Assembly: GCA_965219085.1 (NCBI GenBank)
Contig: OZ244720.1
Location: 2,816,001-2,880,000, forward strand
From: Dehalococcoidia bacterium
GTDB lineage: Bacteria > Chloroflexota > Dehalococcoidia > UBA2979
DNA length: 64,000 bases
Direction: 5' to 3'
Shown: positions 1 through 64,000 of the stretch, one piece after another
Position numbering within the stretch: the stretch's first letter is position 1
Layout of the letters: every line of letters starts with the position of its first letter
The notes under the pieces: generated by a model
Database searches by the model: none
Seen by the model: only the letters and a program-made list of their open reading frames with translations
Told to the model about the DNA's origin: nothing
Position numbers and translations under genes: made by a program

Positions 1-1749
1 TCATGGCGCCGCCACCTGCGGCTGCGTGATGGGCACGTTCAGGTACTCCATGATGTCGCCCGCGATGCGTGCGAAGACGGGCGCCGCCACCACACCGCCG
101 AGGTGTGAGTCTGCGCTGGGCCGGTCGATCTTCACCAGGATGGTGACACGCGGGTCTTCGTACGGCAGGAATCCCGCGAACGACGCGATCGTGGTCTCGA
201 AGTCGTACCCCTCGGCGGTCGAGAGCAGGGTCGTGCCGGTCTTGCCGGCGACGCGGTAGCCGTCGACGCGGGCGAGGTGGTAGGGCACGTTCTCGACGAC
301 GTCGTGCATCATCTGGGCGAGCGTCTGCGCGGTCTGCGCCGTCACCACCTGCCGGACCGCGACCGGCTCGAGCCGGCGGACGCCCTCGCGCGTGGCGACC
401 TGGGCGACGATCTGCGGCTGGATCAGCGCGCCGTCGTTGGCGAACACGTTGACCGCGGCGATCGTCTGCAGCGGGGTGACCGCGAGCCCCTGGCCGTACG
501 AGTTCGTCGCCAGGTCCACCGGGTACCAGTCGTCGTCGCCCGGATGCCGCATCAACCCGGCCGCCTCGCCCGAGAGCCCGATGTGCGTCCGCTCCCCGAT
601 GCCGAAACGCGCGAGGTAGTCGTAGAAGTGGCGCGCGCCGATCTGCTCGGAGAGCCAGGCCGAGCCGGTGTTGAGCGAGTGCTGGAGGTACTCGGTCATC
701 GTCACCTCACCGTAGGCGACGAAGTTCCAGTTGCGGATCGTGCCGCCCGTGACGTGCACGACGCCCTCGTCGACGTACGTCGAGTCGGGGGTGACGAGCC
801 CGAGGTCGATCGCCATGGCCGTGGTCAGCGTCTTGAACACCGAGCCCGGCTCGTAGAGGTCGGTGATGGGGCGGTTTCGGACGAGATCGCCGAGGTCTTC
901 CGCCTCGAGATCGAGGGTCGAGAGCCGCACGGTTGGCAGTGAGGCCATCGCCAGGATCGCGCCCGTGCGGGACTCCATAACGATGATGGCGCCACCGGTC
1001 GCGTCGTTCTCCTCGACGGCCCGGGCGAGCTCGCGCTCGGCGATGGCCTGGATGAAGCGATCGATGGTGAGCTGCACGTCGCCACCGGCGAGCGGGGTGC
1101 GGGTGGTGGGCTGCACGAACGAGATGGGGCGCCCGAGCGGGTCCTCCTCGCCGATGACGAGGCCCGGCCGGCCGCGCAGGACGTGGTCGAAGTCTGACTC
1201 CACCCCCCACAGGCCGTTGCCATCGAGGCCGACGTAGCCGATGAGCGGACCAGCGAGCTCCCGCTCGGCGTAGACGCGGCGCGAGCTGGGCAGCAGGCGC
1301 ACGCCCCACAGCCCGGCCTCGCGCAGCTCGCGCCCGCGCTCGTACTCCAGCAGGCGCAGCACCGGCACGTCGCCGATGGACCGCGACGTGCCGAGTGCGA
1401 ACAGTTCGCCGGGGTCGCGGTTCAGCGCGGCGCCGAGCTGCGCCGCGGCAACCGCGGCGCGATCGCGGTCGCGCCACAGGAACGTGTCGATGTAGACGTC
1501 CCACGTGTCGATCGAGGTGGCGAGCGGGTAGCCGGTGGCGTCGAGGATGGCGCCGCGGCTCGCCGGTACCTCGGCGGCGCCGATGTGCGCTGCTGCCGCC
1601 TCCTCGACGTACTGCCCGTGTCCGCCGATCTGGATCACGGCGAGCCGGGCGAGGAGCGCTGCGAAGCCCGCGACGACCATCGTCGCGAGCAGCCAGTGCC
1701 GCCACGTCAGGTGATTCGGTCGCACCGCGTCGCGCTGCTCTGCAGGCAC
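1..1749 (-). CDS. ftsI: Class B penicillin-binding protein (FtsI/PBP2-like transpeptidase)
   Basis: N-terminal TM, RGAILDATG dimerisation motif, active-site motifs PGSVFK (SxxK), SLN (SxN) and KTG; follows mraZ-rsmH-ftsL. Confidence 0.9.
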   Translation of the reverse strand: MPAEQRDAVRPNHLTWRHWLLATMVVAGFAALLARLAVIQIGGHGQYVEEAAAAHIGAAEVPASRGAILDATGYPLATSIDTWDVYIDTFLWRDRDRAAVAAAQLGAALNRDPGELFALGTSRSIGDVPVLRLLEYERGRELREAGLWGVRLLPSSRRVYAERELAGPLIGYVGLDGNGLWGVESDFDHVLRGRPGLVIGEEDPLGRPISFVQPTTRTPLAGGDVQLTIDRFIQAIAERELARAVEENDATGGAIIVMESRTGAILAMASLPTVRLSTLDLEAEDLGDLVRNRPITDLYEPGSVFKTLTTAMAIDLGLVTPDSTYVDEGVVHVTGGTIRNWNFVAYGEVTMTEYLQHSLNTGSAWLSEQIGARHFYDYLARFGIGERTHIGLSGEAAGLMRHPGDDDWYPVDLATNSYGQGLAVTPLQTIAAVNVFANDGALIQPQIVAQVATREGVRRLEPVAVRQVVTAQTAQTLAQMMHDVVENVPYHLARVDGYRVAGKTGTTLLSTAEGYDFETTIASFAGFLPYEDPRVTILVKIDRPSADSHLGGVVAAPVFARIAGDIMEYLNVPITQPQVAAP

Positions 1750-1818
1750 GAGCGTCCTCCCCGCCGCGCCTCCCGCTTCATGGACCGGGCGGCGCGGTGC
1801 AGCCCGTTCGCGCCGGGA

Positions 1819-2346
1819 CTACTCGATCCCGGATACGCCCCACAGCATCCCGGACCACCACGGTTCGAGTGGCGCCGGCGGCTCCGGCGCCGGTCGCACA
1901 TAGCGCTCCGGCATCGGCGCGACATCGGGTGCGGGCACGCCGACGGAGATCCGCACGGTGTCGTCGGGCCGCACCATGCCGAGCCTGCCGGTGGCCGCGG
2001 CGTGCACGGTCTCCAGATTGGTCATCTGCGCAATCTCGGCTTCGCGCAGGCGCACCTCGACGGCCAGTTCGGTGCGCTGCTGCTGGAGCTGACGCAGCTC
2101 GTACCCCGACGCGGCCATGCGGCTGCTCTGCAGCACCTGCAGGGAGCCGATGGCCGCGAGGCTCACGAGCGCGATCAGTGCGAGGAGGAGGGAGACGCCG
2201 CGCAGCAGACGTCCTGCGACGCTGCTGCGCGGCCTGGGGAGCGATGCGGCTTTCCGGCGGATGCGCGCGGTGTATGTCGGGGTTGTGGCCGGCGCAGCCG
2301 GACGCCCGTACCCCGCGCCGAGTTGTGGTGCTCCGAGCGCGGTCAT
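1819..2346 (-). CDS. ftsL: FtsL-like cell division protein
   Basis: Single TM followed by a coiled coil and a LGMVRP motif; lies between rsmH and ftsI; ATG overlaps the rsmH stop (TGATG). Confidence 0.7.
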   Translation of the reverse strand: MTALGAPQLGAGYGRPAAPATTPTYTARIRRKAASLPRPRSSVAGRLLRGVSLLLALIALVSLAAIGSLQVLQSSRMAASGYELRQLQQQRTELAVEVRLREAEIAQMTNLETVHAAATGRLGMVRPDDTVRISVGVPAPDVAPMPERYVRPAPEPPAPLEPWWSGMLWGVSGIE

Positions 2347-3305
2347 CAGGCCGCCGCCCGTCCGAGCGCCTCCGCGACACGGAGGCGCGCCGATCGCGCG
2401 CGCGGGTTGCGGGCGACCTCGTCGGCGCCGGGCTTGCGCACGCGCCTCGTCACCCGCCGCAGCGTGGCGACGTGTCCGCAGATGCAGATGGGGGTACGAG
2501 GCGGGCAGACGCACTCGGTCGACTCGCGCCGGAAGTGCTCCTTCACGACGCGATCCTCGAGCGAGTGGAAGGCGAGCACGGCGATGCGCGCGCCCGCGCC
2601 GCCGAGCAGGCTGCAGGCAGCGGAGAGGGTGTCGGCCAGGAAGTCCATTTCCTGGTTCACCGCAATCCGCAGGGCCTGGAACGTCAGAGTGGCGGGGTGA
2701 TGATGACGTTCCCGACCCCTGCCTACAGCCTGCTCGACGGCGCGGACCAAATCGCCCGTCGTATGCAAGGGCCGCCGGGCCACGATCGCTCGTGCAATCG
2801 CGCGCGCCCGGCGCTCCTCGCCGTAGCGGCGGATGATGTCCGCCAGCTCGGCTTCCTCGTACTCGTTGACGATGATCGCCGCGGTCAGTTCCGCGTCTGG
2901 ATCCATGCGCATGTTCAGCGGCTCGTCGCGCTGGAACGAGAAGCCCCGCCCCGGGGCATCGAGTTGCAGCGACGAGACGCCGAGGTCGAAGAGCACGCCA
3001 CTGACTTGCTCGAACCCCTGCTCGTGCGCGATTTCAGCGATCTCGCTGTGGTGGCCGTGCACCAGCACCGCGGCGTCGCCAAACTCGGCGAGCCGCTCGC
3101 CCGCAATCGCCAGTGCGTTCGGGTCGAGGTCGATGCCGAGCAGCGCGCCGTCGGGCTGCGCCGCGTCCAGGATCGCCTTGGCGTGCCCGCCCAGGCCGAC
3201 CGTCGCGTCGATGTAGCGACCGCCCGGACGGATGTCGAGGCCGTCGAGCACCTCGGTGACCATCACCGGCTCGTGGCGGGGCGCAGTTGTGGCGCCGGCG
3301 GTCAT
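2346..3305 (-). CDS. rsmH: 16S rRNA m4C1402 methyltransferase
   Basis: HEPVM, DATVGLGGH, DLGVSSLQLD, FHSLEDR and NPRARSARLR motifs. Confidence 0.97.
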   Translation of the reverse strand: MTAGATTAPRHEPVMVTEVLDGLDIRPGGRYIDATVGLGGHAKAILDAAQPDGALLGIDLDPNALAIAGERLAEFGDAAVLVHGHHSEIAEIAHEQGFEQVSGVLFDLGVSSLQLDAPGRGFSFQRDEPLNMRMDPDAELTAAIIVNEYEEAELADIIRRYGEERRARAIARAIVARRPLHTTGDLVRAVEQAVGRGRERHHHPATLTFQALRIAVNQEMDFLADTLSAACSLLGGAGARIAVLAFHSLEDRVVKEHFRRESTECVCPPRTPICICGHVATLRRVTRRVRKPGADEVARNPRARSARLRVAEALGRAAA

Positions 3306-3721
3306 GCGTCGTCCTCCGCGACTGCTGCCAGCGCAGCCTCGTCAGCGCTCTCCCACCGGGCGAGATCCCAGACCTCGACGTAGTCGCCGAGGCCGACGAG
3401 GACGACGCGGTCCTCCAGGCTGGCGTGATCCCGCATTTCCTGCGGGATCACGATCCGCCCCTGCTGGTCGAGTTGGTGAAATCCGAAGGCACGGGACAGG
3501 AAGGCCCGACGCCGCTGGCGACCGATGCGCGTACGCGTGTCCGAGTCGCCGAGCACCTCGTCGGTCTTCGCCGTGAAGCTCTCATGCGTGTAGAGCTCGA
3601 GGCAGCCGTCGTCGGCGGGGCGGAGTACGCCACCGTCCTGGAGTTCGCGGCGATAGACGGCCGGAATCGCGACCCGGCCACGGCCATCCAGCGAGTGCTC
3701 GTGAGCGCCAAAGAAATGCAC
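3302..3721 (-). CDS. mraZ: Division/cell wall cluster transcriptional repressor MraZ
   Basis: Two DxxGR repeats (LDGRGRVAIP, LDQQGRIVIP) and VEVW; first gene of the dcw cluster. Confidence 0.95.
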   Translation of the reverse strand: MHFFGAHEHSLDGRGRVAIPAVYRRELQDGGVLRPADDGCLELYTHESFTAKTDEVLGDSDTRTRIGRQRRRAFLSRAFGFHQLDQQGRIVIPQEMRDHASLEDRVVLVGLGDYVEVWDLARWESADEAALAAVAEDDA

Positions 3722-3772
3722 GGCGGTCTCCAGGCCAAGCGGCCTTCCTTGTGTGAAGTGTTGGGAATCTCG

Positions 3773-3804
3773 CCCATTTCACCCCATCGAGCCCCCGGAT
3801 ACTA
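3773..3804 (-). promoter_or_regulatory. mraZ promoter -10 (TAGTAT) and putative MraZ operator
   Basis: Minus strand reads TAGTAT, then CGGGG, ATGGG, ATGGG at 10-bp spacing, resembling the TGGG/GTGG repeats bound by MraZ. Confidence 0.55.
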
Positions 3805-3883
3805 CCAGACGCGCCACCGCCCGAACAACCGGCCCTGCCGCCCCCACGCGAGCCTTTGCTACGATCGGCGTCAGGAGACCACG

Positions 3884-4411
3884 ATGACCGAACGACCCGC
3901 CCTCGGACGCGCAGCCGTCCTCACCGTTAGCGACCGCGCCGCGGCCGGGGCGTTCGTCGACACCGCCGGGCCCGCCGTGGCCGCGATGCTGCGCGAGGCG
4001 GGCTTCGACGCGGCCGACCCTGACGTGCTGCCCGACGACCCCGACGCCATCGCCGCGTGGCTGCGGCGCCAGGCCGACGACGAGCACGTCGCCCTCGCCA
4101 TCACGGCCGGCGGTACCGGCCTCGGGCCGCGCGACCGCACGCCGCAGGCGACGGAGGGCGTGCTCGACTACCGCGTCGACGGCATCGCCGAGGCGATGCG
4201 CGCCGCCTCGATCGCGATCGTGCCGACGGCGATGCTCTCGCGCGCCGTGGCCGGGGTGCGAGGTCGCACGCTCATCGTCAACCTGCCCGGCAGCGAGCGC
4301 GGCGCACGCGAGAACCTCGAGGTGGTGTTGCCGGTCCTTGCACACGCGGTCACACAGCTGACCGGCGACGCCGAGCCCTCGCCGCCGACCGGCACCCACG
4401 GCCGCGGCTAG
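3884..4411 (+). CDS. Molybdenum cofactor biosynthesis protein, MogA/MoaB family
   Basis: VLTVSDR, GGTGLGPRDRTPQA, AMLSRAVAG and NLPGS motifs; AGGAG RBS upstream. Confidence 0.92.
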   Translation: MTERPALGRAAVLTVSDRAAAGAFVDTAGPAVAAMLREAGFDAADPDVLPDDPDAIAAWLRRQADDEHVALAITAGGTGLGPRDRTPQATEGVLDYRVDGIAEAMRAASIAIVPTAMLSRAVAGVRGRTLIVNLPGSERGARENLEVVLPVLAHAVTQLTGDAEPSPPTGTHGRG

Positions 4412-4426
4412 CCGCGGCGCGGCCCC

Positions 4427-5167
4427 ATGCGGCTCGACATCCTCACGCTCTTCCCGGGCATCTTCCGCGGCCCGCTCGACGAGACGATCCTGCGCCGCGC
4501 CATGGACGCCGGCCTCGTCGAGGTGGAACTGCATGACCTGCGCGAGTGGGCTACGGACCGCCACCGCACCGTCGACGACTACCCGTTCGGCGGCGGCCCC
4601 GGCATGGTGATGAAGCCCGAGCCGATCTTCGCCGCCGTCGAGGCGATCCAGCCGCTCGCGGAGCCCGAGGCGCCCGTCGTGCTGATGACCCCGCAGGGCC
4701 GGCGCCTCGACCACGCGCTCGCCGTCGAGCTTGCCGCGCAGCCGCGCCTGCTCATCGTGTGCGGGCGCTACGAGGGCGTCGACGAGCGTGTGCGCGAGCA
4801 CCTCGTCGACGTCGAAGTCTCTGTTGCCGATGTAGTGGTGTCGGGCGGTGAGTTGCCGGCGCTCCTGCTCCTCGACGCGCTCGTGCGTCGCGTACCGGGT
4901 GTGCTCGGCGGCGAGGGCTCGCTCGCCGAGGAGTCGTTCGAGGGCGGGCTGCTCGAGTATCCGCAGTACACGCGCCCGGCGGAGTTCCGGGGGTGGACGC
5001 CCCCCGACGTGCTGCTGTCCGGCCACCACGGCGAGATCGCGAAGTGGCGCCGTCGCCAGCGCCTCGCGCGCACGCGCGCACGCCGCCCGGACCTGCTCGA
5101 CGCCGCCGAGCTCAGCGACGAGGATCGCGCGTGGCTCGACGCCAACCCGGAGCCGCCCCTAGACTGA
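4427..5167 (+). CDS. trmD: tRNA (guanine-N1)-methyltransferase
   Basis: VDDYPFGGGPGMVM, CGRYEGVDER, SGGE, LLEYPQYTRP and LLSGHH motifs. Confidence 0.97.
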   Translation: MRLDILTLFPGIFRGPLDETILRRAMDAGLVEVELHDLREWATDRHRTVDDYPFGGGPGMVMKPEPIFAAVEAIQPLAEPEAPVVLMTPQGRRLDHALAVELAAQPRLLIVCGRYEGVDERVREHLVDVEVSVADVVVSGGELPALLLLDALVRRVPGVLGGEGSLAEESFEGGLLEYPQYTRPAEFRGWTPPDVLLSGHHGEIAKWRRRQRLARTRARRPDLLDAAELSDEDRAWLDANPEPPLD

Positions 5168-5203
5168 GGAGCCGACCCGGACACCGCAGCACGCGAGCAC
5201 ACG

Positions 5204-5551
5204 ATGGCCATCGACCTGCGCGACATTGCGCCCCCCCGCAACGACACGATCCCCGAGTTCCGAGCGGGTGACAACGTCGCCGTCCACGTGCGCGTGGTGG
5301 AGGGGGACCGTGAACGCATCCAGTTGTTCGAGGGCACCGTGCTACGCGTCCGCAAGGGCTACAACGGCAGCTTCACCGTCCGCCGCATCTCCTCGGGCGT
5401 GGGCGTCGAGCGCACCTTCCCGCTCAACGGCAAGCGCATCGACAGGGTCGAGGTGACGCGCCGGGGCCGCGTCCGCCGCTCGCGGCTGTACTACCTGCGC
5501 GGCCGCACCGGCCGCGCCGCGCGCGTGCGTGAGGCCCGCCGCCGCTCGTAA
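5204..5551 (+). CDS. rplS: 50S ribosomal protein L19
   Basis: [24 protein letters not shown] and RLYYLR motifs; follows trmD. Confidence 0.97.
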
Positions 5552-5569
5552 CTGCGAGGCAGTTACGAG
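5545..5569. terminator. Perfect 11-bp hairpin between convergent genes (possible bidirectional terminator)
   Basis: CTCGTAACTGC-GAG-GCAGTTACGAG contains both stop codons; no U-tract. Confidence 0.45.
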
Positions 5570-5805
5570 GACACAGCAGCGGCGATCGTTGCAGCCGCGA
5601 CCATGCCGGCGAGCATTGTCCCCACCATCCATCTGGTCAGGCGGCTCTCCAGTTGGTGCATTTCGGAGCGTAGCTCGGCACGGAATACATCGAGCTTCGA
5701 GTCCAGTTGCGTCCGGGTTACTTCTAGCTCCGACCGGATCACATCAAGCTCGGATCGGAGCACCTCTCGTGTAACGAACTCGCTTGATGGGGCCTCGGTT
5801 GTCAT
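5563..5805 (-). CDS. Small coiled-coil protein with C-terminal TM (DUF1640/CCDC90-like)
   Basis: VTREVLRSEL-type heptads, LESRLTRWMVG and a hydrophobic C-terminus; lower GC than flanks. Confidence 0.6.
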   Translation of the reverse strand: MTTEAPSSEFVTREVLRSELDVIRSELEVTRTQLDSKLDVFRAELRSEMHQLESRLTRWMVGTMLAGMVAAATIAAAVSS

Positions 5806-5922
5806 GGCTGTATGTTCTTCTCCATCCGCGGGAGCGGAACGATACTTTAGCATAAAATAACTGTTGAGTTACGCATCCGTATTGTTGTGAGCCCCTACCG
5901 GATCGCTCCGTATCATCGCAGT

Positions 5923-8622
5923 ATGACCACCGAACCGTCCGGCGAGGCTCGCGCGCGCTTTGTGCAGGTGGCCGTCAACTCCGGGCGGCCCACGTTCATG
6001 ACCTTCTCCTACCGCGTCCCGCGCGGTCGCGAGGTCGAGCCGGGCGAGGTCGTGCATGTCCCCTTCGGGCGGCGCGAGCTACAGGGCGTGGTCGTCGAGG
6101 ATCCGACGGACCTGCCGGGCTACTCCGGCGACATTCGCGAACTGCTCCCGCGCGTCGAGGGCGCACCGCGCCTCGACGGGACGCAGCTGCAACTCGCGTC
6201 GTGGATCGCCGAGTACTACCTCGCCCCGCCGTGGGAGGCCCACGCGCTGATGCTGCCGCCCGGCGCAGGCGAGCGCCCGCGCACGCTCGTCGTGCGCGGC
6301 GAGGGTGCGCGACCCGCGACGCTCTCCGAGCGCCAGGAGCGGCTCTACGAACTACTCGACGAGACGCCGCGCGAGGTCGGCGAGCTGCGGTCCGCCGTCG
6401 GCGCGCGCGGCTTTGACGCGACGTTCGGCTCGCTCGTCCGGCGCGGCCTGGCCGAACGCCGCTACGAGCTTGCCCGGCCGCGCGGTCGGCCGCGCATCGT
6501 CGAGGTCGTGCGACTCGCGGTCGACGCCGAGCGAGCGCGCGCGTTCGCCGCGAACATCGAGGGCCGGCGGGCCTCACGGCGGGCGCGGGCGTTGCGCGCG
6601 CTCCTCGACGCCGGCGGAGAGCCGATCCCGTTCGACGAGCTCGGACGGATCGCGCGCGGTGCGCCGGCGGTGGAGACGCTCATCTCCGACGGCCTGCTGG
6701 AGGTCGACGGGCAGCGCAACGTCCGGCTCGCCCTCGATCCTGCTGCCGCCGAAGGGCGCATCCGCGAGCTGACGCGCACGCGCGCGCAGGCCGCGGGCGC
6801 GGCGCTGCTCGAACGGCTCGCTGGTGAGCCGGCGATCGAGCTGCGCGTGAGCGAGCTCGCGCGCGAGTTCGGCGCCGGCGCGGGCGAGGCGGTCGAGCAC
6901 CTGCGCGACGCGGGGCTCATCGAGGTTGCCGAGGTGCTCGACGAGCGCGACCCGCTGCGCGACCTCGACGTGGCCGTGCGCCCGCCGGTCGAGTTGCTGC
7001 ACGAGCAGCGCGCGGCGGGGGCAGCGATCCGCGCCGCGATCGACCGCGGCGACGGCAGCACGCTGCTGCTGAACGGCGTCACGGGCAGCGGCAAGACCGA
7101 GGTCTACCTCGATGCGCTCGCGCACGCGGTGAGCCTCGGACGGCGCGGGATCGTGCTCGTGCCGGAGATTGCGCTCACGCCACAGACCGTGCGGCGCTTC
7201 GCCGAGCGCTTCCCCGGCGGCGTTGGCGTCCTGCACTCCGGCCTCTCGCTCGGCGAGGCGTACGACCAGTGGACGCAGATCGCCGCGGGCAAGTTCGACG
7301 TCGTGATCGGCTCTCGCTCTGCGATCTTCGCGCCGCAGCCGGACCTCGGGCTGATCGTCGTCGACGAGGCGCACGAGTGGACCTACAAGCAGCACGACCC
7401 CGCGCCCCGCTACGACGCCCGTACCGTCGCCGAGTACCTCGGAGCAGTGACCGGCGCGGCCGTGGTATTCGGCACCGCCACCCCGGACGCCGAGCGCTGG
7501 TACTCCGCCGCCGAGGGGCACATCGAGCGGCTCGACTTGCCGCGCCGGTTGCGCGCCGTGCGGCAGCCCGGCGGCGAGACGCAGCTCTGGCCCGCCGGGG
7601 AGCTGCCGGAGATCGAGATCGTCGACGTGCGCGGTGCGCGGGAGCTGTTGTCGGGCACGCTCGCCGCGGCGATTGGGCACGCCCTCGACCGCGACGAGCA
7701 GGCGCTGCTGTTCCTCAACCGCCGCGGGCTGGCCGGCTTCCTGCTCTGCGCGCGGGGGCACTCCCCCGCCTGCCCGAGCTGCGACGTGTCGCTCTCGCTG
7801 CACCATCCCCGTGATGCCGAACCGGGCGCCGTGGGGCGCCTGATCTGCCACCAGTGCAGCCGCTCGCGACCGGCGTCACCCCGGTGTGAGGAGTGCGGCG
7901 GTGCGCTCCGCCCGGCGCAGGCCGGCACACAGGCGGTCGAGCGCGAGGTGCGTCGGCTGTTCCCAACGGCACGGATCGTGCGCTGGGACCGCGACACCGC
8001 GCGCCGCCAGTCCGACCACGACGCCATCCTCGGCCAGTTGCAGCGGCACGAGGTGGACGTGCTGGTCGGCACGCAGATGATCGCGAAGGGCCTCGACCTG
8101 CCGCTTGTCACGCTCGTCGGCGTCGTGCTCGCCGACTACGGGCTACGGTCCGGCGACTTCCGCGCGCGCGAGCGCACGTTCCAGCTGCTGACGCAGGTCG
8201 CGGGCCGCGCGGGCCGCGCCGACCTGCACGGGCGCGTCATCGTCCAGACGCTGGCGCCCGACGACCGCGTCATCGAGGCCGTCGCGGCCTACGACGCCGA
8301 CGGGTTCTTCGAGGAGGAGCTGCGCTGGCGCGCCGAGTTCCGCTACCCGCCGTTCATCCGCCTCGCACGCCTGGTCTTCGGCCACACCAACGCCACGTTC
8401 GCGGTCGAGGAGGCGCACCGCATGCGCGACGAGTTGCGCCGTGTCGCCGCCGGGCTGCCGGGCGCCGACGTGCTGGGGCCCGCGCCCCCGCAGATCGCGC
8501 GCCGCCGGGGGCGTCACCGCTGGGCGCTGCTCGTGCGCGCGCCCGACCCCGGCGAGGTGCTGCGCGAGGTCGAGCTGCCACTCGGCTGGACGGTCGACGT
8601 CGACCCGGTGCTGCTCGACTGA
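5923..8622 (+). CDS. priA: Primosomal protein N' (replication restart helicase)
   Basis: GVTGSGKTEVY, LVPEIALTPQ, DEAH, FLNRRG, Cys cluster, GTQMIAKGLD, QVAGRAGR, VDVDP. Confidence 0.95.
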   Translation: MTTEPSGEARARFVQVAVNSGRPTFMTFSYRVPRGREVEPGEVVHVPFGRRELQGVVVEDPTDLPGYSGDIRELLPRVEGAPRLDGTQLQLASWIAEYYLAPPWEAHALMLPPGAGERPRTLVVRGEGARPATLSERQERLYELLDETPREVGELRSAVGARGFDATFGSLVRRGLAERRYELARPRGRPRIVEVVRLAVDAERARAFAANIEGRRASRRARALRALLDAGGEPIPFDELGRIARGAPAVETLISDGLLEVDGQRNVRLALDPAAAEGRIRELTRTRAQAAGAALLERLAGEPAIELRVSELAREFGAGAGEAVEHLRDAGLIEVAEVLDERDPLRDLDVAVRPPVELLHEQRAAGAAIRAAIDRGDGSTLLLNGVTGSGKTEVYLDALAHAVSLGRRGIVLVPEIALTPQTVRRFAERFPGGVGVLHSGLSLGEAYDQWTQIAAGKFDVVIGSRSAIFAPQPDLGLIVVDEAHEWTYKQHDPAPRYDARTVAEYLGAVTGAAVVFGTATPDAERWYSAAEGHIERLDLPRRLRAVRQPGGETQLWPAGELPEIEIVDVRGARELLSGTLAAAIGHALDRDEQALLFLNRRGLAGFLLCARGHSPACPSCDVSLSLHHPRDAEPGAVGRLICHQCSRSRPASPRCEECGGALRPAQAGTQAVEREVRRLFPTARIVRWDRDTARRQSDHDAILGQLQRHEVDVLVGTQMIAKGLDLPLVTLVGVVLADYGLRSGDFRARERTFQLLTQVAGRAGRADLHGRVIVQTLAPDDRVIEAVAAYDADGFFEEELRWRAEFRYPPFIRLARLVFGHTNATFAVEEAHRMRDELRRVAAGLPGADVLGPAPPQIARRRGRHRWALLVRAPDPGEVLREVELPLGWTVDVDPVLLD

Positions 8623-8655
8623 GCACGAGCGAAGGCGGCGCGGACGCTTGCGGGG

Positions 8656-9249
8656 ATGTCGTCTAGAATCGAGCCTCCGCGAGCACGCCGTTTGCGCCGA
8701 CCACAGCAGGAGCCAGCGCTGACCGTCCGACCCATCCGTTACCTCGGGGACCCGGTGCTGCGCCGACGCGCAAGCGCGGTGCCGCACGTCGACGACTCGA
8801 TCCGCGGTCTCGTCGACGACCTGATCGAGTCGATGTACGCCGCGGACGGCGTGGGCCTCGCCGCCCCGCAGATCGGCGTGGGGCTGCGTATCGTGGTACT
8901 GGGCATGCCCGACGAGGATCCCGTGCCGATCATCAACCCGGTCATCGTCGAGCGATCCGGCGAACGCACGCTTGAGGGTGAAGGGTGCCTCTCGGTTCCC
9001 GGCTACCGTGGCAGCGTCACACGCTCGCAGGAGGTGACGGTCGAGGGGCTGGACGCCGAGGGCCGCGAGTTGCGGATCACCGCCTGCGACAACCTGCTCG
9101 CCCAGGCTATCGAGCACGAGGTCGACCACGTCAACGGCATGCTGTACGTGGATCGTCTGACCAGCATCGATACGCTGGTGAAGCTCGAGAGCGGCGACTG
9201 GGGCCCCGATGCGGGCGACGCAGAACCGGACGGGAACGGAGGCGACTGA
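8656..9249 (+). CDS. def: Peptide deformylase (start may be CTG at 8719)
   Basis: GVGLAAPQIG, EGCLS and HEVDHVNG motifs. Confidence 0.95.
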   Translation: MSSRIEPPRARRLRRPQQEPALTVRPIRYLGDPVLRRRASAVPHVDDSIRGLVDDLIESMYAADGVGLAAPQIGVGLRIVVLGMPDEDPVPIINPVIVERSGERTLEGEGCLSVPGYRGSVTRSQEVTVEGLDAEGRELRITACDNLLAQAIEHEVDHVNGMLYVDRLTSIDTLVKLESGDWGPDAGDAEPDGNGGD

Positions 9250-9557
9250 TGGAGTTCTTCGTCGCGCTGCTGTTCGTCGTCGCGGCCTTCTATTTCATCC
9301 TGCTGCGGCCCGTGATGCGTCAGCAGCGCCGCCGCCGCAGCGACCTCGCCGCGCTCGACGTGGGCGACGAGGTGCTGACGAGCGGGGGGTTCTACGCGAC
9401 CGTGCGGGCGATCCACACGATGGAAGAGGGCCCGCAGGAGATCATGCTCGAGGTCGCCCCCGGCGTGGAGCTGCGGGCGACTCCGGACGCCATCCAGAAC
9501 GTGACCCCCCGCACCCCCGAGGGCGCCGGGTCCCCCGATGAGACGGATTCCGCGTAG
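9249..9557 (+). CDS. yajC: Preprotein translocase subunit YajC
   Basis: N-terminal TM, FYFILLRP, GDEVLTSGG; directly upstream of secD. Confidence 0.9.
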   Translation: MEFFVALLFVVAAFYFILLRPVMRQQRRRRSDLAALDVGDEVLTSGGFYATVRAIHTMEEGPQEIMLEVAPGVELRATPDAIQNVTPRTPEGAGSPDETDSA

Positions 9558-9577
9558 GTGCGAACCGGGCCGACATC

Positions 9578-11014
9578 GTGATCAGACGCATCCTCCCGCT
9601 GTTCGGCCTCTTCGTGCTTGCCGCGACCTCGCTGTACGTCGTCTGGCCCTCGGAGCCCGACAAGTGGCTCCCGTCCGTTGTCCCGTGGCCCGAGGGTCAA
9701 GGCGTCACCATCGGCAACTTCGAGCGCGAGACGATCCGCCTCGGCCTCGACCTGCAGGGCGGCTCGCGGCTGCTCCTCCAGGCGTCGCTCCCCGAGGGCG
9801 CCGAGGGTGACATCGACGACGGCATCGAGGGTGCGCTGCGCGTGTTGCGCCGCCGCGTCGACGCCTCCGGCGTCGCCGAAGCCGAGGTGACGCGCCAGGG
9901 CGAGAGCAACATCTCGATCCAGCTGCCCGGGCTCGAACCCGAGGAGGCGCGCGCGCTGCTCGGCCGCACCGCGCTGCTCCGGTTCTGCCAGGCCGCCGGC
10001 GACCTCGGCGCCGGCACGCCGTGCGACGAGTCGGGCCAGTGGGTGCAGGCGCAGGGCATCCTCGACGGGCAGGCCACCGCCCTGACCGGGCGCTTCCTGC
10101 GCCCCAACTCGTTCGTCGGCGCCGACCCGCTCGGCAACCCCGTGGTCCAGTTCGAGTGGACCGGCGAGGGCGCGGTCCTGTCCGAGCAGGTCACCGGGCG
10201 GCTGGTTGGCCAGCAACTCGCGATCTTCCTCGACAACGAGTTGCTATCGGCGCCCGTGGTGCGGGCCGTGATCACGGACCGGGGCATTATCGACGGCATG
10301 CCGCTGACCTCGATCGAGGGCCGCACCGGCGCGCGCGAGCTCGTCGTGCAACTCAACTCCGGTGCGCTGCCCGTCCAGCTCACCGTGCTCCAGGAGCAGG
10401 AGGTCGACGCGACGCTCGGCGAGGACTCGGTGCAGCGTTCGGTGCTGGCGGGCGAGATCGGCCTGCTGCTCGTGGCGCTGTTCATGATCCTCTACTACCG
10501 CGTGCCGGGATTCCTCGCGGCCGTCGCGCTGCTCATCTACACGCTCCTCACGATGGCGGTGTTCAAGCTGATCCCGGTCACGCTCAACCTCGCGGGGATC
10601 GCGGCGTTCGTGCTCTCGGTCGGTATGGCCGTCGACGCGAACATCCTGATCTTCGAGCGCATGAAGGAGGAGCTGCGCGGCGGCCGTGCGTACCGCACGG
10701 CGCTCGACGCCGGCTTCGCCCGGGCGTGGTCCTCGATCCGCGACTCGAACGTGAGCACGCTCATCACCTGCTTCATCCTCTTCATCCTCGGCGGTGGCCT
10801 CGAGGTGCCCGGCCTCGGCGCGTTCGAGGCGCCGCTGGTGCAGGGCTTCGCCGTGACGCTGGCCGTCGGCGTGCTGCTCTCGATGTTCTCGGCGATCACC
10901 GTCACCCGCACGCTCATGAAGGCGCTCGCGGGCACGCGCTTTGCGCGCCAGCCGGACCTGCTCGGCACCGGCGTGCGCTCCTACCGGGGCGCGCGCGAGG
11001 CGACCGAGGGATAG
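9578..11014 (+). CDS. secD: Protein translocase subunit SecD
   Basis: LGLDLQGG, GMAVDANILIFERMKEE, IRDSNVST. Confidence 0.96.
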   Translation: MIRRILPLFGLFVLAATSLYVVWPSEPDKWLPSVVPWPEGQGVTIGNFERETIRLGLDLQGGSRLLLQASLPEGAEGDIDDGIEGALRVLRRRVDASGVAEAEVTRQGESNISIQLPGLEPEEARALLGRTALLRFCQAAGDLGAGTPCDESGQWVQAQGILDGQATALTGRFLRPNSFVGADPLGNPVVQFEWTGEGAVLSEQVTGRLVGQQLAIFLDNELLSAPVVRAVITDRGIIDGMPLTSIEGRTGARELVVQLNSGALPVQLTVLQEQEVDATLGEDSVQRSVLAGEIGLLLVALFMILYYRVPGFLAAVALLIYTLLTMAVFKLIPVTLNLAGIAAFVLSVGMAVDANILIFERMKEELRGGRAYRTALDAGFARAWSSIRDSNVSTLITCFILFILGGGLEVPGLGAFEAPLVQGFAVTLAVGVLLSMFSAITVTRTLMKALAGTRFARQPDLLGTGVRSYRGAREATEG

Positions 11015-11023
11015 GCGGCGCCG

Positions 11024-12499
11024 ATGCGATCACTCGACCTCGTCGGCACCCGCAAGTGGTTCTTCGTGTTGAGCGGGACGATCGTCGTCGTCTCGCTCGT
11101 GCTGCTCGCGATCCCGCCCACACTGCGCCCGGGCATCGAGTTCACCGCCGGAACCACTACGCTCGTGCGCTTCAACCGCAACGTCGACCAGGCGGACCTG
11201 CGCGCGGCCTACGCCGAACTCGGTCACCCCGAGGCGCGCATCCAGTCGACCGGCGATCGCGAGTACCTGATCCGCACCAGCGAGCTGCGCGTCCCCGACA
11301 GCGCGCTGATCGAGGTCAACCCGACGGCTACGCCGGACGACGCGCCGACATCGGAGCTCGGCACGGTGCTGCTCGGCGCGGAGGGCGCCGAGGGCGAGAT
11401 CGCGCTGCGCGTGTTCAACTTCGCGGTCTGCGACTTCGGCGGCGAGATCGAGCCTCCCTTCCCCGCCGGCAGAGACGCCGTCGTGTTCGAGGAGGTCCGG
11501 GAATCAGACTGCGAGACGGCCATCGAGGACGCGACCGGCGACTCCGGGGACGCCGACGCCACGGATACGCCCGACGACGCGGTCGAGGAAGAACCTGAGA
11601 CGACGGCCACGCCGGACGACGCCGCCGAGGAGCCCGACGCCACTGAGACGCCGGACGCCACGACCGAGGAGGAACCCACCGAGGACGAGGGCGAACTCCT
11701 CGCCTACCGCGTCCAGGTCGGCGGGGCAGACGGGACGACAGGCTTCGTCGCGCCGGCCGACACGCACGGATTCCTCGCGCCCGGCGAGGGGCGGGCGGAG
11801 CCCGAGACGCCCGCCAAAGACCTCGGCGAACGCGGCGAGATCGAGTCCGCGCTGGCGAAGCAGTTCGGGCGCTTCGAGGTGCTGGAGTTCGCCGCGGTCT
11901 CCGCGGTCGTGTCCACGCAGGCGGTACGCAACGCGACCATCGCCGTGGGGGTCGCGGCGGTGTTCATCATGGCCTACATCGTCTTCGCGTTCTCGAGCGT
12001 GCCGAGGCCGATGCGCTACGCCTCGGCCGCCATCGTCGCGCTGGCGCACGACACCATCATCGTGCTCGGCGCGTTCTCGCTCTTCGGGAAGGTGTTCGAG
12101 ATGGAGATCAACCTGATGTTCGTGACCGGCGTGCTCACCGTCATCGGTTTCTCCGTGCATGACACCATCGTGATCTTCGACCGTGTGCGCGAGAACGTGC
12201 GCATCGCGCCGCAGGCGCGGTTCTCCGACAGCGTGAACGCCGCGCTTGTGCAGACGCTCGGACGCTCGCTGAACACGTCGATCACGCTGGTGCTCACGAT
12301 CCTCGCGCTGCTGTGGCTGGGCGGATCGACGATCCAGCCGTTCCTCATCGTGCTGCTGGTGGGCGTGATCGCGGGGGCCTACTCGAGCATCGCGATCGCG
12401 GCGCAGGTGCTCGTGGCGTGGGACGAGGGCGACTTCTCGAGGCTGCTCGGCCGCTTCCGTCGTGGCGGCGAGTCCGAGGAGGAAGCGGCGGCGACGTAG
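11024..12499 (+). CDS. secF: Protein translocase subunit SecF with large acidic extracytoplasmic insertion
   Basis: GIEFTAG, ALAHD, GFSVHDTIVIFDRVREN, RSLNTS. Confidence 0.94.
   Translation: MRSLDLVGTRKWFFVLSGTIVVVSLVLLAIPPTLRPGIEFTAGTTTLVRFNRNVDQADLRAAYAELGHPEARIQSTGDREYLIRTSELRVPDSALIEVNPTATPDDAPTSELGTVLLGAEGAEGEIALRVFNFAVCDFGGEIEPPFPAGRDAVVFEEVRESDCETAIEDATGDSGDADATDTPDDAVEEEPETTATPDDAAEEPDATETPDATTEEEPTEDEGELLAYRVQVGGADGTTGFVAPADTHGFLAPGEGRAEPETPAKDLGERGEIESALAKQFGRFEVLEFAAVSAVVSTQAVRNATIAVGVAAVFIMAYIVFAFSSVPRPMRYASAAIVALAHDTIIVLGAFSLFGKVFEMEINLMFVTGVLTVIGFSVHDTIVIFDRVRENVRIAPQARFSDSVNAALVQTLGRSLNTSITLVLTILALLWLGGSTIQPFLIVLLVGVIAGAYSSIAIAAQVLVAWDEGDFSRLLGRFRRGGESEEEAAAT
12420..12499 (+). 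repeat. secF 3' end, copy 1 of an 80-bp imperfect direct repeat
   Basis: Matches 14706-14785 at 65/80 nt, with the first 17 nt identical. Confidence 0.85.
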
Positions 12500-12528
12500 G
12501 CGCGGCTAGACGGGGTGCGCCGCTATCC

Positions 12529-12732
12529 TCAGAGGTTCAGCGCCGCCAGGATGATAGTCAGGACCGTGACATTGGCGCCTACGATCAGGCCGCCGAGGTG
12601 GAGCCGCAGCCGCGCCAGTTCGTAGCGCAGCTCATCCCTTGAGACCGAGCGTGCCTCGATCGCGTCGGCCAGGGCTCGCGCCTGGTCTGACGTAAAGCCG
12701 GCGGATTCGAGGTTATGCACGGTCTCCAGCAT
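12529..12732 (-). CDS. Small DUF1640/CCDC90-like protein
   Basis: LESAGFTSDQARALADAI motif, VSRDEL, C-terminal TM. Confidence 0.6.
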   Translation of the reverse strand: MLETVHNLESAGFTSDQARALADAIEARSVSRDELRYELARLRLHLGGLIVGANVTVLTIILAALNL

Positions 12733-12882
12733 GTGGCCGCCCTTCCCGGCTCCCATTGTACGCATCAGCACAAGTTTTCGTATGTGGTGCATAAAGGGGC
12801 CTGGTGCCGGTCAGCGCCAGCGCCTTGCGCGGCGCACTAAGACGGGGATGGTAGTATCGACAGCCAGAAGAGTGAAGGGTTC

Positions 12883-13452
12883 ATGGCGTACCTTCGCCTA
12901 CTCGCGGCGGCAGCAGTGCTAGCGCTGGTGATCGCCGCGCTGGCCGTCATCTTCGCCACGCCGGACGGTCCCGTATCCGAAGAAGCTGTGACTGAGGGCA
13001 ATGGCCCCGACAGCGGCCCCAAGGTGAAACCCACGGTCACGGTCACGCACGCAGCAACGCCTACGCCGACTAGGCGCACATGGCCATCACCTCCCGAGCC
13101 GCTGGGGTTCACCGTCGAAGGCACCGGCCCCGCCGACGTGTTCTACCACGTCAAGGCTGCCGGACTGCTCCTCTGCCGTGCCTCGGTGGCGGGGAACGTC
13201 AGGCCCGACGGCACCGCTGGCTACTTCAGGGTCAAGATCAAGGGCGCAGACCCCCTCTACGACCTCTTTTCCAGCGAGATCGCCGGAGAAGTCGAAGATA
13301 CAGGCTACGTTACGTTCGCTGCGGGCGACCGCGACACATGGCCTCCCGATGCGCTGTGGCCCCGCGACGAAGACGGTAACCAGCACTTCTCCATCGATGT
13401 CCTCGCGGAGCGGGGTGCCCGCTGGATCGTGTCGTGTGCCGAGGAGGACTAG
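12883..13452 (+). CDS. Hypothetical membrane-anchored/secreted protein
   Basis: N-terminal hydrophobic segment and P/T-rich linker; first of three closely spaced genes. Confidence 0.6.
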   Translation: MAYLRLLAAAAVLALVIAALAVIFATPDGPVSEEAVTEGNGPDSGPKVKPTVTVTHAATPTPTRRTWPSPPEPLGFTVEGTGPADVFYHVKAAGLLLCRASVAGNVRPDGTAGYFRVKIKGADPLYDLFSSEIAGEVEDTGYVTFAAGDRDTWPPDALWPRDEDGNQHFSIDVLAERGARWIVSCAEED

Positions 13453-13455
13453 GGC

Positions 13456-13806
13456 ATGCGCTACGTGACCTTCCTGGTGGGTGGGATCCTGCTCGGCGTC
13501 GTCGTGTTCGGCGTCGCCTCGTCCGAGTCGTGGCCGGAAACTCAGTCCCCTGAGCACATGCACGTCTGCACAGGCCTCGAGGTCCTCTGGCCCGGCGACT
13601 GGGCCGGCACGGTCCGGGTGATTCACACCCACGGAAACGGGCACCACCCCTCCCACCTGGCTATGGGGAACCCCGAGACCGATCGAGACCCCCGTACCCT
13701 GCACCGCCGCGTTCGATGCCTCGAACACGCGTGGCCAGGATGGGAGCACAGCATCTACGAACCGCACCCCTACCACCCGGACTTCCAGCCCAGCGACGTG
13801 TGGTAG
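13456..13806 (+). CDS. Hypothetical secreted His-rich protein
   Basis: GGAGG RBS, signal-like N-terminus, HTHGNGHHPSH, two Cys. Confidence 0.55.
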   Translation: MRYVTFLVGGILLGVVVFGVASSESWPETQSPEHMHVCTGLEVLWPGDWAGTVRVIHTHGNGHHPSHLAMGNPETDRDPRTLHRRVRCLEHAWPGWEHSIYEPHPYHPDFQPSDVW

Positions 13807-13818
13807 GGAGGCACTGAT

Positions 13819-14343
13819 ATGCATGGAGTCATCGCCGCCGCCGCGGCGCTCATCGCGCTGCTGCTCGGATCCAGCTCCGCGCAGGCGCAGCCGGCGCCGG
13901 ACCCGGCCACCTACTCTGGCTACGGCCTGATCCCAGGCGATGTCGTCACCGCGATCTACTACGACGAAGATTGTGAAACTGCAATCGTCGACGAGACTGG
14001 CAGCTGGTACCTCGAGGTCACCGACGACAGCCCGTGCCGCCCGAGCCCCGGCGCCGCAGCGCGGATCGACTTTCTGGTCAACTTGGACCACGCCAATGAG
14101 TCCTTCGTATACGCCTACGGCCACCGCGTGGATGGCATCGTGTTCTCCGGCCTTCGCCTTCGACCTAGGATCGAGGGGCGGGGGGCCGACGGGGTCGTGA
14201 CGCCGGCCGACAAGAGCGATGCGAGCATGGCCGACGACCTGCTCGAGCAGTGGCCCCTGATTATGCTGACCCTCGCGGCGCTCGCGCTCATCGTTATTGC
14301 AGCGGCTGAGATCACTATGGTGCTGCGGGCTAGACGCGACTAA
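13819..14343 (+). CDS. Hypothetical surface protein with signal peptide and C-terminal TM plus basic tail
   Basis: GGAGG RBS, AQA cleavage site, C-terminal TM followed by RARRD. Confidence 0.65.
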   Translation: MHGVIAAAAALIALLLGSSSAQAQPAPDPATYSGYGLIPGDVVTAIYYDEDCETAIVDETGSWYLEVTDDSPCRPSPGAAARIDFLVNLDHANESFVYAYGHRVDGIVFSGLRLRPRIEGRGADGVVTPADKSDASMADDLLEQWPLIMLTLAALALIVIAAAEITMVLRARRD

Positions 14344-14705
14344 CGTCGGTTCGCTCTCAGGCACGCCGCCCCGACCACGGTGTGGTACTCGCGAAAGCGA
14401 TCGTCATCTTGACGCGCCTCAGCAGCTCGGCGCATTGTTACAGCGGCTCACTGAGCGATTCGACGCTGCGCTCGACCGCCTCGAACCGGCGTCGACAGCG
14501 ATGATGATATAGGCCGCGACCTCGATGGCCAGTTCGTGCAGCGCGTGGCGGACTTCCCTCTTGAACCTCACCGGGTCGTCGACGCCCGGGGGCGGCCTGC
14601 ACGCTCATGGCGCCACCGCGGCGGTCGCCAGGGCGGCGTCCTGAGCGCGCTCGATCTCGGCGCGCAGCTCGTCCATCGTCGGGACGCCCATCCGCCAGAA
14701 CTGCC

Positions 14706-14785
14706 GGGACGAGGGCGACTTCGGGCGGCTGCTCAGGCGCTTCCGGCGTGGGGGTGAGTCGGGCGAGCAGCCTGCGGCGACGTAG
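14706..14785 (+). repeat. Displaced second copy of the secF 3' end
   Basis: Encodes DEGDFGRLLRRFRRGGESGEQPAAT* versus secF DEGDFSRLLGRFRRGGESEEEAAAT*. Confidence 0.85.
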
Positions 14786-14797
14786 CCGCGGGCGCGG

Positions 14798-15313
14798 TTA
14801 ACGCCAGCGCACGAGCAGCACACCGCCGAGCACCACCAACACGCCCGCGATGCGCAGCAGCGTGACGCGCTGCGCCTCGTTCCCGAACGCGCCGATGTGG
14901 TCCATGACGAGCGCGCCGCCGAGGGTCCCGGCCGTCACCGCGCTGAACAGCAGCGCCACCCCCAGCCTCGGCGCGAGCGCCGACCCGCCGATGATGAACG
15001 CCGCGCCGAACAGCCCAACGCCGGCCATGTACGCGCTCGGTCCGTGGAACCCGAGCACGAGCACGCCGACCGACAGCAGGCCGATCACGGCGAACACCCA
15101 CCAGCGATCGAACGGGACGGGCAGGTCGACCGCGTCGTCGCGCGCGGTGCGAATGGCGAGCACCAGGGCGATGCCCGCCACCGTGCCGAAGATCGAGAGC
15201 CAGCCCGCCTCGACGGGTCCGCGGTCGCGCCCGATCGCGCCGAGCATCGAGACCTGCACCGAGGCGCCGACCCCGAGGGAGAGCGCGACGGCGAGTTGGA
15301 GCAGTTGGGTCAC
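14798..15313 (-). CDS. DMT-family transporter (YdcZ-like)
   Basis: About five TM helices, APRLG, MDHIGAFG, RIAGVLVV; GTGA overlap with the selB stop. Confidence 0.8.
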   Translation of the reverse strand: MTQLLQLAVALSLGVGASVQVSMLGAIGRDRGPVEAGWLSIFGTVAGIALVLAIRTARDDAVDLPVPFDRWWVFAVIGLLSVGVLVLGFHGPSAYMAGVGLFGAAFIIGGSALAPRLGVALLFSAVTAGTLGGALVMDHIGAFGNEAQRVTLLRIAGVLVVLGGVLLVRWR

Positions 15314-17160
15314 GCGCGAGTCCTCGCCAGCACGCGCTCGTCGCCGCGACGCCGGGTGACGCCGTCGCGGTCGAGGCGTTCGAGCATCGCCTGCGTGGCG
15401 CGGCGGTTGGTGCCGATGGCGTCGCGCAGTTGCGCCAGCGTGGCCGAGCCCTCCGCCTCGATCAAGGCGACGACGGTCCTCGACACCTCGGCGAACGCGC
15501 CGGCGGCCAGCATCACGCCGTCTCCGCAGTCGACGATCTCGCCGCAGTCCTCGAGGAACGCCGCCAGCTCCGGCTCGAGGTCGATGCGCGGCGGGCTGAC
15601 GCCCCCGGCGGCGAGGGCCGCGACCGCCTCCTCGGCGGCCCGCCGCTGCGCAGCGGTCGGCTGAGGCGACCAGTCCGCGCGGCGCACCCCGCCGGACTCG
15701 GCCACGACCTCCGGGGCGAGCGCGGGGAGCACCGCCTCGAAGGCGCGCGCGTCGAGGCCGAGCCGCGCGCGCAGCTCCTCGCCCGTCATCACCCGGCGCA
15801 GGGGATGCTCGCGTTCGTAGGCCTCCAGGGCGCGCGTGGCGCGCGTGCGTAGCCGCGCCGCGCCGGCCGCGCTCACGTAGCGCGCCTCGTCGCCCGCCAG
15901 CGCAATCACGTCGCCCCGCTCCATGAGCACCTCGATGGACCCGGCGAGCGCGTCGGCTTCGAGGTCGGCGTGGCGGGCGAGTTCGGCGACGGTCGCGGGT
16001 TCGATGCGTTCGAGGGCGGCGAGTGCCGCTTCGTCGGGGCTGCCCTCGGCGAGCGCGAGCATGCGTTCGATCGCGGCGGGGTCGGTGCGGCGGTGGCGCG
16101 CGGTGTTGACGGCGAGCACGCGTCCGCCGGCGAGCGTGCGGTCCGAGACGCGCACGACGAAGAGATCGCCCGGCGCGGCGGCGATCGGCGGGGCAAGCTG
16201 GATCTGGCACCAGCCCTCGCCGCCCGCGGCCACCTCGTCCGCGCCGAGGAGGCGCAGGCGCCCCTGCGTCTCGGCCGCGCCGAGGTGCACGGTCACGCGC
16301 AGGTTGTGGCGCAACGCGCGGCCCGGCAGCACGCGCAGCACGGCGTCTACTGTGCGCGCGACGCCCACTTGTCCGGGTGGTGCGAGCACCTGCCCGCGGC
16401 GCAGCTCGTCGGTGCCGACGCCGGCGAGGTTGATCGCCACGCGCGTGCCCGGCTGCGCCTCTTCGACCTGCTGTTGATGGGTCTGGAGCCCGCGGATGCG
16501 CGCCGAGGGGCCACCCGGCACGGCCTCGAGCGTCTCGCCCGCGCGCAGCGTCCCGTTGAGCAGCGTGCCGGTCACCACGGTCCCGAAGCCCTGCATCGTG
16601 AACACGCGGTCGATGCCGAAGCGCGGGCGGCCGACGTCGCGCGGCTCGGGAACCCCCTCGAGCGCCGCGTCGAGCGCCGCCCGCAGCGCGTCGATGCCTT
16701 CGCCGGTGGCGGCCGAGGTGCGCACGATGGGCGCGCCGCCGAGCGTCGTCGGCGCGAGCTCCTCGCGCAGCTCCTCCTCGACGAGTTCGAGCCACTCCTC
16801 GTCGGGTGCGAGGTCCACCTTGGTGAGGGTGACGATGGCGTGGCGGACGTCGAGCAGGTCGAGGATCTCAAGGTGTTCGCGCGTCTGCGGCATCACGCCC
16901 TCGTCGGCCGCGACGACGAACAGCGCGAGGTCTATGGCGCCGACCCCGGCGAGCATGTGCCGCACGAAGCGCACGTGTCCCGGCACGTCGACGATGGAGA
17001 CCTCGCGGCCGGAGGGCAGGGTCATCCAGGCGAAGCCGAGCTCGATCGTGAGGCCGCGCTCGCGCTCCTCCTGCAGGCGGTCGGGGTGGATGCCGGTCAG
17101 CGCCTCGATGAGCGCGGACTTGCCGTGGTCGACGTGTCCCGCGGTGCCGATGACGTACAT
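15310..17160 (-). CDS. selB: Selenocysteine-specific translation elongation factor
   Basis: GTAGHVDHGKS, EERERGLTIELGF, DVPGH, IDRVFTMQGFGTVVTGT, C-terminal winged helices ending TRRRGDER. Confidence 0.95.
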   Translation of the reverse strand: MYVIGTAGHVDHGKSALIEALTGIHPDRLQEERERGLTIELGFAWMTLPSGREVSIVDVPGHVRFVRHMLAGVGAIDLALFVVAADEGVMPQTREHLEILDLLDVRHAIVTLTKVDLAPDEEWLELVEEELREELAPTTLGGAPIVRTSAATGEGIDALRAALDAALEGVPEPRDVGRPRFGIDRVFTMQGFGTVVTGTLLNGTLRAGETLEAVPGGPSARIRGLQTHQQQVEEAQPGTRVAINLAGVGTDELRRGQVLAPPGQVGVARTVDAVLRVLPGRALRHNLRVTVHLGAAETQGRLRLLGADEVAAGGEGWCQIQLAPPIAAAPGDLFVVRVSDRTLAGGRVLAVNTARHRRTDPAAIERMLALAEGSPDEAALAALERIEPATVAELARHADLEADALAGSIEVLMERGDVIALAGDEARYVSAAGAARLRTRATRALEAYEREHPLRRVMTGEELRARLGLDARAFEAVLPALAPEVVAESGGVRRADWSPQPTAAQRRAAEEAVAALAAGGVSPPRIDLEPELAAFLEDCGEIVDCGDGVMLAAGAFAEVSRTVVALIEAEGSATLAQLRDAIGTNRRATQAMLERLDRDGVTRRRGDERVLARTRA

Positions 17161-17298
17161 GCCGCGAGTCTAGCGGCGATGCCGCCGAGGGGCAGTTGCC
17201 GCCCGCGGGACAGTGCGCGAGGCTGCGCGAGGACGCCGGGTACAGCACCGGGGGCGAAGGGAGCACACGATGCGCATCGCAGACGCCGGGGCAGTATC

Positions 17299-18345
17299 GT
17301 GACCGTCGCGTTCAGCACCGATCAGATCTACTTCTCGCACCAGCCGCCGGGCGGCACGCCGCATCCCGAGCGCTCGGACCGCCTCGCCGCGATCCTGCAG
17401 CAGCTCGATACCACGGGCCTGCTCGACCGCATGGAGCACCTGCCCGAGCGCGACGCGACCGACGAGGAGCTGCTCGCCGTGCACACGCGCGACCTGCTCG
17501 TGACCGTCGACGCGCATGCCGCCGCCGGCGGCGGGTGGGCCGATGCCGACACGTTCATCGGGCCGTCGTCACCGGCAGCGGCGCGCCGCGTGGCAGGCGC
17601 GGCGCTTGCGGCGACCGACGCCGTCCTCGGCGGCGCGGCGACGAGCGCGTTCGTCGCGGCGCGTCCGCCCGGTCACCACGCGACGCGCGACCGCGCGATG
17701 GGGTTCTGCCTCTTCAACCAGGTCGCGGTCGCCGTGCAGGCAGCCCTCGACCGCAGCGTGGAGCGCGTAGCCGTCGTCGACTGGGACCTGCACCACGGCA
17801 ACGGCACGCAGGCGATCTTCGACGACGAGCCGCGCGTGCTCTACGTCAGCACGCACGCCTACCCCTTCTACCCCGGCACCGGCGCAGTCGAGGACCGCGG
17901 AGTCGGCGCGGCGGCGGGGACGATGGTCAACATTCCGCTCCCGGGCGGGGCCGGGGACGCCGCGTTCCGAGCCGCCTACGGGCAGGTCGCCGTGCCGGCG
18001 CTCGAGGCGTTCAGGCCGGAGCTCGTGTTCGTGTCGTGCGGGTGGGACTCGCACGCGCGTGACCAGCTCGGCCCGCTCGCCGTCTCGACGGCGGGCTACA
18101 CCGCCGTCGCGAGGATGATCGTCGACGCCGCGAACCGGCTCTGCGACGGGCGTCTCGTCGCCGTCCTCGAGGGCGGCTACGACGAGCACGCGCTGGCGCA
18201 CTGCTCGCAGGCGCTATGCGAGCTGCTGCTCGGTGACGAGCCGTCGCCCGACCCGCTACAGGGCACCGGGAAGCCGGAGCTCGTCGGCAACATCGACATG
18301 GTGATCGCCGCGACCCGCGCGGCTGCTGGCCTCGACGCATCGTGA
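17299..18345 (+). CDS. Histone deacetylase family Zn-dependent deacetylase
   Basis: HPER, RPPGHHA, GFCLFN, DWDLHHGNGTQ, LEGGY. Confidence 0.93.
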   Translation: MTVAFSTDQIYFSHQPPGGTPHPERSDRLAAILQQLDTTGLLDRMEHLPERDATDEELLAVHTRDLLVTVDAHAAAGGGWADADTFIGPSSPAAARRVAGAALAATDAVLGGAATSAFVAARPPGHHATRDRAMGFCLFNQVAVAVQAALDRSVERVAVVDWDLHHGNGTQAIFDDEPRVLYVSTHAYPFYPGTGAVEDRGVGAAAGTMVNIPLPGGAGDAAFRAAYGQVAVPALEAFRPELVFVSCGWDSHARDQLGPLAVSTAGYTAVARMIVDAANRLCDGRLVAVLEGGYDEHALAHCSQALCELLLGDEPSPDPLQGTGKPELVGNIDMVIAATRAAAGLDAS

Positions 18346-18824
18346 GGCGCGCGCTGCTCGTGCTGGTGCTCGGCCTCGTCGCGGTGCTCGCCGCCTGCGG
18401 CGGCGAAGGCTCAGGCGAACACGATGGCGACTCGGGGGAGCACGGCCGCTCGGAGGAGGGCGGCTCCGACGAGGGCGAGGAGTCGGGCGTCCAGTACACC
18501 CGGACCGAGGTCTACGACAGCGTGCGGGCGGGCGCGCGGCTGATCATCTCCTACGACGCACCCTCCAACACGTTCATCGGCACGGTCGAGAACGTGACGT
18601 CGGAGACGCTGGCCCGCGTCCGCGTGGAAGTGCACCTCTCCAACGGCGTCGAGCTCGGCCCGACGACCCCCACCGACCTCGCCCGGGGCGGGGTGCTCGA
18701 GGTGACCCTGGAGGCCACCACGCAGCCGTTCGAGACGTGGAGCGCGCACCCCGAAGTCGGCAGCGAGGAGGCGGAGCACGGCGACGAGGAGCACGAGGGC
18801 GGCTCTGAGGAATCGGGCGACTGA
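18342..18824 (+). CDS. Hypothetical lipoprotein with His/Glu-rich termini
   Basis: Lipobox LAAC, small beta-rich core, GTGA overlap with the upstream gene. Confidence 0.7.
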   Translation: MRRALLVLVLGLVAVLAACGGEGSGEHDGDSGEHGRSEEGGSDEGEESGVQYTRTEVYDSVRAGARLIISYDAPSNTFIGTVENVTSETLARVRVEVHLSNGVELGPTTPTDLARGGVLEVTLEATTQPFETWSAHPEVGSEEAEHGDEEHEGGSEESGD

Positions 18825-18856
18825 CCGGCTGAGGCCCGCCGCTGCCCGGGCGGGCG

Positions 18857-19141
18857 CTACTCGATGGTCCGCGACTCCGTGAGCGTGCCCTGGCGGCCGC
18901 AGGCCGGGCAGTCCTCGGGCAGCTCGGGTCGGGGGACGTCGCCGCCACGGAGCTGCGACAGGCCGAGCCAGATGTCGTCGCGGAGCTGGAACGACGAGGC
19001 GATGCGGCCGCGGGGGCCGCGCGTGGCCGCGCGCAACTCCTCCTCGACGCGCCGTTGCGCCTCGGCGGCGCTCATCGGCCTGCTCGAACGCACGAGGACC
19101 TCGCGGCGGCAGCTTGAGCAGCGGTAGACATCGATCGGCAC
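18857..19141 (-). CDS. Small Zn-ribbon protein
   Basis: CSSC and CPAC pairs in 94 aa; downstream of hemW. Confidence 0.6.
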   Translation of the reverse strand: MPIDVYRCSSCRREVLVRSSRPMSAAEAQRRVEEELRAATRGPRGRIASSFQLRDDIWLGLSQLRGGDVPRPELPEDCPACGRQGTLTESRTIE

Positions 19142-19169
19142 GGACAGCCTCGGGAGCGCGGCGCCGGCG

Positions 19170-20378
19170 TCAGGGCGCGGCGGCCGGTTGCGCGTCCGGC
19201 AGCGGGTCGGGCAGCAGGTCCACGAACACCTCGTTGGCGAGCAGCAGGCCGCGCGTCGTGAGCCGCAGCCGCCCGTCGCGGTCCTCGAGCAGGCCCGTGC
19301 GGAAGTGGCGCTCGATCGCGCCGCCGAACGCCGCCTCCGGCGGCTCGCCGAAGCGCGCCGCGTAGTCGAGGCGAGAGACGCCTTCGAGGAGCCGCAGCCC
19401 GAGGATCAGCGCGTCGGCGCGCAGGGTCGCCTCGTTGGGCGTCTCGCCGCCGGCGATCTGCTGGAGCGTGCCGCCGCCGGTGGCCGTGCGCTCGGCGTGG
19501 GAGGCGTTGACCAACTCGACGTAGCGCTGGGGCGAGTCGACATTCGCGAGGCGCTGCCCGGCGAAGAACGAGTGCGCGCCCGCGCCGACGCCGATGTACG
19601 GCTCGGCGCGCCAGTAGACGAGGTTGTGGCGGCAGGGGTGGCCGGGCCGCGCCCAGTTCGAGATCTCGTACTGCTCGTACCCGGCGAGGGCGAGGCGGTC
19701 GCGGGTCCACTCGTACTGGTCGGCAACGACGTCGGGGTCCGGCTCGGGGAGCGTCCCCTTCTGGACCTGGTAGTAGAGCAGCGTGCCGGGTTCGACGGTG
19801 AGCGCGTAGCAGGACAGGTGCTCCGGCGCCAGCTCGATCGCGCGCTCCAGCGTGTGCTGCCAGCACTCAAGGGGCTGGTCGATGAGCCCGAAGATGAGGT
19901 CCATGTTCACGTTGTCGAAGCCCGCCGCGCGGGCCGATTGCACACCCTCGACGGCGCGGTCGGCACTGTGCTGACGGTCGAGGAGCTCCAGTTCGTCGTC
20001 GTTGAGCGACTGCACGCCGATCGAGAGTCGGTTGATGCCGAGCGCGCGCAAGCCTTCGAGGTGCTCGCGCGTGAGCTCGGTCGGGTTCGCCTCGATGGTC
20101 CACTCGGCGTCGGGCGCGACGTCGTACTGCGCGCGCACGGCGCGCACGATCGTCTCCATGTCGTCGAGCGAAGTGAGGCTCGGGGTGCCGCCGCCGAGGA
20201 ACACCGTCTCGACGCGGTGGGTGCGCGCGGCGGGCGCCCACAGCTCGAGCTCGCGCACGAGCGCGGGCGTGTACTCGGGCACGAGGTGGTCGAGGCCCTC
20301 GTAAGAGTTGAAGTCGCAGTAGCCGCACTTGGCGGTGCAGAACGGGATGTGCAGGTAGAGCGAAAGCGCCTGCGTCAC
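19170..20378 (-). CDS. hemW: Radical SAM heme chaperone HemW (HemN-like)
   Basis: YLHIPFC, CTAKCGYC, GGGTPS, YEISN and the HNxxYW (HNLVYW) signature. Confidence 0.9.
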   Translation of the reverse strand: MTQALSLYLHIPFCTAKCGYCDFNSYEGLDHLVPEYTPALVRELELWAPAARTHRVETVFLGGGTPSLTSLDDMETIVRAVRAQYDVAPDAEWTIEANPTELTREHLEGLRALGINRLSIGVQSLNDDELELLDRQHSADRAVEGVQSARAAGFDNVNMDLIFGLIDQPLECWQHTLERAIELAPEHLSCYALTVEPGTLLYYQVQKGTLPEPDPDVVADQYEWTRDRLALAGYEQYEISNWARPGHPCRHNLVYWRAEPYIGVGAGAHSFFAGQRLANVDSPQRYVELVNASHAERTATGGGTLQQIAGGETPNEATLRADALILGLRLLEGVSRLDYAARFGEPPEAAFGGAIERHFRTGLLEDRDGRLRLTTRGLLLANEVFVDLLPDPLPDAQPAAAP

Positions 20379-20421
20379 AACGGACCTCGATGCTCGTGCC
20401 GTGCTCGTGGCGGCGCGGCCA

Positions 20422-20452
20422 GCGTACAGGCGTGGCGGGGTGTGGGGAACGC
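20422..20452 (+). repeat. 31-bp perfect direct repeat, copy 1
   Basis: GCGTACAGGCGTGGCGGGGTGTGGGGAACGC, also at 20881-20911. Confidence 0.95.
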
Positions 20453-20473
20453 ACGGGAGGCGTCGCGCCGCGT

Positions 20474-20791
20474 CTAGTTGTGCGCCAGTTCGTCTTGGTC
20501 GGGCAGTCTGCGAGGCTCGGATGCGGTGCCGGGGTCGTATCCCTTGTGGATGTACGTGGCGAGCCGGTGATAACCGTCGTCCGGTGCATCGTCGACGGGA
20601 ACAGCTGCGATGATCTCCTCCGCGGTGTTGACCGGGAGGTCGGCGAGGTGCGCCATGAGCTTGCTCACGATGTCCTGACGCTTGCCGCGCGCGCTGACCT
20701 CGACGCCCACGTCTCTCGCGAATTGGCTGAGGTTGCTCGTAGTAGGCAGGATTTCGCTCTTGCGGAGCCGGGATTCGAAACCCGAGAGCAA
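20474..20791 (-). pseudogene. Hypothetical protein, probably a 5'-truncated fragment
   Basis: Lower-GC helical ORF inside the repeat-flanked insert; the frame extends upstream to a TAG without a good start or RBS. Confidence 0.45.
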
Positions 20792-20880
20792 CTCATACAG
20801 CGAGGGCTCAGTCTCCTTCAGACGGTCACAGGCACTGGGCGTCCGCTCCCACTCCCGCTAACTATGCTACTACGTCGATT

Positions 20881-20911
20881 GCGTACAGGCGTGGCGGGGT
20901 GTGGGGAACGC
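20881..20911 (+). repeat. 31-bp perfect direct repeat, copy 2
   Basis: Identical to 20422-20452. Confidence 0.95.
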
Positions 20912-20959
20912 GGCGGGCACCCCTACCCCGCCCTCGCGCCCCGTGCGAGACTCGATCGC

Positions 20960-22786
20960 ATGTTGCGAACCCACGCTGCGGGGACACTCCGCCTCGACCA
21001 CGCCGGCGACCGAGTGACGCTCGCCGGGTGGGTGCACCGCCGCCGTGACCACGGTGGGCTGATCTTCGTCGACCTGCGCGACGCCGCGGGCCTCGTGCAG
21101 GTGGTCTTCCACCCCGAGGACGCACCCGCCGCGTTCGCGATCGCCTCGGATCTCCGCAGCGAGTTCGTGCTGCACGTCGAAGGCGAGGTGGTGGCGCGCC
21201 GGCCGGGGACGGAGAACCCGGACCTCGACACCGGCGCCGTCGAGGTCGCCGTCCGCAGCGCGGCGATCCTCAACGCCTCGCGCACGCCGCCGTTCCCGAT
21301 CAACCAGGAGACGAACGTCGACGAGGCGACGCGGCTGCGTTACCGCTACCTCGACCTGCGCCGCGAGCGCATGGCCGCGAACCTCGTGCTGCGCCACCGC
21401 GTCGTCGCGTTCATGCGGCGCTTCCTGAGCGACAAGGGCTTCCTGGAGGTCGAGACGCCCGTGCTGGGCCTCGCCACGCCCGAGGGCGCGCGCGACTACC
21501 TGGTGCCGAGCCGGGTGCACCCCGGCGACTTCTACGCGTTGCCGCAGTCGCCGCAGCAGTGGAAGCAGTTGCTGATGGTCGCCGGCGTCGAGCGCTACTT
21601 CCAGATCGCGCGCTGCTACCGCGACGAGGACCTGCGCGCGGACCGCCAACCCGAGTTCACGCAGCTCGACCTCGAGATGTCGTTCGTCGACGAAGACGAC
21701 ATCCTCGGCCTGACCGAGGAGCTCTACAGCGGCCTCGCCGCCGAAGTCGCACCCCAGCTCGAGACGCCGAGCCCGTTTGTGCGCATGACCTACGCGGAGT
21801 CGATGGAGCGCTACGGCTCGGACAAGCCCGACCTGCGCTTCGGCATCGAGATCAGCGACCTCACGGACATCGTGCGCGACAGCGAGTTCCAGGTGTTCCG
21901 TCGCGCCATCGAGGCGGGCGGCCGCGTGCGCGGCTTCGCCGTGCCCGGCGGCGCGGACACCCCGCGCCGCGGCGCCGACGCCCTCGAGGCGCTGGCGAAG
22001 GAGAGCGGCGCGGGTGGCCTCGTCTGGATCGTCTACGAGGAGGACGGGTCGGTGCGCTCGCCTGTCGCGCGCTTCTTCGACGAGGCGGCGCTCGCCGCGC
22101 TGGCCGCGGCCTGCGGCGCGTCGGCCGGCGACATGCTGCTGATCGTGGCTGACCAGGACGCCGTGAGCTCGCGCGTGCTCGACGTGCTCATGCGGCGCGT
22201 CGCCGAGGACCGCGACCTCGCCGACACGAACGTGCTCGCGTTCGCGTTCATCACCGAGTTCCCGATGTTCGAGTGGGACGCGCCGGGGCAGCGCTGGAGC
22301 GCGATGCACCACCTGTTCACCGCGCCGTTCGACGAGGACGTGGACCTGATCGACAGCGATCCGGGCGCGGCGCGTTCACGAGCGTATGACCTCGTCTGCA
22401 ACGGCCAGGAGATCGGGTCCGGGTCGATCCGTATTCACCGCCGCGAGCTGCTGTCGCGCGTACTGCAGCGCCTCAACCTCGACGAGGCGGAGGCTGAGGA
22501 GCGCTTCGGGCACATGCTGGAGGCATTCACGTACGGCGCGCCGCCGCACGGCGGCATCGCGCCCGGCCTCGACCGTACCGTGGCGCTGTTCGCCGGCGAG
22601 CGCGACATCCGCGAGGTGATCGCGTTCCCCAAGACGAAGTCGGCCACGGACCCGCTGACGGGCGCGCCCGCCGGCGTGCACCGCGAGCAGTTGGCCGAGG
22701 TGCACATCGCGCTCACGCCCGAGGCCCAGGCGGCGCAGGCGGAGCGCGATGGGAGCGTGCGGGAAGAGATCACAAATGACGTATGA
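20960..22786 (+). CDS. aspS: Aspartate-tRNA ligase, probably non-discriminating
   Basis: RRRDHGG, TPEGARDYLVPSR, LPQSPQ, RDEDLRADRQPEFTQLD, GAPPHGG; the His in RDHGG is typical of ND-AspRS. Confidence 0.96.
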   Translation: MLRTHAAGTLRLDHAGDRVTLAGWVHRRRDHGGLIFVDLRDAAGLVQVVFHPEDAPAAFAIASDLRSEFVLHVEGEVVARRPGTENPDLDTGAVEVAVRSAAILNASRTPPFPINQETNVDEATRLRYRYLDLRRERMAANLVLRHRVVAFMRRFLSDKGFLEVETPVLGLATPEGARDYLVPSRVHPGDFYALPQSPQQWKQLLMVAGVERYFQIARCYRDEDLRADRQPEFTQLDLEMSFVDEDDILGLTEELYSGLAAEVAPQLETPSPFVRMTYAESMERYGSDKPDLRFGIEISDLTDIVRDSEFQVFRRAIEAGGRVRGFAVPGGADTPRRGADALEALAKESGAGGLVWIVYEEDGSVRSPVARFFDEAALAALAAACGASAGDMLLIVADQDAVSSRVLDVLMRRVAEDRDLADTNVLAFAFITEFPMFEWDAPGQRWSAMHHLFTAPFDEDVDLIDSDPGAARSRAYDLVCNGQEIGSGSIRIHRRELLSRVLQRLNLDEAEAEERFGHMLEAFTYGAPPHGGIAPGLDRTVALFAGERDIREVIAFPKTKSATDPLTGAPAGVHREQLAEVHIALTPEAQAAQAERDGSVREEITNDV

Positions 22787-22877
22787 TCGTTTCGTGCGGC
22801 TCACTCCCCCAACCGCTGGAATCCCATCCGGTGACGATATGCGTATCTTCTAACGACGCATCGAGCGGAGGCGTTCT

Positions 22878-24593
22878 GTGAGTGGACAGAACCGGGTCAT
22901 TGTCCTGATGCTCGGGGTCCTCGCGGCCCTGGTGATCGTGGTCGGTGGACTCTCCGCCGTACTGCTGCTCAGCGGTGGTGAGGACGGCGTCACGACGTCG
23001 ACGCCCAGCGAGGGCGGCGGCATCACCAGGACCACGGGTGACGGCGGTGGCGATAGCGGCGACAGCGGAGGCGACGACGGCTCGTCCGCCGACGCCGCCG
23101 CGAGCGGCCGGCTGCGCCTGGCCGGCAACGACCCGGTCACGATGGACCCGCATCTCGCCGGCGACTCCGGCTCCGCCGAGTTCATCGTCGAGATCTTCAG
23201 CGGCCTGCTCACCATCTCGCCCGAGCTCAACATCGAACTCGACCTCGCCGAGTCGTTCGAGGTCTCAGACGACGGCCTGGTCTACACGTTCACGCTGCGC
23301 GACGACATCAACTTCCACCAGGGCCGCAGGGTGACCGCCGAGGACGTGCGCTGGTCGCTGGAACGGGCCGCCTCACGCGAGTTGGCCTCGCCGACCGCCC
23401 TCGCCTACCTCGGCGACATCATCGGCGTGCGCGAGCGCTTCTACGAGGGCGCCGAGACCATCACCGGCATCGAGGTCATCGACGACCGCACGATCCAGTT
23501 CACGATCGACGAGCCCAAGCCGTACTTCATCGCCAAGCTCACCTACCCCACGGCGTTCATCGTGGACCGCCAGCAGATCGAGGCGAACCCGCGCGGCTGG
23601 ACGCGCCGGCCCAACGGCACCGGCCCGTACCGCCTCCAGGAGTGGCGGCTGGGGCAGCGCATCGTGCTGCAGGCCAACGCGCGCTACCACCTCGGCGCAC
23701 CGTTGCTCGAGGAGGTGCTCTACGAGCTCTCGGGTGGCTCGACCCTCACGCGATTCGAGAACGGCGAGCTGGACGTCTCGTCTATCGGTGTCAACGACAT
23801 CGACCGCGCGCGCGACCCGGAGAGCGACCTCGGGCCGCTGTACCAGGTCTTCCCGCAGTTCACGATCTCGTACCTGGCGTTGAACACGAACGTGCCGCCG
23901 TTCGACGACGTGAACGTGCGTCGCGCGCTCGGGTTCTCGATCAACCGCACGCTCATCGCTGAGGTGACGTTCAACAACATGCTGGCCCCGGCGACGGGCA
24001 TCCTCATGCCGCAGCTGCCGGGCTACACGCCGGGCGATAAGACCTTCTCGTTCGACCCGGACGAGGCGCGGCGGCTGCTGGCGGCCTCGAAATACGGTTC
24101 GGCGGAGAACCTGCCGGAGATCGTCCTCACCGAGGTCGGCGGCGGCGCCGAGGGGCGCATCGACACGCAGGCATTCATCCAGCAGTGGCGGGAGGAACTC
24201 GGCATCGACGTCCGCATCGAACAGACCGACTTCGCGACGATCCTCGCCCGGCAGGACGAGGGGAGCCTGCAGATGTTCAACGCCGGGTGGATCATGGACT
24301 ACCCGGACCCGGAGGACATCCTGGACCTCAAGTTCCACTCCGGGTCCGCGCTCAACGACGTCAACTACGGCAACGCGGATGTCGACGCCATCCTCGAAGA
24401 GGCGCGCGTCGAGCAGGACCCCGGGCGCCGCCTGGAGCTGTACCAGCAGGCGGAACTCCTGATTATCGAGGATGCGGCGTGGCTGCCGCTCTACTTCTCG
24501 CAGTCCCACGTGGTGATCAACGAGGATGTGGAGGGCTGGTTCGAGCCGCCCATGGTGATTCCGCGGCTGCGTTTCGTGAGCGTCAACCGCTAG
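22878..24593 (+). CDS. Peptide/nickel ABC transporter substrate-binding protein (family 5)
   Basis: N-terminal anchor, LAESFEVSDDGLVYTFTLR, PNGTGPY, WIMDYPDP. Confidence 0.92.
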   Translation: MSGQNRVIVLMLGVLAALVIVVGGLSAVLLLSGGEDGVTTSTPSEGGGITRTTGDGGGDSGDSGGDDGSSADAAASGRLRLAGNDPVTMDPHLAGDSGSAEFIVEIFSGLLTISPELNIELDLAESFEVSDDGLVYTFTLRDDINFHQGRRVTAEDVRWSLERAASRELASPTALAYLGDIIGVRERFYEGAETITGIEVIDDRTIQFTIDEPKPYFIAKLTYPTAFIVDRQQIEANPRGWTRRPNGTGPYRLQEWRLGQRIVLQANARYHLGAPLLEEVLYELSGGSTLTRFENGELDVSSIGVNDIDRARDPESDLGPLYQVFPQFTISYLALNTNVPPFDDVNVRRALGFSINRTLIAEVTFNNMLAPATGILMPQLPGYTPGDKTFSFDPDEARRLLAASKYGSAENLPEIVLTEVGGGAEGRIDTQAFIQQWREELGIDVRIEQTDFATILARQDEGSLQMFNAGWIMDYPDPEDILDLKFHSGSALNDVNYGNADVDAILEEARVEQDPGRRLELYQQAELLIIEDAAWLPLYFSQSHVVINEDVEGWFEPPMVIPRLRFVSVNR

Positions 24594-24602
24594 GGACCGA
24601 TC

Positions 24603-25640
24603 GTGGCGGGCTACATCTTCCGCCGTCTGCTATGGCTGCCAGTCATCCTGGCGATCGTGTCGTTCTCGACGTTCTCGATTGCGCGTTTTGGCCCCGGCGA
24701 CCCGGTCAGCATCGCCGCGGGCCAGATCCGCGACCCCGAGGTGCTCGAGCGCGTGCGCGCCGAACGCGGCCTCGATGGCTCGGTGTTCGAGCAGTACACG
24801 CGCTGGCTGATTGGTGATCTCTATCCGGGGGGCTCGGGGGGCGGAGCGCTGCGAGGGGACCTCGGCGAGTCCTTCATCCAGCAGGGCTTCTCCGTGAACG
24901 AGTTGATCAGCAGCAAGATGGCGATCTCGGCGCAGCTTGGCTTCCTGACGCTGATCACCGTCTTCTCGGTCGGCATCCCGCTCGGGCTGTTTGCGGCGAG
25001 GTTCAACGGTACCTGGCTCGACCCATTCGTCATCTCCTCGCTGCTGTTCCTCACGTCCGTGCCCGTGCTCGTCATCATCCCGCCCGCGCTGTGGCTCCTG
25101 GCGTCGCCGAGCCAGCTTGATCTGCTCCCGGTCGGCGGGTGGGGCGGCGAAGGCCTGGACGGCATTTTCGACATCTGGTGGATCGGCGGCGTGATCGCGG
25201 TGCCGATCCCCGATCCGCACCTCTACCTGCCGGTCTTCGTGCTCTCCATCGGGGGGTTCGCCGGCATCGCGCGGCTCGTGCGCATCACCTCGCTCGAGGT
25301 GCTGAGCGAGGACTACGTCCGGACGGCGCGCGCGAAGGGGCTCACGGAGGCGACCGTCGCGATGAGGCACGTGCTGCCGAACGCGTTGCTGCCCGTGATC
25401 ACGGTCATCGGCTTCGCACTCGTCGGCATCCTCGAGGGGGCGTTCTTCACCGAGACGCTGCTCGGCATTCCCGGCATCGGACGCTTCGCGTTCGAGGCGG
25501 TGCAGAGCCGCGACTACGACGTGATCCTCGCGATCACCGTGATCCTGTCGGCGGCCTTCGTGCTCGCCAACCTCGTCGTCGAGATCGCCTACACGTGGAT
25601 CGATCCGCGCGTGCGGCTGGGTGAGGCGATCAACGGGTGA
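24603..25640 (+). CDS. Peptide ABC transporter permease (OppB/DppB-like)
   Basis: PGDP, GDLGES, EAA-loop EDYVRTARAKGL, IDPRVR. Confidence 0.92.
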   Translation: MAGYIFRRLLWLPVILAIVSFSTFSIARFGPGDPVSIAAGQIRDPEVLERVRAERGLDGSVFEQYTRWLIGDLYPGGSGGGALRGDLGESFIQQGFSVNELISSKMAISAQLGFLTLITVFSVGIPLGLFAARFNGTWLDPFVISSLLFLTSVPVLVIIPPALWLLASPSQLDLLPVGGWGGEGLDGIFDIWWIGGVIAVPIPDPHLYLPVFVLSIGGFAGIARLVRITSLEVLSEDYVRTARAKGLTEATVAMRHVLPNALLPVITVIGFALVGILEGAFFTETLLGIPGIGRFAFEAVQSRDYDVILAITVILSAAFVLANLVVEIAYTWIDPRVRLGEAING

Positions 25641-26599
25641 CCACGAGCCGCGTGGAGATCGACTACGACGAACCTACCGGCACACCGGCGGGCGCGTGGG
25701 GGCAGCTGTGGCAGCGGCTGCGCCGCAAGAAGCTGGCGATGTTCGGGCTGACGGTGATCATCATCATCTACACGCTCGGCATCGGCGCGAACTGGCTCGC
25801 GCCGTACAGCTTCACCGACCAGGACCTGATCCGCGGCCTCGAGGGGCCGACGTCCGACCACTGGCTTGGCACAGACCGCCTGGGGCGCGACATGCTGAGC
25901 CGCGCGATCTACTCGGCGCGCACGACGGTGATCATTACCGCGCTCGTGGTCGTCACCGGCGGGCTCATCATCGGGCCCACGCTCGGTCTGCTCTCCGGCT
26001 ACCGGGGCGGGCGCACCGACGGCGTGATCGGGCGGGTGGGCGACGTCTTCATCTCGCTCCCCGGCCTGCCGATGCTGATCCTCGTCAACGCCTCGCTGTC
26101 CCCGCGCGTCGTCAGCTTCACGAACTGGCTCGAGGACCAGACCTTCCTGAGCGGGTTGGTGGAGACCGGGGTGCCCTCGTACTTCACGGTCTTCGGGGCG
26201 CTGTCGCTGTTCTTCTGGGTGGGCAGCATGCGCATCATCCGCGCGCAGGTGCTGCAGCTGCGCGAACGCGACTTCGTCGTTGCATCGCTGGCGATGGGGG
26301 CCGACACAAAGCACGTGATCGTCCGCCACCTGCTGCCGAACGTGTCGTTCCTGCTCATCCTGGGCGTGTCGACGGCGCTCGGCGCGGTCGCCGGGTCGGA
26401 GCTGTTGCTGACGTGGTTCGGGGTGGGCGTGCAGCCGCCGGTGCCGTCGTTCGGGGTCATGATCTTCGAGGCGGGGAGCATCCGTACCTTCTCGGAGCAC
26501 CCGCACCTGCTGATCGTGCCGTCGGGCTTCGTCGTGGCGCTGCTCTTCGCGTTCGCGCTCTTCGGCGACGCGCTCAACGACGCCGTGCGAGGCAGGTAG
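25637..26599 (+). CDS. Peptide ABC transporter permease (OppC/DppC-like)
   Basis: HWLGTDRLGRD, RHLLPN, GDALND. Confidence 0.92.
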   Translation: MTTSRVEIDYDEPTGTPAGAWGQLWQRLRRKKLAMFGLTVIIIIYTLGIGANWLAPYSFTDQDLIRGLEGPTSDHWLGTDRLGRDMLSRAIYSARTTVIITALVVVTGGLIIGPTLGLLSGYRGGRTDGVIGRVGDVFISLPGLPMLILVNASLSPRVVSFTNWLEDQTFLSGLVETGVPSYFTVFGALSLFFWVGSMRIIRAQVLQLRERDFVVASLAMGADTKHVIVRHLLPNVSFLLILGVSTALGAVAGSELLLTWFGVGVQPPVPSFGVMIFEAGSIRTFSEHPHLLIVPSGFVVALLFAFALFGDALNDAVRGR

Positions 26600-26737
26600 G
26601 TGCGGCTGCGGCTCGCCACGCGCCGGGGCCCGCCGGGCGCGCTGGCGCACACGGCTGGCCCACCCATAATCTGACTAGCGGGACTCCGCCTTCGGGCTGG
26701 GGCCCTCGGGAACCGACCCAGAGCACTGCGAGACGAG

Positions 26738-28360
26738 GTGCACGTGCCAGTCACCGCCGAACGGCTTCCGCGCTCCCTCGTGTCGATGGAGATCGAGGTC
26801 GAGCAAGAGCGCCTGGAGGGCGCGCTGGAGAAGGCCGTACAAAAGGTCTCGCAGCAAGTGCGGATCCCCGGGTTCCGCCCCGGCAAGGCCCCGCGCCACA
26901 TCGTGGAGAGCATGGTCGGCCGCCCCGCGCTGCTGCAGGAGGCAATCGAGGACCTGCTCCCCGGCCTCTACAGCGAGGCGCTCGAGGAGCAGGAGATCGA
27001 CGCCATCGGCGACCCGGAGATCGACCTCAAGTCGACCGAACCCCTCATCGTCACCGCGATGGTGCCCGTCCGTCCGACCATCGACATCAGCGACTACCGC
27101 TCGCTGCGGGCGCCGCGCGACGAGGCCATCGCCACCCCCGAGCAGATCGAGCAGTCAATGGTCGAAGTGCGGCGTCGCTACGCGACGCTCGAGCCCGTCG
27201 ACCGGGCGGTCGAGTGGGAAGACACCGTGCGCGTCGATGTCTCCGTGAGTGTCGAGGGGCAGGGCGAGCCGCACGTCGAGGAAGGCGCGGAGTTCCGCGT
27301 CTCACAGGACGGCGTCGTCTCTCTGCCCGGCTTCCTCGACCACCTGATCGGCCTGGAGCGCGGCGGACCGCACGAGTTCGAGTTCGCGCTCCCGGACGAC
27401 TACGACGCAGAGGAGCTGGCGGGTAAGACCGCGAGCTACATCGTCACCGTCCAGGAGGTGAAGCAGGAGGTCCTCCCCGACCTCGACGACGACTTCGCCC
27501 GCTCCCTCGACGAGGAGGACATCGAGACCCTCGAACAGCTACAGGAGCGCGTCGCGGAGAACGTCCGCATACGCGTCGAGGCCGAGGGAGAGGCCGCCTA
27601 CCGCGACGAGGTCCTGGACCTGCTGCTGGCGACCTCCGATCTCGACTACCCCGAGGTGCTCGTCGAGCGTGAGCTCGACCGCCTTGTCGACGAGCAGTCC
27701 AACCACGCGTTCCACGAGCGCGAGACCTTCGACCAGTGGCTCGACGCAATCGGCAGCACCGAGGATGAGGTGCGCGATGCCCTGCGCGAGCAGGCCGACC
27801 TGATCCTGCGCCGCGGCCTCGTCATGGCGGAGCTGGCCGAGCAGGAGAGCATCGAGCCGTCCGACCAGGACATCCAGAGCGAGGTCGACACCCTGGTCGA
27901 GGAGATGAGCGGCGGCACCACGGACCTCGAGGAGCGTGCGGAGCTGCGCGGGCTCCTCGACACCGAAGAGACGCGCGGCCAGATCTCGAGCCGGCTGCTC
28001 ATGACGCAGACGCTGGAGCGGCTCGTCGAGATCGCTTCGCAGCCCGACGAGATCGAGCCGCGTCCGGCGCGGCGTCGCAGCCGCCGCCGCCGCGGGGCGC
28101 GCAGCGGCGACGAGGACGAGACGACCGCCGAGGCTGACGGCGAGGATGTCGAGGACGCTGACGACGCTGCCGAGGCCGACGGTGAGGACGTCGAGGACGA
28201 GACGACCGCCGAGGCTGACGGCGAGGACCTCGAGGACGCAGACGACGACGCAGCCGACGCAGCCGACGCTGCCGAGGACGCCGAGGATGCGTCCAGCGAC
28301 GATGCAGCCGATAGTGGATCCAGTACCGATGACGCCGATCGGGACGGCGACGAGGGTTAG
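26738..28360 (+). CDS. tig: Trigger factor with long acidic repetitive C-tail
   Basis: IPGFRPGKAP ribosome-binding signature; upstream of clpP-clpX. Confidence 0.95.
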   Translation: MHVPVTAERLPRSLVSMEIEVEQERLEGALEKAVQKVSQQVRIPGFRPGKAPRHIVESMVGRPALLQEAIEDLLPGLYSEALEEQEIDAIGDPEIDLKSTEPLIVTAMVPVRPTIDISDYRSLRAPRDEAIATPEQIEQSMVEVRRRYATLEPVDRAVEWEDTVRVDVSVSVEGQGEPHVEEGAEFRVSQDGVVSLPGFLDHLIGLERGGPHEFEFALPDDYDAEELAGKTASYIVTVQEVKQEVLPDLDDDFARSLDEEDIETLEQLQERVAENVRIRVEAEGEAAYRDEVLDLLLATSDLDYPEVLVERELDRLVDEQSNHAFHERETFDQWLDAIGSTEDEVRDALREQADLILRRGLVMAELAEQESIEPSDQDIQSEVDTLVEEMSGGTTDLEERAELRGLLDTEETRGQISSRLLMTQTLERLVEIASQPDEIEPRPARRRSRRRRGARSGDEDETTAEADGEDVEDADDAAEADGEDVEDETTAEADGEDLEDADDDAADAADAAEDAEDASSDDAADSGSSTDDADRDGDEG

Positions 28361-28414
28361 CCGGCCCGGAGGGAACGCTCGACAGGCACTGCCTGCCCAC
28401 GGAAGGACACCGCC

Positions 28415-29056
28415 TTGACGGTCTCGCCCATGAACGTCGTGCCGATGGTCGTGGAGACCACCGCGCGCGGCGAGCGCGCATACGACATCTACTCGCTGCT
28501 CCTCAAGGAGCGCATCATCTTCCTTGGGACGCCGATCGACGATCACATCGCGAACGTGATCGTCGCGCAGCTCCTGTACCTGGAGCGCGAGGATCCCGAA
28601 CGCGACATCAACATGTACATCCACTCGCCGGGCGGTGTGATCACCGCCGGCCTCGCGATCTACGACACGATGAACCTGATCCGCTCCGACGTGTCGACGA
28701 TCGCCGTGGGCGCGACCGCCTCAATGGCCACGGTGCTGCTCTCGGCCGGCGAGAAGGGCAAGCGCTACGCGCTGCCGAACGCGACGGTGCACATGCACCA
28801 GGCGATGGGCGGGGCGCGCGGTCAGGCCTCCGACATCGAGATCGCGGCGCGGGAGATTCTCCGCAACAACGAGATCATCCGTAATATCCTGGCCAAGGGG
28901 ACCGGGCAGGAGATCGAGCGGATCCGCCTCGACACGGATCGCGACTTCTACCTCAACGCCGAGCAGGCGTTGGAGTACGGGATGATCGACGAGATCCTGC
29001 AGAAGCCCGACGCCGGCGGCTCCGGCGCGAGCACCAACGGGAGCGGGATCGGCTAG
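28415..29056 (+). CDS. clpP: ATP-dependent Clp protease proteolytic subunit
   Basis: [21 protein letters not shown] (catalytic Ser), MHQ. Confidence 0.97.
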
Positions 29057-29088
29057 CACCCGAACCCGGCGGGGGCGCTGGGGGAAGC

Positions 29089-30372
<1,284 letters not shown>

Positions 30373-31415
30373 CCCGCCACTCCCCGCAGGGCTGCTACTC
30401 GGTGGTCAGCGTCTCGCGGTACGCCTCGAACTGCTCGTAGAACTTCTCGATGGTGAGGCCGAAGGCCTGCTCGAACGCCTCGTAGAAGGTCTGCGCTGAT
30501 GGCAGCAGGCGGAAGTACTCGAGGAGCGCCTTCTCGCCGGCGAAGTCGGCGAGCCAATGCGCGGCGACGGAGGAGAGCGCGGCCTCACTCACCTGATTCC
30601 TGAAGGGGTCGTCTCGATCGCTATAGCGCTTCTCGAAGCTGCTCAGTGGCTTGGGCGTATTCAATGCGAGACGTATCTGTCCGAGGAGAATGGCATCGAG
30701 ATCAGCGGCCCCAATGTGAGCATCGTATCTGGCGGCGGCGTACTCGGGGACGCCTTCGCAGAGCCAGAATATGCCCCAAAGGCACTGCGCATTTGCTCCC
30801 GGGGTTCGTAGAGGTATCGTGGATGATGGCGGAGCTAAGTCGAAGAGAATGCTTCTGAAATGGTTACTAGCCAAACGGCTCTTCTGAACCGATCCATGAG
30901 GAACATAGAAGGTATGGTGTACGGGTTCGCAGCCGAGTACAATCGTTAGGCTATGTGTGAGTACCATTGGAATGAAACATCCACTCCCTACTTTGAGCAC
31001 ACTCACGAACGTCGATGGAAATGACTCGGCATCAACGACGTAGACTGTGTATTCTGCAGCGGGTCCGCCAAAGCGCCGTTCATAGAATTCGGTAATTTCC
31101 GAGACTTCGGCTCGTATCTCAATCGCAGCGAGAGACGCTGCGTCGCTCAGTGAAACGACGACGGGCTCGATGCGGTCATCCGTGAGGTGTGGGTAGATCG
31201 GTGCCCTCTCGTGTCGGTAGAGTTCGACTGCCTCGTAGTAGTCATCGACCTCGATCCCAAAAGCCAGTCGGAAGGCGTGCTCCCAGCGATCGTGGATCCT
31301 CCCGAGCCGGTAGAAGTCAGCGAGGGATTCCTCCCCCTGACCTGACCCCTTGAAACGGGACCACCGTTGATGAGAGTCCTTTGGCCCATGAAAGTGGGCA
31401 GAGGAGGACATCACG

Positions 31416-31694
31416 GTGAAACGACGCAGGCACACGCCCGAGCAGATCGTGCGCAAGCTGCGCGAGGTGGAGCGGCTGCTCGGCGAAGGGCAGACGATCG
31501 CCGAGGCGGCGAAGCAGGTCGAGATCTCGGAGCAGACCTACCACCGCTGGCGCAACCAGTACGGCGGGATGAAGGCCGACGACGCCAAACGGCTGCGCGA
31601 GCTGGAGCGCGAGAACGTCCGGCTGAAGCGGATCGTCGCCGACAAGGAACTCGAGATCGACGCGCTCAAGGAGATAGCGAAGGGAAACTGGTAA
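31416..31694 (+). CDS. IS3 transposase OrfA
   Basis: HTPEQIVRKLRE, HTH, WRNQYGGM, leucine zipper; ends at the AAGGGAAAC -1 frameshift window. Confidence 0.92.
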   Translation: MKRRRHTPEQIVRKLREVERLLGEGQTIAEAAKQVEISEQTYHRWRNQYGGMKADDAKRLRELERENVRLKRIVADKELEIDALKEIAKGNW

Positions 31695-32590
31695 GCCCGT
31701 CGCGCCGGCGCGAGGCGGTCTGCATGTTGCAGGACCGTCTCGGGTTGTCGGAACGGCGGGCATGCCGGGTCACCGGCCAGCACCGCTCCACGCAGCGCCG
31801 CCTCCCGGCGCGCGGCCGCGGCGACGAGGCGCTCAGGACGGAGTTACACGCCTTCTCGCGTGGCCACCCCCGCTGGGGGTACCGCCGGGCCTAGGCGACC
31901 TTGCGCGAGGAGGGCTGGGGCGTGAATCGCAAGCGGGTGCAACGGCTCTGGCGTGAGGAGGGGCTGCGCGTCCCGCTGAAGCGGCGCAAGCGTCAGCGCC
32001 TGGGGGACTCGGCGGTACCCGCCGTGCGGCTGCGTGCTGAGCGGCCGAACCACGTCTGGGCGCTGGACTTCCAGTTCGACCAGACCGCGGACGGGCGGGT
32101 CCTGAAGCTGCTCAACATCGTCGACGAGCACACACGGGAGGCGCTGGCGGTGGTGGCCGCCAGGCGCATCAACGCCGACGCCACCGCCGCCACGCTCGAC
32201 CGGATCGTCGCCTGGCGCGGAACGGCGCCGGGGTACATCCGCTGCGACAACGGGCCCGAGCTCACGGCCAACGCCTTGCGCGACTGGTGCCGGTTCAGCG
32301 GCACCGGCAGCAGCTACATCGAGCCTGGCGCGCCGTGGGAGAACCCGTACGTGGAGTCGTTCAACGGCCGGCTGCGCGACGAGTTCCTGGCCGTCGAGCA
32401 GTTCGACAGCCTGCTTGAGGCGCAGGTGCTGCTCGAGGACTGGCGGATCGAGTACAACACGAAGCGCCCGCATAGATGGCATGAGGGCCGGTCCCCTCCT
32501 CACAGCGGATACTCGTCTCCGCCGGGAGCACGGCCTCGATGGGCTAGGTAGCGGCTCGGCAAGGAGCCTGAGAGAGGTAGGAGACCGGCC

Positions 32591-33676
32591 ATGCGGCAGG
32601 ATATCGCAACGATGCGCATCGACGACAGGGATGGGGCCGCCGTCATCGTCGGCCTCGACGTGGGCGATCGTTACACGCACGTCCACGCGCTCGGCGCCGG
32701 CGGAGAGGCGGTGCGCGAACGGCGCGTCCGCACCACGGCGGCGTCGCTGACTACAGCGCTGGCCAGCCTGCCTCCAGCGCGGGTCGTGCTCGAGGCGGGG
32801 CCGCGCTCGCCGTGGCTAAGCCGCCTCGTGGCGGACCTCGGCCACGAGGCGGTCGTCGCCAACCCTCGCCAGGTGGCGCTGATCGCCCGCAGCCAGCGCA
32901 AGACCGACCGGCTCGACGCCGCGTGGCTGGCGCGGCTGGGGCGCTTCGACCCGGAGCTGCTCGCCCCGATCCGCCACAGGAGCGAGCGAAGCCAGCACGA
33001 CCTCGCCGTGGTGCGCGCCCGCGACGCACTGGTGCGCACCAGGACGTTGCTCATCAACCACGTGCGTGGGGCCGTCAAGGCCTGCGGCGCCGCGCTGCCG
33101 TCGTGCACGGCCGAGGCCTTCCACCGCAAGATGGGGGACCACATCCCCGACGGGCTGCGCCCGGCGCTGCTGCCGCTGGTGGAAACGATCGGCGAGCTGA
33201 CCGCGCGCATCGCGGCAGCCGGCCGCGAGGTCGACGCGCTGTGCGAGGCTCACCCCGAGACCGCGGCGCTGCGCCAGGTCACCGGCGTGGGGCCGATCAC
33301 GGCGCTCACGTTCGTGCTGACGATCGAGGACCCCGGCCGCTTCCCGAAGAACCGGGAGGTGGGGGCCTACCTCGGGCTCGTGCCGCAGCAGCGGGAGTCT
33401 GGGGAGCGAGCGCCACAGCTCGGCATCAGCAAGAGCGGCGACGCGGGCCTGCGGCGGCTGCTCGTGCAGGCTGCGCACTACATCCTCGGCCCCTTCGGAC
33501 CCGATACCGACCTGCGCCGCTGGGGTGAGCGCTACGCCGCTACGGGGGCCGGCAACGCGAAGAAGCGCGCCGTCGTGGGCGTCGCGAGGCGGCTGGCGGT
33601 GCTGCTGCTCGCGCTGTGGAAGAGTGGCGAGGTCTACGAACCGCTACGTCACGCCGCAACCCGCGAGGCTGTGTAG
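32591..33676 (+). CDS. IS110-family DEDD recombinase/transposase
   Basis: VGLD, VLEAG, KTDRLDA (DEDD RuvC-like), GVGPITA, YLGLVP..ESG (catalytic Ser region); AGGAG RBS; intact frame. Confidence 0.95.
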   Translation: MRQDIATMRIDDRDGAAVIVGLDVGDRYTHVHALGAGGEAVRERRVRTTAASLTTALASLPPARVVLEAGPRSPWLSRLVADLGHEAVVANPRQVALIARSQRKTDRLDAAWLARLGRFDPELLAPIRHRSERSQHDLAVVRARDALVRTRTLLINHVRGAVKACGAALPSCTAEAFHRKMGDHIPDGLRPALLPLVETIGELTARIAAAGREVDALCEAHPETAALRQVTGVGPITALTFVLTIEDPGRFPKNREVGAYLGLVPQQRESGERAPQLGISKSGDAGLRRLLVQAAHYILGPFGPDTDLRRWGERYAATGAGNAKKRAVVGVARRLAVLLLALWKSGEVYEPLRHAATREAV

Positions 33677-33683
33677 GGGCGAG

Positions 33684-34740
33684 GCAGCGTAGCAGGCGGC
33701 GGGGAGCGGAGAGCAGGAAGGAAGAATCCGAGCGCGAACGAAGCCTTGCACGTGATGCCGAACACGGGCGACTGCGACAGGCTGCTTGTCCCACCGAGGA
33801 CGCCGCATAGCTGGCAGCGCCCCCTGGAAGCAGGATGTGCCTTCATGCACCGGACCCGACGCGCGGTCCATCGAGAGTGCGGATAGAAGCTCGGCACGGG
33901 CTCCGCCACCGGACATCACGAGTAGCTCGGCCCGGACCAGGAGAGGCGTCGTACCCGGAGGAGGCCGCCACGTCGGCCTTGCGGAAAGACCGTCCCTCAT
34001 AGAAGGCAGCGTAGCAGGCGGCGGGGAGCGGAGAGCAGGAAGGAAGAATCCGAGCGCGAACGAAGCCTTGCACGTGATGCCGAACACGGGCGACTGCGAC
34101 AGGCTGCTTGTCCCACCGAGGACGCCGCATAGCTGGCAGCGCCCCCTGGAAGCAGGATGTGCCTTCATGCACCGGACCCGACGCGCGGTCCATCGAGAGT
34201 GCGGATAGAAGCTCGGCACGGGCTCCGCCACCGGACATCACGAGTAGCTCGGCCCGGACCAGGAGAGGCGTCGTACCCGGAGGAGGCCGCCACGTCGGCC
34301 TTGCGGAAAGACCGTCCCTCATAGAAGAAGCTCGGCACGGGCTCCGCCACCGGACATCACGAGTAGCTCGGCCCGGACCAGGAGAGGCGTCGTACCCGGA
34401 GGAGGCCGCCACGTCGGCCTTGCGGAAAGACCGTCCCTCATAGAAGCAGGATGTGCCTTCATGCACCGGACCCGACGCGCGGTCCATCGAGAGTGCGGAT
34501 AGAAGCTCGGCACGGGCTCCGCCACCGGACATCACGAGTAGCTCGGCCCGGACCAGGAGAGGCGTCGTACCCGGAGGAGGCCGCCACGTCGGCCTTGCGG
34601 AAAGACCGTCCCTCATAGAAGAAGCTCGGCACGGGCTCCGCCACCGGACATCACGAGTAGCTCGGCCCGGACCAGGAGAGGCGTCGTACCCGGAGGAGGC
34701 CGCCACGTCGGCCTTGCGGAAAGACCGTCCCTCATAGAAG
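33684..34740 (+). repeat. Tandem nested copies of the IS1111 right end: units of 322, 322, 119, 175 and 119 bp
   Basis: Units 33684-34005, 34006-34327, 34328-34446, 34447-34621 and 34622-34740 all end CCCTCATAGAAG. Confidence 0.95.
33765..33895 (+). ncRNA. Putative bridge RNA/seekRNA core of the IS1111 element (boundaries approximate; identical copy 322 nt downstream)
   Basis: Target guides CAGGCTGCT (33778-86) and CCGCATAG (33803-10) flank a GTCC/GGAC stem; donor-like guides TGCCTTC and ATAGAAG flank GCAC/GTGC and GGACC/GGTCC stems. Confidence 0.8.
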
Positions 34741-35965
34741 CAGCCTGGGCTGGCTCGCCCCGGCTGCCTACGCCGAGCGCTGGGAGACTCAGCTACACGC
34801 TGGACTCTCATAAGCGGTGGACTCGCGAAGGGGGTCCGGTCACCCCGCGTAATCCGCGAGCCACTCAGCGGCGATGAATCCCAATGCATACGTCAGCCAG
34901 AAGTGGCTTCGGTCGAAGTCGTGCACTTCACCGGGAGTTCTGGTGAGTTGTTCGACGGCGAAGCTGGGATTGCGGGCTCTACGCCCGACCTCCAGATCGT
35001 ACACATATTGGGCGTAGTCGGCAGTGCCCTCGCTCATCCAATCGGGACCGAAGTACAACTCGTCCGTTTCCATGGCGAGGACGTTCTGGAGGACGTGAAA
35101 GTACTCGTGTGCTACTGCACTCGCGCTGCAGCCGGGGAACTGGAACTCGATGACATCGTGCGAAACCGTGCAGTAGAACGTGTTGCCGGCGTCGACGTCG
35201 ACCGTGTAGTCGGTGGTGTGTACGCCGAAGCGCATCGCGACCACGTCGGTGGCGCTCTCGAACAGCGCCCGGACCTCGTCGCGCTGCTCAGCCGTGATGT
35301 CGTCGGCGAAGACGAACGTTGGCCGCGCCGTCCCGCGTTCCCACCACCGTGCGTCTCTCGACAGTTCGAGCCGCAGCGCCTGCCCGCGGGCGAGCGTCGT
35401 GAGCCCGACGTCGTCCGCGTCCGCACCGTAGTGCACGTACCGTTGCGTCTCGGCCTCCCACCTCGACGCCTCCACGGGCTCGTCGCCAAAACGGGCGAGG
35501 GCATCCGCGACAGGCGTGCCGTCCGCGCCCGTCCAGCCCATGAGGTTCCACCCGGCGCGGAGGGAGATCACGACGCCCTCGCCGGAGACGAGGCGGGTCC
35601 ACTCGACGGTCGAGTCGCCGTCGAGAAGCAGCCACGGCCCCATCCCCCCGTGAGCGTCGGCAGGTCGCTGTACCGGCGTCGCAGGGCGTGCTGGTAGGCC
35701 TGCTCCTCGGCGTCCCACGCCGAGACCTGCCGCAGCGCCGGGATCGCGTCGAACAGCTCCGAGGTGGAGGTGCTCGGCCCGACCCAGCCGACCATGTTCC
35801 AGCCGGGATACAGCACGGCGGTGATCGTGTCCGCCTCGGATGTTCCCGCCGGGTCGGACGAGGCGACAGCGTGCGCGGGCGCCACTCCGACACCGAGCAC
35901 GAGGAGCGCGAGCGCCGCGAGGAGCGCGCGCCGGAGGTGTGCGGGCGGGAGCGGGCTCGATGCGG

Positions 35966-37195
35966 TCATGGCGCCTCCAGCGTCTCGCGGTACGCCTCGA
36001 ACTGCTCGTAGAACTCCTCGAACGTCAGGCCGAACGCGCCCTCGAACGCCTCGTCGCGACTCCGCGCCTCGGGCAGGCGGCGGTAGTAGTCGAAGATGGC
36101 CGGGTCACCGGCGTGGTCGGCGAGCCACTCGACAGCGAGGAAGCCGAGTCCATGCACGGCACGCCGCGTGACCCCGCCTGGGTTCGCGTCTCGCTCCAGC
36201 TCCCGGAGGGGAACGGCCGTGTGCGCCGCTCCCACGACCTGGCCGTCACGGTACCGCAGTGCATCCTCGGAGCCGAGCGCGTGGCGGGCCTGGGCGAGCA
36301 CGTAGATCTCGGATCCGGCGTCGAGCCACTCGGGGAGGCTCGGGTGCCACGGGTCGGTGTTCACAGGCACGAGGCCCCTGAAGTACAGCCGGGCGAGTTG
36401 GTCTAGCGAGAACTGCTCGACGCACCGGGAGCAGACGTAGATCTGCACGCCGCTGCCGAGGACGGCAAAGCGCTCGGCTAAGAAGCCGTCGAGCGCCCGG
36501 TACCTGTCGAGGAGGTCGTCGCGTAGCTGCTGCGGCAGGTCACCGTAGAACGAGATCGGCGGGGTCGAGACACCCACCTGCCACCAGCCGCGCGCCCTCG
36601 GCGTCTCGACCCAGATCGCATCGCCGCGATGCAGCCTGGACAGGGTGTCCGCACCGTCCAGCGTACCCGGTGCGTAATGCTCGAATCGCTGCGACCGGGC
36701 GTTCCACTGCGACGAGCGGTCGACGTCACTGCCCAGCCGCCCGAGGGCGCTATCCAGACGTGTCGTGTCCTCGCCCGCCGATGCCACGAGGTTCTGTCCT
36801 GCGTACGGCGGGAGCACCAGGGCTTCGTCCGACACCGCGCGCGTCCACTGGACGGTCGCGTCGCCGCGCAGGCGCAGCCAGAGGCCCATGCCGCGTTCAA
36901 CCGTCGGCAGTTCGCCGTCCCCGTATCGCCCGGCGTGCCGGTAGCGTCCGTGGTTCGCGTCCCACGCCGAGACCTGCTGGAGGGTTCGGATCGCGTCGAA
37001 CAGCTCCGAGACCGGGCTGTCCGGCGCGACCCAACCCACCATGTTCCAGCCGGGGTACAGCGTCGACGTGATCGTTTCTTCTGCCGGCTCGCCCGAGGTC
37101 GGCGCGGCGTTGGCGCGGTCGGGAGACAGCCCCATGCCCACCACGGCGAGCACTACGAAGCCGGCGAGGAGCGCGTGGCGCAGACGGGGAGCCAT
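35966..37195 (-). CDS. Array gene C: secreted protein with PGWNMVGW domain and one degenerate peptidase-MA-like domain
   Basis: Signal peptide, TLYPGWNMVGW, PEWLDAG, LGFLAVEWLADHAGD...[17 protein letters not shown]; no HExxH. Confidence 0.85.
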   Translation of the reverse strand: MAPRLRHALLAGFVVLAVVGMGLSPDRANAAPTSGEPAEETITSTLYPGWNMVGWVAPDSPVSELFDAIRTLQQVSAWDANHGRYRHAGRYGDGELPTVERGMGLWLRLRGDATVQWTRAVSDEALVLPPYAGQNLVASAGEDTTRLDSALGRLGSDVDRSSQWNARSQRFEHYAPGTLDGADTLSRLHRGDAIWVETPRARGWWQVGVSTPPISFYGDLPQQLRDDLLDRYRALDGFLAERFAVLGSGVQIYVCSRCVEQFSLDQLARLYFRGLVPVNTDPWHPSLPEWLDAGSEIYVLAQARHALGSEDALRYRDGQVVGAAHTAVPLRELERDANPGGVTRRAVHGLGFLAVEWLADHAGDPAIFDYYRRLPEARSRDEAFEGAFGLTFEEFYEQFEAYRETLEAP

Positions 37196-37308
37196 CGGTA
37201 CGCGGCGTCGCGTCACGGCAGCATCAGTCCCGCGCGGTGTTCCTCGAACTCCTCTTAAAACGCGTCGACGGCGATGCCGAAGGTGGCCTCGAATCGCTCT
37301 CGCCATAT

Positions 37309-38936
37309 TGTCGTTGAGCAGCGATTCGGTCAGTAGTTAACGGAGCAGCGATTCTGTCAGTCCCCAGCCAGCGAGCAGGGGGTGACAGTGCAGCAGTCCG
37401 AAGAAGCACGACGCTACGTACTCGACAGGGTGATGGCCGGAGATCTGCGAGCCTCTCAGGCCGCCGAGATCCTGAGCATCAGCGAGCGACACGCGTGGCG
37501 GCTCCTCGCCGCCTACCGCGCGCGCGGAGCCGCGGCGTTGGAGCACGGCAACCGCGGGCGCCGTCCGCACAACGCCGTCCCGGCCGACGTCGCCTCGGCC
37601 GTGGTGCGCTTCGCCACCACCCGCTACCCGGGAGCGAACCACACCCCACCTCGCCGAGTTGCTCTGGGAGCACGAGGGCCTGGACGTGAGCAGTTGGACC
37701 GTCCGCCGGATCCTGGCGCGGGCCGGCATCGCGAGTCCCCGCCGGCGCCGGCCGCCCGAGCACCGTGTCCGGCGTGAGCGGATGCCCCGCGAGGGGATGC
37801 TGCTCCAGGTCGACGGCAGCCACCACGCCTGGCTCGAGCAGCGCGGCCCGCGCTCCGCCCTGCTGCTCGCCGTTGACGATGCGACCGGCGCAGCCGTGCA
37901 CGCCCTCTTCCGCCCCGTCGAGGACGCGCGCGGCTACTTCCTGTTGCTGGAGGAGATCGTCCGGCGCTGCGGCATCCCGCTCGCCCTCTACAGCGACCGC
38001 CACGGCGTCTTCAAAGCCTCCTCCGACGGACGGCGGGGCCTGAAGGTCGCAACCCAATTCGCACGGGCGATGCGGGAACTCGGGATCACCCAGATCTTCG
38101 CCCGCTCACCGCAGGCCAAGGGCCGCGTGGAACGTGCCGCGGGGACGTTCCAGGACCGCCTGGTGACCGAACTCAGCGACGCCTCGGCCTCCACCATCGC
38201 CGAGGCCCAGACCGTGCTCGAGCGCTTTCTGCCGCGCTTCAACGCCCGCTTCCGGGTCCCGGCAGCCGAGCCCGCGGTGGCCTACCGCCCGCTCGACCCC
38301 GCGCTCCCGCTCGCCTCCATCCTCAGCTTCCGGCACCCCCGCAGCGTCGCCCGCGACAACACGGTCAAGTACCGCTGGCGCACGCTCCAGCTGCTGCCCG
38401 GGCCCGAGCGGACCAGCTACGCCGGGGCGCAGGTCGAGGTGGTGGAACGGCCGGGCGGCGAGCTCTCCGTCCTGCACCAGGGGGAGACGATCCCCTCGCG
38501 CGAGGCACCGCCGCGCGCCGGGGTGCTGAGGGCGGCGCGCTCCGAGCTGGCCCGGAACCCCGACCACGAGCGCATCGCCTCAGGGCTCGGTTCCGGAGGA
38601 GCACCCCGGCGACTCCCCGTGGCGCCCGCCGTCCTGGCGGCGGAGGGTGCGCCCAACGGGGCCGCCGTGAAGCCCGAGCCCGGGAGCAAGCAGCTCCGCC
38701 CACCCACGCCCCGACAGCTCGCCCGCTGGAAGGCCATCCAGCAGGCGCAGTTGCAGGGGCTCTCGATGCGGGCGACTGCCAGGCTGCTCGGTATCTCCCG
38801 TGTGACCGTCAGCAACTACGTCCGCGCCAACGGGGTGCCTGGACGCCGGAACGGCGCTACGGCACCCTCCGGCGGCCAGCGCGGTACTGACAAAGTCGCT
38901 GCTCCGTTGGACTGACAGAATCGCTGCACGTCGACA
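37309..38936 (+). mobile_element. ISNCY/IS1202-like insertion sequence
   Basis: TGTCG...CGACA ends, 7-bp target duplication GCCATAT (37302-08, 38937-43), two GCAGCGAyTyyGTCAGT-like sites at each end. Confidence 0.9.
37382..38915 (+). pseudogene. ISNCY/IS1202-type DDE transposase with a +1 frameshift near 37645
   Basis: N-terminal HTH (AAEILSISERH, HGNRGR), LLQVDGSHHAW, YSDRHGVF, SPQAKGRVER, C-terminal HTH. Confidence 0.85.
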
Positions 38937-40893
38937 GCCATATGTCCTCGCTCGGAATCGGGTCCTGGAAGTAGCGGAAGACGGTGGGCTCGCCCACGCG
39001 CTCGGCCAGCAGTTCCACGGCGAGCTCGCCGAGCCATTGCGGCACGGAGCCGGTCGTCCGGCTGGAGTCCTCACCGTCCTGCAACGAGCCTTGCTCGTAC
39101 TTCACCACCGCGATCAGGACGGCCTGGCGCCGGTCGCGGTCGAGGCGGCCTGCTGCGATGCGGTATTCGCGGGTCGCGTAGCGTTCGGCGCCGTGGAACA
39201 GCCATGGCGGGAAGGGCCCCGCGCCCGGCCACGACCCGTGGGCGCCCGTCAATGCCTGGGCGGCGAACGCATCCAGCCGCCACTCGCCGCATCGGTTCAG
39301 CGCGATGATGGTCTGAGCCTGCCAGAGCCGGTCGCCGCACCACGCATTGAACGAGTACGCCGGGAACGCCTCACGCACGGCATCCACGTCGGCGCCGGCA
39401 TAGATCGTGTACGCGGGCAGCTCGGCTTCGAACCGCTCGACGAAGAACGCGTGCACGTGCTCGAGTTCCGCCTCGACCTCCTCGCGCGCGTCGGCCGCAA
39501 CGTCGCCGAGGAACACGAGGGACGGCCCGCCGGCTTCGTCCTCAACCCGGTGGGCGTCGGGCGCGAAGTGTTCGGCGCGGTACGCCTCGAACGACACGTG
39601 GAAGTCGTCGATGCTCATGCCGAAGGCGGCTTCGAAGGAGCGGGTCCAGTCTGTGGACGTGCGCAACAGGCGGTGGTAGTGGGCGATGGCGTCGTCGCCC
39701 CGCCTCCCCGGTGAGCCATTCCACCGCGAGGAAGGCCAGGTCGCTCACTCCGTCGTCCCGCGTCTTGTCCTCATCGATTTGTCCTCATCGATCTCACGCA
39801 AGGCGAGCGCGCTACGCCGTGCTGCCCGCAGTGCTCGGGTGTTGGCGGAGTCCTCGACGCCTATCGCGGCGTGGTACAGCAGCTGAGCATACGAGGACAG
39901 GCCGAGCGTGAGCCACGCCGGGGGCCTTGCCGCCGTGCCAGCGGGGAAGGCGCCCAGCGCCTGTTTGGAGTAGATGTATGCGCGGAGGTACGGCTCCTTC
40001 TGCTCGTATGCCAGCCGTTCGCCGAGTGCGTTGGTGATCCCGCAACTGAGAACGACGATGGCGACCCCGTCGAAGCTGCGGCCGCAGACGTTCGTCTGCG
40101 GCTCCGAGTCAACACCGCCCGGTAAGCCAGCCGCCCGCCTGCGTCGTCGTTCGCGATGTAGTAGAAGGCGCCGCGCGCGATGCGCCCGAAGTACTCTGCG
40201 AAGAACGTCTCCGTGCCGTCGTACTGCGTGAGGATGGCGTCCTTCTTGCCGGTCGGTAAGTCGCCGAAGAATGCGACGGGTGGAGGCCGGGTCCCGGCTT
40301 GCCACCAGTTCCGCGCGCCCGGCGCCTCGACGCAGACCGCGTCGCCGCGCACGGGCGTGGCGTCGCCGGGGGTGTACCGCACGTAGCGCTGCCGAGAGGG
40401 TTCCCAGCGCAGAATCCTGGCGCCGGGACCATCGAGGCGGTCGACAGCCTCCGGGTCGGCTACCGCGACGAGGTTGATGCCCTCGGACAGCCGCAGGAGC
40501 ACGCTGTCCGGCTCGGCCGGGCGGGTCCATTCGACGGTCATGTCGCCGCGCAGGCGTAGCCAGAGCGCCGTGGCGGGCTTCACCGTAGGCAGTTCGTCGT
40601 AGCGGCGACGCACGGCGTGCTGGTAGGCCTGCGCCTCCGCGTCCCACGCGAGACCTGCCGCAGCGCCGGGATCGCGTCGAACAGCTCCGAGGTGGACTTG
40701 GTCGGCCCGACCCAGCCGACCATGTTCCAGCCGGGATACAGCACCGTCGTGATCGTGTCCGCCTCGGACGCTCCCGCCGCGCTGGACGCCGCGACGGCCT
40801 GCCCAGGCGTCACTTCGATGCCGAGCGCGAGCAGCACAAGCGCCGCGAGGAGTGCGCGCCGGAGGTGCGCGGGCGCGAGTGGGCTGGGCGTCA

Positions 40894-42984
40894 TCATGGC
40901 GCTTCCAGCGTCGCGCGGTACGCCTCGAACTGCTCGTGGAACTCCTCGAAGGTGAGGCCGAAGGCACCCTCGAACGCCTCGTCTCGGCTCGTGGCATCTG
41001 GAAGCCGGCGGTAGTAGTCGAAGACAGCCGGGTCGCCGGCGTGGTCGGCGAGCCACTCGACGGCGAGGAAGCCGAGAGCCCTGGTTGGCCACCTTCCGGC
41101 GGCGCGGGCACCGTCTGAGGTCGAGAGATCCGGGGCCGAAACGGGGTTGTAGACGGCGGCGGACGCCGCCAGATCGTGGAATTCCCCGACGACGAGCGTT
41201 CCGGCGGCTTCCCCGTACATGGCTTCGGCGTATGCGATGGCGCCGTCGTCGAACCAGGCGGGGGCCCGGCCGGAGGCGATCCCGGACGCGGGAATCGGTT
41301 GCTTGTGAGCCAGCTCGCGTATCAGCCCGCCGACGTAGAAATAGTCGAGCGGTGGCGAGGCGCCGCACTGTGCCAGCGTGAGCGCGCCCACTCCGTAGAG
41401 CGGCCAGCGGCGGCAGCTCTTGGAGTCATGCCAACCCGGGATGGCAGCAAGCGCCTCCTCGGCATCCGCTGCAACGTACAGGCTGAACTCTGTCGCTTCC
41501 GCCTCGAACCGGTCGGCGAAGAACTGCCGCACATCCTCGAACTCAGACCGGATCGCCAGGGCGGTCTCCAGTGGTACGCCCTCGAGCACCACCAGCACCG
41601 CCTCCTCCCTGGCGTCAGTGAGGTGCGGCAGCCGAGGGAAGGTCGCGGCCCGGTAGTCCGCGAACTGCTCGTAGAAGTCGTCAGCGCTGATGCCGAACGC
41701 CGCTCCGAAGGCGTCCTGCCAGTCGTCGGTATCGCGTATGAGACGGAAGTACTCGAAGACGGCGGGATCGCCGGCGCGGTCCGCGAGCCATTCCACGGCG
41801 AAGAAGCCGAGCCCCGCCTCGGCGCCGTTGAGCCACCCACTGCGGTTCTCGGTGACCTCGAACGCCTGCAACGGGAGTTCGGTTCGCCGGGCCCAGCCGT
41901 TCCAGTTCTCGCGTGAGCGGGTCGGCCTGAACCCGGCAGCCTCGTCATGCACGTGGCGTGCGTACTCGAACGAACCCTCGGTCAGCCAGCCCGGACCGCG
42001 TGGGTCGAGCCTGGGCCGCCCGCGCAGGCGAGAGCCCTTCCGGGCAGTCTCGGAGATCAGCGCGTCGAGATACTCCGCCGCCTGTGCACCGCCCTCGAAG
42101 AGGTACGCGCATCTGAGCACCCTGACCGTGACCGCGACAAAGTCGGTGCGTCCGCAGAAGCCATCAGTGCCGGGATCGCGACCGAACACGGCGCGATAGA
42201 TCGTGCGCACATCGTTGGTGTCTGCGCCGATGTAGTGGTGCCGGCCTCGCCCCACTGCCCCGAAGCGGACGGCGAAGAACGCCCTGGCGCCCTCGTACGC
42301 GGCAATGATCGCAGCCTGAGTGTCCTCCGGGATGTCGCCATGGAACGTAAACGGTGGCTTCTGTGCTCCGGGCTGCCACCAGCCGACTGGGTGCGAGGCC
42401 TCGATCCAGACGGCGGCTCCGTGTCTGAGCTCGGCGACGTCGCCTGCCGGGCTGGACACTGGGATGTATCGCACGTACCGCTGCGTCTGCGCGTCCCAAC
42501 CCCGCGCGAGCACCACGGCATCGCCGAGACGAGCCACGGCTTCGGCGACCGGCGTGCCGTCCTGACCCGTCCAGCCCACGAGGTTCTCCCCGGCGCGTAG
42601 GGAGAGCAGCACGCTCTCGCGCGACACCGCGCGGGCCCACTCGACGGTGGAGTCGCCACTGAGACGCAGCCACAGCCCCATGCCGGGTGTGAGCGTCGGC
42701 AGTTCGCCGTACCGGCGTCTCAGGGCGTGCAGGTGGGCCTGCGCGTCGGCGTCCCACGCCGACACCTGCCGCAGCGCCGGGATCGCGTCGAACAGCTCCG
42801 AGGTGGATGTGCTCGGCCCGACCCAGCCGACCATGTTCCAGCCGGGGTACAGCACCGTCGTGATCGTGTCCGCCTCCGGCGCCTCCTCTGAGGCGGCCAT
42901 CGTCCGGGCGGGCGCCATGCCCGAAGCCAGCACCAGGAGCGTGAAGGCGACGAGGGGTACCCGTCGGAGGTGGCTCACCGGCAC
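40894..42984 (-). CDS. Array gene A: intact secreted protein with PGWNMVGW domain and two degenerate peptidase-MA-like domains
   Basis: Signal peptide, PGWNMVGW/AGENLVGW repeats, WLTEG and WFDDG, two LGFxAVEWLAD..GD...AFG blocks. Confidence 0.88.
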   Translation of the reverse strand: MPVSHLRRVPLVAFTLLVLASGMAPARTMAASEEAPEADTITTVLYPGWNMVGWVGPSTSTSELFDAIPALRQVSAWDADAQAHLHALRRRYGELPTLTPGMGLWLRLSGDSTVEWARAVSRESVLLSLRAGENLVGWTGQDGTPVAEAVARLGDAVVLARGWDAQTQRYVRYIPVSSPAGDVAELRHGAAVWIEASHPVGWWQPGAQKPPFTFHGDIPEDTQAAIIAAYEGARAFFAVRFGAVGRGRHHYIGADTNDVRTIYRAVFGRDPGTDGFCGRTDFVAVTVRVLRCAYLFEGGAQAAEYLDALISETARKGSRLRGRPRLDPRGPGWLTEGSFEYARHVHDEAAGFRPTRSRENWNGWARRTELPLQAFEVTENRSGWLNGAEAGLGFFAVEWLADRAGDPAVFEYFRLIRDTDDWQDAFGAAFGISADDFYEQFADYRAATFPRLPHLTDAREEAVLVVLEGVPLETALAIRSEFEDVRQFFADRFEAEATEFSLYVAADAEEALAAIPGWHDSKSCRRWPLYGVGALTLAQCGASPPLDYFYVGGLIRELAHKQPIPASGIASGRAPAWFDDGAIAYAEAMYGEAAGTLVVGEFHDLAASAAVYNPVSAPDLSTSDGARAAGRWPTRALGFLAVEWLADHAGDPAVFDYYRRLPDATSRDEAFEGAFGLTFEEFHEQFEAYRATLEAP

Positions 42985-43115
42985 GCGTGGCTCCCCTCCG
43001 CGGCCCCGGCGCAGCAGGGCGCGTAAAGAATACGCGCACGGGGCGCGGATGGTTCCCTCCGCTGCACGGACTGGTCGGGGCGGCAGCGTCTGGCGCGGTT
43101 GCGCGCTATCCTCGA

Positions 43116-43886
43116 ATGGACATGACCACCACCCGCTCCAGACGCTCGCGCGCCCGCCCGCGCCTCGACGTATTGCTCGTCGAGCGCGGTCTTGCGCCCT
43201 CGCCTGAGCGCGCGCGTGCGCTCGTGCTCGCGCGCGACGTGCGCGTCGACGGCACGGTCGCGACGCGCCCCGCCCAGCAGGTGGCGGACGGCGCGGCCAT
43301 CGAGGTGCGCGAGCCGCCGCCGTTCGTCAGCCGGGGCGGGGAGAAGCTCGCGCGCGCGCTCGACCGCACCGGCGTCGACGTGCATGGGCTGCGTTGCCTG
43401 GACGTCGGCGCTTCGACCGGGGGGTTCACCGACTGCCTGCTCCAACGCGGCGCGCGCGAGGTCGTGGCCGTCGACGCCGGCTACGGGCAGCTCGCGCAGC
43501 GGCTCCGCGACGACCCGCGTGTCGAGGTGCGCGAGCGCACGAACGCGCGCACGCTCGAGCCGCTCGACCCGCCGGCCGACCTGGCGGTCACCGACGTATC
43601 GTTCATCTCGCTCACCCTCGTGCTGCCGGCCGTGCTCGGCTCATTGCGGGGCGGCGCCGACGTGCTGGCGCTCGTGAAGCCGCAGTTCGAGGCTGAACGC
43701 GCCGACGTGCAGCGCGGCGGCATCGTGCATGACCCGGTCGTCCACGCCCGCGTCGTCGGTCGCGTGGCCGCCTGGGCCATCGACCGAGGCGTGCGGGTGC
43801 GCGGCGTCGTGCGCTCGCCGCTGCGGGGCCCGGCGGGGAACCGCGAGTTCTTCGTGTGGCTGCGCACGACCACGGAGGCGGCATGA
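43116..43886 (+). CDS. tlyA: TlyA-family rRNA methyltransferase
   Basis: S4 domain RLDVLLV, FVSRGGEKL, DVGASTGGFTDCLLQ, DVSFISL, LVKPQFE, GNREF. Confidence 0.95.
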   Translation: MDMTTTRSRRSRARPRLDVLLVERGLAPSPERARALVLARDVRVDGTVATRPAQQVADGAAIEVREPPPFVSRGGEKLARALDRTGVDVHGLRCLDVGASTGGFTDCLLQRGAREVVAVDAGYGQLAQRLRDDPRVEVRERTNARTLEPLDPPADLAVTDVSFISLTLVLPAVLGSLRGGADVLALVKPQFEAERADVQRGGIVHDPVVHARVVGRVAAWAIDRGVRVRGVVRSPLRGPAGNREFFVWLRTTTEAA

Positions 43887-44794
43887 GCAGCGAGCGCGGC
43901 GGCGGCGCGATCCAGCGGTGTGGCGTGTGCTACCACCCCGACGTGACCGGCGCGGCGCAGCTCGCACAACAGCTGTGCGATCAGGCCGCGGAGGCAGGCT
44001 GCGACGTCTGGATGGCCGCACTCGAGCGCGATGGGAACCCGTCGCCGGATGGCGGCGCGGTGGCCGCTCAGCTGCCGGGCACCGACCTGCTCGTCTGCGT
44101 CGGCGGCGACGGCACCATGCTGCAGGCGTCCGGGCTCGCCTCGCTGCTCGGCGTGCCGGTGTTCGGGGTGCGCATGGGCCGCCTCGGGTTCCTCGCGGAG
44201 TCCACCGAGGGCGAGGCCGAGGCCGCGCTCGGGCTGATCCTCCTCGGCGAAGGCCGCATCGAGGAGCGCACGATGGCGCAGGCATCCGTCGTGGACGCGA
44301 GCGGGGAGGCCGAGGCGCTGCACGCGCTGAACGACGTCGTGATCGGCCGCAACCGCCTCGGCCGCACCGTCACGGTCGGCCTGAGCGTCGACGGCGTGCT
44401 GCTCGCCGAGTACCGCGCCGACGCCGTCGTGGTGGCGACGGCGACGGGCTCGACGGGGTACACGCTCGCGATCAACGGCCCAATCCTCTACCCGACCTCG
44501 CCGGAGTTGATCGTGGGCGCGGTCGCGCCGCACCTGTCGTACGGCAACGCGCTGGTCGTGCGCGGCGAGACGGAGATCACGCTGCGGATGGCCCGCGGCT
44601 ACGAGGCGATGATGACCGTCGACGGCCATCACGAGCGCCCGGTGCCGTCCGGCACCGTCGTGCGCGTCACGCGCTCTCCTCGCGTCGCGCGCTTCGTGCG
44701 GCTCGGTGGGGAGCGGCAGTTCTACGCGAACCTCGCGCTGCGGCTGGGCTGGCTGCGCATCGACCACCAGCTCGACGCCGACGACGGCGAGTGA
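43883..44794 (+). CDS. nadK: NAD(+) kinase
   Basis: VGGDGTML, GRLGFL, ALND, ATATGSTGY. Confidence 0.94.
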   Translation: MSSERGGGAIQRCGVCYHPDVTGAAQLAQQLCDQAAEAGCDVWMAALERDGNPSPDGGAVAAQLPGTDLLVCVGGDGTMLQASGLASLLGVPVFGVRMGRLGFLAESTEGEAEAALGLILLGEGRIEERTMAQASVVDASGEAEALHALNDVVIGRNRLGRTVTVGLSVDGVLLAEYRADAVVVATATGSTGYTLAINGPILYPTSPELIVGAVAPHLSYGNALVVRGETEITLRMARGYEAMMTVDGHHERPVPSGTVVRVTRSPRVARFVRLGGERQFYANLALRLGWLRIDHQLDADDGE

Positions 44795-44846
44795 GGGCTG
44801 CGGGCGGGGTGATGCCTATCGCGCCGCGCGGTTCTATCCTGTACGC

Positions 44847-45386
44847 ATGACTACGGACATCGCCGCCCTTCCAGCCTCGCTCCCCGATGGCGCCGTGGTG
44901 GACCGCGCAACCGTCGGGGATGTCGACGCGATCACTGACCTCGTCAACTTCTGGGCGGCGCGCGGCGACATGCTGCCGCGCACCAAGGGCGAGACCTACG
45001 AGAACCTGCGCGACTTCTTCGTGATCCGCGAGGACGGCGCGGTCGTCGCGTGCGGGGCGCTCCACATCGTGTGGGCCGACATCGCCGAGCTGAAGTCGCT
45101 CGCCGTCTCCGAGAACTGCCAGGGCCGCGGCTACGGCCAGCACCTCGTGCGCGCGTGCGTCGAGGAGGCGTCCCGGCTCGGCCTCGATCGCGTGTTCGCG
45201 CTCACCTACAAGCCCGAGTTCTTCGAGCAGTTCGGCTTCATCCAGGCCGACGTGATGGCGCTGCCGCGCAAGGTGTGGAACGAGTGCTACCGCTGCCCGA
45301 AGTTCCCCGGCTGCAACGAGATCGCGATCACGCTCGACCTCCCCGGCCGCACGGCCGAGCCGGCCGCCGCCGCAGTCGCGCTGTGA
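44847..45386 (+). CDS. GNAT N-acetyltransferase (short ArgA-like)
   Basis: MLPR, ENLRDF, AELKSLAV, QGRGYG, VFALTY, LPRKVWNECYRCPKFPGCNE. Confidence 0.85.
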   Translation: MTTDIAALPASLPDGAVVDRATVGDVDAITDLVNFWAARGDMLPRTKGETYENLRDFFVIREDGAVVACGALHIVWADIAELKSLAVSENCQGRGYGQHLVRACVEEASRLGLDRVFALTYKPEFFEQFGFIQADVMALPRKVWNECYRCPKFPGCNEIAITLDLPGRTAEPAAAAVAL

Positions 45387-45946
45387 CGCCTGACCCGCTG
45401 CCCGAAGTCCTCAGCAGCGAACGCGTCTACGAAGGCCGCGTCTTCGACATCGAGCACGACGCGATCCGCTTCCCGGACGGCGTCGAGGCGATGCGCGCGA
45501 CCGTGCGCCACCCCGGCGCGGTCGCCCTCGTGGTCATCGACGACGACGGGCGCTGGCTGCTCGTCGAGCAGTACCGCCACCCGGCCGGGCAGCGGCTGCT
45601 CGAGATCCCGGCCGGCACGCGCGAGCCCGGCGAGGCGCCGGACGTCACCGCGCACCGCGAGTTGCGCGAGGAGACCGGCTACGACGCCGACTCGCTCGTG
45701 CGCATCGGCGGCGCGTGGATGGCGCCGGGCTTCACCTCGGAGTACATCGACTTCTACCTCGCGACCGGCCTGCGCGAGGCGCCGCTCGACACCGGCGACG
45801 AGGAGGACCTCGGCGCGCCGATCCCGTACACGCGCGAAGCGATCGAGGCGGCCGTCGCCGACGGCACGATCGAGGACGCGAAGACCCTGGTCGCGCTACA
45901 GCTCTACGAGCTGCACTCGCAGCGGGGGGACGCAGCAGCGGGCTGA
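45383..45946 (+). CDS. NUDIX hydrolase (ADP-ribose pyrophosphatase-like)
   Basis: HPGAV, QYRHP, EIPAG...AHRELREETG Nudix box, IEDAKT. Confidence 0.92.
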   Translation: MTPDPLPEVLSSERVYEGRVFDIEHDAIRFPDGVEAMRATVRHPGAVALVVIDDDGRWLLVEQYRHPAGQRLLEIPAGTREPGEAPDVTAHRELREETGYDADSLVRIGGAWMAPGFTSEYIDFYLATGLREAPLDTGDEEDLGAPIPYTREAIEAAVADGTIEDAKTLVALQLYELHSQRGDAAAG

Positions 45947-45971
45947 GCGCGCGTAGCGGGCCGGACGGCGG

Positions 45972-46255
45972 CTAGACGCCGTCCATCACGATGATGCTCG
46001 TGTCTGACGTGGGGTTGAGGATCTCCACGAACTCGGCGTAGCTGTCCGAATCGAGCCAGGCCCTGGCCGCATCCGCGTTGTCGAACTCGACTACGACGAA
46101 GCGAGGCGGCGCCCAATCGCCCTGGCGTACGTCGCCGCCGCCGCCGCGGAGGATGTACTTGCCGCCGTGGCGCTCGATGCCGGCACACCCGCGGCGAACT
46201 CGGCGAAGCCCGCCTCATCGGTTACGCGCACATCGGCGACTACGTATCCAGCCAA
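45972..46255 (-). pseudogene. DUF1330-family protein with a single frameshift
   Basis: [11 protein letters not shown]...|[13 protein letters not shown]...VVVEFD...AWLDSDSY; GGAGG RBS with TTG start; 284 nt is not a multiple of 3. Confidence 0.75.
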
Positions 46256-46405
46256 CGTGCGGCCTCCCTCTCGCGCGATCGTGCCCGCGCACAGCACGCG
46301 GCCTCCGGAGTCCCTGTGAAGCCTCGGCGGCACGTCAACGCGCAGGCAGGATCGAGCCGTGACGATCGGCTGACGCCGGACCTGTCGCGGGTGGGCCGCG
46401 CCCGC

Positions 46406-46434
46406 TTGACCATGACCGCACCCCCGGCAATAGT
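46406..46434 (+). promoter_or_regulatory. Putative sigma70 promoter of the frd operon
   Basis: TTGACC-17 nt-AATAGT upstream of the frdA GTG (coordinates approximate). Confidence 0.4.
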
Positions 46435-46489
46435 CAGCCTCGCCACCGGCCACGCGGGGCCCGGGGGAGTGCGGCACAAAGGGGCAGCC

Positions 46490-48250
46490 GTGGCAGACGA
46501 CCTGCAACACGACATCCTCATCGTCGGCGGCGGCGGCGCGGGCCTGCGCGCCGTGATCGCAGCCGCCGAGGCGCACCCCGACCTCGACATCGCAATGGTC
46601 TCCAAGGTCTACCCGATGCGCAGCCACACGGTCTCCGCCGAGGGCGGCGCCGCAGCCGTGATCAAAGAGGACGACAGCTTCGACGAGCACATCCACGACA
46701 CCATCAGCGGCGCCGACTGGCTCGCCGACCAGGACGCCGTCGAACTGTTCGTCAACGAGGCCCCCGGCGAGATGATCCAGCTCGAGCACTGGGGTTGCCC
46801 GTGGAGCCGCGAGGAGGACGGCAGCGTCGCCGTCCGCCCCTTCGGCGGGATGCGCATCCGGCGCACCTGGTACGCCGCCGACAAGACCGGCTTTCACATG
46901 CTCCACACGCTGTTCCAGACCTCGCTCAAGCACACCGCCGTCAAGCGCTACGACGAGTGGTTCGCGACGCGCCTGCTCGTCGAGGACGGGCGCTGCCAGG
47001 GCGTCATCGCGATCGAGATGCGGACCGGCGAGGTCCACGCGATCCGCGCGCGCTCGGTGATCATGTGCACCGGCGGCGGCGGGCGCGTCTTCCCGTTCAC
47101 CACCAACGCCGCGATCAAGACCGGCGACGGCATGGCGATGGCGTACCGTGCCGGCGTCGCGCTCAAGGACATGGAGTTCGTCCAGTACCACCCCACGGGC
47201 CTGCCCGGCACCGGCATCCTCATCACCGAGGCAGCCCGCGGCGAGGGCGGCATCCTGGTCAACAGCGAGGGTCACCGCTACCTCGAGGACTACAACCTCG
47301 GCGATCCCGTCCCCATCGACGACCCGCGCCACCCGCAGCTCCGCACCATGGAACTCGGTCCGCGCGACAAGCTCTCGCAGGCCTTCATGAAGGAGCAGGA
47401 CGCGGGCCGCGTCTTCCACGGCGAGTACGGCACCTATACCCACCTCGACGTGCGGCACCTCGGCGAGCAGCTGATCGAGGAGCGCATCCCGTTCGTGCGC
47501 GAGCTCGCGAAGAACTACGCGGGCATCGACCCGGTGCATGAGCCGATCCCGGTGCGGCCCGTCGTGCACTACATGATGGGCGGCATCCACACCAACACGA
47601 ACGGCGAGACGAGCCTGCCGGGCCTGTTCGCCGCGGGCGAGTGCGCCTGCGTCAGCATCAACGGCGCGAACCGCCTCGGCTCCAACTCCCTGACGGAGCT
47701 GCTCGTGTTCGGCCGCCGCGCCGGCCTCGCCGCCGCCGAGTTCGCGCGCGAACACCCCGACCTCGACAGCGACGCGCTCGAGGCGCAGCGCGCCGACGAG
47801 GAGGCCTCGATCGCCGCGCGCTTCCGCACCCCGCGCGACGGCGGCGAGCGCCTCGTCACCATCCGCCGCGAGCTCAACGCCACGATGGAAGCAGGCGTCG
47901 GCGTCTATCGCGAAGAGGCGCTGCTACAGGCCACGACCGAGAAGGTCGCCGAGCTCAAGGAGCGCTTCGAGAACGTCGCCATCGACGACCACAGCAAGAG
48001 CTTCAACACCGAGCTCACCACCGCGATCGAGCTCGGCTTCCTGCTCGAAGTCGGCGAGGCGGTCGCACACTCCGCGCTCCAGCGCACCGAGTCGCGCGGC
48101 TCGCACCAGCGCATCGACCACCCCGACCGCGACGACGACCAGTTCCTCAAGCACTCGCTCGCGTTCCGCACCGACGGCGCGCCGCGCATCGAGTACTCGG
48201 ACGTGACGATCACCAAGTGGCCGCCCGCCGAGCGGACCTACGGCAACTAG
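46490..48250 (+). CDS. frdA: Fumarate reductase/succinate dehydrogenase flavoprotein
   Basis: [16 protein letters not shown] (covalent FAD His), [28 protein letters not shown]. Confidence 0.93.
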
Positions 48251-48267
48251 CGAGACCTGGAGGCATC

Positions 48268-49056
48268 GTGACGACCGAAGCCATCGCCGCCGAGGCTGCC
48301 CCCACCGGCCAAACCGTCACGCTCGAGGTGTTCCGCTACCACCCCGACACGGACACGGAGCCCTCGTACCAGAGCTACGAGGTGCCGTACCGCGAGGAAT
48401 GGGTGGTCCTCGACGCGCTGAACTGGCTCAAGGACGAGGTCGACGGCACGCTCAGCTATCGCTGGTCGTGCCGGATGGGCGTCTGCGGCAGCTGCGGGAT
48501 GATGGTCAACGGCTACCCGCGCCTCACCTGCAACGCCTTCCTGCGCGAGTTCCTGCCCGGCCCGATCCGCGTCGAGCCGCTGCGCGGCTTCCCCGTCGAG
48601 CGCGACATGGTGACGGTCCTCGACGACTTCATGGACAAGCTCACCGACGTGAAGCCGTGGATCATCCGCGAGGTCGAGCAGCCGGTCGAGGAGGGCGAGT
48701 ACCTTCAGTCGCCCTCGCAGCTCGCGGACTTCAAGCAGTTCAGCATGTGCATCAACTGCATGCTCTGCTACGCGGCCTGCCCCGTGTACGAGCACGAGGA
48801 CGACTTCCTCGGCCCCGCCGCGCTCGCCCTCGCGCAGCGCTACAACCTCGACTCTCGCGACGAGGGCAACGCGCAGCGCGAGGAGCTGATCTGGTCCGAC
48901 GAGGGCATCTGGGACTGCACGTTCGTTGGCGAGTGCAGCGAGGTCTGCCCCAAGCACGTCGACCCGGCGGGCGCCATCCAGCAGGCCAAGGTTGAGGCGA
49001 CGAACAGCTTCTTCATCTCGCTGCTGCCTTTCACGCCGCCGGGGATGGGTCGCTAG
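48268..49056 (+). CDS. frdB: Fumarate reductase iron-sulfur subunit
   Basis: SYRWSCRMGVCGSCG, CINCMLCYAACP, CTFVGECSEVCPKHVDP. Confidence 0.93.
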   Translation: MTTEAIAAEAAPTGQTVTLEVFRYHPDTDTEPSYQSYEVPYREEWVVLDALNWLKDEVDGTLSYRWSCRMGVCGSCGMMVNGYPRLTCNAFLREFLPGPIRVEPLRGFPVERDMVTVLDDFMDKLTDVKPWIIREVEQPVEEGEYLQSPSQLADFKQFSMCINCMLCYAACPVYEHEDDFLGPAALALAQRYNLDSRDEGNAQREELIWSDEGIWDCTFVGECSEVCPKHVDPAGAIQQAKVEATNSFFISLLPFTPPGMGR

Positions 49057-49448
49057 CGATGCCCGGACCGCTCCCACGAGCCAAGTCCAACGCGTGGTGG
49101 AACCGGAGCTGGGCGTACCGCCTGGTCCTGCTGCGCGAGCTCTCTTCCGTCTTCGTCGCAGCCTACATCGTGCTGCTGCTCGTGCTGGTCACGCAGGTGC
49201 GGGACGGCGAGGGCGCGTTCAACGACTACCTCGACCTGTTGCAGAACCCGGTGTTCTGGGTCCTCCACGCGGTGATTCTCGGCTTTGCACAGCTGCATAC
49301 GTCGACGTGGTTCCGGCTCACACCGAAGGCGCTGGGGTCCAGGGTGGCCGGCAAGCCGGTACCGCCGCAGCTCATGGTCTTCGGGATGTACGTGCTCTGG
49401 GCGGGCGCCTCGATCGTGGTGCTTGCGGCCTTCCTGGTGGACTGGTAG
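49057..49448 (+). CDS. frdC: Fumarate reductase anchor subunit C (ORF track start 49059)
   Basis: WW..YR...LRELSS, three TMs, HTSTWFRLTPKA. Confidence 0.85.
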
Positions 49449-49460
49449 GGGAGGCGCGCC

Positions 49461-49790
49461 GTGCGACCCTCGAACGAGCCGTTCTGGTGGGCGATGTTCT
49501 CCGCGGGCGGGATGGTCGTCGCGCTGCTGCTGCCCGTCCTGATCATCATGACCGGCTTCGTCGTCCCCGCCGGGGGCGTCGAGTTCGACCAGCTCGACAA
49601 GCTCTTCAACAACCCGCTCGTACGGCTGATCATCCTCGGCGTGGCGTTCCTGTCGTTCTTCCACGCCGCGCACCGCATCCGCCACACGCTGAAGGACCTC
49701 GGCCTGCGCTCGGTTGCGACGCCGCTGGCGGGGGTCTGCTACGCTGCGGCCCTTGCCGGGACCGTGTGGGCAGCGCTGGTGGTGCTGTAG
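49461..49790 (+). CDS. frdD: Fumarate reductase anchor subunit D
   Basis: SNEPFWWAMFSAGGM, FHAAHRIRHTLKDL. Confidence 0.9.
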   Translation: MRPSNEPFWWAMFSAGGMVVALLLPVLIIMTGFVVPAGGVEFDQLDKLFNNPLVRLIILGVAFLSFFHAAHRIRHTLKDLGLRSVATPLAGVCYAAALAGTVWAALVVL

Positions 49791-49824
49791 CCCCTCGCCC
49801 GTTCCGGGAACTGCGAGGGACCCC

Positions 49825-50001
49825 ATGACCGACCGACTCACCCAGCTGTTCACGGCTGTCGGCGCGGGCGTCGTGGTCGGCGTGATCGTCGGCCTGCTCG
49901 CTGAGCTTGCCGCCGACCCGCCGTCGTTCGTGACGGGCGGGCTTGCGGGCATCCTCGGCGCCGTCGTCGCCGTCTTCGTCACCTCGAGGCGGAGCGCGTA
50001 G
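49825..50001 (+). CDS. Small two-TM hypothetical protein
   Basis: GAGGG RBS and two Gly-rich hydrophobic helices. Confidence 0.55.
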   Translation: MTDRLTQLFTAVGAGVVVGVIVGLLAELAADPPSFVTGGLAGILGAVVAVFVTSRRSA

Positions 50002-50055
50002 CGCTCAGGGGTTGCCCGGCCGCCGAGGAGCGTTCGACCTCTGGCGCCATAGGGC

Positions 50056-52263
50056 TCAGGGTTGGGACCGGACGAACCACAGGCACAGGCAGTCATCTAT
50101 CGCGACATCGTCCAGGTCCGTGACCGGATGGACGCTGTGGTTCGCGAGGTCGACGAGCACGGTGGTCGGGGGCTCGGTGTCCGGCGTTCCCGTGTGCCAG
50201 AGCCGCGGAACGATCTGCCCGACCACCAGGTCGTCGGAGACGAAGCCGGCCAGGTGGAGCTTCTCCGACGCGTCGTCCCACGTGAACGCGGCGACCACCT
50301 CGCCGCCCTCGCCCACGAGCGCGAAACGCTGCTCGTCTGCTCCATACAGGCTCCACAGGGCCGTGCCGTCCCCACGCACCTCGTCGAGATACCACCTGGC
50401 CGACTCCGGCGCCGAGGCGTCATCCGGCGGCGGAAGGAGCGCGGTGCCCGAGTCGGTCACGTATGCATCGCCCCCGTAGTCCCACAGGAACCCGCCGCTC
50501 CTCCAGTGCCAGCCCTCGGCGCCGTCCGGGTCGAGGCCCGCGGGAGGCTCGACCTCCTGGCCCGAGCGGAACCACCAGAGCCGCGCGACGTGATCCCGGG
50601 AGTCGTGCGAGTCCGGGTCCGGTAGCCATGCGGTGATCGCAACATCCTGCGCGGTCACGCCCTCGATGTACGAACCCTGGGGGATCTCGCCCCAGTCCTC
50701 CCAGTCGAAGGTGCTCCTACGCCACACGCGGAGGCGCAGCGAGGCGTCCTCGGTCGGGCCGCTGTAGCAATCCTCGCAGTAGCCCTGCTCGCAGACGGCG
50801 GCTGCCATGGTTCGGCCATCGTCGCTCACCTGGAACGAAGTGACGTAGGCGGACGAGTCGTCCCAGACGGCCCAGAGGCGTTCCGTCACGAAGCCATCTC
50901 CGGTGGCAAAGCCGAGGGTGACGTCCGTCGCGAATCCCTCGTACGGCCAATCGGCGAAGTACAACGCGGCGCCGGCGGGCAGCTCCCGCGGGTCGCCGAG
51001 CGTGAGTGGGATGTACTCGACGGCGGGCCGAGCCGTCTTGGCCGCGGGCGCGGGGCGAGCGGTGATGAAGTGGTAGTACTCGTACTGCGAGTTCGCCAAC
51101 TCGATGTCGAGCCCGAACGGCAGACTCAGGCCTTCGACTTCGTGGATGCTCGCCGTAGCAAGGTCGACGAGTTCCATCGTGGTGGCCTCAATCCCGAATC
51201 CTGTTCCGGTCAGGGTTCTCGAGCGGATGAGCAGGTCGCCGACTGTGGATGGACCCCCGCGCTGGTCGGTCGCGGTGTAGTGCTGGACGGAACCGTCTCG
51301 ATCCGGGATCGCCAGCAGTGGGCCGCCTTCGTCGCGGGCACTCCCCACCACGCTGGCATCCGGCACTTCGCCGGAAGCCACCCAGCGGAACCGCTGTACC
51401 CACCTTTCCCGTTCGTCGAGGCCGAGAGGGGCGAGGCGCGCGAGCATCGCCTCCCACTCTTCGTCCGTGAGCCAGGTCCAGTGCTCGCGCGCGTGCCAGA
51501 TGTTCAAGGTACCCACCAGCACGTCGTCGTCGGTCACCTCAACGATCCACGTCTCAGGGAGCAACTGGCCCCAGTCCTCCCACGTACCGCCGCCATCGTG
51601 CGAGACCCAGAGGCGCAGCTCCGTATCGGCGCTCGGTCCCGATTCACCGTCCACGGGTTCCGTTTCGCAGAAGCTGGCGTGGCAGACGGTGGCAGCCAGG
51701 GTCTGGCCGCTCGCGCTCACCCCGAAGCTACGGACCGGGTTGTAGTGCTCGCGGTCACTCGCCCCGTCAAAGGACGCCAATGGGCGATCCTCGCGGAACG
51801 CGCCGACCGCCTCGTCGAAGAGAACTCGGCGATAGTCGGACGGTTCGGCGTCGCACGCTGTGCATGGGGACACCCAGTAGTACAGCGCGAGGCCGTCGGG
51901 CAGCGGTCGCGACTCTCCACGTGTGATTGGCATGGACTCGACTGCGTACGGCGGGAGCGTCGGCGCGGCAGTTGGTTCGGGTGAGGGACTCGGTGACGGC
52001 ACGGGTGTGGCGCTCGGCGTTGGCGTGGGTGCGGCAGTCGGCTCAGGTGTGGGGCTCGGCGTCGAGGCCGGTGTCGACGTTGGGCTCGGCGTCGAGAGGG
52101 ACGCCGGAGCTGCCGTCGTCGTTGAGGTGGGCTCGGGGGTCGCGGTCGCGATGGGGGGTGCTGGATCCGCGGGACTCGAGGCGGGCGGGGCGGGGTCGTC
52201 GTCGCACGCCGCAGCCGCGAACGCGAGCACACAACAAACGAGAGCCACGGCCCGGCGCATCAC
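50056..52263 (-). CDS. Lipoprotein with P/T-rich linker and two tandem beta-rich domains
   Basis: Lipobox AAAC, PTP repeats, internal duplication, Asp-box-like SHDGGGTW. Confidence 0.8.
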   Translation of the reverse strand: MMRRAVALVCCVLAFAAAACDDDPAPPASSPADPAPPIATATPEPTSTTTAAPASLSTPSPTSTPASTPSPTPEPTAAPTPTPSATPVPSPSPSPEPTAAPTLPPYAVESMPITRGESRPLPDGLALYYWVSPCTACDAEPSDYRRVLFDEAVGAFREDRPLASFDGASDREHYNPVRSFGVSASGQTLAATVCHASFCETEPVDGESGPSADTELRLWVSHDGGGTWEDWGQLLPETWIVEVTDDDVLVGTLNIWHAREHWTWLTDEEWEAMLARLAPLGLDERERWVQRFRWVASGEVPDASVVGSARDEGGPLLAIPDRDGSVQHYTATDQRGGPSTVGDLLIRSRTLTGTGFGIEATTMELVDLATASIHEVEGLSLPFGLDIELANSQYEYYHFITARPAPAAKTARPAVEYIPLTLGDPRELPAGAALYFADWPYEGFATDVTLGFATGDGFVTERLWAVWDDSSAYVTSFQVSDDGRTMAAAVCEQGYCEDCYSGPTEDASLRLRVWRRSTFDWEDWGEIPQGSYIEGVTAQDVAITAWLPDPDSHDSRDHVARLWWFRSGQEVEPPAGLDPDGAEGWHWRSGGFLWDYGGDAYVTDSGTALLPPPDDASAPESARWYLDEVRGDGTALWSLYGADEQRFALVGEGGEVVAAFTWDDASEKLHLAGFVSDDLVVGQIVPRLWHTGTPDTEPPTTVLVDLANHSVHPVTDLDDVAIDDCLCLWFVRSQP

Positions 52264-52449
52264 GGCCCACCCTCAGACGAGGAGGCGAGCGATCCCGCGA
52301 ACGTCCGGGACGCCTCCTACTGGAGGATACGTTTCGGGCCGACGGGCGGTTCCATCGAAGCAACGATCGGGCCGCAGGCACCCGATCGTCGGTTGGTCGG
52401 AGGCAGTCAGGGGCGGTCGCTCAGCGCGCGCCGCCCTCTCACGGGACCT

Positions 52450-53859
52450 CTACGGGTGGGTCATCTCCTCCGGCCGCACCCACTCGTCGAACTCCGCGTC
52501 CGTGACGTAGCCGAGCGACACCGCGGCCTCGCGCAGCGTCGAGCCGTCGAGGTGCGCGTGGTGGGCGACCTCGGCTGCGCGGTCGTAGCCGATGTGCGGG
52601 CTCAGCGCCGTCACGAGCATCAGCGAGGACTCCATGAGCGCCTGGATGCGGTCGCGGTTCGGCTCGATGCCGATGACCATGTTGTCGGTGAACGAGACCG
52701 CCGCGTCGCCGAGCAGGCGGATCGACTGCAGCGTGTTGTAGACGATGACCGGCTTGAAGACGTTGAGCTCGAAGTGGCCGGTCGCGCCGCCGAAGTTGAC
52801 GGCGACGTCGTTGCCCATCACCTGCGCGCAGACCATCGTCAGCGCCTCGGACTGGGTGGGGTTCACCTTGCCCGGCATGATCGAGGAGCCCGGCTCGTTG
52901 GCCGGCAGCATCAGCTCGGCGAGCCCGGCGCGCGGGCCCGAGCCGAGCAGCCGCACGTCGTTCGCGATCTTCATCAGCGAGGCGGCCACGGTCTTGAGCT
53001 GGCCCGACAGCTCCACCTGCGCGTCGTGCGCCGCGAGCGACTCGAACTTGTTGGGCGCGGTCACGAACGGCAGGCCGGTGATGCCGGCGATCTCGGCCGC
53101 CACGCGCTCGCCGTACTCGGGGTGGGCGTTGAGGCCGGTGCCGACGGCGGTGCCGCCGAGGGCGAGCTCGAGCACGCGCGGCATGGCGCCCTCGACGCGG
53201 GTGACGGCGTTCTCGACCTGGCGCACGTAGCCGGAGAACTCCTGCCCGAGCGTGAGCGGCGTCGCGTCCATGAGGTGGGTGCGGCCGATCTTGACGATGT
53301 CCTCGAACGCGGCCTGCTTCGCCGACAGCGCGCCATGCAGGTGGTGCAGCCCGGGCACGAGGCGGTGCGTGACCTCCTCGGCGGTGGCGATCGACATGGC
53401 GCCGGGGAACACGTCGTTCGAGGACTGCGACATGTTGACGTGGTCGTTGGGGTGGACGGGGTCCTTGGAGCCGCGCTCGCCGCCGAGCAGCTCGATGGCG
53501 CGGTTCGAGATGACCTCGTTGGCGTTCATGTTGGACTGGGTGCCGGAGCCGGTCTGCCAGACGACGAGCGGGAAGTGGTCGTCGAGGTCGCCGTCGATGA
53601 CTTCCTGGGCGGCGGCGCGGATGGCGTCGGCGCGCTCGCTATCGAGCTTGCCGAGGGCCTCGTTCACGGTGGCGGAGGCGTGCTTGACGATGCCGAGTGC
53701 GCGGATGATGGAGCGCGGCATGCGCTCGTCGCCGATCTTGAAGTTCTGGAGCGAGCGCTGGGTCTGCGCCCCCCAGTACACGTCCGACGCCACCTCGATG
53801 GCGCCCATGCTGTCGGTCTCTGTGCGGGTCAGTGCGGCGGTCGTCGTCATCGTGGCCAT
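52450..53859 (-). CDS. fumC: Class II fumarate hydratase
   Basis: [41 protein letters not shown]. Confidence 0.97.
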
Positions 53860-53905
53860 GTCGTCACTTGCTCCTTGTCGTGAGCCGCTATGTAGGGCTG
53901 CCTGC

Positions 53906-56224
53906 TCAGTGTGGCTGCGATTCCCATGGGTCTGGGAGGCCGCCAATGTAGATCCGTTGCATCTGGGGGAGTGAGCGCTTCTTCTCCTGCCAGAACAGGC
54001 GCAGCACTTCGTCAGGGGTGACTGGCTCTCCGGTGGTTGCCTCGCGAATTCGGTTCAGGCCAAGCACCCTGTACTGCGCGGCAGCTTCAGCAATCGCATC
54101 TGCGCGCATTGCACGGAAACCGTGAGTGTCGGCGAGGTCCCATTCCAGATCGCCCGATGGACTCGCGTGGACGTCGCCAAGCCATCGCTCGACGTCCTTG
54201 TGGCGAAGGAAGAAGTGCAGACAGGGGCCCCCACTGTGCTCAGAGGGCCCGGGGCAAAGGCCCCGCCCGTAGACGACTGCCCTGGAGTCGGGAGGGCTCA
54301 GATCGTTGTCGTCGTCAAAGACAGGAATCGATGTACCTTGCGATCGCACGTCGGCTGCGGCATCGTGCTCTCGAAAGCGCACATGGAGCTTCCCCGAAAT
54401 ACCGACTCCCCCACGCGCCTCGATTCTGAATTCCAAGATGTTCGCCTCGCGGACGAAGTCTTCCCACGCAGCCGAGACCGGTAGTACCGACGGGCCGACT
54501 GTCACGAGCGAACCTTCATCTGCCTCGACACGGAACTGCACTCGCTCAAGTATGTCGTTACCGACCAAGTCGAACGGAACGACCACGCGGATGACCTTCT
54601 GGGCGTTCGGGCGGATGCTGTATGACGAGTGCTCAAAGCGGAATTCTTGCTCTGGCGGCGGATCCAGCACGATATGCACGTCCGCCTCGGCCGCCTCCAT
54701 CTCTCGTCCTAGCTGCTCGTATGAAGCAGTAAGTGTTGCCGACCCCAACGCATCCCGTGATTGCACCAGTACCTTGGCGCGCTGTCGTGTCGAACCGCCA
54801 CCGCTCGGCACTGCGGGCTCCGAGAACTCGTCAGACACTTCTTCGATCTCGACGATTCCATCAGCGTCCGAGGATACTGTGAGTGTGCCGTCGGCGAGCG
54901 GTTCTTTCCCAACACTGTAGAGCGTAAGCCACCTTGTAGCACCGAGGCCCAATCGTGCCGACGACGGCAGGAAGTAGAACCCATCCGGCAGTTGCGGTCT
55001 GCCAGTGGAGTCTTCTTCAAGGTAGTTGCCGAGCCACGCGCCGGCTTCTAAGTTGGCCTTCTGGAGCTCTTGGCTGATCCCGGCGCGTTCGGCGTCCTGG
55101 AGTTCCTTTGTGACGGTTTCCAGGGCAGCCTCGACATGCGGCCGGACGGCCGCCGCGAGTGCTCTATAGTACGGGTGATTGGAGTCTAGACCACCGTTCT
55201 GTGGCTGCCGATCTTGCCGAATGACTGGCCGGTCATTGTGTTCGGTTGGCCCGTCGTTGCGGAACTCGTCGAGTAGGGTTTGGATATACGGATCCATAAG
55301 CTCACCAGCGATTCTGGCAGCATGAGGGTGATATTCGGATCCGGCGAGAAAGTATCCGTGATCTGCGGCTGGAGAGCGTACCAAAACGAAACCATCGAAT
55401 TGATCATTGCGATCCTGAGATGATCTTGCACCCTCTCCTACATCGAACAACTTCAGGTGTGGGTGCGCATCCGGGAATCCGTCGACTGAGAGTTCCCCGT
55501 TGAATTGCTGTCGTGCATCGGGGTTCTCCCATGATGCCAGCCCATACCGAAGTTGTGCGCCGCCGTAGCCATCCCCTGCTGTCTTGCTTCGGTCGATTAA
55601 GATGACCGTGTTGCGGTCCAGGAGACTGCGTAGTGCGAAGTGTCCTCGTAGTTGCTCCTCTATTGTGTTGTAGCGCGGGAGGCGCGGCCCACCCTCGGCT
55701 CGTGAGGCGAGGTGAATAGTGGCCACGGTTCCTGATCGTTGACGTCCACCGAAGAGTCGATCGTAGTCTGCTTTGCGCGCCGCTCTCGGCCGACTGATTG
55801 TCGCGCCCTGGTAGTCCTTTGGTATCTCGATGCGTGTGAATGCCCCGGAGCTATCGACTGTTTCCACGACGAGGCTCCCGAATACAGCGCAGTCCTTAGC
55901 GCCAACCCCGAAGTAGCCCCGGCCGCCAGCTTCGCTTGTGTCGCCACCCTGCGTGAATTTCGTGCGAGCCAGATCGGGCGACATGCCCCCGGCTTGGTCT
56001 CGAACCGTCAGCCGGCGCTCCGTGCTCGAGTACTCAATCGCGATTCTTCGTCGTGGCGATCCTGGGTCCTCGATGCTGTCGTACGCGGTGTCGGAATTAG
56101 TGATCAGCTCGACGAGACCTCGCACGACATTGTTTCCGAGCGCGAGCCGCGCGCGATCTGCGGCACCCTGAGGTCCGAGCTTATAGTCGAAGGTTTCTGG
56201 GGCGCGTTCATTCGGACTATGCAT
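53906..56224 (-). CDS. GHKL (HSP90/MutL/MORC-like) ATPase with long uncharacterised C-terminus
   Basis: ELITNSD (N box), VRDQAGGM (G1), [10 protein letters not shown] (G2/3), SGT; lower GC than flanks. Confidence 0.8.
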
Positions 56225-56807
56225 CGTAACCCCTCAGGAGTTCTGGTTCTGCCTTCTCCAGTTCGCTCAGGAAGCGTTCGAGTACGGGATCGGTCGGCTT
56301 GGCCAAGGCATAGAGTCTCGAAAACCGGGCGCGCCACGTAGCGGGAAGGCTGCCGACTGTGCAGCCGAGCATATCTGCTAATTCCTGCCTGCTCGGTCTA
56401 TGGTGCCTCCCGGTGGTGAAATCCCGAAAAGCCTTATGTGAGCGCACGCGATCCAGATCGGATAGAGCGGATGCATCGAACTGGGCTGTGACGGGCGTGC
56501 GAACGAACTGGCGGATATGAGCTTCATTATCATCGAGCCACTGAGCCCCCTGGCGCGTTAGTGTCCAGCCATCGCGTAGTCCACCTGAGACGTCCCCCTT
56601 TGGCTTGAGGTTCTTGAGCGCGTAATAGGCGGTGTCGACGCGAGGGTATTCTGGGTAGCGTTCTAGGGAGAATAGCTCGGGTGCCAGCCTGAAGCACTCA
56701 ACAGTGACATCTTCGACATGGGCAGGCGACAAATCGGCACGGAGGTTTCGCAGCGCGTAGCGCACCACTGCCCCGAGATTGGTGCTCTGTTGGCGACGCT
56801 GAGCCAC
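56217..56807 (-). CDS. Hypothetical protein with probable winged-helix N-terminal domain
   Basis: EDVTVECFRLAPELFSL..YPEYP, GWTLTRQG wing motif; overlaps the ATPase start by 8 nt. Confidence 0.65.
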   Translation of the reverse strand: MAQRRQQSTNLGAVVRYALRNLRADLSPAHVEDVTVECFRLAPELFSLERYPEYPRVDTAYYALKNLKPKGDVSGGLRDGWTLTRQGAQWLDDNEAHIRQFVRTPVTAQFDASALSDLDRVRSHKAFRDFTTGRHHRPSRQELADMLGCTVGSLPATWRARFSRLYALAKPTDPVLERFLSELEKAEPELLRGYDA

Positions 56808-56842
56808 GCTTCGCCTCCCTCCCTAGTCTAGTCGCCATCCCA

Positions 56843-57787
56843 TCACCGCCCCGGCGTAGCCGCCACAAGCTCCAGCACTGCGTCCCCCGCAGCCTTGATC
56901 CCCGCCGCCTCCGACTCGCTGACCGGCGACTCGTAGACCTCGAGGATGCCGCCGTCGCCGAGCAGGACCGGGGCGCCGACGTAGGCGTTCTCGACGCCCC
57001 ACTGGCCGCTCAGCAGCGTGCAGCAGGGGAGGATGCGGCGCTCGTCGCGGAGGATGGCGTCGACCATCTCGATCGTCGCGGCGGCGGGGGCCGTGAAGGC
57101 CGATCCCGTCTTCAGCAGGCCGACGATCTCCGCGCCGCCCTTCGTCGTGCGGTCCACGACGGCGTCGATGCGGTCCTGCGCCATGAGCGCGGTCAGCGGC
57201 ACGCCGCCGGCGGTCGCCGTCGAGACGATGGGGACCATCGTCGCCTCGGTGTGGCCGCCGAGCACCCACGCCGAGACGTCGCGCACCGAGACGCCGAGCT
57301 CCATCGCGATGAACGTGCGGTAGCGCGTGCTGTCGAGCATGCCGCCCTGGCCGATGACGCGCGCGGCCGGCAGCCCAGTCGTCTCGAGGGCGACGTGGCA
57401 CATCGCGTCCATGGGGTTCGCGAAGATGATGAAGGTGGCGTCGGGCGAGTGCTCGATGGCGCTGCCGACGACGCTGCGGACGATGCCGGCGTTGGTGCCG
57501 AGCAGGTCTTCGCGCGTCATGCCGGGCCGCCGCGGCACGCCCGAGGTGACCACGACGACGTCAGAGCCGGCGGTGTCGGCCCACTCGTTGGTGCCGGTGA
57601 CGGAGACGCTGCTGCCGACCCACGGGGCGGCCTCGGCGATGTCGAGCGCCTTGCCCTGCGGCAGGCCGTCGACGATGTCGATGAGGATGACGTCGGCGTA
57701 GCCGCGCGCGGCTAGGATCTGCGCCATGGAGGTGCCGGTGTTGCCGGCGCCTACGATCGTGACTTGCTTGCGGGTGCTCCCTGCCAT
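56843..57787 (-). CDS. mdh: Malate dehydrogenase (LDH-like)
   Basis: IVGAGNTG, PQGKALD, GVPRRPGMTREDL, NPMD, LDSTR, LGGH, GGAEIV. Confidence 0.94.
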   Translation of the reverse strand: MAGSTRKQVTIVGAGNTGTSMAQILAARGYADVILIDIVDGLPQGKALDIAEAAPWVGSSVSVTGTNEWADTAGSDVVVVTSGVPRRPGMTREDLLGTNAGIVRSVVGSAIEHSPDATFIIFANPMDAMCHVALETTGLPAARVIGQGGMLDSTRYRTFIAMELGVSVRDVSAWVLGGHTEATMVPIVSTATAGGVPLTALMAQDRIDAVVDRTTKGGAEIVGLLKTGSAFTAPAAATIEMVDAILRDERRILPCCTLLSGQWGVENAYVGAPVLLGDGGILEVYESPVSESEAAGIKAAGDAVLELVAATPGR

Positions 57788-57982
57788 CGTCGTCTTCCCT
57801 TCGTGCGTGTATGCCCCGGGTGTCTCTCATGCGGGCAGAGCCCGGGTTCCCTTCATGCGGGCAGGGCCCGCTGGGGGCGTGCGCGGTGAGTGCTTCGCGT
57901 GCTTGCGGTGCGGTTCCGGGTTGATGCTCCGGGGACAGCCGCCGTACGTCGGTCGTGCGGCCGCCCGCGTTCAGTCGCTGTT

Positions 57983-59200
57983 CTAGCCTGCCATCTCGCG
58001 GTTGAGGCGCTCGACGATGCGGTCGAAGAACGCGCGCGTGTTGAGCCACTCGACGTCGGGTCCGATGTTGATGGCGAGGTCGCGGGTCATGTCGCCCGAC
58101 TCGACGGTGTCGATGCAGACGCGCTCGAGCGTGTCGGCGAAGGCTTCGACGTCCGGGGTGTTGTCCATGCGGCCGCGGTAGCGCAGCCCGCGCGACCACG
58201 CGAAGATCGAGGCGATCGGGTTCGTCGAGGTCTCGTTGCCCTGGAGGTGCTGCCGGTAGTGGCGCGTGACCGTGCCGTGCGCGGCTTCGGCCTCGACGGT
58301 GTTGCCGTCGGGGGTGAGCAGCACGGAGGTCATGAGGCCGAGCGAGCCGAAGCCCTGCGCGACGACGTCGGACTGGACATCGCCGTCGTAGTTCTTGGCG
58401 GCCCACACGAAGCCGCCGTCCCACTTGAGGGCCTGCGCGACCATGTCGTCGATGAGCCGGTGCTCGTAGGTGAGGCCGGCCTCGCCGAAGCGGCCGGCGA
58501 AGTCCTGGTCGAAGACCTCCTGGAAGAGGTCGCGGAAGCGGCCGTCGTAGGCCTTGAGGATCGTGTTCTTCGTCGCGAAGTAGAGCGGCAACTGGCGGTC
58601 GAGCGCGTAGGTCATGCAGGCGCGGGCGAAGCCGCGGATCGACTCATCGAGGTTGTACATGCCCATGGCGATCCCGCCGCCGGCGAAGTCGAAGATCTCG
58701 CGCTCGACTGGCTCGCCGCCGTCGGCGGGGGTGAAGGTCATGGTGAGGCGGCCGGCGCCGGGCACGACGAAGTCGGTGGCGCGGTACTGGTCGCCGAAGG
58801 CGTGGCGTCCGATCACGATCGGGCGCTTCCAGCCGGGCACGAGCCGCGGGATGTTGCTCATCACGATCGGCTCGCGGAACACGGTGCCGCCGAGGATGTT
58901 GCGGATGGTGCCGTTGGGCGAACGCCACATCTGCTTGAGGCCGAACTCCTCGACGCGGTCTTCGTCGGGGGTGATGGTGGCGCACTTCACGCCGACGCCG
59001 TGGCGCTTGATCGCCTCTGCGGCGTCGATGGTGATCTGGTCGGCGGTGGCGTCGCGGCTCTGGATGCCGAGGTCGTAGTACTCGAGGTCGACGTCGAGGT
59101 AGGGAAGGATCAGCTGTTCGCGGATCCACGCCCAGATGATGCGCGTCATCTCGTCGCCGTCGAGTTCGACGATCGGGTTCTGCACCTTGATCTTTGCCAT
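57983..59200 (-). CDS. icd: NADP-dependent isocitrate dehydrogenase
   Basis: [46 protein letters not shown]. Confidence 0.97.
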
Positions 59201-59288
59201 CAGGCCCCCTCGTGCGTGCTCGCGAGCCGAGCGCGGTGCGTACGGTACCAGCGGCAGGGGCCGGCCGTGCGGCCGGTCCGCCCCGGGT

Positions 59289-60833
59289 CTAGAGCGGGAT
59301 GTTCCCGTGCTTCTTCGCCAGTGGCGACTCTGCCTTGCGTTGCAGCATCCGCAGCGCCTGGGCGATGCGAGAGCGCGTGTCGCGCGGATCGATCACGTCG
59401 TCGACGTAACCCTTGGCGGCGGCGATATACGGGTGCTCGATGCGCTCCTGGTAGTCGGAGACGAGCTCGGCGCGCACGACGGCCTCGTCCTCGGCGGCCT
59501 GGAGCTCGCGGCGGTTGATGATGTTCACCGCCTGGCTGCCGCCCATGACGGCGATGGCGCCGCCGGGCCAGACGAAGTTGATATCGGCGCCGAGGTGCTT
59601 GGAGCCCATCGCCACGTAGGCGCCGCCGAAGCCCTTGCGCGTGATCACGGTGATGAGCGGCACGGTCGCCTCGGCGTAGGCGTACAGCAGCTTCGCGCCG
59701 TGCGCGATGATGCCGCCGTACTCCTGCGCCACGCCCGGCAGGTAGCCGGGCACGTCGACGAGCGTCACGACCGGCACGTTGAACGAGTCGCAGATGCGCA
59801 CGAACCGCGCCGCCTTGCGCGACGAGTCGATGTCGAGCACGCCGCCGAGGTACATCGGCTGGTTGGCGACGACGCCGACGGTCTGCCCACCGATACGCCC
59901 GAAGCCGACGACGATGTTCTGCGCGAAGTACTCGTGGACCTCCATGAAGTCCCCGTTGTCGAGCAGCCGCTCGATCACGTCGCGTACGTCGTAGGGGATG
60001 GCGTCGTCCTCGGGGACGATGCTGAGGATGTCGTCGAGCTTGCGGTTCGGGTCGTCGCCGGTGTCGACGTCCGGCGGGGACTCGACGTTGTTGGCGGGGA
60101 GGAACGAGAGCAGCCGCCGCACCTCGTCGAGACAGGCCTGCTCGTCGCTGAAGGCGAACTGGGAGACGCCGGACTTGGCGGCGTGGGACATGGCCCCGCC
60201 GAGCTCCTCGAAGGTGGTCTGCTCGCCGGTCACGCTCTGGATGACGTCGGGGCCGGTGATGTACATCTGCGAGGTGCCCTCGACCATGAACACGAAGTCC
60301 GTGATCGCGGGCGAGTAGACGGCGCCGCCGGCGCACGGCCCCATGATCACGCTGATCTGGGGGATGACGCCGGAGCCGTGGACGTTGCGCAGGAAGATGT
60401 CGCCGTAGCCGGCGAGGGAGTCGACGCCCTCCTGGATGCGCGCGCCGCCCGAGTCGTTGAGGCCGACCATCGGCACGCCGGTCTTGAGGGCGAGGTCCAT
60501 GATCTTCGCCATCTTCTCCCCGACGACGGTGGAGAGTGAGCCGCCGAAGACCGTGAAGTCCTGCGCGAACACGCACACCGGGCGGCCGTCGATCTGGCCC
60601 CAGCCGGTCACCACCGCGTCGCCGTAGAACCCCCCTCCGGCGCCGTCTTCCCCCCACTCCACGCCGAGGGCGTCGAGTTCGTCGAAGGTGCCGGGGTCGA
60701 GGAGTGCCTCGATGCGCTCACGAGCGGTGAGCTTGCCGCGCTCGTGCTGTGCGTCGATGCGCGCCTGGCCCCCGCCGAGGAGGCCGCTCTCTTTGCGTTC
60801 CGCGAGTTCCGCGAGGCGGTCTTCGTGGCTCAC
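59289..60833 (-). CDS. pccB: Acyl-CoA (propionyl/methylmalonyl-CoA) carboxyltransferase beta subunit
   Basis: [47 protein letters not shown]. Confidence 0.88.
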
Positions 60834-61019
60834 TGCCGCGCCGCCGCGTGTTGAATCGTCATGGCCGTACGGTTCCGCCCCCGGTCGCGGCCCCCGGGGC
60901 CGCGGAAGCGCCGCACGCACGGTGAACCGGCGGCGGCGCGAGCGTCCGTAGTATCCGGTGATTCGCAGCGCAGCGCCAGACCACGCCCGGGGCAGCGGGG
61001 CGGTGGGGGCGCGGCGTGC

Positions 61020-61658
61020 TTAGGGAATGATCAGCTCGTCACCCTCGAACAGGTTGGTGAGGCCATCGACGGTGGTGCCGTTGGCCGCCGCGAGCTCCTC
61101 GAGGGTCACATCGAACTCGAGCGCGATGCCGTAGGCCGTGTCGCCGGCCTGCACCACGTACGTGCGCGTCCCGGATTCGTCGGTGGTGGTGCCGTCGCCG
61201 GAGTCGGCGGCGTCTTCGCTATCGTCCCCGTCCTCCGAGTCGGCCGACTCGGCGCCCTCGGGGGTGTAGCCCTGGCGTATGCGGAGCTCCTGGCCGACGA
61301 AGATCAGCGCCGCGTTCTCGATGTCGTTGGCTTTCATGATGGCGTCGACGGTGGTGTCGAAGCGCTCGGCGATGGCGGACAGGCTGTCGCCTGGCTCGAC
61401 GGTGTACTCGATCTCCTCGCCGGCTGCGGCCGCGGTTGTGTCGGCTGCCTCGGGCGTTGGGGTCGCGACGATGGTGGCTTCCGGCTCGCTCGCGTAGGGC
61501 GTGGCGGTGGGGATGGGCGTGCCCTCGGCGGCGGGTTCGGGTGTGGGCTCGGCTTCGTCGTCGCCCCCGCAAGCGGCTGCGAGGAGCGACACGCCGACGA
61601 CCACGGCAAGCATCAGCCGGGCAAGCGCCGACCGCGACTGGATATGGATCAGGTGCAT
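61020..61658 (-). CDS. Lipoprotein with two LysM domains
   Basis: Lipobox AAAC; YTVEPGDSLSAIAERF and YVVQAGDTAYGIA. Confidence 0.9.
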   Translation of the reverse strand: MHLIHIQSRSALARLMLAVVVGVSLLAAACGGDDEAEPTPEPAAEGTPIPTATPYASEPEATIVATPTPEAADTTAAAAGEEIEYTVEPGDSLSAIAERFDTTVDAIMKANDIENAALIFVGQELRIRQGYTPEGAESADSEDGDDSEDAADSGDGTTTDESGTRTYVVQAGDTAYGIALEFDVTLEELAAANGTTVDGLTNLFEGDELIIP

Positions 61659-61729
61659 AGGCGGCTAACCATCCGAGCGTGCCCATCGTACCGTAGCGTG
61701 ACTCGGCGCGGCAAGTACGGGCCGAGGCG

Positions 61730-63082
61730 CTATCCGCCGTGCTCGGTCAGCAACTCACGGAGCAGCGCGGTCCCAACCTCGAGGAAGATCGAGAGGTCCT
61801 CGCGGAACACCGTGTCCAGGGTGTCGAGGGACGTGTGGATGAACTCCGAGCCCCCGCTGTGCACCGTGATCGACGGCACTCCCGCGCCCTCGAAGATCGT
61901 GTGATCCGAGGACGCGCCCATCGGGAAGTCGCCGACGGGGATGCCGTAGCCGAGCAGGTCGGCCACGGCCGCGCCACGCTCGGCGAGCGCGATGTCGCCC
62001 GGCACGAAGCGCGGCCCGTCGTGGGTCCGCTGCCCGATCCGCGCCACCATGTCGAAGTTGAGCATGAAGACCGTGTCGGACACGTCGTGCGCGTCCACGA
62101 ACGCCTGCGAGCCGAGCAACCCCACCTCCTCGGCGCCGAACGCGATCACGCACAGGCCCTCGACGCGATGCGTGCGGGCGAGCTCGATGATCAACGCCGT
62201 CCCCGAGGCGTTGTCGTTCGCTCCCGGGCCGTAGGGCACGGAGTCGTAGTGCGCGCCGAGGTATCCGCGGCACTCGCCGTTGCGCCCCACGACGTTCTGC
62301 GATGTCACTTCCCGCCTGCCAATGTCGGCCGTGACCGTGACCGGAGTGCCGTCCGCCGCCAGCGCGAGCAGCGCCTCGCGCGACTGGCCCGCGATGCCGA
62401 TCACGGGGATCGTCACGCTGGACAGTTCGCCGAGCGTGCCGCCAAAGAGTCCGGGGTCGTGGTTGACGATGACCACGCCCACGGCCCCCGAGTCCCGGGC
62501 GTTGGTCGCCTTGTCGCGGAACGGGACTACGCCGCGGTCGAGCAGGGCGATCGCCCCGCTCACGTCGACGCCCTCGAAATCCTCGGCGTCACCGAGACCG
62601 GCGTGGACAAGCGGCGCGGTCGCCTCGCCATTGCGGGAGCCGCCCAGCGCGAGCGCTTGCAGCGAAGGTCCCTCGCCCGCCGTCGCGAGCGAGGAGTGGT
62701 CGCCGCGGTACGTCGTGCCGAACTCCTCGATATCCACGACATAACCGGCGTCACGAAGCTGCGAGGCGATGTACTCGGCAGCCTCGCGCTCCGCGTCGGT
62801 CCCGGCGGGACGGATGCCAATGTCGACGGCGAGCACGCGCAGGTGCTCGAACGCACGGTCGACGTCGGGATCGCCCAGTTGCGAGCCCGTGAACACCGTC
62901 GACAGGTCGACGGTTGGTGTGGGCGTCGCGGTCGCCGGCGGGGCGGTCGCTGTCGGCGACGCGTCGGCCGGCGTGCGCGCCGGCGCGGTGGCGACGGCGT
63001 CGGACTCGTCGCCACCTGAACAGGCTGCGAGCAGGAGCGCGGCGAGCGCCAGCAGGAGCCATCGATGTGCGAAGTGCGTCAT
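61730..63082 (-). CDS. M28-family aminopeptidase lipoprotein with PA domain
   Basis: LAAC lipobox, GAHYDSV, PGANDNASG, AEEVGLLGS, NFDMV, SDH. Confidence 0.92.
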   Translation of the reverse strand: MTHFAHRWLLLALAALLLAACSGGDESDAVATAPARTPADASPTATAPPATATPTPTVDLSTVFTGSQLGDPDVDRAFEHLRVLAVDIGIRPAGTDAEREAAEYIASQLRDAGYVVDIEEFGTTYRGDHSSLATAGEGPSLQALALGGSRNGEATAPLVHAGLGDAEDFEGVDVSGAIALLDRGVVPFRDKATNARDSGAVGVVIVNHDPGLFGGTLGELSSVTIPVIGIAGQSREALLALAADGTPVTVTADIGRREVTSQNVVGRNGECRGYLGAHYDSVPYGPGANDNASGTALIIELARTHRVEGLCVIAFGAEEVGLLGSQAFVDAHDVSDTVFMLNFDMVARIGQRTHDGPRFVPGDIALAERGAAVADLLGYGIPVGDFPMGASSDHTIFEGAGVPSITVHSGGSEFIHTSLDTLDTVFREDLSIFLEVGTALLRELLTEHGG

Positions 63083-63150
63083 CTCACCCTCGGGGGGAGC
63101 GCCGGTGTCGTATCGGTGGTGGGAGCGAGCGACGGGGGTGCCCGCCGCTC

Positions 63151-64000
63151 CTAGCTTCGATCGTAAAACAAAAGCTGGCCCGCGTAACCCGCGTGATCGC
63201 CGAATCTGTCGCGAGCCCACTCGATCAGACGCACGTTCTGCCCCCCGGGTGTGTATGTCTTGCCGTAGTACTGCTTGAGGGCTGCGCCGATGTTGGTGTC
63301 CACCGGGAACGCCTCGGGCTTGTCGAGGGAGAACAGGCACACGCAGTCGGCAATCTTCGGACCGATGCCCCTGTAACTCATCAGTCGGCCCCGGGCTTGC
63401 TCGTGAGAGCGATGGATAAGGTCGTCCAGGTCCAGGAAGCCATCAGTGACATCCCTCCCGACGGTCCAAATCAGACGACCTCGGCCGAGCCCCAGCCGCA
63501 GGCTCCCCAATGCGTCCGCGCCAACCTCGAACAGGCGTTGAGCGGAGGGGAAGGCATTCAGTTGCACGTCATCCAGGGCCTGATCCTCACCGTACTTGTC
63601 GGCCAGCTGCCCTACGATCGCCGCGATCCCCTCGACGCTGTTGTTCTGTGAGCAGATGTAGGCAACGAGGCACTCCCATGGGTCTTGGCGTAGCAGCCGC
63701 ATCCCGCCGTGCTTCTCCACCAGCGTCGCCATCTTCGCGTCCACCTCACGGAGCGCGGCGTGGACAGGCTCGATGTTCTCGTCGAGGCGGAAGTAGTGCT
63801 CGACGTGGGAGCGGATCGACTCCTCGGGGACGTTGCTGCGGAACTCGATGCCGGCCTCGGAGTTGCGGACCTTGATCGCGTGGCCGCCGACGACGCCGTA
63901 GAGCCAGCCATCGCGCTCGCCCGCGCGCTCCGTCCAACGGAACGCCTGGTCGCGGAGCCAACCGACTTCGAGCTTGAAGGGGTGACGCGCCGGAAGCTCC
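63151..64000 (-). CDS. 8-oxoguanine DNA glycosylase, OGG1-like HhH-GPD (5' end outside the window)
   Basis: Frame open to the window edge: QAFRW, YFRLD, RLLRQDPWECL..YICSQNN, GIGPKIADCVCLF, FPVDT. Confidence 0.9.
   Translation of the reverse strand, partial: ELPARHPFKLEVGWLRDQAFRWTERAGERDGWLYGVVGGHAIKVRNSEAGIEFRSNVPEESIRSHVEHYFRLDENIEPVHAALREVDAKMATLVEKHGGMRLLRQDPWECLVAYICSQNNSVEGIAAIVGQLADKYGEDQALDDVQLNAFPSAQRLFEVGADALGSLRLGLGRGRLIWTVGRDVTDGFLDLDDLIHRSHEQARGRLMSYRGIGPKIADCVCLFSLDKPEAFPVDTNIGAALKQYYGKTYTPGGQNVRLIEWARDRFGDHAGYAGQLLFYDRS

Follow-up and report, generated by a model that had tools for sequence, protein, structure and literature searches.

An IS1111-group insertion sequence that interrupts the RPHSSLG motif of an IS3-family orfB in a Dehalococcoidia genome, with guide segments that vary in step with their targets

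In the window, the 64,000-nucleotide stretch of Dehalococcoidia DNA analysed here, the orfB gene of an IS3-family element is split by an insertion sequence of the IS1111 group, and the split falls inside the RPHSSLG codons of orfB (Table 1). The canonical IS1111 element occupies 32476-34005, which amounts to 1530 bp when the right-hand AG is included, and its relatives align with it up to its position 1530, that is, to the first right end. The initial annotation had placed the junction strings correctly, with CCGCATAG at the left junction (32468-75) and CAGCCTG at the right junction (34741-47), but the span it gave for the element took in the 735-bp tandem array that follows the first right end.

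Table 1. Features of the IS1111 element, its right-end array and its IS3-family host (positions in the window)
Feature	Position	Strand	Remark
Host IS3-family element, left part	31337..32475	+	orfA 31416-31694; orfB to the H codon of RPHSSLG
Left AG core dinucleotide, crossover site	32474..32475	+	AG at both ends; a single AG is left in empty sites
Left end of the IS1111 element	32476..32590	+	5-nt extension ATGGC, then subterminal IR ATGAGGGCCGGTC (32481-32493)
Transposase/recombinase gene, DEDD	32591..33676	+	361 aa, reading frame intact; PF01548 + PF02371
Predicted seekRNA/bridge RNA core	33757..33895	+	outer stem GCCG to CGGC; RNAalifold, 15 sequences
Right target guide CAGGCTGCT	33778..33786	+	reverse complement of AG+CAGCCTG
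Left target guide CCGCATAG	33803..33810	+	identical to left target plus core
Left-end guide TGCCTTC	33838..33844	+	6/7 to reverse complement of GATGGCA
Right-end guide ATAGAAG	33883..33889	+	7/7 to right end plus core
First right end	33988..34005	+	subterminal IR GACCGTCCCTCAT, 3-nt extension AGA, core AG
Array of four partial right-end duplications	34006..34740	+	735 bp; not unique element sequence
Array unit A	34006-34327	+	copies 33684-34005
Array unit B1	34328-34446	+	copies 33887-34005
Array unit C	34447-34621	+	copies 33831-34005
Array unit B2	34622-34740	+	copies 33887-34005
Host IS3, right part	34741..34843	+	SSLGWLAP... codons, then element end; 96-100% identical to other copies

The recombinase carries both domains of the IS110 family, PF01548 (DEDD_Tnp_IS110, residues 20-163, 67.7 bits, E 1.3e-18) and PF02371 (Transposase_20, 73.6 bits, E 1.8e-20). 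Among PDB entries it matches ISCro4 (9t56, E 6.5e-9) and, in the C-terminal domain only, IS621 (8wt6, E 3.1e-8). Its KTDRLDA segment aligns with KTDAVDA of ISCro4, and its ISKSGDAGLRR motif, which we take to be the site of the catalytic serine, aligns with MSKAGHASLRR. The two subterminal IRs (32481-93 and 33988-34000) are 13 nt long and identical at 12/13 positions; outside them lie extensions of 7 nt on the left (AGATGGC, that is, ATGGC plus the AG) and 3 nt on the right (AGA). The non-coding region 3′ of the transposase gene measures 329 nt (33677-34005) vs 115 nt for the left end, and within it the complement of the top strand (33778-86) lies 5′ of the match to the bottom strand (33803-10). 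In the published description of the IS1111 group, the subterminal IRs measure 11-13 bp, the extensions are 7 nt on the left and 3 nt on the right, the guide RNA is housed in a long non-coding region 3′ of the transposase gene, and the guides come in this same order (Siddiquee et al. 2024, Nat Commun 15:5235). The IS1111 identity given in the initial annotation thus agrees with the DEDD domains, the IRs, the extensions and the downstream non-coding region.

The host is recognizable as an IS3-family element by its orfA/orfB arrangement and its Pfam domains (HTH_Tnp_1, rve, rve_3 and HTH_21), and its left boundary was set by similarity to eight full copies with 94.2-95.3% identity. As had been claimed from the sequence alone, removing the insert restores a P-H-S-S-L reading, and this reading is real because the exact 15-mer CCGCATAGCAGCCTG, within EYNTKRPHSSLGWLAP, is present in ten IS3 copies of the genome that are not interrupted. 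The proposal that the target is a coding motif also held, as the site lies in IS3 orfB, near the end of the rve_3 domain. A genome of the same genus that lacks the element has 12 exact sites with the IS3-type 15-mer. Across four sequencing runs (X1, X2, X3 and X17), contigs show the empty-site join of 32472/3 to 34739, and these derive from other IS3 copies.

All four guide segments were verified at the positions first reported for them, and the two target guides match the target at 13/13 non-core positions. An RNAalifold consensus of 15 related sequences predicts an RNA with two internal loops, one holding both target guides and the other both donor guides, and includes the GTCC/GGAC and CTGC/GCAG stems that had been proposed. 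The consensus has 35 pairs, most of them invariant, with compensatory change in only 2/35, so that covariation within the stems is thin; the related sequences share one unchanging scaffold and differ strongly in their guide segments. An Rfam scan of 31000-36000 with E up to 1 gave no matches, and the one RNA run (X17) gave no contigs on the stretch.

For comparison, we used the element's ten sister copies in its own genome of 3.3 Mb, together with 49 loci found in other MAGs of the Dehalococcoidia. Their two target-guide segments change in step with the flanks while the scaffold is kept. For scoring, we used 31 loci representing 21 distinct guide/flank combinations, with 402 non-cognate pairings as the control, and one-base shifts of the hairpin arms were allowed equally for cognate and control pairs. 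Cognate pairs matched at a mean of 9.67/13 positions, compared with 4.57 (sd 1.62, n=402) for non-cognate pairs, and a score of >=10 was reached by 13/21 cognate vs 3/402 non-cognate pairs. The covariation check suggested in the initial annotation therefore came out in its favor, with guides tracking flanks across the 21 combinations, and this one genome alone has four guide types, each located in the target that it matches. Two of the 21 combinations score only 4/13. One of these, L059, lies in a cadherin-like gene; the other, L002, combines IS1380-type guides with an IS5-like target, and we read it as a recombinant because its identity to L003 is 99-100% per 150-nt window over about nt 300-1500 vs 74-89% in the first 300 nt. 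Guiding in trans was considered for L002 and is less likely than recombination. The donor loop had been proposed as a matching pair, and its two halves fared differently. The right-end guide matches the right end 7/7 in all 7 distinct rows, including a switch from ATAGAAG to ATGGAAG that guide and right end share in L055, and also in L057 and L058. The left-end guide is weaker, with 6/7 here and 4-6/7 in relatives L050, L051 and L055, a partial covariation. The anatomy of the element and the covariation of its guides with targets and donors are direct observations.

The array comprises repeat families D1 and D2 at spacings of 322/119/175/119, and AG precedes each internal breakpoint. Of the extra right-end junctions read in this genome, 6/6 are at an internal AG (four in the window, one in L004 and one in L006). 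The sequencing runs, with short contigs and at best 0.39 of sampled words covered, yielded no contig that spans the array. Tandem repeat units in non-coding DNA have been described for expanded IS110 loci, where the units keep almost only left-donor matches (bioRxiv 10.64898/2026.08.14.744561); compared with that description, every unit of the present array starts at an internal AG and ends in a right end.

Together, these data suggest that an IS1111-group member of the IS110 family was guided by its own RNA to an AG among the codons for RPHSSLG in an IS3-family orfB, a reading to which we assign a probability of roughly 0.85. The 329-nt region 3′ of the DEDD recombinase gene would encode a seekRNA/bridge RNA with two internal loops. 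In the target loop, 33778-86 and 33803-10 would pair with both strands of the target, and in the donor loop, 33838-44 and 33883-89 would pair with the element's own ends. By analogy to ISEc11, ISKpn4, ISPa11 and IS621, we infer that the RNA is produced, that the element is excised as a circle whose joined ends serve as the donor, that the recombinase-RNA complex exchanges strands at the AG core, and that the element may be active at present. The right end would later have recombined with AG-containing look-alike sites in its own non-coding region, giving rise to the 735-bp array. Lodging in IS3 copies may offer the element safe harbors, and inactivation of the host IS may benefit it as well.

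We weighed three other explanations. One is that the guide-like segments are chance matches or captured fragments of the target. A 9-mer match anywhere in the 31-nt GC-rich target is not rare, being found in 291/5000 random 331-nt genome segments (~6%). This 'any 9-mer' test is too permissive, and it was replaced by a test for the ordered pair of guides within 300 nt. The ordered pair occurs twice in the genome, in this element and in its tandem copy only, where 0.116 occurrences would be expected across the genome and about 3e-6 in any one non-coding region. Moreover, the two matches have opposite orientations, the first reverse-complemented and the second direct, each stops at the core, and their sequences follow those of the flanks on an otherwise invariant scaffold. 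The covariation contradicts this explanation, which we consider very improbable. A stronger contender, to which we give somewhat less than even odds, is that the element is a true IS1111 member and also a relic, an old insertion that is now immobile, so that what we see is a fossil guide-target set as opposed to an active hyperparasite. The IS3-aimed guide type is present as one copy despite 10 exact empty targets in the genome, as would be expected of a copy that is dormant or dead. No further element bearing these guides turned up in any collection searched with the guide-module pattern, namely metagenome contigs, the 400 other genomes among 401 of the class (<=2 mismatches; own genome only) and 5 further genomes of the same genus. 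Three matches to the left-junction pattern in the metagenome contigs were chance hits, as no IS1111 guide module or right end comes after any of them. The element also differs by 11-16% from all sister copies, and the left part of its IS3 host is the most diverged of 9 copies (94.2-95.2% vs 96.2-99.5% among the others), with 32 private substitutions over 1096 positions and, at 31892-31894, a TAG in frame. However, the 361-aa reading frame is intact, the element's ends, repeats and guides are perfect, and the tandem copies share 97-100% identity, a sign that the right end has recombined recently.

It is also conceivable that the IS3 insertion is incidental, in that the short sequence specified by the guides is found in IS3 by coincidence, and that insertion sequences are not preferred as sites by this lineage. 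Relatives with other guides do lie in ordinary genes, encoding a Flg_new_2 repeat protein, VWA/YfbK, subtilase and cadherin-like proteins. Repeated DNA makes up 13.5% of this genome, so matches in repeats are not rare, and IS110-family elements are described as generally favoring repeated sequences of any kind (Durrant et al. 2024, Nature 630:984). Nevertheless, 11/11 copies in this genome lie within or next to other insertion sequences, which belong to four families, with the sister subfamilies inside IS5/IS1182-like, IS1380-like and IS110-like elements, and relatives in other genomes also occupy IS1380-like and IS110-like elements as well as IS21 istA and istB (an IstA-like gene and IstB). 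The 10 other exact targets are all in IS3 orfB, and we therefore regard an incidental insertion as unlikely. The specialization on IS3 that had been proposed rests on the present insertion, the only one with these guides in the collections searched, together with the census of these 10 sites and the 12 in the same-genus genome. In related genomes the clade is itself hit at the donor-guide site by a 1283-bp IS110-type element, whose guides gave 6-mer matches only, at chance level. We speculate, quite tentatively and with the odds against it, that this Dehalococcoidia IS1111 clade radiated by rewriting its two target guides and is largely a parasite of other transposons (IS3, IS5/IS1182-like, IS1380-like, IS110-like and IS21), with identical ends that would allow cross-mobilization. 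If so, the identical ends would let the RNA of one type move another type. Should selection, in addition, draw the guides toward motifs that the victim is unable to alter, the lineage would keep the load of insertion sequences down as a natural suppressor that renews itself.

IS1111 members living inside another mobile element have a parallel in IS4321/IS5075, which Partridge and Hall reportedly found in 2003 to target the inverted repeats of the Tn21 family. Those targets are non-coding terminal repeats of Tn3-family transposons, whereas the present element targets a coding motif. To our knowledge, an IS1111-type system has never been studied in Chloroflexota. That an IS can be aimed at IS3 transposase codons is an already published principle, and the present element is a clear natural example of it and adds no new mechanism. 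The closest parallel is ISEc21, which targets conserved DDE codons of IS3-family transposases (ISCfr6, ISEc92 and ISEc93; Siddiquee et al. 2024, Nat Commun 15:5235) and is likewise an RNA-guided IS with a DEDD recombinase. As described there, ISEc21 is IS110-type, with its non-coding region upstream and the guide order reversed, is aimed at the codons that surround the second DDE aspartate and lives in Enterobacteria; the present element is IS1111-type, has its RNA downstream, is aimed at RPHSSLG near the end of rve_3 and comes from a Dehalococcoidia MAG. The IS1111-type seekRNA elements ISEc11, ISKpn4/ISPst6 and ISPa11 are described as targeting a short linear site, attC and REP, respectively (Siddiquee et al. 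2024, Nat Commun 15:5235), while the present element is known from sequence alone. As in IS621, there would be two internal loops for target and donor, a guide for each strand and exchange at a 2-nt core, but IS621 is described as an IS110-type element that carries its RNA in the left end and has a REP target (Durrant et al. 2024, Nature 630:984).

At this locus, every component of an IS1111-type system is available in its natural form, from the recombinase and guides to the target and donor. Its sisters, about a dozen in number and reprogrammed by nature, show which positions of the RNA tolerate change, with 6+7 non-core guide positions varying on an invariant scaffold, and these tolerated changes are useful for engineering IS1111-type recombinases. 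The element extends the case of ISEc21, suggesting that members of this family may repeatedly have taken to targeting conserved codons of transposases, with nesting that reaches up to three levels.

The insert separating the two halves of the host IS3-family element spans 32476-34740 (2265 bp) in a genome assembled as a single contig of 3.31 Mb, and in two public runs the contigs that represent the empty IS3 skip this length. The left end reads ATGGC, then ATGAGGGCCGGTC, and the encoded 361-aa protein has domains PF01548 (DEDD_Tnp_IS110) and PF02371 (Transposase_20) and matches the ISCro4 and IS621 recombinases, for which structures have been solved. With one AG, the core dinucleotide, assigned to the element, the left extension beyond the 13-nt subterminal repeats measures 7 nt and the right one 3 nt. 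Siddiquee et al. describe such extensions as the signature of IS1111; the protein family and the end architecture of the element are both established. Removal of the insert restores the reading CGC CCG CAT AGC AGC CTG GGC (RPHSSLG), as the initial annotation had stated, in the C-terminal part of the rve_3 match of orfB. Without a mismatch, the 15-mer CCGCATAGCAGCCTG occurs in 10 uninterrupted IS3 copies of the same genome, embedded in EYNTKRPHSSLGWLAPAAYAERW. The insertion cuts off the last 23 codons of orfB, a loss that would inactivate this IS3 copy.

Of nine IS3 copies compared, the interrupted one has the most diverged left half: it shows 94-95% identity to the others and has 32 substitutions private to it among 1096 positions. 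In the right half identity is 96-100%, and the 103 bp there match four other copies at 100%. Together this suggests that the two halves differ in age and that the right flank may have been exchanged or converted. The interrupted orfB also has an in-frame TAG at 31892-31894, and another IS3 copy (G000:C1:501037-503773, on the same contig) is split at the equivalent of position 31902 by ~1.6 kb of other DNA.

Features of the IS1111 element, its host and its relatives (window positions unless a locus or the genome contig, G000:C1, is named)
Feature	Position	Sequence or content
Host IS3, left and right parts	31337-32475; 34741-~34843	orfA HTH_Tnp_1; orfB HTH_21, rve, rve_3
Right target guide	33778-86	CAGGCTGCT, reverse complement of AG+CAGCCTG
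Left target guide	33803-10	CCGCATAG, left target plus AG
Left-end donor guide	33838-44	TGCCTTC
Right-end donor guide	33883-89	ATAGAAG
First right end	33988-34005	GACCGTCCCTCAT + AGA + AG
Unit A	34006-34327	copy of 33684-34005, after internal AG 33682-83
Unit B1	34328-34446	copy of 33887-34005, after internal AG 33885-86
Unit C	34447-34621	copy of 33831-34005, after internal AG 33829-30
Unit B2	34622-34740	copy of 33887-34005, after internal AG 33885-86
Outer stem (RNAalifold)		GCCG/CGGC
Target arm (RNAalifold)		GGGCG.CUGC/GCAGCG.CC and GUCC/GGAC; internal loop holds both target guides
Small hairpin (RNAalifold)		CCUG/CAGG
Second arm (RNAalifold)		UGCACC/GGUGCG and GGGCC/GGCCC; flanking strands hold both donor guides
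Sister L002	G000:C1, 340399-341913	IS1380-type guides
Sisters L003, L004, L005	G000:C1, at 1936773, 1259821, 1333208	guides GCACCCACT / CGGCAGAG; flanks GGGCAGAG and TGGGTGAG; DDE_Tnp_1_4 (IS1380-like) gene
Sister L006	G000:C1, at 891785	guides CCGAGCTGC / TCCACCAG; flanks CCCACCAG and CAGCTCGT; ~40 nt upstream of another DEDD_Tnp_IS110 gene
Sisters L007, L008, L009, L010, L011	G000:C1, at 1204273, 1799941, 3274984, 1971386, 1857515	guides GGCGGTAGC / TTCAAGAG; flanks CTCAAGAG and CTACCGCC; DUF772 + DDE_Tnp_1 gene, IS5/IS1182-like (codons ...EAWASLKSYRPRD)
IS110-type element, 1283 bp	L035 3797-5079; L045 3822-5104; L061 3797-5079; L070 ~3208-4489	opposite strand

All strings quoted in the initial annotation were found where it placed them. 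Both target guides lie in the 329 nt after the stop codon and match the target at 13/13 non-core positions; the one complementary to the top strand comes first, an order shared with ISEc11, ISKpn4 and ISPa11. This ordered pair occurs within 300 nt twice genome-wide (0.116 expected), in the element itself and in its tandem copy. A 9-mer match anywhere in the 31-nt target was dropped as a chance test because it is too lenient (291/5000 random segments match).

The proposed arrangement of two loops, with target guides in one and donor guides by the other, agrees with the RNAalifold consensus predicted from 15 sequences. Compensatory change is seen in only 2 of 35 pairs and the stems are nearly invariant, so the predicted fold reflects conservation and energy rather than covariation; Rfam has no family matching the RNA region. 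In all seven distinct rows examined, the right-end guide and the right end agree at 7/7 positions; at L055, a related locus from another MAG, both read ATGGAAG, and L057 and L058 show the same change on visual inspection. Agreement is poorer for the left-end guide (4-6/7), which covaries partially in L050, L051 and L055.

Ten further near-full-length copies (84-89% identity to the window element) in the same genome carry three further guide types, with IS5/IS1182-like and IS1380-like transposase genes, or the region upstream of an IS110-like gene, as hosts. Their aligned 3′ regions share the invariant scaffold GGGCGACTGCG-N-(9 nt)-NGTCC-loop-GGACG-(8 nt)-NTNGCAGCGCCC, where variation between subfamilies is confined to the 9-nt and 8-nt segments, and each subfamily's version matches its own flanks. 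L002 has IS1380-type guides, yet it is located in an IS5-like target. A trans-guided insertion could be considered; however, L002 and L003 are 99-100% identical in every 150-nt window over ~nt 300-1500 and only 74-89% identical in the first 300 nt, and L002 looks like a recombinant instead. In two copies with the same flank, L010 and L011, the IS1111 right end stops short of its last bases, whose place is taken by an adjoining minus-strand group II intron (L010 3024-3868, G000:C1 ~1972909-1973753; RF02003 95 bits, RF00029 44.8 bits).

Relatives were found in Dehalococcoidia and Tepidiformaceae MAGs, where scanning a single genome for each species gave 49 related loci and added at least eight more guide pairs. 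We compared guides with flanks at 31 loci, representing 21 distinct combinations; the script read the stored strand only, which left L003, L005 and L007, on the minus strand of this genome, unscored, and five loci with guides and no recognisable ends (L035, L044, L047, L069, L070) were set aside. Of 13 non-core positions, guides matched a mean of 9.67 in the flanks of their own locus, against 4.57 (sd 1.62) in 402 non-cognate pairings, and scores of 10 or more were reached by 13/21 cognate but 3/402 non-cognate pairs. Only L002 and L059 fell to the lowest cognate score, 4. The tabulation of homologues and flanks suggested by the initial annotation therefore shows guides covarying with targets, which, at the level of sequence comparison, we regard as proof that segments of the 33778-86 and 33803-10 type are guides.

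Every copy in this genome (11/11) is in or beside another insertion sequence, from four families, and repeated DNA (≥300 bp, ≥85% identity) makes up 13.5% of the 3.31 Mb, an unusually heavy mobile-element load. Elsewhere, flank reading frames identified insertion-sequence targets, namely IstB_IS21 (L035), rve + Mu-transpos_C_2 (L040, presumably IstA-like), DEDD_Tnp_IS110 (L034) and IS1380-like (L061), as well as ordinary genes, namely Flg_new_2 (L048), Peptidase_S8 (L055), VWA/YfbK_C (L057) and cadherin-like (L059); those of the L037, L041, L051 and L058 types gave no Pfam match. Insertion-sequence targeting is thus frequent in the close clade and not universal. The guide types of L036-L039 with L049 and of L041-L046 each lie in at least five copies of a repeat, one of these targets being palindromic (GGGCTCAG..CTGAGCCC), and no Pfam domains were found in the repeat flanks tested. 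The claim that the window element is programmed against a conserved IS3 coding motif holds for its guides; specialisation on IS3 has a single insertion behind it, no second copy of this type being found in metagenome contigs, 400 other genomes of the class or 5 further genomes of the genus. Exact empty targets number 10 in its own genome and 12 in a congener lacking the element.

The last 735 bp of the assembled insert (34006-34740) are four partial right-end copies of 322, 119, 175 and 119 bp. Both target guides occur a second time, complete, in the first of them, unit A. The right flanks of the internal AG sites partly resemble the true target (e.g. CAGGATG vs CAGCCTG). The array needs no more than three events, which would have added B, next C together with B, and last A. 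They could be exchanges of the right end with similar sites on a sister molecule, or self-insertions followed by deletion between repeated bodies. Comparable extra units occur in L004 (59 bp) and L006 (76 bp), and L050 has three right ends. Similarly, a 2026 preprint (bioRxiv 10.64898/2026.08.14.744561) describes non-coding units repeated in tandem next to IS110 recombinase genes, with one-sided donor matches. In four different MAGs, IS1111 copies contain the 1283-bp IS110-type element, a third nesting level, inserted exactly between GCGGATAG and AAGCTCGG within the donor-guide site of the IS1111 RNA, at the AG that is breakpoint B of the window array. A search for this element's own guides identified none.

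Guides covary with both targets and donors, and AG is common to every junction. By analogy with characterised relatives, the element would excise as a circle with abutted ends, its downstream region would be transcribed into a seekRNA bound by the recombinase, and the circle junction would recombine with CCGCAT-AG-CAGCCTG by strand exchange at the AG core.

The analysis confirms the observation that started it and supports the interpretation given to that observation. The concept that RNA can guide an IS110-family element to conserved codons of IS3 transposases is already in print for ISEc21 (Siddiquee et al. 2024, Nat Commun 15:5235), and recorded IS1111 targets include attC sites, REP sequences, a short linear site and Tn21-family repeats (Siddiquee et al. 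2024; Durrant et al. 2024). A full-text search of a partial literature collection found neither an IS1111-type element directed at RPHSSLG nor a multi-family guide radiation. The value of these loci lies not in a new mechanism but in a richly replicated natural set of guides and targets.

Follow-up and report, generated by a model that had tools for sequence, protein, structure and literature searches.

A 64,000-nt stretch of DNA from a Dehalococcoidia bacterium (the window; positions are counted from its first base) contains an IS1111-type element whose right end is present five times in head-to-tail order. From the sequence of the junctions, we consider it probable (roughly 0.65) that this array arose as a by-product of the element's own recombinase, which would have joined the right end of the element (the "left donor" half-site) with nearby AG dinucleotides.

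The insert extends from 32476 to 34740 (2265 nt) and interrupts the integrase-core gene of an IS3-family element. To define its borders, 400 nt of the left flank and 300 nt of the right flank were used as queries, which led to the genome's other IS3 copies. Among the uninterrupted full-length copies, 10 of 10 had a right-flank match starting immediately after the last base of the left-flank match, with one AG where the two meet. Because these 10 empty sites in the same genome have contiguous flanks, the borders of the insert are fixed. Insertion was precise, with no target duplication beyond the shared core dinucleotide, and AG flanks every copy. The features of the insert and its target are as follows.

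31901–32475, plus strand: 5′ part of the IS3-family transposase gene orfB, integrase core (Pfam rve, E 3.8e-18; rve_3, E 1.8e-21)
32474–32475, plus strand: AG of the target, the final two bases of the orfB 5′ part (empty-site comparison)
32476–34005, plus strand: first complete copy of the IS1111-type element, 1530 nt including the terminal AG (10 empty sites)
32481–32493, plus strand: left subterminal inverted repeat, 12 of 13 positions complementary to its partner at 33988–34000 (read by eye)
32591–33676, plus strand: DEDD recombinase/transposase gene, 361 aa (Pfam DEDD_Tnp_IS110, E 1.3e-18; Transposase_20, E 1.8e-20)
34741–34846, plus strand: 3′ remainder of the IS3-family element (right-flank homology to other IS3 copies runs 102–106 nt)

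The 361-aa ORF matched PF01548 in its N-terminal part and PF02371 in its C-terminal part, both over the curated cut-offs, and a G-L-x-P-x4-S-G motif is visible in the translation of 32591–33676. The non-coding regions comprise 115 nt to the left of the start codon and 329 nt past the stop codon (33677–34005). The subterminal inverted repeats begin 5 nt from either end and were not listed by a repeat search with a 20-nt minimum, and the ends of the element are conserved across all copies. As described in part of Siddiquee et al. 2024 (PMC11187229), the definition of the IS1111 group includes a G-L-x-P-x4-S(T)-G motif in the C-terminal domain. Because the long non-coding region lies downstream and the motif is present, the element at 32476–34005 is, judged by these sequence features, a member of the IS1111 group of the IS110 family. 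The window's guide variant occurs once in the genome, though 10 uninterrupted IS3-family targets exist (e.g. C1:503773/503774).

From this genome and related Dehalococcoidia assemblies we aligned 11 distinct versions of the right non-coding region. The alignment consisted of a strongly conserved scaffold with two short hypervariable segments, and the hypervariable columns were the segments that match the flanks of the insertion sites. The RNAalifold consensus contained 59 pairs, 5 of which had compensatory changes. This analysis led to the following predictions for the right non-coding region.

33746–33925, plus strand: predicted guide (seek/bridge) RNA module (alignment of the 11 regions and RNAalifold consensus)
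33746–33759 with 33911–33925, plus strand: predicted outer stem closing two loop modules (RNAalifold)
33766–33822, plus strand: predicted target-binding loop, with guide segments at about 33779–33787 and about 33805–33813 (RNAalifold and flank matches)
33823–33834, plus strand: predicted linker hairpin (RNAalifold)
33837–33897, plus strand: predicted donor-binding loop, the 3′ side of which repeats the right terminus (RNAalifold)
33961–34005, plus strand: conserved 45-nt right-end block containing a hairpin (33961–33980), the subterminal repeat and the terminus with its AG (near-invariant columns)

In the window's element the 5′ guide segment is complementary to the core and right flank, and the 3′ guide segment repeats the left flank and core. 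Of the two, the segment complementary to the top strand comes first (5′) and that for the bottom strand second, which is also the order given for IS1111 seekRNAs in part of PMC11187229. Thus the domains, the alignment and the predicted fold agree with the preliminary description of this DNA, which had proposed an IS1111-type element with a guide-RNA region at its right end. An Rfam search of 32300–35000 matched no family, the guide RNA being one without an Rfam model. Neither a promoter-like site nor a plus-strand terminator-like site was found in 32300–34900; the seekRNA of IS1111 elements has been reported, in the same partly consulted source (PMC11187229), to be processed from a longer transcript.

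Guide segments were also compared by eye with the adjoining right flank in 12 distinct regions. The match was clear in 7, partial in 1 (L041) and poor in 4 (L002 and, in other genomes, L030, L036 and L046). L002 (C1:340394–341913) is 99–100% identical to L003 from about nt 300 to the right end, guide included, and differs from it in the first 300 nt. This copy occupies the target of another variant, and its own guide does not fit the site; its mosaic sequence indicates that it is probably a recombinant between copies.

The right-end array occupies 33684–34740 and consists of five head-to-tail pieces of 322, 322, 119, 175 and 119 nt. Its units, and the internal AG dinucleotides after which they begin, are listed below.

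33682–33683, plus strand: internal AG of the 322-nt unit, 6 nt past the stop codon and 5′ of the RNA (junction comparison)
33829–33830, plus strand: internal AG of the 175-nt unit, in the linker hairpin between the loops (junction comparison)
33885–33886, plus strand: internal AG of the 119-nt units, used twice, in the 3′ side of the donor-binding loop (junction comparison)
33684–34005, plus strand: unit 1, 322 nt, a suffix of the element's first copy
34006–34327, plus strand: unit 2, 322 nt, a second complete non-coding region with the full predicted RNA module (exact copy)
34328–34446, plus strand: unit 3, 119 nt, tail only (exact suffix)
34447–34621, plus strand: unit 4, 175 nt, donor-binding loop and tail without the target-binding loop (exact suffix; RNA model)
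34622–34740, plus strand: unit 5, 119 nt, tail only, abutting the true right flank (exact suffix; flank contiguity)

The last four units are exact suffixes of the first, each ends at the exact right terminus, and all units are identical in sequence. A repeat search and TRF gave the same periods with 99–100% matches. The five tandem right ends, their lengths and their restarts after the internal AGs at 33682–33683, 33885–33886 (twice) and 33829–33830 had been read from the sequence in the preliminary description, and we found the same. The cassette inventory given there, two complete, one with the donor loop only and two tail-only, fits the RNA model. Four successive additions are one reading of the array; another is a nested series of three tandem duplications, of 119, 294 and finally 322 nt, and TRF lists the 294 period. 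On the minus strand, each 119-nt junction creates a terminator-like hairpin with a T-rich run (34333–34349 and 34627–34643), probably a chance by-product of the junction sequence.

The junctions bear directly on how the array was formed. A 7-nt microhomology was available 3 nt away from the 119-nt junction, confirming the earlier observation that it had been bypassed. At the 175-nt junction, sequence is shared with the true flank for 4 nt backward and 3 nt forward, so the crossover is ambiguous within 7 nt. The earlier statement that units are joined precisely at the core therefore holds in that a terminus is joined to an AG at all junctions, but the crossover of the 175-nt unit can be placed only within those 7 nt.

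We next consider other copies of the element. The genome, a single 3.3-Mb contig, contains 10 further copies with 85–89% identity and several guide variants. A scan with the 18-nt terminus, using one genome per species, identified 28 loci, mostly in Dehalococcoidia/Tepidiformaceae assemblies. Outside the window's own genome, an array was present at 1 of the 28 loci carrying the terminus (L041). Together with the window array, designated the first, the arrays number four.

C1:1259816–1261394 (own genome): array 2, with a second right end of 59 nt, the repeated part being at C1:1261275–1261394
C1:891783–893397 (own genome): array 3, with a second right end of 76 nt, the repeated part being at C1:893244–893397
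L041 (another Dehalococcoidia genome; terminus scan): array 4, with three termini and units of 59 and 64 nt

The four arrays contain 8 junctions at 7 distinct internal sites. Each unit is an exact suffix of its element, the 45-nt right-end block was found in each unit of all arrays, and every internal site is directly preceded by AG. The preliminary description had named junctions unrelated to the core in comparable arrays as evidence against it; this check favoured it, with three further arrays and 4 more junctions, all at AG. Seven of the 8 junctions have a backward microhomology of exactly 2 nt, and one L041 junction has 2+2 nt of shared sequence. AG accounts for 6.0–6.2% of positions in the array-bearing elements; by hand arithmetic, seven AG sites would be expected by chance with a probability of <1e-7. 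In the other three arrays, the 59–76-nt units lie 3′ of the RNA module and comprise a variable spacer followed by the conserved 45-nt terminal block. The earlier claim that the array amplifies the guide-RNA locus consequently applies to the window array but not to the other three, whose units carry no guide part. L003 has a single right end, though it is near-identical to L004 and lies in the same kind of host repeat. As L003 is without the duplication, unlike L004, the arrays are derived.

We also ran TRF on the whole genome, with a period of at least 50, at least 1.9 copies and at least 95% matches. This filter left 9 tandem loci, 3 of which were right ends of this IS family. The 3′ non-coding regions of the family make up about 0.1% of the 3.3-Mb genome (hand arithmetic), and with 3 of 9 loci falling in so small a fraction the right-end tandem duplications are not a matter of chance. 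Two long tandem repeats (55 nt × 5.8 and 177 nt × 4.2) were observed at C1:1855260–1856777, about 0.7–2 kb upstream of the left end of L011. No tandem left ends were found among 13 left-end motifs in the genome or in the 28 loci of the terminus scan. In a metagenome scan with a 16-nt terminus, none of the 80 matches listed (of 98 stretches) had more than one terminus. Many of these were probably chance matches, and the result is weak since short-read assemblies collapse such repeats.

It is very unlikely that the array is an assembly artefact that is absent from the cell. The apparently single-contig assembly derives from an uncultured organism, with 92.69% completeness, and the units are 100% identical, as might be expected of an artefact. 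However, irregular nested units with base-exact biological junctions are unlike mis-assembly or polishing errors, and the flanks of the array are the exact halves of a known empty site. Moreover, two diverged copies elsewhere in the genome follow the same junction rule, as does the array from an independent assembly.

Without the recombinase, the array could have arisen by microhomology-mediated template switching or by slippage during replication, with pausing at the structured, GC-rich right end. All junctions do have at least 2 nt of microhomology, rising to 7 nt at the 175-nt junction, and a conserved hairpin lies 25 nt from the terminus. In addition, six other long tandem duplications in the genome are unrelated to this IS. 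Ordinary rearrangements do affect these elements, since one copy has suffered a deletion with 5-nt microhomology at a non-AG site. This copy, L005 (C1:1333208–1334574), is without the donor loop and right end, and its break joins host sequence about 75 nt past the insertion site. On the other hand, 7 of 7 distinct junctions share one end base, the functional terminus, and the dinucleotide in common is always the core. Longer microhomology was not preferred, as the 7-nt match at −119 was skipped for a 2-nt one, and slippage does not readily explain the strong enrichment at the right ends of this family (3 of 9 loci). Because the crossover is always at the functional terminus and always at the same dinucleotide, with a 7-nt match only 3 nt away bypassed, annealing-driven slippage is disfavoured, and we regard it as quite improbable for the arrays as a whole. 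By their sequence, the 175-nt junction, with 7 nt shared, and the 2+2-nt junction of L041 would be compatible with slippage.

The preliminary description had proposed that the element inserted into target-like sites within itself. According to this explanation, the excised circle is guided by the target-binding loop to pseudo-sites in a resident copy, and the resulting nest is then reduced to tandem right ends by homologous recombination between the long duplicated left parts. To assess target likeness, the 7+7 bases around every AG site were scored against the same element's own target. The −175 and −119 sites of the window ranked 6th of 94 AG sites, and a hand recount of the earlier target-match counts gave the same values (10/15 and 9/15). 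Self-targeting also predicts exactly the observed junction type and accounts for the survival of short right-end repeats while long left repeats collapse, and the −119 AG is a genuine insertion site of another IS110-type element in relatives. Nevertheless, the other five of the seven internal sites were not target-like, ranking 52nd–87th of 91–94 AG sites, and the most target-like AG sites of each element were left unused. Neither nested self-insertion intermediates nor tandem left ends were found when own-genome copies and left-end motifs were inspected. The position of the sites counts against self-targeting as well, in that 7 of 7 lie within the last 322 nt, which holds only 24–31 of the 91–94 AGs, although survivorship could explain this bias. 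Because only 2 of 7 sites resemble the target, guided pseudo-target recognition is not a general explanation; the proposal stands for the likeness of the two window sites and fails for the other five, and we consider self-targeting an unlikely source of the arrays. Self-insertion with collapse would leave the same sequence as sister exchange, the other route offered in the preliminary description.

We also compared the right sides of the internal sites with the left end of the element, as a model of pseudo-left junctions would have it. The likeness was no better than background, and this model was rejected.

The −119 AG is of interest in another respect. A different IS110-type element of 1281 nt, on the opposite strand, lies at L146:2234–3514, and the same insert is present in L147, L148 and L149. 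It contains a 362-aa ORF with PF01548 and PF02371 and has an upstream non-coding region of about 180 nt. The position of the insert is an AG of the donor-loop-coding DNA that corresponds to the window's −119 AG (33885–33886), and the core is present on both sides. G004 has the insert in two different host-element variants, G012 and G015 have it once each, and the window's genome lacks it. From its position and coding content, it looks like an RNA-guided insertion sequence that targets the guide-RNA gene of another. A second kind of insertion was seen in two identical copies of the IS. At L011:3026–3938 (C1:1859037–1859950; identical in L010), an ORF-less group II intron of about 915 nt lies on the minus strand (Rfam group-II-D1D4-4, 95 bits; Intron_gpII, 45 bits). 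The intron is located in the conserved 45-nt right-end block and parts the terminus from the remaining element.

The pattern of terminus plus shared dinucleotide fits a recombinase whose strand exchange would need identity of the core. In the mechanism that we propose, the recombinase complex would recognise the right end (the "left donor" half-site and AG core) at the junction of right end and flank. Rather than engaging the left end, it would exchange strands with a nearby AG that lies 59–322 nt upstream, either in place or on the sister duplex, the sole evident requirement for the partner being the identical 2-nt core. Resolution would duplicate the segment from the internal AG to the terminus, and three or four such rounds, or re-use of composite units, could generate the 322+322+119+175+119 arrangement. 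We infer both the agency of the recombinase and the mode of resolution, which could be in-place or sister exchange or else re-entry of a partial circle. Units of 59–76 nt seem too short for double-stranded circles, which favours sister exchange or in-place resolution over re-entry. The presence of arrays in diverged copies (85–89% identity) and in an independent assembly provides further support for one-sided recombination at the right end. Against it, 5 of the 7 internal sites have no visible half-match to any guide, so recognition of the partner is left unexplained by this mechanism. A nick made by the recombinase and repaired through 2-nt microhomology would look the same. Products of reciprocal deletion were not found, and the truncated relatives L152 and L153 stop at non-AG positions that are followed by unrelated sequence. 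The rarity of arrays in other genomes (1 of 28 loci), the metagenome scan that added none and the non-AG deletion in L005 also count against it.

Duplication of the guide-RNA cassette in the window copy was most likely incidental, because no guide RNA is duplicated in the other three arrays. Selection could nonetheless act on an array of any origin, and maintenance for guide dosage or for spare cassettes would be compatible with one-sided recombination as the source. The window array has two complete predicted RNA modules in one transcription unit, plus-strand terminator-like and promoter-like sites were both not found in 32300–34900, and the reported processing of IS1111 seekRNA from a longer transcript (in the portion of PMC11187229 consulted) would suit such an arrangement. 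In contrast, three of the four arrays are without any RNA part, the copies are identical with no diversification, the variant has remained at one copy despite 10 empty targets in the genome, and the genome contains no orphan cassettes that we could find. We therefore give little credence to a selected guide-RNA array. As to the earlier suggestion of spare cassettes for retargeting, nothing points in that direction, all copies being identical.

A more speculative reading is that right-end arrays are the birthplace of mobile modules consisting of a guide RNA only, which we think doubtful. The cassette between two right termini (units 1 and 2) would re-insert after being copied into a partial circle, or would remain on excision from the inner terminus. 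If this were the case, orphan guide genes could act in trans on co-resident variants, since all variants share their ends and donor loop, and the element family could diversify and exchange targets. The poor guide fit in 4 of the 12 regions could then be a sign of this exchange. Orphan cassettes were not found in the window's own genome, where all 15 matches to the 175-nt unit lie within IS copies. Joining of right ends as a route to altered guide dosage or to orphan guides is thus possible, though unsupported here.

The off-target chemistry of bridge/seek-RNA recombinases matters because these enzymes are under development as genome editors. The footprints described here would be natural, base-exact examples from an IS1111-type lineage, in which the right end joins sites that share little beyond the 2-nt core. 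They support the proposed one-sided (half-match) reactions and extend them past IS621-like elements. Where the guide gene lies downstream in an element, the guide RNA itself can be duplicated or split by such events.

This kind of event is already in print, in preprints of August–September 2026 and, for ISPpu9, in 2025. The studies cited below are mostly on IS110-type elements, whereas the element described here is IS1111-type. In the literature searched we did not find an IS1111-type case in which the units are whole or partial guide-RNA cassettes, an internal partner that always has the core dinucleotide yet at most sites has no flank similarity, or a Chloroflexota lineage with such arrays. 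The supplements of Hu et al. may cover these three points.

The closest relatives in organisation are the seekRNA elements ISEc11, ISKpn4 and ISPa11 (Siddiquee et al. 2024, PMC11187229, consulted in part). Like the window's element, they have a DEDD transposase with the S-G motif, subterminal inverted repeats, a long downstream non-coding region and the same order of guide segments. They differ in that tandem right ends are not described for them (the word "tandem" has 0 occurrences in the text of PMC11187229 available to us), and the element here belongs to a distinct Chloroflexota lineage without an Rfam model. For CazIS110, the consulted part of the preprint 10.1101/2025.10.25.684509 describes tandem cargo repeats as transient by-products, seen in 3 of 96 colonies.

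ISPpu9 and MITEPpu9 of Pseudomonas putida, as presented in part of Pares-Guillen et al. (NAR 2025, PMC12288879), have an AG crossover dinucleotide at both ends. Once the ends were mutated, ectopic AG dinucleotides were used, and alternative end combinations and sub-element circles were reported. A downstream small-RNA module has its own copy of the ends, and ssr9 modules sometimes occur in tandem. The AG crossover and the downstream RNA module that is sometimes in tandem are thus common to both systems. However, the ISPpu9 module is flanked by both end boxes, and Ssr9 is dispensable and is not the guide, whereas the units here consist solely of suffix sequence from the right non-coding region of the element itself and include no copy of the left end.

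According to the sections consulted of Xie et al. (bioRxiv 10.64898/2026.08.31.748434), IS621 recombines substrates that match the core and one arm only, and recognition of the donor arm suffices. Recognition of a single arm would likewise account for the off-target joins described here. IS621 is IS110-type with a CT core and was studied in vitro and in E. coli, whereas the present element is IS1111-type with an AG core and is known from its genomic footprints. Furthermore, most internal partners here are without any matched arm.

The most similar loci are those of Hu et al. (Hu, Xie, Yang and Rubin; bioRxiv 10.64898/2026.08.14.744561), who describe tandem non-coding units beside IS110 transposases (n = 468). 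In the sections consulted, nearly all unit boundaries are LD-only, and similarity at the unmatched boundaries does not exceed chance; these authors speculate that left-donor-initiated reactions resolved in place lead to duplication of the segment. The term IS1111 has 0 occurrences in that paper, and the sections consulted do not mention the core dinucleotide at the internal boundary, although supplements may cover these subjects. Their loci and the window array are alike in having non-coding units in tandem by the transposase gene, with boundaries that keep only the left-donor (right-end) sequence. At the other boundary neither resembles donor sequence; here 5 of 7 sites are without target likeness, ranking 52nd–87th of 91–94 AG sites, the remaining two ranking 6th of 94. 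The window array differs in that the guide RNA lies at the right end, such that the units are whole or partial guide-RNA cassettes, and in that the host is an uncultured Dehalococcoidia bacterium. Among the features of left-donor-anchored expansion that we tested, the right-end sequence and core were kept at 8 of 8 unit boundaries. By this comparison, the window array is a base-exact instance of left-donor-anchored expansion, the right end being the left donor in that nomenclature.
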